A stretch of 36,924 nt of DNA. Origin: an uncultured Eubacteriales bacterium (GTDB lineage Bacteria; Bacillota; Clostridia; Monoglobales; Firm-18). Positions 1 through 36,924 of the stretch are shown here, piece by piece (within the stretch, counting starts at the first letter, position 1; each line of letters opens with the position of its first letter). The position numbers and the translations under genes were made by a program. The notes under the pieces were generated by a model. It was not told where the DNA came from, did not search any database, and was given only the letters and a program-made list of their open reading frames with translations. The stretch lies in contig CAJLYO010000001.1 in the NCBI GenBank assembly GCA_905210885.1, forward strand, positions 1-36,924, given 5' to 3'.

Positions 1-1455
1 TCGTCCGTTATAATATTTCTGCTTATTTCCAAAAATGCTCTCGCATTTGCCGAGGGTATGGTATATTCCGCAATGCCGGCAGATGTTTCCGCAAAAGCCG
101 CGGTGAAAAAAATAGCGGAGCGGCTTACGGCGCTTTCAAAGTCTTTTTTTGAAATGGCGGAGGATTTCGGAAAAAACATGCCGGGAAAAATTCCGGATAA
201 CACAAATGATATAATGGTTTTGTACGACAAGACGGCAGATAAGGTGTGCCGCCGATGCGGAATGAAATTTATATGCTGGGAAAAGGAGTTTAACTCAACC
301 TACGACAGACTTATGCATCTTAATCCGGTGCTTGCGGAAAAAGGCTCGGTCGAGGTTTCGGACGTGCCGCAGCCTTTTAGGGTAAAGTGCATTAAGCTTG
401 AATATTTTCTTCAGGTTTTAAACAAGTATTATGCGCGCTACCGCCTGGATAATATGTGGGTAAAGCAGGTGGAAGCCGGAAAACAGCTTGTTTCGCGGCA
501 TTTGTACGGCATTTCCGAAATAATGTCGGACTTTGCGGAGGAAACAAAAAACCAGCTTGACTTTGTGCCGAATCCGGATAATATTTTATATCTTGCTCTG
601 CGTAAGCATGATATAAAGTGCACAAGCGTGGGCAGTGTTAAAAACGAGCTTGGTCAGACGGAGGTAACCGTGCGTACACATGTAAGTCATATGTACAAGG
701 AAAAAATCGAGGATATAACGTCCCAGATAATGGGCAGACGTTTTTATGCGGCGAAGGTTCATGTATCGGACGACGGAGAAAAGGCAACGGTGCAGCTTGC
801 GGAGCGAGAGCGGTTTAAGGTTACGGCAGGTGGCGCCGTGCGCACAAAGGACGGCAGTAAAAGCTGCGGTGACAGCTGTCGTCAGCAAAAAATAGGGCAT
901 AACAGGCATATTGCGATTTTAAGCGACGGTATGGGCAGCGGCGAAAACGCCAAAAGGCAGTCAAACTACGCGGTTGAAGTAATGCTGAGGCTGCTTTCCT
1001 GCGGTTTTGACAGGGAATGTGCGGTGAAAATAATGAACCTGTCATTATATCTCAGGCAAAGCGAGGAAAGTTTTGCAACGGTTGACGCCGCCGTTATAGA
1101 TTTGTTTGAGGGAAACGCAGATTTTATAAAAATAGGCGCTGCCGCCTCTTATATAAAAAGCGGTGGAAAGATAAGATGTATAACCTCAAATTCTCTGCCT
1201 GCCGGTATGCTTACGGACATAACGCCGTGCACCGAGCGCGTGAAAATAGTGCCCGGCGATATTATAGTTATGGCAAGCGACGGAATATGCGGCGCCGAGC
1301 CGGAGTGGCTGCCCGATTATATTAAAGACTGCAGCGCGGAAAATCCACAAATTCTTGCCGATAATATATTAAAGGAAGCGGTTTTGAGAAACGACTATAC
1401 CGCGTCTGACGATATGACCGTTATGACACTGTTGATAGAGGAGGAAATAGCGTAG
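1..1455 (+). CDS. spoIIE: Stage II sporulation protein E (PP2C-type phosphatase), C-terminal part; the 5' end lies outside the window
   Basis: Frame 1 is open from nt 1: SSVIIFLLISKNALAFAEG precedes the first Met at 58, so the gene enters from upstream. The PP2C-like signatures ILSDGMGSGENA and IVMASDGI are typical of the SpoIIE C-terminal domain. Confidence 0.85.
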   Translation, partial: SSVIIFLLISKNALAFAEGMVYSAMPADVSAKAAVKKIAERLTALSKSFFEMAEDFGKNMPGKIPDNTNDIMVLYDKTADKVCRRCGMKFICWEKEFNSTYDRLMHLNPVLAEKGSVEVSDVPQPFRVKCIKLEYFLQVLNKYYARYRLDNMWVKQVEAGKQLVSRHLYGISEIMSDFAEETKNQLDFVPNPDNILYLALRKHDIKCTSVGSVKNELGQTEVTVRTHVSHMYKEKIEDITSQIMGRRFYAAKVHVSDDGEKATVQLAERERFKVTAGGAVRTKDGSKSCGDSCRQQKIGHNRHIAILSDGMGSGENAKRQSNYAVEVMLRLLSCGFDRECAVKIMNLSLYLRQSEESFATVDAAVIDLFEGNADFIKIGAAASYIKSGGKIRCITSNSLPAGMLTDITPCTERVKIVPGDIIVMASDGICGAEPEWLPDYIKDCSAENPQILADNILKEAVLRNDYTASDDMTVMTLLIEEEIA

Positions 1456-1479
1456 CCCGGTTTCTGCCGGGCTTTTTTT
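1455..1479. terminator. Bidirectional intrinsic terminator between convergent spoIIE and sigK
   Basis: Stem GCCCGG (1455-1460) pairs with CCGGGC (1467-1472), with loop TTTCTG and then TTTTTTT (1473-1479). It sits exactly between the two convergent stop codons. Confidence 0.7.
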
Positions 1480-2161
1480 ATGTATTGTTCATTTCATCGC
1501 GCAAAAGTTCAAGAGCCTTTTTCTCTATTCTGGAGATGTATGAACGGGAAATGCCCAAAGCATGTGCCACCTCGCGCTGTGTCATTTCGTCTGTTCCGAA
1601 AAGTCCGTACCGCATTATAATTATCCGCTTTTCTCTTGGGGACAAAACCTTTTCTATGGTGCGGTACAGCTTTGTAACCTGCATTTTATTGTCTATGCTT
1701 TCAAAAACCTCGTCGTCGCTGTTGTACAAAATGCTGTTAAAGGTTATCTGATTGCCTTCAAAGTCAACGCCTATTGGTTCGTCAATGGAAACCTCGTTTT
1801 TCGTCTTTTTGGACGCGCGTATACACATTAAAATCTCATTTTCGATACAGCGCGATATGTATGTGGAAAGCTTTGCCCCTTTTTTTACGTCAAAGCTTGT
1901 AATACCTTTTATAAGCCCTATTGTGCCGATTGAAATAAGGTCATCTGTTTCCTTACCGGAAACGGTGTATTTTTTAGCAATATGTGCCACAAGGCGCAGA
2001 TTGTGTTCAATCAGCTTATCCTTTGCCTCGGCGTCACCTTCGGAATAACGGATTAAAAGCTCCTGTTCCTCTTTTTTTGAAAGAGGTTTGGGAAACGAAT
2101 TTATTGCGGAAACATAGGACAGCAGCGCGAAAAATTGCTGCAAAAGCATATAAATAAACAT
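1478..2161 (-). CDS. sigK: Sporulation sigma factor, pro-sigma-K type
   Basis: Sigma-70 regions 2 and 4 are present (IEHNLRLVAHIAKKY, DLISIGTIGLIKGI, RCIENEILM, LGISRSYISRIEKKAL). The N-terminal pro-sequence ends in SYVSAINSFPKPLS, which resembles the B. subtilis pro-sigma-K junction (SYVKNNAFPQPLS) more than pro-sigma-E. The track start at 2170 is a GTG inside the SD. ATG at 2161 follows AGGGGTG by 6 nt. The gene is uninterrupted. Confidence 0.75.
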   Translation of the reverse strand: MFIYMLLQQFFALLSYVSAINSFPKPLSKKEEQELLIRYSEGDAEAKDKLIEHNLRLVAHIAKKYTVSGKETDDLISIGTIGLIKGITSFDVKKGAKLSTYISRCIENEILMCIRASKKTKNEVSIDEPIGVDFEGNQITFNSILYNSDDEVFESIDNKMQVTKLYRTIEKVLSPREKRIIIMRYGLFGTDEMTQREVAHALGISRSYISRIEKKALELLRDEMNNT

Positions 2162-2186
2162 AAAAAACACCCCTGTATATCAATGA

Positions 2187-2213
2187 TATAGATGTACAAG
2201 GGTGAAATATGAC
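2187..2213 (-). promoter_or_regulatory. Possible mother-cell (sigma-E/sigma-K type) promoter of sigK
   Basis: The minus strand reads GTCATATTtcacccttgtaCATCTATA in the only 53 nt upstream of sigK. GTCATATT resembles a sigma-E -35 box and CATcTATA loosely resembles a CATA-type -10. The spacing is not a clean match. Confidence 0.25.
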
Positions 2214-2223
2214 AAAATTTCTT

Positions 2224-3078
2224 TTATTTTGAAAGGAAAAACAACGCCAGTGTTCCGGGCCCTGAGTGACAGCCCACGGTTGAACCGGTGTAGCTTACGA
2301 TAAACTCGCTGCAGCCGTACATTTCGCTCATGTGCCTTTTAAGCTCTTCGGCGTCATCTATGCAGTCGCCGTGACATATGCCGATTGTCTGTTTATCAAG
2401 GTCGTAACCGCGGATTCCGGCAATTTCCGCAAGACGTTTTATTGACGTTTTTCTGCCGCGCACCTTTTCGATGGGTATTAGTTTTCCCTCATCGTCAACG
2501 TGCAGAATCGGTTTGATTCCCAAAACTCCGCCTATTATGGCAGCGGTTTTTGAAACTCTGCCGCCTCTGTGGAGATATTTTAAGTCGTCAACGGTGAATA
2601 CATGCTCAAGATTATAGCTGTTTTGCTCTGCGGCGGCGATAACCTCGTCCTTTGACGCTCCGTCACGCTGCATGCAAAGAGCCTTATAAACCACAAGTCC
2701 CATGCCGGTTGACGCGCATTTTGTGTCAACTATTGAAATATCAAAATCGGGATATTTCTCCAAAATCTGGTCGCGGGCGGTGCATGCGGAATTGTACGTT
2801 CCCGAAAGACCCGAGGAGAACGCAAGATATACAAGGGGTGTGCCCTCCTTTGCATATTCCTCAAAAACATCGTAAAACTCTCCCGCAGAAACCTGGGAGG
2901 TTTTAAAAATTTCCCCGGCTCTCATTCTGTCGAAAATTTCTTTCGGCTGTATGTCACAGTCCTTGATTTCGGTGCCGTCAGCCGTAACAACGGTAAGAGG
3001 CAGCACGCGAAGGTTAAATTCCCTGCGGATTTCAACCGGTAAATCCGAGGAGCTGTCGGTGATTATAGCATATGTCAT
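2224..3078 (-). CDS. DegV family fatty-acid-binding protein
   Basis: The N-terminus MTYAIITDSSSDLP, the overall length (284 aa) and the pattern are typical of the DegV/EDD fold family. Confidence 0.85.
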   Translation of the reverse strand: MTYAIITDSSSDLPVEIRREFNLRVLPLTVVTADGTEIKDCDIQPKEIFDRMRAGEIFKTSQVSAGEFYDVFEEYAKEGTPLVYLAFSSGLSGTYNSACTARDQILEKYPDFDISIVDTKCASTGMGLVVYKALCMQRDGASKDEVIAAAEQNSYNLEHVFTVDDLKYLHRGGRVSKTAAIIGGVLGIKPILHVDDEGKLIPIEKVRGRKTSIKRLAEIAGIRGYDLDKQTIGICHGDCIDDAEELKRHMSEMYGCSEFIVSYTGSTVGCHSGPGTLALFFLSK

Positions 3079-3101
3079 ATTACCATTTTCCTTCCATTAT
3101 A

Positions 3102-4769
3102 TTATGTTTCCATTATAACAGGCAAAATCATCGGTTTTCTCTTTGTTTTCGTGTAAAGGAAGTCGCTGATTTTACTCTTAACCTGCATTTTTATTGTGTT
3201 CCAGTCCGTTATGCCCTTTTCATGACAGTCGTCAAGGGTTTTGCGTGCACAGCGGCGAATTTCTTCTATTAAGTCCTCGCTTTCGCGCATGTACACAAAT
3301 CCGCGGGAGATAATGTCGGGGCCGGAAACGATATCCTTGCTTTCGCAGGACAGGGTAACCACTACCACGATAAGTCCGTCTTCTGCAAGATGCTTTCTGT
3401 CGCGAAGTACGATATTTCCCACATCGCCCACACCCAGACCGTCAACAAGTATCGGTCCTGCCTGAACTGAGCCGTTTTTGCGGCAGCTGTCTTTTCCCAC
3501 TTCAAGCACATCGCCTATGCCGAGAATGTGTATGTTTTTCTCGCTTATTCCCATAGACAGCGCAAGCTTTGCATGCTGCATAAGGTGGCGGAATTCGCCG
3601 TGAACCGGGATAAAGTATTTGGGTTTTGCAAGGCTTAATATAAGCTTAAGTTCCTCGCGGCAGGCATGCCCCGAAACGTGAATATCCGCCAGGGATTCAT
3701 AAATAACCTCCGCGCCGAGCTTGAAAAGCTGATTTATAACGCGTGAAACGGTTTTTTCGTTTCCCGGGATAGGCGTTGCGGAAATAATAACCGTGTCGCC
3801 GTGAGTTATCGAAACCTTTTTGTGGTCCGAAAACGCCATTCTGGTAAGGGCGCTCATTGCCTCGCCCTGGCTTCCGGTAGTGATTATAACGAGCTTTTCC
3901 GAAGGATATTTGTTTATTTCGTCTATGTCAATAAGAGTGTTTTTCGGTACCTTCATATAACCAAGCTCAATTGCCACGTTTATGGCGTTAATCATGCTTC
4001 TGCCGGAAATGGCAACTTTTCTTTTGTACGCATATGCCGCATTTATAATCTGCTGAACCCTGTGCACGTTCGAGGCAAAGGTTGCAACGATTATGCGGCG
4101 TTTCTGATTGCTGCGGAACAGTTCGTCAAATGTCACACCTACGGTGCGTTCGCTCATTGTGTAGCCGGGACGCTCGATATTTGTGCTTTCGGAAAGCATA
4201 ACCAGTATGCCCTCTTTGCCCAGCTCTCCGATGCGCGCAAGATCCATCATTTCGCCGTCTATGGGCGTGGGATCTATTTTAAAGTCCCCGGTATGAAGGA
4301 TTATTCCGGCAGGGGTGTGCAATGCGACCGCCACCGAGCCGGGAATGCTGTGGTTGCTCCTGATAAATTCAACCTTGAAGCAGCCTACAGGCACCGTTTC
4401 GCCGGGATTTACCGTGTGCAGCTTTGACTTGTTTAAAAGTCCGTGCTCCTTAAGCTTATTGCTTACAAGACCCAGCGTGAAGCTTGTGCCGTAGATAGGA
4501 ACATCGATATCCCTTAAAAGGTACGGCAGTGCGCCGATATGGTCCTCATGCCCGTGAGTAAGCACGATTCCCCTTATCCTTTCACGGTTCTTAACGAGAT
4601 AGGTCATATCGGGTATAACGATATCAACCCCCAGCATCTCGTCGTCCGGAAATGCAAGACCGCAGTCGATAATGACGATTTCCTTTCCGTACTCAAAAAC
4701 AGTAATGTTTTTGCCGATTTCGTCAAGACCGCCAAGCGGTATGATTTTCAATTTTGATTTTTTTGTCAC
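3102..4769 (-). CDS. rnj: Ribonuclease J (metallo-beta-lactamase / beta-CASP RNase)
   Basis: 555 aa with N-terminus KLKIIPLGGLDEIGKN and the HGHEDHIG zinc motif. GTG start at 4769 lies 7 nt after GGAGG. Confidence 0.92.
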   Translation of the reverse strand: MTKKSKLKIIPLGGLDEIGKNITVFEYGKEIVIIDCGLAFPDDEMLGVDIVIPDMTYLVKNRERIRGIVLTHGHEDHIGALPYLLRDIDVPIYGTSFTLGLVSNKLKEHGLLNKSKLHTVNPGETVPVGCFKVEFIRSNHSIPGSVAVALHTPAGIILHTGDFKIDPTPIDGEMMDLARIGELGKEGILVMLSESTNIERPGYTMSERTVGVTFDELFRSNQKRRIIVATFASNVHRVQQIINAAYAYKRKVAISGRSMINAINVAIELGYMKVPKNTLIDIDEINKYPSEKLVIITTGSQGEAMSALTRMAFSDHKKVSITHGDTVIISATPIPGNEKTVSRVINQLFKLGAEVIYESLADIHVSGHACREELKLILSLAKPKYFIPVHGEFRHLMQHAKLALSMGISEKNIHILGIGDVLEVGKDSCRKNGSVQAGPILVDGLGVGDVGNIVLRDRKHLAEDGLIVVVVTLSCESKDIVSGPDIISRGFVYMRESEDLIEEIRRCARKTLDDCHEKGITDWNTIKMQVKSKISDFLYTKTKRKPMILPVIMET

Positions 4770-4834
4770 TTTTTAACCTCCGTTTTTTCCAAACCGTCTG
4801 TACGGTTTAATTTTATTTCCGATCACTTTATTGG

Positions 4835-4867
4835 TGAAAAATTAACTGAAACGGCCTTTGCCGTCTC
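4835..4867 (-). terminator. Terminator-like hairpin downstream of spoIIR, inside the predicted rnj 5' UTR
   Basis: The minus strand reads GAGACGGC-AAAG-GCCGTTTC (8 bp with one mismatch) followed by AGTTAATTTTT. Confidence 0.5.
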
Positions 4868-4888
4868 AACCGAAATAAACTATTATAC

Positions 4889-4917
4889 AGTATAACACAT
4901 TTTTGCAATATATGCAA
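4889..4917 (-). promoter_or_regulatory. Sigma-A type promoter for rnj
   Basis: The minus strand has TTGCAT, a 17-nt spacer and TATACT, with TGt immediately upstream of the -10 (extended -10). It lies directly after the spoIIR stop codon. Confidence 0.55.
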
Positions 4918-4920
4918 GTT

Positions 4921-5547
4921 TTATTTTCCCAAAAGCTCAAGCAGTTTGAATTTGAACTTATATTTTATGCTGTCGTCGCTGTTTGTCACAATGTTGTATT
5001 CCTCGTCCGTAAGTACGTTTTTAAGCTTTTGGCGGCTTGCATCGCCGAATTTTTCAAAGCAAAGCTGAGGGTACAAAACACACCACCAGTTTTTTCCCTC
5101 ACCCGAGCCTATGACAACGCGCAATGCGTAATATTCCCCCGCCGGAAGCTTTGAGGCTCCGTATGATTTTGTGGGAAAGTCAAACCCTCCCGTCATACAG
5201 TTTACGCTGTAGTTACAGCCTTTATCCGAAATAACGTTTTGGGCGGCTTTTTTTATGCCGGGTAAGTTCTCATTTATTATTCTTTTTGTTTCCGAAACGC
5301 TTTTTGCGTTTTCAAGCTTGTCCGATAAAAAATCCGCAACGCCGTCACGCACGGAAAGCTTTAAATTCTGATCCGCCTCGCTGTCGCTGTTTGCGATAAC
5401 GTGCAGACGTACAACCGACGAGGCAATGTCGGCGTGAACCTTGTTTGAATAACTGTTTGCGCATCCCAAAACCGCGATGCCGATAAGCAGTGATAAAAGA
5501 AGTTTTTTTATAAAAGGCGTTTCAAGTAAATCTTCCGTGTAAACCAT
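4921..5547 (-). CDS. spoIIR: Stage II sporulation protein R
   Basis: Shows VVRLHVIANSDSEADQNLKLSVRD and NWWCVLYPQLCF, both characteristic of SpoIIR, plus an N-terminal signal/anchor. The start was moved to ATG 5547 (MVYTEDLL), which lies 6 nt after AGGAGGGG. The track start at 5580 has no SD. Confidence 0.85.
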   Translation of the reverse strand: MVYTEDLLETPFIKKLLLSLLIGIAVLGCANSYSNKVHADIASSVVRLHVIANSDSEADQNLKLSVRDGVADFLSDKLENAKSVSETKRIINENLPGIKKAAQNVISDKGCNYSVNCMTGGFDFPTKSYGASKLPAGEYYALRVVIGSGEGKNWWCVLYPQLCFEKFGDASRQKLKNVLTDEEYNIVTNSDDSIKYKFKFKLLELLGK

Positions 5548-5614
5548 TGTTTTCCCCTCCTGTATATTTATTATTAACAAAGGTTACAGTATATAAACAT
5601 TTTTAGCCAAGTCA

Positions 5615-5643
5615 TTGACTTTATTTTTTTGATACTGTATAAT
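5615..5643 (+). promoter_or_regulatory. Sigma-A type promoter of the acyltransferase-to-FAD-protein operon
   Basis: TTGACT (5615-5620), a 17-nt spacer, then TATAAT (5638-5643). Confidence 0.6.
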
Positions 5644-5672
5644 TATTGTAATAAGATTTCGGAGGTTGGAGT

Positions 5673-6701
5673 TTGCGTATGCAAAGCACTGCAAAAAGAA
5701 TTGAATATCTTGATTTCGTGCGCATATTTGCAATGCTTTCGGTGATACTTCTGCACTGCATATGCGATTATAACAGCGACGGTGCGGCGTTTGGCAGACC
5801 GCTGTGGTATTTAACATGCGTTTTAAATGAAATCACACGCGTGGGTGTGCCGCTGTTTTTCATGACAAGCGGTGCTTTAATGCTTGAGGGGCGCACCTCC
5901 GATTTAGGCAGGTTTTACAAAAGCAGGTTTTTAAAAATACTTCCGAAATTTGCGGTGTACACCATTTTGTACTATGTTTTTTTCAGCGTGTTAAACGGTG
6001 AAAAAATATTTGATTTTCGTTTTGTGTCCCAGGTGTTAAATTCCGGAACGGCGTATCATCTGTGGTATATGTATTCTCTTTGCGCAATTTATCTGCTTAT
6101 GCCGTTTTTCGGCGCGGCGGCGGAGAAATTCGGGCGCGGCGGAATTTTTATACTGCTGTGTCTTATAGTTTTTCAGACCGGGCTTAAGCCGGTTATAAAT
6201 ATATTTGCGCAGGGAAAGATTTACATTTACCTTTGCGAGGACGGTGTTTTGGGCTATACCGGTTACGTTTTGCTGGGATACATACTTTCAAAAACAGAAT
6301 TTACAAGGTTTAAAAGATATGCTTTGTATTTTGCGGCGGCTGTGTGCACGGCTGTGTTTGCCGCTGCAAACGCGGGCTTTGCCATGACCGGAGAAGGGTT
6401 TCCCTTTAATTTCGGCTACGGAATAAACCATTACATAGAGGCTGCGGCGGTGTTTGTGCTGCTGAAATACGCACCGCTGCCGGGCGGAAAGCTTGCCGGA
6501 CTTCTTTCAAAAACGGTTTTTGACGTGTATTTTATACATGTTTTGCTGATAGAGCTTTTTAAGCTTTGGTTTTTAAACCGCGTAAATTTAACGCCGTCGG
6601 CATACATGCTTTTAATGCTTGTGTTTACGGTGGTTTTCGGGTTCGGATTCGGAATAATTGTTTTGAAATTAAAGGAGTTTATAAATGAAAAGAACGTATA
6701 A
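5673..6701 (+). CDS. Acyltransferase family 3 integral membrane protein
   Basis: About 10 predicted TM helices, with N-terminus RIEYLDFVRIFAMLSVILLHC typical of the acyltransferase_3 family. The start is ambiguous between TTG 5673 and ATG 5679; each has an upstream GGAG. Confidence 0.8.
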   Translation: MRMQSTAKRIEYLDFVRIFAMLSVILLHCICDYNSDGAAFGRPLWYLTCVLNEITRVGVPLFFMTSGALMLEGRTSDLGRFYKSRFLKILPKFAVYTILYYVFFSVLNGEKIFDFRFVSQVLNSGTAYHLWYMYSLCAIYLLMPFFGAAAEKFGRGGIFILLCLIVFQTGLKPVINIFAQGKIYIYLCEDGVLGYTGYVLLGYILSKTEFTRFKRYALYFAAAVCTAVFAAANAGFAMTGEGFPFNFGYGINHYIEAAAVFVLLKYAPLPGGKLAGLLSKTVFDVYFIHVLLIELFKLWFLNRVNLTPSAYMLLMLVFTVVFGFGFGIIVLKLKEFINEKNV

Positions 6702-7881
6702 GTCAACGCGCCGCGCGTGTTATGTGGGCTATCTTGTCCAGGCGGTTGTAAACAACCTTTCGCCGGTGTTTTTTGTAATATATCAAAGGGAATACGGCGT
6801 TTCCTATTCTCTTTTAAGCTGTCTTATAATAATGAATTTTATAACGCAGCTTATAGTTGACATTTTGTGCATACATTTCGTGAATAAATTCGGACAGCGC
6901 CGATGCGTTGTTGCGGCGCATATTATCAACGCATGTGGTCTTGTAATGCTTGGCGTCCTGCCATCGGTAATGCCTGTTCCATTTGCGGGACTTGTGATTG
7001 CAACGGTGTTTTGCGCGGTGGGCAGCGGTATAATCGAGGTTATAATTTCTCCTGTTGTGTCCGCACTGCCCAGCGACAACAAGACCGGGGACATGAGCCT
7101 TCTGCACTCGTTTTACTGCTGGGGTCAGCTTATTGTGGTGCTTTCTACGACGCTGCTTTTGGCACTGGGCGTTTCATGGCACATTATATGCCTTTTGTGG
7201 GCGGTTTTGCCTGTTGTAAATACCTTTAACTTTCTTACCGTGCCTATTGTTGAAACGGAGGAGGAAGAAACCGCCGGCGGATTTTCTCTGTTTAAGTCGG
7301 GAATGTTTATCTGCTTTGCGGTTTTAATGATGAGCGCCGGTGCAAGCGAGCTTGCACTCAGCCAGTGGGCATCGCTGTTTATCGAAACAAGCCTTAAAAT
7401 TCCCAAGGCTATGGGGGATATTATGGGACCGTGCATGTTTGCTCTGTTTATGGGCATGGGCAGAGTGCTGTTCGGCTTGTACGGCGAAAAGCTTAAGGTT
7501 AACCGTGTGCTTTTTGTATGCGCTGCCGCATGCTTTGTTTCATATATTATGGCGTCGATGTCTGAAGTGCCGGTTATGTCGCTTATTGCCTGCGCATTGT
7601 GCGGTTTTTCCGTGAGCGTTATGTGGCCGGGAGTTTTAAGCAGTGCGGCACATACCCATTTCGGCGGTTCTACAGCGCTTTTTGCCCTGCTTGCCTTATT
7701 CGGCGACAGCGGCTGCACCGCAGGTCCCGCCCTTGCCGGATTTTTATCCGACATAGCCGAAAATTCCGCAAAAATCGGAATGAGCGGACTGCGTTTCGGA
7801 CTTTTGGGCGCTTCCGTATTTCCTGTGATAATGATGGTAACCCTTGGCGTAATATCGCTTAAGGGCAAGACCGGGGAGTGA
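6685..7881 (+). CDS. MFS transporter
   Basis: 398 aa and polytopic (about 12 TM helices) with an internal two-halves organisation. It overlaps the upstream gene by 17 nt. The substrate is unknown. Confidence 0.75.
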   Translation: MKRTYKSTRRACYVGYLVQAVVNNLSPVFFVIYQREYGVSYSLLSCLIIMNFITQLIVDILCIHFVNKFGQRRCVVAAHIINACGLVMLGVLPSVMPVPFAGLVIATVFCAVGSGIIEVIISPVVSALPSDNKTGDMSLLHSFYCWGQLIVVLSTTLLLALGVSWHIICLLWAVLPVVNTFNFLTVPIVETEEEETAGGFSLFKSGMFICFAVLMMSAGASELALSQWASLFIETSLKIPKAMGDIMGPCMFALFMGMGRVLFGLYGEKLKVNRVLFVCAAACFVSYIMASMSEVPVMSLIACALCGFSVSVMWPGVLSSAAHTHFGGSTALFALLALFGDSGCTAGPALAGFLSDIAENSAKIGMSGLRFGLLGASVFPVIMMVTLGVISLKGKTGE

Positions 7882-7886
7882 TTTGA

Positions 7887-9170
7887 ATGAAAAAATTGGT
7901 TTGCCTGATATTTTCTTTAATACTGATTTTGCCGTCGGGGGTGTGTTTTGCGTTTCCGGAGATTAAGGCGGACTGCGCCATAGTTGCACTGACGGACGGA
8001 CAGCAGATTGTGTATTCCAAAAATCCGGAAAAGAAAATATCTCCCTCCGGGCTTACAAAGCTTTTTGCCGCTCTTACCGCTTATGACCTAAAGGACATAA
8101 ACGAAACGGTAATTGTGGACGAAAATATTACCGAATATGTTTCGCCTTACGAAATTTCCGCACGGCTTCAGCCGGGTGAGATGCTTAGTCTTTATGACCT
8201 TTTGGGCGCTTTGGTTGTGGGGTCGGCAAACGATGCCGCGTATCAGACCGCAATAACGTGCAGCGGCTCTGAGGAGGCGTTTGTTGAAAAGATGAACGCG
8301 AAGGCAAAGGCGCTGGGGCTTAAGAATACCAGGTTTACCAATGTGACCGGTTTTTATGACGAAAATCAGTATGTCTGCGCTTCGGACATGCTTACGGTTT
8401 ACAGAAAAATTTACGAAAACGAGGCGTTAAAAAAGCTGGTAAACCGCAGAAGCTGGGTTATCGAGCCTACAAACGTTTCAAAAAGGCGCACATTCTGGTC
8501 GAATAATCACTTGATTAACACATATTATGAAACAAAATATTTCTACAGTTACGCCGCAAGCGGAAAGATAAGCTCGTCATCGGAGGGTGGCTGTTCCGCT
8601 GTTACAACCGCGTCAAAGGGCGGAATGAATCTTATGTGCATTATACTTAATTCTCCTCTTGACAGCGGTATAAATTATTCGCTTGTGGATTCAAAAAATC
8701 TTTACGAATACGTGTTTGAAAACTACACACCGGTAACCGTTGTTAAGGAAAACGAGCTTATGTGCGAGTCAAAGCTTAAAAATGCATCGGGAGCATCATA
8801 CGTGCTTGTCAACGCGAAAACTCAGCTTAAGGGTATCGTGAAAAAGGGTGACGGCACGGACAAAATCGAAAAAAAACTTAATATACCCGAGGCTTTAAGC
8901 GCGCCTCTTGAAAAGGGGCAGAAGGTAGGTACCGCAAGTTTTTCCTATGACGGCAACACTGTGGGGTCGGTTAATTTAACGGTAGGCGATGATATAAGCT
9001 TTAACCCGGTTAAGTATGCGTTTAACGGAGTCGGCTGGTTTTTCGGTTTAAAAATAGTGCGGACGGTTATTGCGGTGGTTGTATTATTGTTTATCATACT
9101 TGCCGCGTCATTTGTATATTATGTAAATAAGGCGCAGAAAAAGCGTGTAAAACGGAGGAACAGAAAATGA
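7887..9170 (+). CDS. PBP5/DacF-like D-alanyl-D-alanine carboxypeptidase homologue with degenerate catalytic motifs and a C-terminal TM anchor
   Basis: Signal peptide present. It aligns by eye to low-molecular-weight PBPs (GSANDAA is the SxN box; SGSEEAFVEKMNAKAKALGLKNTRFTN). The expected PASxTK reads PSGLTK, so Gly55 (8049-8051) stands where the nucleophile Ser is expected, and KTG reads KIS (227-229). The C-terminus has a TM helix followed by KKRVKRRNRK. Confidence 0.8.
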   Translation: MKKLVCLIFSLILILPSGVCFAFPEIKADCAIVALTDGQQIVYSKNPEKKISPSGLTKLFAALTAYDLKDINETVIVDENITEYVSPYEISARLQPGEMLSLYDLLGALVVGSANDAAYQTAITCSGSEEAFVEKMNAKAKALGLKNTRFTNVTGFYDENQYVCASDMLTVYRKIYENEALKKLVNRRSWVIEPTNVSKRRTFWSNNHLINTYYETKYFYSYAASGKISSSSEGGCSAVTTASKGGMNLMCIILNSPLDSGINYSLVDSKNLYEYVFENYTPVTVVKENELMCESKLKNASGASYVLVNAKTQLKGIVKKGDGTDKIEKKLNIPEALSAPLEKGQKVGTASFSYDGNTVGSVNLTVGDDISFNPVKYAFNGVGWFFGLKIVRTVIAVVVLLFIILAASFVYYVNKAQKKRVKRRNRK

Positions 9171-10012
9171 TAACATTCTTTGAACAGATTGTAAGCGCTT
9201 TTAAATTTATAAGAATACAGGACTATATCGATATTTTGGTTGTTGCCTTCTGCATTTATCAGGGTATTAAGCTTGTTAAGGAAACACGGGCGGTTCAGCT
9301 TATAAAGGGTATACTTATCCTTGTTGTCGCGCTGCAGCTTAGCTCATGGTTCGGACTTCATATGGTAAATTATATTCTGATAAACACAATGCAGGTTGGC
9401 GTAATCGCTATTATTATCGTGTTTCAGCCCGAACTTCGCCGGGCTTTGGAGCAAATGGGCAGAAGTAAATTCAGCACGCTTTTTACAGGCGTTGACGTTA
9501 ACTCTCCGGAGATGCTCCAAAAGACCGCTCAGAGCATATGCGACGCGGCGCAGTCAATGTCAAAAAACCGCGTGGGTGCTTTGATTGTGTGGGAGCGCAG
9601 AACAAAAATCGGCGATATAATAAGGACCGGTGTGGATTTGGAGGCGGCTGTAAGTCCGGAGCTTTTGGTTAATATTTTCGTCCCAAACACTCCTCTTCAT
9701 GACGGAGCGGTGGTTATACGGGAAAACAGAATCGCGGCGGCGGCGTGTTTTCTGCCCCTCACCCAAAAGCAGGATTTAAGCATTGAGCTTGGAACGCGTC
9801 ACCGTGCGGCACTGGGTATTTCCGAGGCGTCTGACGCGGCGGTTGTGGTTGTGTCGGAGGAAACGGGTAAAATTTCCCTTGCCCTTGACGGCTCGCTTAC
9901 AAGAAATTTAACTGTTGAATCCCTTAAAAAAGCACTGGTTAAAATAATGTCGCCGGACAGCGTTACGGAAACAAGAAATCGCCTTAAGTTCTGGAAGGGG
10001 CTGAAAAAATGA
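9167..10012 (+). CDS. cdaA: Diadenylate cyclase CdaA (c-di-AMP synthase)
   Basis: Three N-terminal TM helices and a DAC domain with HDGAVVI and GTRHRAALG motifs. There is an ATGA start/stop overlap with the upstream gene. Confidence 0.92.
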   Translation: MITFFEQIVSAFKFIRIQDYIDILVVAFCIYQGIKLVKETRAVQLIKGILILVVALQLSSWFGLHMVNYILINTMQVGVIAIIIVFQPELRRALEQMGRSKFSTLFTGVDVNSPEMLQKTAQSICDAAQSMSKNRVGALIVWERRTKIGDIIRTGVDLEAAVSPELLVNIFVPNTPLHDGAVVIRENRIAAAACFLPLTQKQDLSIELGTRHRAALGISEASDAAVVVVSEETGKISLALDGSLTRNLTVESLKKALVKIMSPDSVTETRNRLKFWKGLKK

Positions 10013-10962
10013 AAAAGTTCTTTACTACCGATATTCCTACAAAGCTGTTGTCTTTGGGTATTGCCGTTGTTTTATGGGTGTATCTTGTGGTGCTTTTAAA
10101 TCCGCAGATTGAAACCACGTTTGCAAATATTCCCATAACATATTCCGACCATGCAAAGCTTTCGCAAAACGGTTATGTTATAACAAGCGAAACGGTTGAA
10201 AGCATTAATTTAAAGCTGCGCGGTTCGCGTAATATGCTGTCTAATGTTAATAAAAACAACATTTCCGCGTATATTGACCTTTCGGGCTGTGCCGCGTCTG
10301 GCACATATTCGCTGCCTATTCATGTCCGTCTGCCTTATGACGAGCTTGCGATTATTGATAAAAATCCGTATAATGTAAATATCGTTGTGGATAAGGTTAT
10401 AAGCCGCGAATTTGATATTGAGGTTATAACAAGCGGCGAGCCGAAAAGCGGCGTTCATATGGACAGCGCCAAGGCAAAGCTTGCGTCCGTAACGGTTTCC
10501 GGACCGTCCGAGATTGTAAAAAGCATTGATAAAGCGGTGGTTTATGCCGATGTGGGCGGAATTTCCGAAAGCAAAACGATTTCATCGGAAATCAAGATTT
10601 TAAACAGCCGCGGTGAGGACGTTAAAAGCGAATTTTTGACTGTCAGCGCGTCAAAAACCGACGTTGCATGCACTGTTTTGCTTGAAAAAACCGTCCCGGT
10701 TTCACTGGACGGAATATCCGTTCCGGAAGGATATGAAATTCACTCCGCTCTGCCTCAGACTGTTACCGTTATAGGGCAGAAGGAGGTTTTGGAAACTATT
10801 GACGAAGTTAAAGCCGCCGATTATACCTTTACCGAGGAAAATACCGAGGTGACAAAAATTCCTCTTGTTTTCCCCAACGGCGTAACTTCGGAAACGGAAA
10901 CGGTTGACGTGGTTATAAAACGAAGCGAGGCACAGGGGGAAAACGATGACGTTAACGGTTAA
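10009..10962 (+). CDS. cdaR: CdaA regulatory protein CdaR (YbbR-domain protein)
   Basis: An N-terminal TM anchor is followed by repeated YbbR-like beta-rich modules. It has an ATGA overlap with cdaA, which is the conserved cdaA-cdaR arrangement. Confidence 0.8.
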   Translation: MKKFFTTDIPTKLLSLGIAVVLWVYLVVLLNPQIETTFANIPITYSDHAKLSQNGYVITSETVESINLKLRGSRNMLSNVNKNNISAYIDLSGCAASGTYSLPIHVRLPYDELAIIDKNPYNVNIVVDKVISREFDIEVITSGEPKSGVHMDSAKAKLASVTVSGPSEIVKSIDKAVVYADVGGISESKTISSEIKILNSRGEDVKSEFLTVSASKTDVACTVLLEKTVPVSLDGISVPEGYEIHSALPQTVTVIGQKEVLETIDEVKAADYTFTEENTEVTKIPLVFPNGVTSETETVDVVIKRSEAQGENDDVNG

Positions 10963-12478
10963 TAACATTTCCATGCCCATTGACAGCACACCTGAGGACG
11001 CAAAAGCGGAGGCTGTCAGACGGTGCGGAATTGAAAAAGAAAAAATCACCGGTGTGCATATAAAAAAACGCTCGGTTGACGCACGGCGCGGAACCGTTAA
11101 TTTCGTGTATTCCGTTTTAATTGAGTACGGTCCGGCGGAAGAAAAGACGAAGACGCCCGTTTTCGGCACGAAAAAGCAGGAACACGGTATCGTGGTTATC
11201 GGCAGCGGCCCTGCAGGGCTTTTTTGTGCATACACTCTGGCACAAAACGGTTACGCTCCCCTTCTTTTGGAGCGCGGTGCCGACATGAGCCGCCGCACGG
11301 CGGACGTTGCCGGATTTTATTCCGGTGGAAATCTTAACGAAAATTCAAATATTCAGTTCGGTGAGGGCGGCGCCGGTACGTTTTCCGACGGAAAGCTTAC
11401 CACAAGGGTGAATGACGAAAGATGCGATACGGTTTTGCGGATTTTTGTTGACAACGGTGCAAAAGACGAAATACTCTACGACAGTAAGCCGCACGTGGGC
11501 ACCGATATGCTGAAAGATATTGTTGTCAGCATGAGAAAGACAATAATTAAAAACGGCGGTGAGGTTCGTTTCAATACCGCCGTGACGGATATAAAAACCG
11601 AAAACGGAAAGCTTCGCGCGGTTGTTGCGGATGGCTGTGAAATTCCGTGCGACAAGGCGGTTTTTGCCGTCGGTCATTCGGCGAGGGATACCTATGAAAT
11701 GCTGTACTCAAAAGGTGCGGCGATGACACCCAAGGCATTTGCCATGGGATACAGGATAGAGCATAAGCGTGAATTTATAGATGTTGCGCAGTACGGAAAA
11801 TTCGCCGGTCATAAAAACCTCGGCGCGGCGGACTACCGTCTTACTTATAACGAGCTGGGCAGAAGCTGTTTTTCCTTTTGCATGTGCCCCGGCGGTTTTG
11901 TTGTTGCGGCGGCATCGGAGCACGGCGGCATTGCGGTTAACGGTATGAGCGAAAACAGCAGAAACGGTGAAAATTCCAACAGTGCAATCGTTGCGCAGAT
12001 AACGCCGGAGGATTTTGACGGCATTTTCGGCGGAATGGAACTTCAGCGAAAATGCGAGCGTGCGGCATATGACATTACCGGTTCATATACAGCACCGGCG
12101 CAAAATTCCGCTGATTTTATAAACGGTGTCAAAAGCACACGGCTTTTGCATGTTAAACCCACCTATCCTTTGGGGTGCGAGCCGTGGTCACTTAAAGGAC
12201 TGCTCCCAAAATCCGCAGGCGCGGTAATTGCCCGGGGTCTTAAAAGCTTTGACAGAAAAATCAAAGGATTTTCCGAAAACGGCGTGCTCACAGGGGTTGA
12301 AACGCGTACCTCCGCGCCGGTCAGAATTTTGAGAAATGAGAATATGGAAAGCATAACGATTAAAAATCTTATGCCCATAGGCGAAGGGGCGGGCTATGCC
12401 GGAGGAATAATGAGCGCGGCTGTTGACGGAATAAAGGCGGCAGGCAGTATAATGAGCGAATTTTGCCTGAGATGTTGA
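10946..12478 (+). CDS. Uncharacterized FAD-dependent dehydrogenase (COG2509-like)
   Basis: Carries the Rossmann motif VVIGSGPAGLFCAY and the FGEGGAGTFSDGKL signature. It overlaps cdaR by 17 nt, and AGGGGGA lies upstream of the ATG. Confidence 0.8.
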   Translation: MTLTVNNISMPIDSTPEDAKAEAVRRCGIEKEKITGVHIKKRSVDARRGTVNFVYSVLIEYGPAEEKTKTPVFGTKKQEHGIVVIGSGPAGLFCAYTLAQNGYAPLLLERGADMSRRTADVAGFYSGGNLNENSNIQFGEGGAGTFSDGKLTTRVNDERCDTVLRIFVDNGAKDEILYDSKPHVGTDMLKDIVVSMRKTIIKNGGEVRFNTAVTDIKTENGKLRAVVADGCEIPCDKAVFAVGHSARDTYEMLYSKGAAMTPKAFAMGYRIEHKREFIDVAQYGKFAGHKNLGAADYRLTYNELGRSCFSFCMCPGGFVVAAASEHGGIAVNGMSENSRNGENSNSAIVAQITPEDFDGIFGGMELQRKCERAAYDITGSYTAPAQNSADFINGVKSTRLLHVKPTYPLGCEPWSLKGLLPKSAGAVIARGLKSFDRKIKGFSENGVLTGVETRTSAPVRILRNENMESITIKNLMPIGEGAGYAGGIMSAAVDGIKAAGSIMSEFCLRC

Positions 12479-12503
12479 CAAAACGCAAAAAAGAATGTAT
12501 AAT
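12475..12503 (+). promoter_or_regulatory. Orphan consensus sigma-A promoter overlapping the stop codon of the FAD protein gene
   Basis: TTGACA (12475-12480, containing the TGA stop), an exact 17-nt spacer, then TATAAT (12498-12503). No protein gene follows before a terminator about 60 nt downstream. Confidence 0.5.
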
Positions 12504-12509
12504 GAACTT

Positions 12510-12597
12510 AAAGATGGCAAGACCTCAAACGGTTATGCCACAAAGTGAACTACTTTAGCAGTAGCCGCCTGTGTCAGAGGCGGCTACTGTACTTTTA
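12510..12597 (+). ncRNA. Candidate ~87-nt small RNA bounded by a promoter and a terminator
   Basis: It is bounded by the consensus promoter at 12475-12503 and the 12-bp hairpin plus TACTTTT at 12559-12597. The only internal ORF has 14 codons and no SD. It is antisense to the 3' end of the minus-strand small-ORF transcript. Confidence 0.35.
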
Positions 12598-12680
12598 CTG
12601 AGCAAATAATTATCACGAGGATAACCGTAAAAACCGAAATAATCAGTTTTTTTGCCATATGTACAATGCTTACTTTTCAT
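12555..12680 (-). CDS. Alternative 41-aa ORF MKSKHCTYGKKTDYFGFYGYPRDNYLLSKSTVAASDTGGYC in the same transcript
   Basis: ATG 12680 lies 7 nt after AAAGGGGGA, which is good SD spacing. It is Tyr/Gly-rich and not hydrophobic, I recognise no family, and it overlaps the 24-aa ORF in another frame. Confidence 0.25.
   Translation of the reverse strand: MKSKHCTYGKKTDYFGFYGYPRDNYLLSKSTVAASDTGGYC
12559..12597. terminator. Strong hairpin terminator ending the cdaA operon, shared with the convergent minus-strand transcript
   Basis: A perfect 12-bp stem, CAGTAGCCGCCT (12559-12570) with AGGCGGCTACTG (12578-12589), has a 7-nt loop and is followed by TACTTTTACT on the + strand. The U-tract is weak and there is no U-tract on the - strand. 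Confidence 0.65.
12584..12658 (-). CDS. Candidate 24-aa hydrophobic peptide MAKKLIISVFTVILVIIICSVKVQ (type I toxin-like or small membrane protein)
   Basis: ATG 12658 to TAG 12584. It is a single TM-like segment flanked by Lys residues, and its stop codon lies inside the shared hairpin. There is no SD directly upstream: the nearest GGGGG is 29 nt away (12659-12687), across an 8-bp hairpin (12665-12687). Confidence 0.3.
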   Translation of the reverse strand: MAKKLIISVFTVILVIIICSVKVQ

Positions 12681-12778
12681 AAGCATTCCCCCTTTCATAA
12701 ACTCGGCATGTGCCTGTGAATATAAAAGCGGGCTTCACCGCCGGTGTAAACAACGTTAAGAAATCTTGCCTATTCGGT

Positions 12779-12807
12779 ATTATGCACCATAATTTTACTT
12801 TTTTCAA
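12779..12807 (-). promoter_or_regulatory. Sigma-A type promoter driving the minus-strand small-ORF transcript
   Basis: The minus strand has TTGAAA (12807-12802), a 17-nt spacer, then CATAAT (12784-12779). Confidence 0.45.
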
Positions 12808-12868
12808 GTATTTTTGCAGTAATGTTTAACTTGCACTCCATAAAATATTAAAAAATTTGTAAAAACTA

Positions 12869-12897
12869 TTGCATTATTTCTTTCTTTTATGTATAAT
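12869..12897 (+). promoter_or_regulatory. Sigma-A promoter of yajC and the SCIFF cluster
   Basis: TTGCAT (12869-12874), a 17-nt spacer, then TATAAT (12892-12897). Confidence 0.6.
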
Positions 12898-12926
12898 TAA
12901 TGTATTATGTATATGGAGGTTTGGGA

Positions 12927-13274
12927 ATGTTTAATGAGTTTATAGCATATGCTGCTCCGGTGGCCGACGCTGCCGCACAGACAGGCGAAGTGAGCACAGC
13001 TGCCGCTTTGGCTGCAAATATTCTTCCCTTTGCCGTGCTGATTCTTTTCTTCTGGTTGTTTATTATAAGACCCCAGAGAAAAAGAGAAAAGCAGACAAGA
13101 GAAATGCTTGCCGCGCTGAAAGTTGGGGATAAAATCACGACAATCGGCGGAATTGTGGGCAAGGTTGCAAGAATTAAGGATGACACCGTTACAATCGAAA
13201 CAGGTGCGGACAAGGTTAAAATTGTTTTCGAGCGCAAGGCGATTGCCTCGGTTGAACAAAAAATTTCTGACTGA
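12927..13274 (+). CDS. yajC: Preprotein translocase subunit YajC
   Basis: A single TM helix is followed by RPQRKREKQ..ML..LKVGDKI.T.GGI.G, the YajC signature. The start was moved to ATG 12927, 7 nt after GGAGG, because the track start at 12900 would precede the predicted transcription start. Confidence 0.88.
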   Translation: MFNEFIAYAAPVADAAAQTGEVSTAAALAANILPFAVLILFFWLFIIRPQRKREKQTREMLAALKVGDKITTIGGIVGKVARIKDDTVTIETGADKVKIVFERKAIASVEQKISD

Positions 13275-13334
13275 CATATTTAAACACCCCTTTGAATATC
13301 TATTTACAAAGGCTTTATTCGGAGGGTGTTTTAT

Positions 13335-13760
13335 ATGGATACAAATACCGTTGTAAAAGAAAACAAAAGCGTGCTGCCTTCGGCGCTGTGCGTCATTGTC
13401 AATGTGGCGGTGACATATGCCGTTATGCTTGTGTGCCTTTTTGTTTTCGCGTTAATCGTTACATATACCGATTTCCCGGAGGAATTTGTCTCCGCGGTGG
13501 TGCTGGTTATGACGGTTATAAGCATTATGCTGTCCGGAATACTTACGGCGCGCAAAAGCGGCAGAAAAGGCTGGCTTTGCGGCGCTGTTTCCGGTGTGGT
13601 TTATATGCTGACGCTGTTTGGTTTGTCCGCATTGGCGTTTAGAAATGCCGGTGTGGGTATAAACCTTGTTACCATGCTTGCCCTGGGGCTTTTTGCCGGG
13701 ACGTTCGGCGGTATACTTGGGATAAATATGAAAGGAGCAAGGAAAAATGAAAAACGTTAA
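13335..13760 (+). CDS. Small 4-TM membrane protein (TIGR04086-type, commonly found next to yajC and SCIFF)
   Basis: 141 aa with four hydrophobic helices. ATG 13335 lies 8 nt after GGAGGG; the track GTG at 13326 sits inside the SD. Its stop overlaps the SCIFF start by 14 nt. Confidence 0.7.
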   Translation: MDTNTVVKENKSVLPSALCVIVNVAVTYAVMLVCLFVFALIVTYTDFPEEFVSAVVLVMTVISIMLSGILTARKSGRKGWLCGAVSGVVYMLTLFGLSALAFRNAGVGINLVTMLALGLFAGTFGGILGINMKGARKNEKR

Positions 13761-13893
13761 AACTTTATGCGGCGCAACCCTTAAGGCAAGCGCTTCAAAG
13801 GGCGGCTGCGGTGAATGTCAGACTTCCTGCCAGTCAGCTTGCAAAACTTCCTGCACTGTTGCAAATCAGAAGTGCGAAAACAAAAATAAATAA
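13747..13893 (+). CDS. scfA: SCIFF (six-cysteine) ranthipeptide precursor, 48 aa; absent from the ORF track
   Basis: Encodes MKNVKTLCGATLKASASKGGCGECQTSCQSACKTSCTVANQKCENKNK. GGAG at 13734-13737 lies 9 nt before the ATG. The core GGCGECQTSCQSACKTSCTV.NQ.CE matches the near-invariant SCIFF core as I recall it. Confidence 0.88.
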   Translation: MKNVKTLCGATLKASASKGGCGECQTSCQSACKTSCTVANQKCENKNK

Positions 13894-13900
13894 TTAAATT

Positions 13901-13926
13901 CGGGTGCCCCGGCACCCGTTTTTTTT
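13901..13926 (+). terminator. Intrinsic terminator or attenuator between the SCIFF precursor and its maturase
   Basis: Stem CGGGTGC (13901-13907) pairs with GCACCCG (13912-13918), with loop CCCG and then eight T (13919-13926). Confidence 0.7.
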
Positions 13927-13942
13927 AGAAAGGGTTATACAG

Positions 13943-15283
13943 ATGATTCACAAGTTTACCATGGACGGCATTAATATCGTGACCGATGTAAACAGCGGTG
14001 CCGTGCATATTGTGTCCGACTTGGTTTATAAATTAATCGACAGCACCGAGGCTGAGAAAAAGGAGCTTTCGTCTTATCCGGAGTCGGAAATATCCGAAGC
14101 GGCGGCAGAAATTGAACAGCTTAAAAACGACGGACTTCTTTTTACGGAGGATACCTATGCCGAGGCTGCAAAAAAGATAAAGCGCCGTCCGGTTATAAAG
14201 GCGCTTTGCCTTCATGTTTCCCATGACTGTAATTTAAGATGCAAATATTGCTTTGCCGGCACAGGCTCGTTTTGCGGCGAGCGTTCTCTTATGTCGGAGA
14301 AAGTGGGAAAAGCGGCAATTGACTTTGTTATTGAAAGATCCGGCGGGCGCAAAAATATAGAAATTGACTTTTTCGGCGGCGAGCCCTTAATGAATTTCGA
14401 TGTTGTTAAAAAGCTTACTTACTACGCCGAGGAGCAGGGAGAGCTTCACGGCAAGAATTTCAGGCTTACTATAACCACAAACGGCGTTTTACTTGACGAG
14501 GAAAAACTTAAGTTTATAAACGAGCACATGTCAAACCTTGTTTTAAGCATTGACGGACGCAAGGAGATAAACGATATGATGCGCCCGACGGTGAGCGGCG
14601 GCGGAAGTTATGATATAATTCTGCCTAAGTTTAAGCGCGCGGCTGAAAGCAGAAACCAGGATAATTACTATGTCCGCGGCACGTTTACGCGGCATAATCT
14701 CGATTTTGCGCGTGACGTTATTCATCTTGCGGATTTGGGCTTTAAGCAGATTTCCGTTGAGCCTGTTGTGGGCGGTGCGGATATGGATTATTCCCTTAAA
14801 AACGAGGACTTGCCGGTGATATTTGAACAGTATGAGGAGCTTGCGAAAGAATATGCAAAGCGCCAAAACGGAGATGACTGGTTTAATTTCTTTCACTTCA
14901 TGATTGACTTGGAACAGGGTCCGTGCGTTATAAAAAGAATGTCCGGCTGCGGTGCAGGGTGCGAGTACGTTGCGGTTACTCCCGACGGCGATATTTACCC
15001 GTGCCATCAGTTTGTGGGAAATAAGGATTTTCTTTTGGGCAATGTAACGGATAAGACATACAGTGACAGGCTGACTTCAAGTTTTGCGGACGCAAATGTG
15101 TACACAAAGCCGAAATGCAGCGAATGCTGGGCGAAATTCTATTGCAGCGGCGGCTGTCATGCGAATGCGTATCAGTTCTCCAAAGATATCATGACGCCTT
15201 ACGAAATAGGCTGTGAGCTTGAAAGAAAACGTGTGGAATGTGCATTATATATAAAGGCAAAGGAAATGCTTGATAGTGAGTAG
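13943..15283 (+). CDS. scfB: Radical SAM/SPASM thioether-forming SCIFF maturase
   Basis: Carries the CNLRCKYC radical SAM cluster, FFGGEPL, and C-terminal SPASM cysteine clusters (CGAGCEYVAVTPDGDIYPCHQF; CSECWAKFYCSGGCHANA). The N-terminus MIHKFTMDGINIVTDVNSGAVHIV is typical of the family. The start is set at ATG 13943 because the track GTG at 13904 lies inside the terminator hairpin. Confidence 0.9.
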   Translation: MIHKFTMDGINIVTDVNSGAVHIVSDLVYKLIDSTEAEKKELSSYPESEISEAAAEIEQLKNDGLLFTEDTYAEAAKKIKRRPVIKALCLHVSHDCNLRCKYCFAGTGSFCGERSLMSEKVGKAAIDFVIERSGGRKNIEIDFFGGEPLMNFDVVKKLTYYAEEQGELHGKNFRLTITTNGVLLDEEKLKFINEHMSNLVLSIDGRKEINDMMRPTVSGGGSYDIILPKFKRAAESRNQDNYYVRGTFTRHNLDFARDVIHLADLGFKQISVEPVVGGADMDYSLKNEDLPVIFEQYEELAKEYAKRQNGDDWFNFFHFMIDLEQGPCVIKRMSGCGAGCEYVAVTPDGDIYPCHQFVGNKDFLLGNVTDKTYSDRLTSSFADANVYTKPKCSECWAKFYCSGGCHANAYQFSKDIMTPYEIGCELERKRVECALYIKAKEMLDSE

Positions 15284-15300
15284 GAAATAGGAGGTGCGCT

Positions 15301-16287
15301 ATGGACAGGATTGAAGAAATGCTTGCCCGGTATAAAAGCTGGTGCGAAAAGCTTGGTATTGTGACCGCCGGTGATATAAACAGGATTATTGACGAGGGCA
15401 AGACAGACACTTTAATTAACTTAAGCGAAATATGGCATGAACAGAATATTTCCGAAATAGCGGAAAAAATACGGGATAATATCCGTGAGAAACGCATCGT
15501 TATGATAAGCGGTCCGTCCTCTTCGGGGAAAACCTCGTTTGCCAAAAAGCTTCAGCTCCATTTGCGCGTCCTCGGTATAAATGCCGTTTCGATTTCCATG
15601 GACGACTATTATATCGAGTCGGAAAAAATGCCGAAAAATCCCGACGGTACCCCGGATTACGAGGCGCTCCAATCAATCGATTACATGCGTTTTAACCGCG
15701 ATATGGAGCTTTTGACAATTGGCGAAACTGCCGTGATGCCGCGCATGGATTTTGAAACCGGCGTAATAAACCAGACTGCCACTACTCTAAAGCTTGAAAA
15801 AGATGAAATTATAATTGTTGAGGGCATACACGGTCTTAATGATAAGATTATTTCGAACATCGACAGCGAACGCAAATATAAAATATACTGCTCTGCCCTG
15901 ACGGCGCTGAGCACGGACGACGGCAAGCGTATAAAATCGCGCACCATCCGCTTTATACGGCGGCTTATCCGTGATTATAAGTTCAGAAATTCCAGCTGCA
16001 AAAATACTTTCATGCTGTGGCCCGGGGTGGAGGAAGGGGCACGTAAAAATATATTTCCGTATACCGACACTGCGGACGTTATTTTTAATTCGTCCCTGCT
16101 TTATGAGCTTGCAGTGTACAAAAGCTTTTTGAATGAAGTTTTTGATAAAAGCGAATGTGACGAAAAGGACAGCGGTGAAATTGCAGCTTTGCGTGATTTG
16201 CTCGGAAATTTCCATGAGATACCGGCGCGGTCTACGCCTCATTCGTCCATTATCCGCGAATTTATCGGCGGAAGCACAATTTTATAA
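15301..16287 (+). CDS. Uridine kinase / phosphoribulokinase-family P-loop nucleoside kinase-like protein
   Basis: Carries Walker A GPSSSGKTSF, followed by SMDDYY and IIVEGIHGLN, as in Udk/PRK-family kinases. It starts 17 nt after scfB. Confidence 0.7.
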   Translation: MDRIEEMLARYKSWCEKLGIVTAGDINRIIDEGKTDTLINLSEIWHEQNISEIAEKIRDNIREKRIVMISGPSSSGKTSFAKKLQLHLRVLGINAVSISMDDYYIESEKMPKNPDGTPDYEALQSIDYMRFNRDMELLTIGETAVMPRMDFETGVINQTATTLKLEKDEIIIVEGIHGLNDKIISNIDSERKYKIYCSALTALSTDDGKRIKSRTIRFIRRLIRDYKFRNSSCKNTFMLWPGVEEGARKNIFPYTDTADVIFNSSLLYELAVYKSFLNEVFDKSECDEKDSGEIAALRDLLGNFHEIPARSTPHSSIIREFIGGSTIL

Positions 16288-16293
16288 AAACGG

Positions 16294-16322
16294 TTGACAT
16301 AGTATTGAATATCTGATATAAT
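16294..16322 (+). promoter_or_regulatory. Sigma-A promoter of the hemolysin III gene
   Basis: TTGACA (16294-16299), a 17-nt spacer, then TATAAT (16317-16322). Confidence 0.6.
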
Positions 16323-16362
16323 AATATTAAATACCAGATGATAAACTTTGGAGGTAACTTTA

Positions 16363-17037
16363 ATGAAAAGAGTGAAATTGTCTGACCGAATTCTGCCCGA
16401 TTACACAAAGGGCGAGGAGATATTTAATATGGTGTCCCACATTGTGGGCGGCGCAGTGGGTATTGCCGGGCTTGTGCTGTGCGTTATAATTTCGGCATTC
16501 CACAAAAACCCGTGGGCGGTTGTGGGAAGCTCGATTTACGGCGCGTCAATGATAATTTTGTACACAATGTCAAGTATATATCACGGTTTGAGCCCTAAAT
16601 TAACAGCCAAAAAAGTGTTTCAGATCATCGACCACTGCTCGATTTTTCTGCTAATTGCAGGCACGTATACGCCAATTGCCCTGACGGGGCTGAGGGAGTA
16701 TAATGCTGTACTCGGCTGGACGGTTTTCGGTGTTGTATGGTTTGCGGCGGTTTTGGGAATCGTTTTAAATTCAATTGACATAAAGGCGTTTAAAACCTTT
16801 TCCGCTGTGTGCTATCTTATTATGGGCTGGTGCATTGTTTTTGCGTGGAAGCCCACCGCGGCGGTACTTACCAAAGGCGGCGTAATCTTTTTGGTTACCG
16901 GCGGTGTGTGCTATACAATCGGTGCGATGTTTTATTATTTCTTTAAGAAAAAAAGGTACATGCATTCCGTATTCCACCTTTTTGTGCTGTTCGGAAGCAT
17001 TTTGCACCTGTTTTGTATTATGTTTTATGTAATATAG
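16363..17037 (+). CDS. Hemolysin III / PAQR family 7-TM protein
   Basis: Seven TM helices, with the conserved N-terminal EE..N..SH, HC and C-terminal H..V motifs of the family. ATG 16363 lies 8 nt after GGAGG; the track TTG at 16348 overlaps the SD. Confidence 0.85.
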   Translation: MKRVKLSDRILPDYTKGEEIFNMVSHIVGGAVGIAGLVLCVIISAFHKNPWAVVGSSIYGASMIILYTMSSIYHGLSPKLTAKKVFQIIDHCSIFLLIAGTYTPIALTGLREYNAVLGWTVFGVVWFAAVLGIVLNSIDIKAFKTFSAVCYLIMGWCIVFAWKPTAAVLTKGGVIFLVTGGVCYTIGAMFYYFFKKKRYMHSVFHLFVLFGSILHLFCIMFYVI

Positions 17038-17066
17038 TTGACAACATGAAAATTTTGTGATAAAAT
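17038..17066 (+). promoter_or_regulatory. Sigma-A promoter of the thrS leader
   Basis: TTGACA (17038-17043), a 17-nt spacer, then TAAAAT (17061-17066) preceded by TGa (extended -10). It abuts the hemolysin III stop codon. Confidence 0.65.
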
Positions 17067-17072
17067 GTACCG

Positions 17073-17318
17073 GTAAAGGCGATGACGAAGACAGTAGCCT
17101 CATGTATGCGCCGTCAAGAGAGAGAAGCCGTCGGCTGGGAGCTTCTTACGGACATTTGGGGTGAACACCACTTTATCAGCCGCAGTGCGGAAATTTTAAA
17201 TAAGAGTATGTGCTGACGCGAGATTAACCCGGCGTTACGGGGAAAGAGTTAAAAATCAAGGTGGAACCGTGCATTTTTGCACCCTTGGCGTTTATTTGCC
17301 GAGGGTGTTTATTTTTTT
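17073..17318 (+). promoter_or_regulatory. T-box riboswitch leader with Thr specifier ACC
   Basis: Stem I elements are GATGACGAAG (GA/K-turn) and AGAGAGA. The specifier loop GTGAAC-ACC-A has ACC at 17167-17169 followed by a purine. The T-box sequence is AAGGTGGAACCGTG (17258-17271). The terminator CACCCTTGGC (17280-17289) with GCCGAGGGTG (17298-17307) plus TTTATTTTTTT shares its 5' arm with a possible antiterminator helix. Confidence 0.85.
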
Positions 17319-17336
17319 ATGAAGGAGATTTGTAAG

Positions 17337-19100
17337 ATGAAGGTAATTTATAATGACGGCAGAGTGGACGTATGTCCTCCGGAGGAGGAACTTCACGTTA
17401 TGCGCCATACCGCCGCGCACATTATGGCGCAGGCGATAAAGCGTCTTTATCCTCATGCGGATTTTGCATACGGCCCGGCAAACGAAAAAGGCTTTTACTA
17501 TGATGTTGATTTGGGCGACACAAAGCTTTCCGAGGAGGATTTGCAGAAAATCGAGGCTGAAATGAAAAAAATCGTGAAGGAAAACATTCCGATTAAGCCT
17601 TTTATTCTCCCCAGGGACGAGGCAGTAAAGCTTATGCATGATAACGGCGAGAAATATAAGGAGGAGCACATAGGCGACCTTCCCGATGACGCTGTGATAA
17701 GCTTTTACAAGCAGGGGGATTACACTGATATGTGCGTCGGCCCTCATCTTTGCTATACAAAGGCATTAAAGGCGTTTAAAATAACAGGTCAGTCCGGCGC
17801 GTACTGGAAAAATGACAAGAATAACAAGATGCTTACCAGAATTAAGGGTATCGCTTTCCCCACACAGCAGGAGCTTGACGATTATCTTAAGCTTTTGGAG
17901 GAGGCTGAAAAGCGTGACCACCGCCGTATAGGCAAGGAAATGGGTCTTTTCATGATGAGCGAGGAGGCGCCAGGATTTCCGTTTTTCCTGCCCAAGGGTA
18001 TGGCGCTTAAGAACGCTCTTATCGATTACTGGCGCGATATTCACACACGCGACAATTATGTTGAGGTTTCAACTCCGCTTATTATGAACCGCCATTTGTG
18101 GGAAACAAGCGGACACTGGGATCACTATAAGGATAATATGTATTCCACCGTTATTGACGACGAGATTTACTGCGTTAAGCCCATGAACTGCCCCGGTGGG
18201 GTTATGGTGTACCGCAGTCAGCCTCACAGCTACCGTGACCTTCCCATGCGCGTGGGCGAGCTTGGTTTGGTTCACCGTCATGAGCTTAAGGGTGCGCTGC
18301 ACGGTCTGTTTCGTGTACGCTGCTTTACTCAGGACGATGCTCACATCTTTATGCGCCGCGAACAGATTACGGACGAAATTATCGGCGTTGTTCATCTTAT
18401 AAACGAAGTATATGAGAAATTCGGATTCAAGTACTTTATTGAGCTTTCCACAAGACCTGACGACAGTATGGGAAGCGATGAGGACTGGGAGGCTGCAACA
18501 GAGGGTCTTAAGGCTGCGCTTGAAAAGCTTAATCTGCCTTATACCATTAACGAAGGCGACGGCGCTTTCTACGGTCCGAAGATTGACTTCCACCTTGAGG
18601 ACAGCCTTGGCAGAACATGGCAGTGCGGCACAATTCAGCTTGACTTCCAGATGCCTTTGAACTTTGACCTTGAGTATGTTGACGAGAAGGGCGAAAAACA
18701 GCGCCCCATAATGATTCACCGTGTATGCTTCGGTTCAATCGAACGTTTTATCGGTATTTTAACAGAGCATTTTGCAGGTAAGTACCCCGTATGGCTTGCG
18801 CCGGTTCAGGCAAAGGTTCTTGCGGTATCGGAAAAGAGCGCAGAGTATGCAAATAAGGTTTACGAGGCTTTGAAGGGTGCAAAAATCCGATGTGAACTGG
18901 ATAACAGAAATGAAAAAATCGGTTATATGATAAGAGAAGCACAGGTTGTTGACCGTGTTCCGTATATGCTTATAATCGGTCAGAAAGAGGTAGAGGCGGG
19001 CACTGTTTCGGTAAGAAACAGAGATACCGGCGAAACCGTTACAATGCCGCTTGACGAATTTATCGGAAAGATTTCGGCAGAGATTAAAGACAGAGTTTAA
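17337..19100 (+). CDS. thrS: Threonine--tRNA ligase
   Basis: Carries the editing-domain motifs RHTAAH and MCVGPH, a class II catalytic core and a C-terminal anticodon-binding domain. ATG 17337 lies 9 nt after GAAGGAG; the track start at 17277 lies inside the T-box terminator. Confidence 0.95.
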   Translation: MKVIYNDGRVDVCPPEEELHVMRHTAAHIMAQAIKRLYPHADFAYGPANEKGFYYDVDLGDTKLSEEDLQKIEAEMKKIVKENIPIKPFILPRDEAVKLMHDNGEKYKEEHIGDLPDDAVISFYKQGDYTDMCVGPHLCYTKALKAFKITGQSGAYWKNDKNNKMLTRIKGIAFPTQQELDDYLKLLEEAEKRDHRRIGKEMGLFMMSEEAPGFPFFLPKGMALKNALIDYWRDIHTRDNYVEVSTPLIMNRHLWETSGHWDHYKDNMYSTVIDDEIYCVKPMNCPGGVMVYRSQPHSYRDLPMRVGELGLVHRHELKGALHGLFRVRCFTQDDAHIFMRREQITDEIIGVVHLINEVYEKFGFKYFIELSTRPDDSMGSDEDWEAATEGLKAALEKLNLPYTINEGDGAFYGPKIDFHLEDSLGRTWQCGTIQLDFQMPLNFDLEYVDEKGEKQRPIMIHRVCFGSIERFIGILTEHFAGKYPVWLAPVQAKVLAVSEKSAEYANKVYEALKGAKIRCELDNRNEKIGYMIREAQVVDRVPYMLIIGQKEVEAGTVSVRNRDTGETVTMPLDEFIGKISAEIKDRV

Positions 19101-19108
19101 TAAAAAAG

Positions 19109-19136
19109 CCGGGCGGCATTTGCCGCTCGGTTTTTT
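19109..19136. terminator. Bidirectional intrinsic terminator between thrS and cimA
   Basis: Stem CCGGGCGGC (19109-19117) pairs with GCCGCTCGG (19122-19130) including one G-U pair, with loop ATTT. It is flanked by AAAAAA upstream and TTTTTT downstream. Confidence 0.75.
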
Positions 19137-20703
19137 ACATATCTATACTTGAAAGATAATATTCTACGCTGTCCACAAGGGCAAGCCATGATGCTTCGAT
19201 AATATCCTGGGAAACGCCAACCGTGCGCCATACGCGGTCACCGTCAGATGAGGTTATAAGAACGCGTACACGTGATGCGGTGCCGTCTTGCGAGCCGAGA
19301 ACTCTAACCTTATAATCCTTAAGATATACATTTGATATAATGGGATAAAAAGCGCCGAGAGCTTTTCTGAGCGCCGTGTCAAGGGCGTTTACAGGTCCGT
19401 TTCCCTTTGCGGCGGTTGTTTCGTTTGTTCCGTCAACACCGATTGTTATCATAGCAGTTGCACTTTTGTCTATTACCGGCTCGCTTATCATAACGTTAAA
19501 TTCAACCAAATCAAAGTGCGGTTTATATCGGTCAAGCTCTTTTGCAACAAGCAGGTGCACCGAACCTTCCGCCGCTTCAAAGTCGTACCCTGACTGTTCA
19601 AGCTTTTTTAGTTTTTTTAGAATTTTTTTTGTTTGTGCGCTGTCCTTGCCAAGGCTTGGCTCAACGGAACGTATTGCCGGCAAAAGCGCCGACCTTCCGC
19701 CCATTTCGTTTATAAGCAGTGTACGTTTATTGCCTGTAAGCTCCGGGTTAACGTGCTCGTATGAGCGCGCGTCCTTTAAAACCGCGTCGGTGTGCATGCC
19801 GCCCTTGTGGGTGAATGCCGACGCGCCCACGTAGGGAAGGTGCGCGTCTTGGGACACGTTTAGAATTTCGCATATGCTCCGTGAAACCTTGGTAAGATTT
19901 TTTATGTTTTCGGGCGGTATACATTCATAGCCGAGCTTCAGCTGTAAATTCCCGATAACCGTGCAAAGATTGCTGTTGCCGCACCGTTCGCCGAAACCGC
20001 CGAAGGTTCCCTGAACCTGACGTGCTCCGTTTTCAACCGCGAAGTAACTGCAAGCTTCCGCCATACCCATGTCGTTATGGGCATGTATGCCGATTTGCAC
20101 ATCGGGGAAAGCCGCCGCGATCTCTTTTGTAACACGTCCGATTTCGTCCGGAAATGTTCCGCCGTTGGTGTCGCACAGCACAACCGCGCAGGCACCGGCG
20201 TTTACCGCCGTTTTGACAGCTGCCATGGCGTAGGCGCTGTTATCACGGTATCCGTCAAAAAAGTGTTCCGCATCAAAAAACACCTTTTTGTTTTTTGAAA
20301 CAAGATATTTGATTGTGCTTTCAATCAGATTTAAGTTTTTCTCCTTGCCTGTGCACAGTATATTTTTAACATGAAAAACCGAGGTTTTTCCGAACACCGT
20401 TACGTATTCGGTGTCCGCCTCCAAAACGCTTGCAAGAGCCGCGTCCTCCTCGGGCGGCACCCCCAGCTTGTGGGTGCTTGTGAATGCAACCGGCTTTGCG
20501 TTTGCAAGCTTAAGCTTTTTTATCTCGCGGAAAAATTCTCTGTCCTTTGGGTTAGAGCCGGGATTTCCGCATTCTATGTAATCAATTCCTAAGTTGTCAA
20601 GGTATGACGTTACCGCAAGCTTGTCCTGAAGGGAAAACGAAATTCCTTCGCTTTGGGCTCCGTCACGCAGAGTGCTGTCAAATATACTGATTTTTTTGTT
20701 CAC
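19135..20703 (-). CDS. cimA: Citramalate synthase-type member of the LeuA/HMGL family
   Basis: Starts IFDSTLRDGAQSEGISFS, and has a DRE-TIM domain plus a C-terminal LeuA-dimer regulatory domain. Its length (522 aa) and N-terminus fit the CimA-like branch. Substrate specificity is not provable from sequence. Confidence 0.7.
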   Translation of the reverse strand: MNKKISIFDSTLRDGAQSEGISFSLQDKLAVTSYLDNLGIDYIECGNPGSNPKDREFFREIKKLKLANAKPVAFTSTHKLGVPPEEDAALASVLEADTEYVTVFGKTSVFHVKNILCTGKEKNLNLIESTIKYLVSKNKKVFFDAEHFFDGYRDNSAYAMAAVKTAVNAGACAVVLCDTNGGTFPDEIGRVTKEIAAAFPDVQIGIHAHNDMGMAEACSYFAVENGARQVQGTFGGFGERCGNSNLCTVIGNLQLKLGYECIPPENIKNLTKVSRSICEILNVSQDAHLPYVGASAFTHKGGMHTDAVLKDARSYEHVNPELTGNKRTLLINEMGGRSALLPAIRSVEPSLGKDSAQTKKILKKLKKLEQSGYDFEAAEGSVHLLVAKELDRYKPHFDLVEFNVMISEPVIDKSATAMITIGVDGTNETTAAKGNGPVNALDTALRKALGAFYPIISNVYLKDYKVRVLGSQDGTASRVRVLITSSDGDRVWRTVGVSQDIIEASWLALVDSVEYYLSSIDM

Positions 20704-20718
20704 GGCAAAAAACCTCCG

Positions 20719-22215
20719 TCAGATTTTGTTAACGGCGCTTAAATAAGCAAGAATGGACGATTCGATAATATCCGTGCTGATACCGCGGCCCATATATATT
20801 TTATCATCGCATTTTATGCGCACGCTTACTTCACCGATAGCGTCGCGTCCGCCGGTTACCGCACGGATATTGTAATCCGTTAGCTTTATATCGCGTCCGG
20901 TTATTTCGTTAATCGCGTTGTAGCACGCATCAATCGGACCTTCGCCGGTTGAGGCACAGGTCTTTATTACTCCGTCCTCTTTAAGCTCTAAAGTGGTGGT
21001 GTTAATAACCTGATTTCCGGTAGTAATCTGATAGCGCACAAGCTCATACTTTTTGCCTTTGTCGCGGCTTTTGTCGTCAACAATTGCGTACAGATCGTCA
21101 TCGGTAATTTCCTTTTTCCTGTCGGCAAGCTGTTTAAAACGTTCAAAGCTTTCCTTCAAATGTTCCTCGTCAACTGCTATGCCAAGCTCTGACAGACGCT
21201 GAGCAAACGCGTGTTTTCCGCTGTGTTTGCCCAAAACTATGCGGTTGTCGGAAAGACCTATCGACTTTGGCGTCATGATTTCATATGTTAAAGCGTTGCT
21301 TAAAACACCGTGCTGATGTATTCCGCTTTCGTGAGCAAAGGCATTTGCACCCACAATCGGCTTGTTAACCGGGACAAACACACCGGTAACGGAGCTTATA
21401 AGCCTGCTTGTACGGCTTATTTTTGTCGTGTCTATACGGCAGTTAACGTCAAAGTAATCGCGCCTTGTGTTAAACAGCATAACAAGCTCTTCCAAAGAAG
21501 CGTTGCCGGCGCGTTCGCCTATGCCGTTGCATGTACATTCAATCTGTGTTGCTCCCGACATAACCGCGGCAGCGGAGTTTGCAACCGCAAGACCTAAGTC
21601 GTTGTGGCAGTGCACGGCAATATCAACATTATCCGCACCCGGAATTTCAGCCTTTGCACGGGCGATAAGCCGTCCGAAGCCGGCAGGTTCGGAATAACCC
21701 ACCGTGTCCGGAATGTTAATGCATGTGGCGCCGGATTTTATTGCCTCCTCGTATACCTTGAACAGAAAATCTATGTCTGTTCTGGTGGCGTCCTCGGCGG
21801 AAAACTGGATATCGTACATAAGGGATTTTGCGTATTTTACGGAGTCGCGCACCTTTGCCAGAACCTGCTCACGCGTCATGTGGAGCTTGTATTGCAAATG
21901 AATGTCGCTTGTCGCGATAAATACGTGAATTCTGGGCGCAACCGCCGGGCGCAGCGCCTCGTATGCCCTGTCAATATCGTGCTTGTCACAGCGGGCAAGG
22001 GACACTATGTGAGAGTTCTTAACCGCTTTTGAAATTTCGTTTATGCTTTCAAAGTCACCGTCTGAGGAAATGGCAAAGCCCGCTTCGATATAATCAGCGC
22101 CCAGCTTTTCAAGGGCTTTTGCCACCTCAGTTTTTTCCTGTGTATTAAGGTTAACCCCTGCCATCTGTTCGCCGTCGCGGAGGGTTGTATCAAATATTTT
22201 TATTTGCCTTGCCAT
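20719..22215 (-). CDS. leuA: 2-isopropylmalate synthase
   Basis: Carries [28 protein letters not shown] and HESGIHQHG, plus a C-terminal regulatory domain. This is the classic short bacterial LeuA. Confidence 0.88.
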
Positions 22216-22256
22216 TTTTATTCCCCCTTGTTTTTGTTTTGTATAAGGTATGTTTG

Positions 22257-22922
22257 CTATTTTATAAATTCCCTGACTCTGAGCTCGCAGCCGTGCTGTT
22301 TTGCGATTTCACGGCATGCTTCGATGTCCTCTTTGGGCAGAATATCAACAATTGAAAAAATTGTTCTCATGCCGAGCTTTGCGCATTTTTCGCCGAATTC
22401 CAAAAGTGCGTCATATGCTGCCTCGCCGTAGTCGCTGTGGCATTGTGCCTGATATTCCTGCTTGTTTTTATTGTTTAAGCTTATGGAAACAACGTCAAAA
22501 AGCCCTTTCATATCGGGAGTTACGTCCTTTTTGCAAATCAGGTTTGCCTGACCGTTTGTATTTACTCTTATGCTCTTAACGTTCTTTGTGCGAAGCCACT
22601 TTGCAACCTCCAGACAATCGTAAAACCGCATAAACGGTTCTCCGAAGCCGCAGAAAACAACTTCGTCAAATGAGGCAAGGTCACGTTTTTCAAGGTCGGA
22701 TATAACCTCTGCAACCGTAGGCTCATGGTCAAGCCAAAGCTCGTTTGTTCCGCTTAAATCATCGCTGGTTTCCCAACGTTCGCTTTCCACCGTTTCGTGG
22801 TCTTTTGAAGCGCGCAGGCAAAAATCACAACTGTTTGAACAGCGGTTTGTCATGTTAATATAAAGTGAATTTCCAAGATTATATGATATTATCAATTTCG
22901 TACACCTTCTTTGCGTTCTCAT
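22257..22922 (-). CDS. Small radical SAM protein, TatD-associated family
   Basis: Carries the CSNSCDFC (CxxxCxxC) cluster and a GFGEP SAM-binding motif in about 210-220 aa. It overlaps the 3' end of tatD. An alternative start, TTG 22895, lies 7 nt after GAAGGTG and would give a 17-nt overlap. Confidence 0.8.
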   Translation of the reverse strand: MRTQRRCTKLIISYNLGNSLYINMTNRCSNSCDFCLRASKDHETVESERWETSDDLSGTNELWLDHEPTVAEVISDLEKRDLASFDEVVFCGFGEPFMRFYDCLEVAKWLRTKNVKSIRVNTNGQANLICKKDVTPDMKGLFDVVSISLNNKNKQEYQAQCHSDYGEAAYDALLEFGEKCAKLGMRTIFSIVDILPKEDIEACREIAKQHGCELRVREFIK

Positions 22923-23652
22923 AGGTTATCCGTGCGGTTTCGTCGAATGACAGTCCCTTTATTTCCGCCATTTTTTTGCACACAAGGCGGACATGTGAGC
23001 TGTCGTTCCGCTGTCCGCGAAAGCCTGTGGGTGAAAGATACGGACTGTCGGTTTCTATAAGCAGACGTTCAATCGGCACGGTTTTCACGGTTTCAACCGC
23101 GTTTTTTGAGTTTTTGTATGTTAACGGTCCTGCGAGGGAAATGTAAAATCCCATGTTCACAAGCTGCCGCGCCATTTCGCTGCTGCCGGAGTAGCAGTGA
23201 ATTATCCCCCGCGCCGGCACGGATTTTAGAATTTCCATCATGTCCGCATGTGACTCCCGGTTGTGAATGGTAACCGGCATGTCAAGGCGGTGCGCAAGCT
23301 CAAGCTGGCGCTTAAACCAGTACTTCTGAATGTCCCGGGAAGGCTCGTCATAGTGGTAATCAAGCCCGATTTCGCCTATCGCCGCAACCTTTTTATGCTT
23401 TGCAAGAGCCTCAATTTCGGACAGTGTTTCCTCCGTCATTCCTGCTGTATCGCTTGGATGGATTCCTACCGTTGCGTAAATGAAATCGTATTTTTCCGCA
23501 AGGGCAATGCTGTCACGGGACGACTGCAAATCACAGCCTATGTTTACAAGAGCGGTAACGCCGCTGTCGTAAATCTTTTTTATTATCTCCTCGCGGTCAC
23601 TGTCAAATGCCTCGTCGTCAAGATGTGTGTGACTGTCAAACAGACTGCTCAT
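22879..23652 (-). CDS. tatD: TatD family metal-dependent hydrolase (DNase)
   Basis: Starts MSSLFDSHTHLDD and has EIGLDYHY, HNRES and ETDSPYL motifs. Confidence 0.9.
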   Translation of the reverse strand: MSSLFDSHTHLDDEAFDSDREEIIKKIYDSGVTALVNIGCDLQSSRDSIALAEKYDFIYATVGIHPSDTAGMTEETLSEIEALAKHKKVAAIGEIGLDYHYDEPSRDIQKYWFKRQLELAHRLDMPVTIHNRESHADMMEILKSVPARGIIHCYSGSSEMARQLVNMGFYISLAGPLTYKNSKNAVETVKTVPIERLLIETDSPYLSPTGFRGQRNDSSHVRLVCKKMAEIKGLSFDETARITYENAKKVYEIDNII

Positions 23653-25201
23653 TTTTAAGCTCCTCTAATTTTTTTGCCTCGTCAATTCTTGCAAACAGCG
23701 GTGTTGCCGTGCCTACCTTTGTTCCGTCCGCAACAGCGCCGAAGTTCTCAAGGCTTTCCCATGTAAGAGAACCGCAGTTTGTCTGCTGTGCGATTTTTTC
23801 CGAGGTTTCGGGCATAAACGGCTTTAGCATAACCGCAATATATCTTATGCTTTCAACAAGGTTGTACAAAACAGCCTTCAGTCTTTCGCGTCCGTTTTCG
23901 TCCTTTGCCAAAGCCCACGGCATGGTTTCGTCAATGTATTTGTTGCTGCGGCGGATTAAATCCCACACTGCGTCCATAGCGTCCGCAACGTGTAAATCCT
24001 CCATAGCTGCCGCCATGTCTGCTTTTGCCTTGTATGCTGTTTTGATTAAGTCGTCGTCAAAGTCGCCCTTTTCGCCGTTCTTATACAAAATGCCGTCAAA
24101 ATATTTGTTAACCATTGCAACGGTTCTGTTTACAAGGTTTCCCAAAGTATTTGCAAGCTCGGTGTTGTAGCGCGCGATAAAGGTTTCATAGGTAATTGTA
24201 CCGTCCTGGGCATAGGGCATCTCATGGAGAGAGTAGTAGCGTACGGCGTCAACGCCAAAATGGCGCACAAGGTCGTCCGCATAAATTACATTGCCCTTGG
24301 ATTTACTCATTTTATCCTCGCCGAACAGCATCCACGGGTGACCGAAAATCTGTTTGGGCAGCGGCTCGCCAAGCGCCATAAGCATAATCGGCCAGTAAAT
24401 TGTATGGAAACGCAAAATATCCTTTCCTATTATATGCACATCTGCCGGCCAGTACTTGTTATACAGTTCTCCCTTTTCGTCCGGAGTGTAGCCGAGGGCG
24501 GTGATGTAGTTTGAAAGAGCGTCAATCCAAACGTAAATGACATGACCGTCGTCAAAGTCAACGGGGACGCCCCATGTAAATGAGCTTCTTGAAACGCATA
24601 AATCCTGGAGTCCCGGTTTTAAGAAGTTGTTAACCATCTCTTTTTTGCGCGGCTCCGGCTTTATAAAGTCGGGGTTTTCCTCGATGTACTTCATAAGCTT
24701 GTCCTGATACTTGCTCATTTTAAAGAAGTAGGCTTCCTCAACGGTTTTCTGAACAGGTCTGCCGCAGTCGGGGCAAATGCCGTTTTCCGCCTGAGTTTCC
24801 GTAAAAAAGCTTTCGCAGGGCACGCAGTACAGACCCTCATATGTGCCTTTGTAAATGTCGCCGTTGTCATAAAGCTTTTTAAATATTTTCTTTACCGCCG
24901 AAACGTGATAATCGTCTGTAGTTCTTATGAATTTGTCATAGCTTGTGTTCATAAGGTCCCAGATTTTTTTTACCTCACCGGAAATCCTGTCCACATATTC
25001 CTTCGGTGTTATGCCTTCTGCCTCGGCAAGCTCCTGGATTTTCTGACCGTGCTCGTCCGTTCCGGTAAGGAAAAACACGTCGTCGCCGATTAAGCGTCTG
25101 TAACGCGCAATGGCGTCCGTCAGAATAATTTCATAGGTGTTTCCTATATGCGGCTTGCGCGAAGTGTACGCAATCGCGGTAGTTATATAATACTTACCCA
25201 T
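23636..25201 (-). CDS. metG: Methionine--tRNA ligase, short form without the C-terminal Trbp111-like domain
   Basis: Carries a HIGH-type motif (PHIGN), KMSKS, and the zinc knuckles CVPC and CPDC. At 521 aa it ends right after the anticodon-binding helical domain. Confidence 0.95.
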   Translation of the reverse strand: MGKYYITTAIAYTSRKPHIGNTYEIILTDAIARYRRLIGDDVFFLTGTDEHGQKIQELAEAEGITPKEYVDRISGEVKKIWDLMNTSYDKFIRTTDDYHVSAVKKIFKKLYDNGDIYKGTYEGLYCVPCESFFTETQAENGICPDCGRPVQKTVEEAYFFKMSKYQDKLMKYIEENPDFIKPEPRKKEMVNNFLKPGLQDLCVSRSSFTWGVPVDFDDGHVIYVWIDALSNYITALGYTPDEKGELYNKYWPADVHIIGKDILRFHTIYWPIMLMALGEPLPKQIFGHPWMLFGEDKMSKSKGNVIYADDLVRHFGVDAVRYYSLHEMPYAQDGTITYETFIARYNTELANTLGNLVNRTVAMVNKYFDGILYKNGEKGDFDDDLIKTAYKAKADMAAAMEDLHVADAMDAVWDLIRRSNKYIDETMPWALAKDENGRERLKAVLYNLVESIRYIAVMLKPFMPETSEKIAQQTNCGSLTWESLENFGAVADGTKVGTATPLFARIDEAKKLEELKNEQSV

Positions 25202-25239
25202 AATTTCATCTTTCCTTTCATAGCATATATAATATCATA

Positions 25240-26988
25240 TTATTTATCATTTGGCAAATATTTATTTTCCGGCTTTACATTCACGGTATTATAGTTATCG
25301 TAAATTACCATGCCGGGCTTTGCGCCGCGGGGCTTTTTTACGTTTTTTACCGCTGTGTAGTCAACGGGGACGTTTGCGGAATTTTTCGCCTTGCTGTAAT
25401 ATGCCGCAAGCTTTGCCGCCTCCACGATAACATCGTCTGACGGAGTTTTGCCGTCGGTTTTTATAATTCCGTGACAGCCGTGAATGTTTTTTGTATGAAA
25501 CCAAAGGTCGCTGCGTGCTGCGGTTTTTAATGTAAGTTCATCATTTTGAATGTTGTTTTTGCCGATGTACATTATAAAGCCGTCTGAAAGCTCGAATTGC
25601 AGCGGCTTTGAAACGGCGGTTCTTTTTGCCGCCTTTTTGCCCTGTTTTTTGTTTACGCCGTACCCTTCCGAGGCCAGCTCCTCGCGGATTTCCGAAATGT
25701 CCGCCTCATTTTCCGCCCTTGCAAGTTCCTCAGAAACGCTCTCAAGATACGAAAGTTCACGGGAGGCAAGCTCCATCTGCTTTGCCGTCATAACTTCGGC
25801 GGTTTTGCATTTCTGATACATGGTGTAGTACCGCTGGGCATTTTTCGAGGGAGAAAGCTCCGGCTTAAGCGGAATTTTTATAAGCCTGTTTCCGTCATAA
25901 TAATTTTCCGCCTCCAGTTCGTGTGCCTTGTCTTCAATCCTGTACATGTTTGCGGTAATCAAGTCGCCGTAAATTTTGTATTTATCCTTGTTTTTGCAGT
26001 CGTTTAACTTTTGCTGCTGCAGCGCAAGCTTTTTTTCACAGCGGTGAATGTTGTTGTCGATGAATTTATTAAGGTGCGCGGTTTTCTGCTGCATTCGCTC
26101 TTTTTTATCCTTGCCGGCAAAGTACCTGTCTATCGCCGTGTTCACGCTTTCGCACGGCACCGACGCGCCTTCGCCGTATTGGGTGATTGCAACGGCGCTG
26201 AAATCGCGTAGCCTGCCATTGTCGTAAATAAGACAGGGTGAAAACATGCCGTCTTTGATTTTTGAAAACATGCCGTAAATATTGTCCGCAAAATGCTGTT
26301 TTTCGCTGTCCGTCATAGCGGAGGTAAGACACGATGTATCGCCGAATGTGCAGTATGCCGCCTCTCTTGCGGTAAGGGGACCTATGCCGGTGAAGCTGTC
26401 TAAAATAAACTTATCCGCCGGAAGGTCCGCGCAGCAAAGCATGCCGTAGATTTCATCTCTGTCAGTTTTTAACGGGTTAAGTTTCCCCTGGGACGGCGGA
26501 TATTCGTACATCATACCGGGCAAAAGCTGGCGCACTGCGGAAACAGAAAAATCAATATGCTTAATGCTTCCCAAAACCTTATCCTCAGCCGATACCAAAA
26601 CAATATTGCTGTGTCTGCCCATAATTTCGGTTATAAGCCGTTTTACGGAGGAGTCGCCCATTTCGTCTTTGCTTTCAATGTGAATTTCAATAACGCGCTC
26701 GAAATCCGGCTGTGTAACCGCGACCACCCTGCCGCCGCTTAAGTATTTGCGCAAAAGCATGCAAAACATAGGCGCCTTTATGGGGTTTCCCTTTTGTACT
26801 TCCGTCAGATGAATACCCGGCGAGGACGAACTTGCGCTCGCGGTAAGCCTGTGGTTTTCGCCTTTGCTTCTTATTATAATGTTTATTTCGTCAAACTCCG
26901 GCTGTGTGATTTTATCCACCCTGCCGTCAGTTAAAAGTGCGTTAAGCTCATATGAGACACCTGCCGCCGCAACACCGTCAAACGCCAT
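25240..26988 (-). CDS. rqcH: NFACT-family ribosome quality control protein (RqcH / FbpA-like)
   Basis: Starts MAFDG, and has an NFACT-N domain, a coiled-coil middle region and an NFACT-R domain (DLWFHTKNIHGCHGII). ATG 26988 lies 8 nt after AAGGAG; the track GTG at 26997 overlaps the SD. Confidence 0.85.
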   Translation of the reverse strand: MAFDGVAAAGVSYELNALLTDGRVDKITQPEFDEINIIIRSKGENHRLTASASSSSPGIHLTEVQKGNPIKAPMFCMLLRKYLSGGRVVAVTQPDFERVIEIHIESKDEMGDSSVKRLITEIMGRHSNIVLVSAEDKVLGSIKHIDFSVSAVRQLLPGMMYEYPPSQGKLNPLKTDRDEIYGMLCCADLPADKFILDSFTGIGPLTAREAAYCTFGDTSCLTSAMTDSEKQHFADNIYGMFSKIKDGMFSPCLIYDNGRLRDFSAVAITQYGEGASVPCESVNTAIDRYFAGKDKKERMQQKTAHLNKFIDNNIHRCEKKLALQQQKLNDCKNKDKYKIYGDLITANMYRIEDKAHELEAENYYDGNRLIKIPLKPELSPSKNAQRYYTMYQKCKTAEVMTAKQMELASRELSYLESVSEELARAENEADISEIREELASEGYGVNKKQGKKAAKRTAVSKPLQFELSDGFIMYIGKNNIQNDELTLKTAARSDLWFHTKNIHGCHGIIKTDGKTPSDDVIVEAAKLAAYYSKAKNSANVPVDYTAVKNVKKPRGAKPGMVIYDNYNTVNVKPENKYLPNDK

Positions 26989-27009
26989 AGCTGTCACTCC
27001 TTTTCACCT

Positions 27010-27038
27010 ATTTTACCACAAGCGCCCGAAAATTTCAA
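27010..27038 (-). promoter_or_regulatory. Sigma-A type promoter of rqcH
   Basis: The minus strand has TTGAAA (27038-27033), a 17-nt spacer, then TAAAAT (27015-27010). Confidence 0.5.
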
Positions 27039-27089
27039 CTTTAATAATAAAACTAATATGGATTTTCCTCAACTTTTTTTAAAAAAAGC

Positions 27090-27118
27090 TTGCATTTGCA
27101 TGTCCTTTGTAGTATAAT
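27090..27118 (+). promoter_or_regulatory. Sigma-A promoter of the S10 ribosomal protein operon
   Basis: TTGCAT (27090-27095), a 17-nt spacer, then TATAAT (27113-27118), preceded by the A/T tract TTTTTTTAAAAAAAG, which is UP-element-like. Confidence 0.65.
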
Positions 27119-27368
27119 AGAAAAAGCGTGATATGACATACGATGATTTGGGAGGTTGCCGATACCGATGATATCGGGTTTTTCCAAGGAGAATGTCCTG
27201 TTTATAAAGCCGGGCGCCAGTCACGTTTGCTACGAAAAAATATAGGTAAGTTATGTTATTTTTATGTAGTTCTATGCCCAGTTGTGCCATGCCAGGCGGC
27301 TGGGTTTACTTGTAAGCCCACTCGATACGCCCGGGTGAGTGTAAAGAAATTAAGGAGGAAATTGAAAA

Positions 27369-27683
27369 ATGGCAGCAGTTAAAGAAAAAATCAGAATCAG
27401 ATTAAAGGCGTATGACCATGTTTTAATCGATCAGTCAGCCGAGAAAATCGTTGAGGCTGCAAAGAGAACAGGTGCAAAGGTTGCAGGTCCTATCCCGTTG
27501 CCCACAAAAAAGGAAGTTGTTACTATCCTTCGTGCGGTTCACAAATATAAGGACTCCCGCGAGCAGTTCGAAATGAGAACTCACAAGCGTTTGATTGACA
27601 TACTTTCACCCACGGCTAAAACAATGGACACACTTACTCGTTTGGATCTGCCTGCCGGCGTTGATATAGAGATGAAATTCTAA
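27369..27683 (+). CDS. rpsJ: 30S ribosomal protein S10
   Basis: Contains [12 protein letters not shown] and fits the conserved operon order. AGGAGG lies upstream. Confidence 0.97.
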
Positions 27684-27769
27684 TCTCTCAGACGCCTGCG
27701 GGTTTTAGGTCATGTTTGCGGAAAAATCTTTTTTCGTAAACCAATAACCATATAGAAAGGAAGAAAGAA

Positions 27770-28405
27770 ATGCAGAAAGGAATTCTTGCGCAAAAGGTTG
27801 GAATGACGCAGATTTTTGACGAAACAGGCAAAGTCATTCCCGTAACGGTTGTTATAGCAGGTCCCAATTCCGTTGTTCAAAAGAAAACGGTTGAAAAAGA
27901 CGGCTATGAATCCGTTCAGGTCGGTTTTATCGACTTGAAAGACAAAAAGGCAAACAAGCCCGTTAAAGGTCATTTTGCCAAAGCAGGTGTTACACCTAAG
28001 AAATTCGTTAAGGAATTAAGACTTGACGACGTATCAGGCTTGAATGTCGGCGATGAAATTAAAGCTGACATATTTGCCGAGGGCGACAAGGTAGACGTAG
28101 CCGGTATTACAAAAGGTAAAGGTTACGCAGGTACCATTAAGAGATGGGGTACTCACAGAGGTCCCATGACTCACGGTTCAGGCTACCACAGAGGCCCCGG
28201 TTCAATGGGTATGTGCTCAGACCCCGGCCGTGTATTCAAGGGCAAAAAGCTCCCCGGTCATTTGGGTGTTGAACGCGTTACAATCCAGAACCTGACAGTT
28301 GTTAAGGTTGACGCAGAAAAGAATATTATGCTCATAAAGGGCGGAGTTCCGGGCCCCAAGGGCGGTCTTTTAATTGTAAAAAATACGGTTAAAGGCCGTA
28401 AGTAA
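27770..28405 (+). CDS. rplC: 50S ribosomal protein L3
   Basis: Starts [13 protein letters not shown], which is an L3 signature, and fits the operon order. Confidence 0.97.
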
Positions 28406-28423
28406 CAGGAAGGAGGAATTACA

Positions 28424-29044
28424 GTGCCAAAAACATCAGTATTGAATATAAAAGGCGAGCAGGTTGGAGAAATCGAGCTCAGCGACGTACTGTTCGGTGC
28501 AGAGGTTAACACTGAGGCAATGCACACATTGGTTGTTAACTATCTTGCTAACCAAAGACAGGGAACACAAAGCACAAAGACACGTACGGAAGTACGCGGC
28601 GGCGGTAAAAAGCCGTGGAGACAAAAAGGAACAGGCCGTGCAAGACAGGGCAGCATCAGAGCTCCCCAGTGGACGGGCGGCGGTGTTGCTTTGGGTCCCA
28701 AGCCGAGAAGCTACCGTTTCTCAGTTAACAAAAAGCTTCGCAGCGTTGCTTTGAAATCGGCTTTGACATCAAAGCTTAACGATAATCAGTTAATCGTTGT
28801 TGACAGTCTTGCTATTGAAACAAACAAGACAAAGAATTTCGCTGAAATTCTTAAGAACTTAAATGCGGACAACGCTTTGGTAATTACAGCGGATAAGATT
28901 GAAAACGTTGTAAGAAGCGCTGCAAACATTCCCGGTATCAGAACGGCAATTGCCACATCATTCAGCGTTTATGACGTTTTAAAGTATGACAAGCTGGTTC
29001 TTGCACAGGATGCCGTTGCAAAAATCGAGGAGGTGTATGCGTAA
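28424..29044 (+). CDS. rplD: 50S ribosomal protein L4
   Basis: GTG start after AGGAGG. Contains [26 protein letters not shown]. Confidence 0.97.
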
Positions 29045-29337
29045 TGAAAACAGTTTATGACGTAATACGCAAGCCTATTATCACAGAAAAGACAATGGGC
29101 ATTATGGAAAATAAAAAATATACCTTCGAAGTAGCACAGGATGCTAACAAAATCGAAATTAAGAATGCTGTTGAGAAAATCTTCGGCGTAAAGGTTGCAA
29201 GCGTTAACACAATGAACGTTCTGGGCAAATACAAGAGAATGGGCGTTCACGTTGGTAAGCGTCCCGACTGGAAAAAGGCAATCGTTACACTTAAAGAGGA
29301 CAGCAAAACTATCGAATTTTTCGACGGAATGAACTAA
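29044..29337 (+). CDS. rplW: 50S ribosomal protein L23
   Basis: Contains the D.I..P.ITEK and F.V...ANK.EIK.AVE..F motifs. It has a 1-nt overlap with rplD. Confidence 0.97.
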
Positions 29338-29372
29338 TCGTTCCTTATGAAAAATAAAAAGGAGTGAAAACA

Positions 29373-30206
29373 GTGGCAATCAAAAAGTATAAACCGACTA
29401 CCCCGTCACGCAGATTTATGACGGTGTCAGCATTTGAAGAAATAGATAAGGTTAAGCCGGAAAAATCTTTGCTTGCACATATTAAGAAAAATGCCGGCAG
29501 AAACAGCTACGGCAGAATCACTGTTCGTCATCGCGGCGGCGGGGCAAAACAGAAGTACAGAATTATAGATTTCAAACGCGATAAGGATAACATGGCTGCT
29601 ACGGTTCTTTCAATAGAATATGATCCGAACCGCACAGCAAACATCGCTTTGCTTCAGTACGAAGACGGCGAGAAGAGATACATTCTTGCTCCTCTCGGTC
29701 TTAAAAAGGGTGATTCCGTTATCTCGGGCGACGGCGCTGATATCATCACCGGTAACGCTATGCAGATAAAGAATATCCCTGTTGGTACTCTTATTCACAA
29801 CATTGAGCTTTATCCCGGCAGAGGCGGTCAGCTCGTTCGTTCCGCAGGTAACTCCGCACAGCTTATGGCTAAGGACGAAAAGTACGCTCAGGTTCGTCTT
29901 CCCTCCGGTGAAGTTCGTATGATAAGAATGGACTGCAAGGCTACAATCGGTCAGATAGGTAATCTTGACCACGAGAATATTTCAATCGGTAAAGCCGGAA
30001 GAAAACGTCATATGGGCTGGAGACCTACCGTTCGAGGCAGTGTCATGAACCCCTGCGACCATCCTCACGGCGGTGGTGAAGGTAAATCGCCTGTCGGCCG
30101 TCCCTCACCTGTTACACCTTGGGGTAAGCCCGCTCTCGGTCTTAAAACCAGAAAGACAAAGAACGCAACAGACAAGTTCATTGTTAAACGTCGCAACGGT
30201 AAGTAA
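29373..30206 (+). CDS. rplB: 50S ribosomal protein L2
   Basis: [14 protein letters not shown] starts from GTG 29373, 8 nt after AAAGGAG. The track start at 29364 overlaps the SD. Confidence 0.96.
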
Positions 30207-30247
30207 GATATTTCTGATTTATCGGATTGAAAGGAGGATAACTTATA

Positions 30248-30526
30248 ATGAGTCGCTCATTAAAAAAAGGACCTTACGTGTCAGAAAAGCTTTTGAAAAG
30301 AATACAGGAAATGAACGAATCGGGCGAAAAGCGTATGCTTAAGACCTGGTCGCGTCCTTCAACGATTTTCCCTGACATGGTTGGACATACAATAGCAGTA
30401 CACGACGGCAGAAAGCACGTTCCCGTATATGTTACGGAGGATATGGTAGGACATAAGCTCGGCGAGTTCGCTCCTACAAGAACATTTAAGGGTCATGCAG
30501 GTGCCAAGACATCCGGAGTTAAATAA
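30248..30526 (+). CDS. rpsS: 30S ribosomal protein S19
   Basis: Starts [11 protein letters not shown] and contains GHT.AVH.GR.H.PV. Confidence 0.97.
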
Positions 30527-30586
30527 TTTAATTCCCAAAATACAGAGGTTTTCAGGCGTTAAAGTCTGTTGAAAGGAGGAAAAACA

Positions 30587-31033
30587 ATGCAGAACGTTGC
30601 TAAGGCAAAGTTGAGTTATGCAAGAATTTCACCAAGAAAAGTTAAAATAGTGATAGATTTAATTCGCAACAAGCCGGTTGGCGAGGCTTTGGCTATCTTA
30701 AAGCTTACGCCCAAGGCTGCAAGCCCCATCGTTGAAAAGCTTCTGCTTTCCGCTATGGCTAATGCAGAAACCAACCACGGTATGGACATTGATAAACTGT
30801 ATGTAGCGGAGATTTTCGCAAGCGCAGGCCCCATCCTTAAGAGGATTCAGCCCAGAGCGCAGGGCAGAGCGTTCAGAATTTTCAAGCGCACAAGCCACAT
30901 TACGGTTGTTCTTAAGGAAAAGGAAGAGGCTGCTCCCGTTAAAAAGGAAGAGCCGGAGAAAAAGGCAAGAAAGCCCAGAGCTAAGAAAACTGCTGAGGTA
31001 AAAGCGGAAGCTTCCGAAGCAGCAGCTGAATAA
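30587..31033 (+). CDS. rplV: 50S ribosomal protein L22 with a Lys/Glu/Ala-rich C-terminal extension
   Basis: ATG 30587 follows AAAGGAGG. The L22 core ([13 protein letters not shown]) is followed by about 35 extra residues, [39 protein letters not shown]. Confidence 0.95.
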
Positions 31034-31047
31034 AAGGCAGGTAGAAC

Positions 31048-31749
31048 ATGGGACAGAAAATTAATCCCCACGGCTTAAGAGTCGGGGTAATCAAGGATTG
31101 GGATTCCCGTTGGTTCGCAAACGATAAGGACTTCGGCGACAGCATCGTTGAAGACTATAAAATAAGAAAGTTTGTTAAAAAAGAGCTTTATCAGGCGGGT
31201 ATCGCTAAAATCGAAATAGAAAAGAAAGTTAACAAGGTCATAATTTTTGTTCACGCTGCAAAGCCCGGTATTGTTATCGGTAAAGCAGGCGCAGGTATCG
31301 AAAAGCTGAAGGCTGATTTGGTTAAGATGCTCGGCAAGGACGTTAATATCAACATCGTTGAGGTTAAAAATCCTGACCAGAACGCTCAGCTCGTTGCTGA
31401 AAACATCGCTTCACAGCTTGAAAGACGTATTTCTTTCAGAAAAGCTATGAAGGGTACAATGGGCAGAACAATGAAGTCCGGCGCAAAGGGCATCAAGACA
31501 AACTGCTCAGGCCGTTTGGGCGGTGCCGAAATCGCTCGTTCGGAACACTATCATGAGGGAACTATTCCGCTGCAGACATTAAGAGCTGACATAGATTACG
31601 GTTTTGCGGAAGCTAACACAACCTACGGTAAAATCGGCGTAAAAGCTTGGATTTACAAGGGCGAGGTTTTGGCTGGCGCAAATAAACCCGCAAAGAGAGC
31701 ACCTAAAGCGGAAGGGGGCAAAGCAAATGCTATCTCCAAAAAGAGTTAA
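31048..31749 (+). CDS. rpsC: 30S ribosomal protein S3
   Basis: Starts [13 protein letters not shown] and has a KH domain. Its basic C-terminal tail overlaps the rplP start by 23 nt. Confidence 0.97.
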
Positions 31750-32149
31750 GTACCGCAGAGTAATGCGCGGAAGACTTAAGGGTAAAGCATTAAGAGGCAA
31801 CACCGTAACATACGGTGATTACGGTATACAGTCACTGGAGGCAAGCTGGATTACAGCTAACCAGATCGAGGCAGCCCGTATTGCCATGACACGTTATATT
31901 AAAAGAGGCGGACAGGTTTGGATTAAAATATTCCCCGATAAGCCTATAACCGAAAAACCTGCTGAAACACGTATGGGTAGCGGTAAAGGTTCACCGGAGT
32001 ACTGGGTAGCAGTTGTTAAGCCCGGCCGTGTAATGTTTGAAATCGGCGGCGTATCTGAGGAAGTTGCAAGAGAAGCTCTTCGTCTTGCTGCTAACAAACT
32101 GCCCGTAAAATGCAAATTTGTTTGCAAGGAAACGGAGGGTGAGAGCTAA
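31727..32149 (+). CDS. rplP: 50S ribosomal protein L16
   Basis: Starts [14 protein letters not shown]. Confidence 0.97.
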
Positions 32150-32358
32150 TGCCGGCAAAGAATAATATTAAAAAACTTCGTGATTTAACAATAGATGAGC
32201 TGACACAGAAGCTTAAGGATTCAAAAGCAGAGCTTTTCAATCTCAGATTTCAACAGGCTACAAACCAGCTCGAAAACCCGATGCGCATAGTTGAAGTTAA
32301 AAAGACAATCGCAAGGGTAAGCACTCTGCTTAAAGAGGCTGAAATAGCTAATAAATAG
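32149..32358 (+). CDS. rpmC: 50S ribosomal protein L29
   Basis: Contains LR.L...EL...L...K.ELFNLRFQ. It has a TAATG overlap with rplP. Confidence 0.96.
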
Positions 32359-32396
32359 TTTTTAATTCACTAATAACGAGTGAAGGAGGTAAAAAA

Positions 32397-32654
32397 GTGG
32401 CTGAACGTAATTACAGAAAAACAAGGATCGGCAAGGTTGTAAGCAACAAAATGGATAAGACAATCGTTGTTGCTATCGAAGACAGCGTTATGCATCCTTT
32501 GTATAATAAGGTTATGAAAAGAACCTACAAATTAAAGGCACACGATGAAAACAACGAGTGCGGCGTAGGCGACAGAGTAAAGGTTATGGAAACAAGACCG
32601 CTTTCAAAGGATAAGAGATGGCGTCTTGTAAGTATTGTGGAGAAGGCTCAATAA
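32397..32654 (+). CDS. rpsQ: 30S ribosomal protein S17
   Basis: GTG start. Contains [12 protein letters not shown] and HDE.N....GD.V.I.E.RPLSK.K.W. Confidence 0.96.
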
Positions 32655-32673
32655 TTGAAAGGAGGACGTCATT

Positions 32674-33042
32674 GTGATTCAACAGCAAACACTTTTAAAA
32701 GTGGCTGATAACACAGGCGCTAAGGAATTAATGTGTATCCGTGTTCTCGGCGGTTCTGTAAGATACTTCGGCAACATCGGCGATGTTATCGTTGCTTCGG
32801 TTAAAAAAGCAACGCCCGGCGGAGTTGTTAAAAAAGGTGATGTTGTTAAGGCAGTCATCGTAAGAAGTGTCAAAGGCGTTAGACGACCGGACGGTTCATA
32901 TATTAAATTTGATGAAAATGCAGCAGTTATTATCAGAGATGATAAAAACCCCAGAGGTACACGTATTTTTGGGCCTGTTGCAAGAGAGTTAAGAGATAAG
33001 GAATTTATGAAAATTCTGTCCCTTGCTCCCGAAGTTTTGTAA
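32674..33042 (+). CDS. rplN: 50S ribosomal protein L14
   Basis: Starts MIQQQT.L.VADN.GAK. Confidence 0.97.
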
Positions 33043-33057
33043 GGGGAGGTAACAGAC

Positions 33058-33378
33058 TTGAATAAGAAGCTTCACATTAAAAAGAACGATAATGTTATCG
33101 TGCTTTCCGGTAAGGATAAGGGCAAAAAAGGCAAGGTTTTATCTGTTATCCCTAAAAGCGGCAAGGTTATCGTAGAAGGCGTAGCAATGGCTACAAAGCA
33201 TAAAAAACCCAGATCGCAGGCCGAGGTTGGCGGTATCGTCCACCAGGAAACACCGATATATGCATGCAAGGTTATGCACATTTGCCCCAAATGCCAGCAG
33301 GCTACAAGAATCGGCAGAAAGACCATCGGCGACGGTGAAAATGTTCGCATTTGCAAGAAATGCGGCGAAATTATCTGA
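33058..33378 (+). CDS. rplX: 50S ribosomal protein L24 (variant with four Cys)
   Basis: TTG start. A KOW motif ([13 protein letters not shown]) is present. The C-terminal half carries CPKC (76-79) and CKKC (99-102). Confidence 0.95.
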
Positions 33379-33417
33379 TTACTGCACTGCTTAGTGGGAA
33401 GGAGGAAACATTAACAA

Positions 33418-33960
33418 ATGTCAAGAATGAGAGAATTTTATGACAAAGAAGTAGCTCCGGCACTTATGAAAAAGTTCGAGTACAAAAGCCCCATGCAGAT
33501 ACCTAAAATCGTTAAGGTTGTTGTAAACATGGGTGTTGGTGACGCGAAAGACAATTCAAAAGCGCTTGATTCGGCTGCTGAAGATATGGCAAAAATAGTT
33601 GGTCAGAAGCCGGCTATAACACAGGCAAAGAAGTCCGTTGCGGCTTATAAAATCCGTGAGGGTATGAACATCGGCTGCAAGGCTACGCTCCGCGGCGACA
33701 GAATGTACGAGTTTATCGACAGACTGTTCAACGTTGCACTGCCCCGCGTACGTGACTTCCGCGGAATAAACGGCAATTCCTTCGACGGCAGAGGAAACTA
33801 TTCCTTCGGCGTAAAGGAACAGCTTATATTCCCCGAAATTGATTATGATAAGGTTGATAAAATCAGAGGTATGGACATTATTTTCGTTACCACTGCTTCA
33901 ACCGACGAAGAAGCTAAAGAGCTATTAACCCTTATGGGTGCGCCCTTTGCTCGTAATTAA
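33418..33960 (+). CDS. rplE: 50S ribosomal protein L5
   Basis: Contains [11 protein letters not shown] and fits the operon order. Confidence 0.97.
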
Positions 33961-33977
33961 CGGAGGAGGGAATTGTA

Positions 33978-34163
33978 ATGGCTAAAAAATCTATGGTTAT
34001 AAAACAGCAGAGAAAGCAGAAGTACAAGACTCGTGAATACAATCGCTGCAAGATTTGCGGCAGACCGCACGGTTATATCCGTAAGTACGGAATCTGCAGA
34101 ATTTGCTTCAGGAATTTGGCCCATCAGGGTGTTATTCCCGGTGTTAGAAAGGCAAGCTGGTAA
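33978..34163 (+). CDS. rpsZ: 30S ribosomal protein S14 type Z (zinc-binding, 61 aa)
   Basis: 61 aa with [22 protein letters not shown] (CxxC...CxxC). Confidence 0.96.
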
Positions 34164-34215
34164 AATAAAAGTTTGTACGGATTGTTTTAAATAACAGTCG
34201 GAAGGAGGTTTCATA

Positions 34216-34614
34216 ATGCAAATCACAGATCCCATCGCAGATTTGTTAACAAGAATAAGGAACGCAAACAGCGCTCGTCATGAAACTGTTGAAGTTCCCG
34301 CATCAAATATGAAAAAGTCAATCGTTGAAATACTTTTTGAGGAAGGCTATATCAAAAAGTACGAAGTGATTGAAGACGGCAGACAGGGCATTATCAAAAT
34401 CTGGCTTAAGTACGGTGAAGGTAAAAAGCAGGTTATTGAAGGTCTTAAGAGAGTTTCAAAGCCCGGTCTTAGAGTTTACGTTTCAAGAGATGAGCTCCCC
34501 AGAGTTTTGAAGGGCTTGGGTATAGCTATTATCTCAACATCTAAGGGTGTTATGACAGACAAGCGCGCACGCCGTGAAAATGTCGGCGGCGAGGTTTTGG
34601 CGTTTGTTTGGTAA
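34216..34614 (+). CDS. rpsH: 30S ribosomal protein S8
   Basis: Starts [15 protein letters not shown]. Confidence 0.97.
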
Positions 34615-34662
34615 GATATTGGTTTTTACAATCAATATATTTAACGAGGAGGTGCAAATTAG

Positions 34663-35208
34663 GTGTCCAGAATAGGAAAAATGCCGATTACCGTTCCCGC
34701 AGGCGTTGACTTTAAGTTAGACGGTACAAAGGTTACGGTTAAGGGTCCTAACGGTACTCTTTCAAGAGAACTGCATAAGGATATGATAGTAAAATACGAG
34801 GGCGGCGTAGTTACGGTTGAACGTCCCTCAGACGATAAAGCTCACAGATCATTGCACGGTCTTACAAGAACACTTGTTGCAAATATGGTGACAGGCGTAA
34901 CGGAAGGTTACACAAAAACACTTGAAATCAACGGTGTAGGTTACCGTGCGGCTATGCAGGGCAAGTCATTAAACCTGACTTTGGGTTATTCTCACCCTGT
35001 AATCATGGAACCTGTTGAAGGTATTACAATCGAGGTTCCTCAGCCCAACACAATCGTTGTTAAGGGCGCTGACAAGCAGCTTGTAGGTCATGTGGCTGCG
35101 AAAATCCGCGAAAAGAGACCGCCTGAGCCGTACAAGGGCAAGGGTATCAAGTATTCTGACGAAGTTATTCGCAGAAAAGAAGGTAAAACAGGTGCTAAGA
35201 AGAAGTAA
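34663..35208 (+). CDS. rplF: 50S ribosomal protein L6
   Basis: GTG start; begins MSRIGK.PI.VP.GV. Confidence 0.97.
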
Positions 35209-35294
35209 TGCTTACTTTTTCGGCATAACGCAAATTTGGCTTGGCAGAGTGCTGTTAAGCCTCGAATGTGAATGAAACGAAAGGAGTAAAAAGC

Positions 35295-35657
35295 ATGATA
35301 AAGAAGATTGGCAGCAATGTCGCAAGAAAAAGACGCCACGCACGTGTTCGTAAAAAGATTGCAGGCACAACCGCTTGCCCCAGACTTAACGTGTACAGAA
35401 GTCTTAACAATATATATGCTCAGGTAATCGACGATTCCAAGGGCGTAACATTGGCATCCGCTTCAACTCTTGATGCAAGCTTAAAGGGAACTTACGGCGG
35501 CAACAAAGCTGCTGCAAGAGAAGTTGGCAAGCTGATTGCCGAGAAGGCTTTGGCTGCAGGCATTAAAGAAGTTGTATTTGATCGTGGCGGCTACCTTTAT
35601 CACGGTCGTGTTCAGGAATTGGCTGAAGGCGCACGTGAGGGTGGACTTGAATTCTAA
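35295..35657 (+). CDS. rplR: 50S ribosomal protein L18
   Basis: ATG 35295 follows AAAGGAG. Contains [14 protein letters not shown]...PRL.VYRS..NIYAQ.IDD. The track start at 35268 has no SD. Confidence 0.95.
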
Positions 35658-35676
35658 TTAAGAAGAAGGTGAAAAA

Positions 35677-36207
35677 ATGGCAAACCAGATAGATGCACAG
35701 ACTTTGGATCTTAAAGAAAAGGTTGTAAAAATTAACCGTGTAGCTAAGGTTGTTAAGGGTGGTAGAACCTTCCGTTTTTCAACATTGGTTGTTGTCGGAG
35801 ACGAAAACGGTCATGTTGGCTGCGGCATGGGTAAGGCTGCCGAAATTCCGGACGCTATTCGTAAGGGTATAGAGGACGCAAAGAAAAATATGATAACAGT
35901 ACCTTTGGTAGGAACAACAATTCCCCACGAGGTTATCGGTAAGTTCGGCGCAGGTGAAGTTCTTTTGAAGCCTGCTAAAGAAGGTACCGGTGTTATCGCC
36001 GGCGGTGCTGCACGTGCTGTTGTAGAGCTTGCGGGTATCAGAGATATCCGTACAAAATCATTGCGTTCAAACAATTCACGCAATGTTGTAAGCGCTACAA
36101 TTGCAGGTCTTGCTTCACTTCGTGATGTTGAGGCTGTTGCCAAAACCAGAGGTATAACGGACGCTCAGGTTTTCAGAGGCAAGGGCGCTGCTGCATCAGC
36201 AGAGTAA
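35677..36207 (+). CDS. rpsE: 30S ribosomal protein S5
   Basis: Contains V..INRV.KVVKGGR.FRF..LVVVGD..G.VG.G.GKA. Confidence 0.97.
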
Positions 36208-36219
36208 GGAGGAGTTATC

Positions 36220-36402
36220 GTGGCTAAAACATTAAAAGTAACACTTAAAAAGAGTGTTATCGGCTGTAAAGAAGATCAGATTGCAACCGTTCGCGCACTT
36301 GGTCTGCACAAGATCAGAAGCACAGCGGAGCATGCGGATAATCCTCAGATCAGAGGTATGATTAATAAGATCAGTCACTTGGTTGACGTTGAGGAGTTAT
36401 AA
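36220..36402 (+). CDS. rpmD: 50S ribosomal protein L30
   Basis: GTG start; 60 aa; contains L.VTL.KS.IG....Q..T...LGL.K. Confidence 0.95.
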
Positions 36403-36432
36403 TCGAAAAAACACAAAAGGAGGTGCGACAAA

Positions 36433-36873
36433 ATGAAATTATATGAATTGTCACCGGCTGAAGGTTCAAAGAAAGATCCCAAGAGAAAAGGCAGAGGCCA
36501 CGCAACAGGCAACGGCAAGACTGCCGGCAAGGGTCATAAGGGTCAGAACGCAAGAAGCGGCGGCGGTGTTCGTCCCGGCTTTGAAGGCGGTCAGATGCCT
36601 TTATACAGACGTTTGCCCAAACGCGGATTTACCAATATATTTGCTAAGAAGTATGTGTCAATTAACGTTGAAGAGCTTAACAGATTTGACGCAAACACAG
36701 AGGTTACTGCCGAGCTGCTTAAAGAAACAGGTGTAATTTCTAAGATTTGTGACGGAGTAGTAATCCTGGGCAGAGGTGAAATCGATAAAGCGCTTACCGT
36801 TAAGGCTGCAAGATTTTCAAAATCGGCTGAGGAGAAAATCACAAAGGCCGGAGGAAAGGCTCAGGTGATGTAG
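36433..36873 (+). CDS. rplO: 50S ribosomal protein L15
   Basis: Contains L.P..GS.K..KR.GRG..(S/T)G.GKT.G.G.KGQ.AR. Confidence 0.97.
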
Positions 36874-36874
36874 T

Positions 36875-36924
36875 ATGTTTCAGACAATCAGAAACGCTTG
36901 GCGAATTCCTGATTTAAGAAAGAA
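36875..36924 (+). CDS. secY: Preprotein translocase subunit SecY, first 16 codons; the 3' end lies outside the window
   Basis: MFQTIRNAWRIPDLRK starts 1 nt after the rplO stop. Both the N-terminal pattern and the position after rplO are as expected for secY. Confidence 0.8.
   Translation, partial: MFQTIRNAWRIPDLRK

Follow-up and report, generated by a model that had tools for sequence, protein, structure and literature searches.

A SCIFF ranthipeptide precursor and its radical SAM/SPASM maturase encoded behind yajC on a contig of an uncultured Clostridia bacterium

The stretch of DNA analysed here (36.9 kb over its whole length, hereafter the window) almost certainly carries a SCIFF ranthipeptide system of canonical type, encoded on the chromosome of an uncultured member of the gut Clostridia that forms spores. 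The system is an already known one that occurs in all parts of the Clostridia, and the locus is one more ordinary member of its family, which was described in 2011, is curated in TIGRFAMs/NCBIfam and Pfam, receives automatic annotation, and has been characterised structurally and biochemically. The literature behind the assignment consists of PMC5300114, PMC8326336, PMC8172795, and PMC10177961. An initial annotation, made from the sequence alone, had pointed out a 48-codon precursor gene followed by its maturase; that observation is confirmed and the interpretation built on it is supported. We demonstrate the gene identities, the operon anatomy, and the conservation of catalytic and substrate residues for the following features, with the promoter, the terminator, and the activity of the maturase given as predictions.

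12869-12897, forward strand: probable operon promoter, TTGCAT (12869-12874), 17-nt spacer, TATAAT (12892-12897), read from the sequence
12927-13274, forward strand: yajC, Sec translocon accessory subunit, 115 aa, ATG 12927, Shine-Dalgarno GGAGG at 12915-12919 (TIGR00739, PF02699)
13335-13760, forward strand: gene for a TIGR04086/DUF3792 membrane protein, 141 aa, Shine-Dalgarno GGAGG at 13321-13325 (TIGR04086, PF12670)
13731-13737, forward strand: Shine-Dalgarno AAAGGAG of scfA, within the 3' end of the membrane gene, read from the sequence
13747-13893, forward strand: scfA, SCIFF ranthipeptide precursor, 48 aa, from ATG 13747 to TAA 13893 (TIGR03973, PF13165)
13901-13926, forward strand: putative intrinsic terminator or attenuator, 7-bp GC-rich stem with a 4-nt loop (13901-13918) followed by T8 (13919-13926), found by scan
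13943-15283, forward strand: scfB, radical SAM/SPASM enzyme and predicted thioether-forming SCIFF maturase, 446 aa, ATG 13943 (TIGR03974, match to CteB)
15301-16287, forward strand: gene for a uridine-kinase/PRK-family P-loop protein, 328 aa, with its own GGAGG (PF00485; NF004018 under its cut-off)

The scfA product scores above the curated cut-offs of both SCIFF precursor models, with 70.8 bits against TIGR03973 (cut-off 50, E = 6.7e-20) and 74.1 bits against PF13165 (cut-off 27, E = 7.8e-21). The open reading frame, its translation, and the GGAG at 13734-13737 with 9-nt spacing to the ATG are exactly as first annotated. The description of the gene as hidden does not stand, as public gene calls on the same contig, CABRTF010000002.1, already include it under the label SCIFF together with YajC, DUF3792, and the radical SAM/SPASM gene; 26 contigs in total, this one included, carry the peptide with that label. 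The exact 115-aa YajC and 446-aa ScfB products are likewise present among public gene calls.

The peptide displays the SCIFF motif GCGECQTSCQSACKTSCTV(A/G)NQxC and the six core cysteines in about 45 residues, located at positions 21, 24, 28, 32, 36, and 43, and an additional leader Cys8 brings the total to seven. In a numbering shared with CteA and Tte1186a, it bears Cys32 as the donor and Thr34 and Thr37 as candidate acceptors of the crosslink. Two leader residues depart from the usual ones, namely Asn at position 3, where 95 of 104 SCIFF peptides have His, and Cys at position 8, where 75 of the 104 have Asn. The segment from C21 to V38 (CGECQTSCQSACKTSCTV) is identical in all 75 aligned SCIFF peptides from loci collected with ScfB as the seed, and among 104 peptides taken from highly divergent Clostridia, 98 share this 18-residue core unchanged. 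Codon identity within the core is 45% at third positions versus 96% at the first and second positions, a contrast that indicates purifying selection on a translated peptide; synonymous sites are saturated while C21-V38 is invariant in the 76 ScfB-seeded peptides, the window included. SCIFF precursors are expected to be encoded within about 500 bp of the ScfB radical SAM gene (PMC5300114), and here the intergenic distance from scfA to scfB is 49 nt. Among 80 related loci, 75 carry a scfA homologue immediately 5' of scfB.

The downstream enzyme scores 689.9 bits (cut-off 425, E = 1.5e-207) against the TIGR03974 equivalog and stays under the cut-off of the NF040492 'not_ScfB' exception model (588.9 bits, cut-off 855). 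Its radical SAM motif CX3CX2C is formed by C96-NLR-C100-KY-C103 within a PF04055 match, and a PF13186 match covers the SPASM domain, where seven cysteines are available for two auxiliary [4Fe-4S] clusters, so that the CNLRCKYC motif and C-terminal cysteine clusters reported earlier are both present. A phmmer comparison with the crystallised CteB (PDB 5WGG) extends over residues 1-442 (E = 2.6e-197). When the cluster ligands listed for CteB in PMC10177961 are used as the reference, C336, C354, and C405 align with the Aux I ligands C344, C362, and C413, and C392, C395, C401, and C424 align with the Aux II ligands C400, C403, C409, and C432; all ten cluster-ligand cysteines are thus conserved. 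The first 85 residues can be aligned with the N-terminal part of CteB, six residues being missing from the putative leader-binding region. An anaerobic sulfatase maturase, the other SPASM subfamily named as an alternative in the initial annotation, was rejected since the enzyme reaches 120.4 bits against a TIGR03942 cut-off of 349.45. The chance that the 48-codon frame is a fortuitous one, or that the enzyme belongs to a different SPASM subfamily without a peptide substrate, is negligible for the two taken jointly: the small size of the frame is all that speaks for the former, and it is outweighed by the profile E-values near 1e-20, the codon-position pattern, and the positional conservation in 75 of 80 loci, while the TIGR03974 match disposes of the latter.

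By homology to CteB/CteA and Tte1186/Tte1186a, ScfB would be expected to perform thioether chemistry on ScfA. The enzyme would bind the conserved N-terminal leader of the peptide, and cleavage of SAM at the C96/C100/C103 cluster would generate a 5'-deoxyadenosyl radical able to abstract a hydrogen from a Thr side chain. Cys32 could then be joined to Thr34 or Thr37 by a non-alpha (C-gamma) thioether, with the two SPASM clusters assisting. Ranthipeptides are by definition radical non-alpha thioether peptides, in which a Cys sulfur is linked to C-beta or C-gamma; the choice between Thr34 and Thr37 as the acceptor is disputed even in the model enzymes (PMC8326336, PMC8172795).

The two genes upstream of scfA are also identified with confidence. 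YajC scores 90.7 bits against TIGR00739 (cut-off 44.2) and 101.4 bits against PF02699 (cut-off 28.2). The protein that follows, described earlier as a TIGR04086-type protein with four transmembrane segments, passes the cut-offs of both TIGR04086 (92.1 bits, cut-off 30) and PF12670 (83 bits, cut-off 31.3), and its four hydrophobic helices are predicted from hydropathy and charge distribution to adopt an N-in/C-in topology. Its start was previously placed at GTG 13326; the most likely start is instead ATG 13335, which lies 9 nt behind the GGAGG at 13321-13325 and gives the same 141-aa product as public gene calls. A homology search with this protein returned 12 close relatives only. An AlphaFold2 model based on a 13-sequence alignment shows a four-helix bundle (pLDDT 82), for which a Foldseek search of the PDB yielded nothing significant, the best matches being weak FtsX-like ones with E = 0.59 and TM below 0.5.

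The stop codon of the membrane gene (13758-13760) lies beyond the ATG of scfA, producing the 14-nt overlap from which translational coupling had been proposed. The overlap itself is present, but it is lineage-specific and occurs only in the window and its three closest loci (L001-L003). Any translational coupling between the two genes would therefore be restricted to this lineage, and ScfA would be translated from its own Shine-Dalgarno sequence within the end of the membrane gene.

The initial annotation had placed the whole set under a single consensus promoter. A putative promoter before yajC is indeed conserved, as the approximately 85 nt upstream of that gene, including an A-rich tract directly 5' of the promoter and TTGCA(T/A)-17-TATAAT, are retained in the three closest loci. 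The -10 element is perfect, but the -35 element matches the consensus at only three of six positions, for which reason the site is absent from the output of our promoter scan. Weak promoter-like sites detected by the scan inside yajC leave the single promoter unproven, and a probable terminator divides the unit behind scfA. An Rfam search of the 400 nt before yajC for a riboswitch or leader returned no match, whether gathering thresholds or E <= 1 was applied.

The hairpin and T8 between scfA and scfB had not been mentioned in the initial annotation. RNAfold gives the hairpin -13.9 kcal/mol, and the folding energy of the isolated 48-nt piece is ordinary for its composition (z = -1.35); a role as a terminator is consequently suggested by the T8 tail and by conservation across loci. 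Behind scfA, 63 of 76 loci have an equivalent hairpin with a T-run, compared with about 1.5 in shuffled sequences, and control counts were 7 within scfB and 16 for the reverse strand. A sigma-A-type promoter before yajC would transcribe yajC, the membrane gene, and scfA, and most transcripts would end at the hairpin, with read-through supplying scfB and the kinase-like gene. Termination with read-through implies that precursor mRNA should exceed enzyme mRNA, and this terminator may set the dosage of scfA relative to scfB. Occlusion of the terminator by ribosomes was considered as a family-wide device and rejected, as the distance between the scfA stop and the hairpin is 7 nt in the window, has a median of 27 nt in the 63 loci, and is 15 nt or less in only 16 of them. 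The terminator after scfA appears to be a conserved design feature and may help future work on SCIFF. The kinase-like gene begins 17 nt past the scfB stop and is probably co-transcribed with it. As a component of the SCIFF system it was rejected, given that no homologue lies beside scfB in the 80 related loci.

For the study of what SCIFF peptides do, the locus in the window offers no advantage over that of any cultured Clostridium. Annotation of the whole 36.9-kb window revealed no ABC exporter, C39 or other peptidase, histidine kinase, or immunity-like gene, in agreement with the absence of protease, exporter, and immunity genes remarked on before. The sole transporter, of the MFS type, is encoded 6 kb upstream by a gene that immediately follows one for an acyltransferase. 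A Cys-rich RiPP paired with a radical SAM thioether maturase recalls sactipeptide antibiotics, and genome-mining tools place ranthipeptide clusters among bacteriocin-like BGCs. Nevertheless, a classical bacteriocin (antimicrobial RiPP) cluster is very improbable here, considering the missing immunity gene, ABC exporter, and leader peptidase, a core that is invariant across the class with at most one copy per species reported, and the housekeeping gene context. The case against SCIFF as a bacteriocin goes back to the original family description of 2011 and is continued in later reviews, in so far as these are summarised in PMC8326336. The SCIFF peptide is most likely a conserved factor of cell physiology or regulation and not an antibiotic.

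The earlier statement that the role of SCIFF is unknown is partly outdated, as knockouts in two clostridia suggest that the peptide acts in quorum sensing or regulation. When the precursor and radical SAM genes of C. beijerinckii were disrupted, the expression of sporulation genes fell and that of agr rose, and for C. ljungdahlii, too, a role has been reported (Chen et al. 2020, as cited in PMC8102284, PMC8326336, and bioRxiv 10.1101/2025.02.12.637840). It is possible, if still rather doubtful, that the modified peptide serves as an extracellular or cell-density signal feeding into quorum-sensing and sporulation regulons. These disruption phenotypes argue for such a signal, and the organism of the window is a spore former, with spoIIE, spoIIR, and a sigma factor nearby. 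However, the phenotypes were seen at the level of the transcriptome and may be indirect effects, and a core that is the same in nearly all peptides is just the reverse of the diversification into pherotypes that peptide signals typically show. Moreover, an exporter, a leader peptidase, a receptor kinase, and a response regulator are all absent from the window; within its annotation, neither a receptor (histidine kinase or RRNPP-type regulator) nor a processing or export gene accompanies scfAB, although a receptor could be encoded in another part of the genome.

Gene order offers a different perspective. We compared the 80 related loci seeded with ScfB and a further set seeded with DUF3792, the metagenome scan for the latter using a 10-sequence alignment. 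The yajC-membrane protein-scfA-scfB order, for which synteny across Clostridia had been suggested as a check, recurs elsewhere in the class, and the dominant order in both sets is tgt>yajC>DUF3792>scfA>scfB>(LbH, HD)>secD>secF; 48 of the 80 ScfB loci have co-directional secD/secF downstream. Both secDF and tgt are missing from the entire 36.9-kb window, which represents a broken-up form of the tgt-yajC-...-secDF arrangement with the yajC-DUF3792-scfA-scfB block alone retained. DUF3792 has a closer association with yajC than with scfA. In a few lineages scfA is kept between yajC and secDF while the maturase is not nearby. The SCIFF pair thus habitually lies within the tgt-yajC-secDF operon, which may aid the question of SCIFF role; a link between SCIFF or ranthipeptides and SecD, SecF, or YajC was not discussed in the limited literature collection that we searched.

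We infer from this synteny some strengthening of the housekeeping or secretion-linked role proposed in the initial annotation. The notion that SCIFF, with or without DUF3792, is a housekeeping factor acting at the membrane alongside YajC-SecDF, the accessory module of the Sec translocon, would account for the dominant gene order and for three loci (L127, L131, and L135) in which scfA lies directly between yajC-DUF3792 and secDF. It would also suit the presence of lspA and ftsY among the neighbours of loci without yajC, the extreme sequence constraint on SCIFF, and the overlap of scfA with the membrane gene in the lineage of the window. We nevertheless regard it as unlikely. The gene tgt belongs to the same conserved operon without having a role in secretion, and order is therefore not proof of function; scfAB stands without yajC, DUF3792, or secDF alongside in 16 of 63 fully flanked loci, 18 of 47 loci with DUF3792 lack a scfA behind it, the window itself is devoid of secDF and tgt, and the DUF3792 model provides no functional clue. 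There is a slim chance that SCIFF, possibly together with DUF3792, serves the YajC-SecDF arm of the Sec translocon in Clostridia as a functional accessory, in the form of a thioether-stapled, Cys-rich, membrane-acting peptide. If this were true, it would explain the class-wide frozen core, the absent exporter and protease, the position that its genes take in most lineages, flanked by yajC and secDF, and the attachment to yajC-DUF3792 here, with scfA even overlapping the membrane gene, and the quorum-sensing and sporulation phenotypes would be consequences of altered secretion.

Among known systems, CteA/CteB (thermocellin) of Acetivibrio (Clostridium) thermocellus (PDB 5WGG/5WHY) provides the reference to which ScfB was matched above. 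The ScfA leader aligns with CteA residues 1-21, the fragment bound as chain B in PDB 5WGG, Cys32, Thr34, and Thr37 occupy the same positions in both peptides, and the ScfA core is the consensus SCIFF core. Differences include the unusual Asn3 and Cys8 and a C-terminal tail that is three residues longer in the window peptide, and the six-residue N-terminal deletion of ScfB with respect to CteB. Three related Acetivibrio loci also do not have yajC-DUF3792 upstream, one of them (L012) having lspA and rluD and two others (L019 and L042) having ORFs of the same sizes. Tte1186a/Tte1186 of Caldanaerobacter subterraneus belongs to the same SCIFF/ScfB family, a likeness that rests on its published description, and Tte1186, which has three [4Fe-4S] clusters, makes one thioether, between Cys32 and a Thr (PMC8326336, PMC10177961). 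The SCIFF systems of C. beijerinckii and C. ljungdahlii are members of the same family in different organisms and, according to the accounts in PMC8326336 and PMC8102284, the only ones with knockout phenotypes. PapA/PapB (freyrasin) and QhpD involve homologous radical SAM/SPASM thioether enzymes that form non-alpha linkages, but their substrates differ, PapA having six CX3D motifs and QhpD acting on a protein subunit. ScfB is a member of neither family, with 269.7 bits against the PapB model NF047865 (cut-off 340) and 254.5 bits against the QhpD model TIGR03906 (cut-off 453). Finally, the E. coli-type tgt-yajC-secD-secF operon resembles the unit in the window in that yajC heads the latter, here without tgt and secDF, and in most of the related Clostridia loci the SCIFF genes are situated between yajC and secDF of such an operon.

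The SCIFF system of the window, comprising the 48-codon ranthipeptide precursor gene scfA and its radical SAM/SPASM maturase gene scfB, was confirmed as an observation, and the analysis supports its interpretation, but it is a known system with existing annotation at this locus. The initial annotation had presented the precursor gene as hidden; however, public gene calls on the window's NCBI contig, CABRTF010000002.1 (GCA_902473755.1), run in the order YajC, DUF3792, 48-aa SCIFF gene, and radical SAM/SPASM gene, the exact window peptide is gene-called on 26 contigs, and its cluster-mates are labelled 'six-cysteine ranthipeptide SCIFF'. The exact 141-aa membrane, 446-aa ScfB, and 115-aa YajC products are all among public gene calls, and loci identical to the window's SCIFF locus are present in human-gut metagenomes. 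The locus is arranged as follows, with revised starts for yajC, the membrane gene, and scfB.

12869-12897, +, probable promoter TTGCAT-17-TATAAT, read from sequence in the initial annotation
12927 (ATG start), +, yajC, 115 aa, TIGR00739 at 90.7 bits (cut-off 44.2)
13335 (ATG start) to 13760, +, membrane gene (TIGR04086/PF12670), 141 aa, Shine-Dalgarno GGAGG at 13321-13325
13731-13737, +, scfA Shine-Dalgarno AAAGGAG, 9 nt 5' of the ATG
13747 (ATG) to 13893 (TAA), +, scfA, 48-aa product MKNVKTLCGATLKASASKGGCGECQTSCQSACKTSCTVANQKCENKNK
13901-13918, +, hairpin with a 7-bp GC-rich stem, then T8; spacing 7 nt from the scfA stop and 16 nt to the scfB start
13943 (ATG start), +, scfB, 446 aa
15301-16287, +, uridine-kinase/PRK-family gene, 328 aa, 17 nt 3' of scfB with its own GGAGG

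Profile searches bear out the proposed SCIFF precursor at 13747-13893, as the 48-aa peptide exceeds the curated cut-offs of both TIGR03973 (70.8 bits, cut-off 50) and PF13165 (74.1 bits, cut-off 27). The C21-V38 core shows no differences among 76 peptides (75 ScfB-seeded and the window), while third positions of the core codons are 45% identical versus 96% for positions 1 and 2, and both TCN and AGY codons are used for Ser35. An invariant core with diverged third positions marks a peptide under very strong purifying selection. The window leader carries Asn at residue 3, where His is usual (95/104 peptides), and Cys at residue 8, where Asn is usual (75/104), resulting in seven cysteines in place of six. 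Cys8 is common to the window and the related loci L001-L003, L005, and L096, and Asn3 to the window and L001-L003.

The profile check proposed for the four-helix protein encoded between yajC and scfA gave matches over cut-off to TIGR04086 (92.1 bits, cut-off 30) and PF12670 (DUF3792; 83 bits, cut-off 31.3), and ATG 13335, not GTG 13326, is the most likely start of its gene. Hydropathy, charge, and a predicted model place its four helices N-in/C-in; the predicted fold had no significant match in the PDB, and a literature search turned up no paper on DUF3792. Its stop at 13760 overlaps the scfA start by 14 nt, as had been read, but the translational coupling claimed from this overlap is a lineage-specific trait, since only the window and L001-L003 (4 nt, ATGA) have an overlap and a gap of 16-202 nt is found elsewhere. 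The overlap reaches 14 nt because the membrane frame extends beyond the ATGA junction (window 13745-13760 versus L001:3790-3793), and the C-terminus is approximately 3-4 residues longer in the window (...KGARKNEKR versus ...KGAKRK in L001-L003).

The single consensus promoter claimed for the set was retained in part. Approximately 85 nt 5' of yajC are kept in the three closest loci (A-tract, TTGCA(T/A), 17-nt spacer, TATAAT), but the -35 box has 3/6 matches, and for this reason the promoter scan did not list it. The hairpin and T8 between scfA and scfB had been overlooked. Under the same criteria, a hairpin and T-run occur in this spacer in 63/76 loci, compared with 1.5 in shuffles, 7 in stretches of the same length taken from scfB, and 16 on the reverse strand. 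If most transcription ended after scfA and some read through, precursor transcript would exceed enzyme transcript. Separately, a TTGACA-17-TATAAT promoter without mismatches (12475-12503, +) overlaps the FAD-protein gene at its stop and is followed by a structured stretch of ~90 nt (12508-12605; -39.6 kcal/mol, z = -5.25) that closes with a 13-bp hairpin and a weak T tail and has no Rfam match. A 41-aa ORF on the opposite strand (12680..12555, MKSKHCTYGKKTDYFGFYGYPRDNYLLSKSTVAASDTGGYC), with a good Shine-Dalgarno, overlaps this hairpin; it is gene-called in public assemblies, no family was found for it, and it is not conserved in L001-L003. The 12475-12680 region may hold a small RNA and a small-protein gene that converge, or just the terminator of the upstream gene. 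An ordinary S10-Clostridia ribosomal-protein leader (RF03136, 39.6 bits) lies at 27134-27220, ahead of the L3/L4/L2 genes.

At least 555 ScfB relatives are present in GTDB species representatives, and the best 80 (58-84% identity, mostly uncultured Clostridia) were studied. Among these 80, scfA lies immediately 5' of scfB in 75, and secD/secF lie 3' of scfB on the same strand in 48. DUF3792 adjoins scfA in about half of the loci seeded with ScfB that have enough flank (35/69). Reciprocally, among 61 metagenome loci for which DUF3792 was the seed, 41/52 have yajC directly 5' of it and 29/47 have scfA directly 3', so DUF3792 is more closely linked to yajC than to SCIFF. The dominant order in both sets, tgt, yajC, DUF3792, scfA, scfB, secD, secF (e.g., L013, L021, L026, L086, and L087), places the SCIFF pair inside the classic tgt-yajC-secDF operon. 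Between scfB and secD, a hexapeptide-repeat (LbH) protein (21/80) and/or an HD-domain protein (17/80) is often encoded, as in the following loci.

L010:1560-2852, gene with LbH and HD domains fused
L013:5364-5867, LbH or HD-domain gene
L012:5373-6038, LbH or HD-domain gene

Fusion of both domains in one 430-aa protein in L010 suggests that the two proteins work together. None of yajC, DUF3792, and secDF stands beside scfAB in 16/63 loci that have sufficient flank on either side. The window holds no tgt, secD, secF, LbH, or HD homologue anywhere and is thus a derived arrangement in which yajC-DUF3792-scfA-scfB remained joined. The downstream kinase-family protein has an N-terminal extension of ~60 residues and scores under the udk equivalog cut-offs; its gene is next to scfB in no other related locus.

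In several loci, one partner of the pair is seen without the other nearby.

L127:5442-5612, scfA, variant core
L131:4961-5101, scfA, variant core
L135:4485-4667, scfA, variant core
L096:1351-1512, scfA
L004, L006, and L037, ~4001-5350, ScfB-like genes, 61-68% identity

None of the four scfA genes is followed by scfB within the downstream sequence that remains (1.3-3.8 kb; 1.3-3.6 kb for L127, L131, and L135), contrary to the expected pairing of each ScfA with an adjacent ScfB (PMC5300114). Those of L127, L131, and L135, which encode CGECQASCQ or CGECQAACQ versus CGECQTSCQ, are flanked directly by yajC-DUF3792 and secDF. No SCIFF gene was found near the three ScfB-like genes, which fit the NCBIfam 'ScfB-related orphan maturase' exception model. 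In L037, a 79-aa ORF rich in Gly and Cys lies just 3' of the gene (5510-5749) and could be a different substrate.

Annotation of the whole 36.9-kb window found no exporter, peptidase, immunity gene, or receptor kinase, in line with the initial annotation, and the neighbours are sporulation, c-di-AMP, tRNA-synthetase, amino-acid, and ribosomal genes. Both observations argue against a bacteriocin, an argument that reviews (PMC8326336) credit to the original SCIFF family description. The claim of an unknown role no longer fully holds: PMC8326336 and PMC8102284 describe C. beijerinckii and C. ljungdahlii knockouts with altered sporulation and agr expression, read as quorum sensing. The invariant core is a poor match for a species-specific signal. 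The Sec-operon context circumstantially backs a membrane- or secretion-linked role, but tgt shares the same operon without a secretion function, so gene order by itself proves little. No paper in a limited collection connects SCIFF or ranthipeptides with SecD, SecF, or YajC. We regard a functional tie of SCIFF with the YajC-SecDF module as improbable.

The maturase scored 689.9 bits against TIGR03974 (cut-off 425) and fell short of the 'not_ScfB' exception model (588.9, cut-off 855), bearing out the cognate SCIFF maturase that had been claimed. An anaerobic sulfatase maturase identity was rejected (120 versus 349 needed). The CNLRCKYC motif and C-terminal cysteine clusters read earlier are both present. 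Cys32, Thr34, and Thr37 of the window peptide, the residues implicated in the SCIFF thioether (PMC8326336, PMC8172795), occupy the same positions as in CteA of Acetivibrio thermocellus and Tte1186a of Caldanaerobacter subterraneus; the acceptor is disputed between Thr34 and Thr37 (PMC8326336, PMC8172795, PMC10177961). From work on the maturases CteB and Tte1186, it would follow that the window ScfB forms a Cys32-Thr non-alpha thioether through radical SAM hydrogen abstraction. The window leader can be aligned with the CteA 1-21 fragment co-crystallised with CteB in 5WGG, and in a PDB search the maturase matches CteB itself over residues 1-442 (E = 2.6e-197). C96/C100/C103 align with the CteB ligands published for its radical SAM cluster, and C336/C354/C405 and C392/C395/C401/C424 with those of its two auxiliary clusters.
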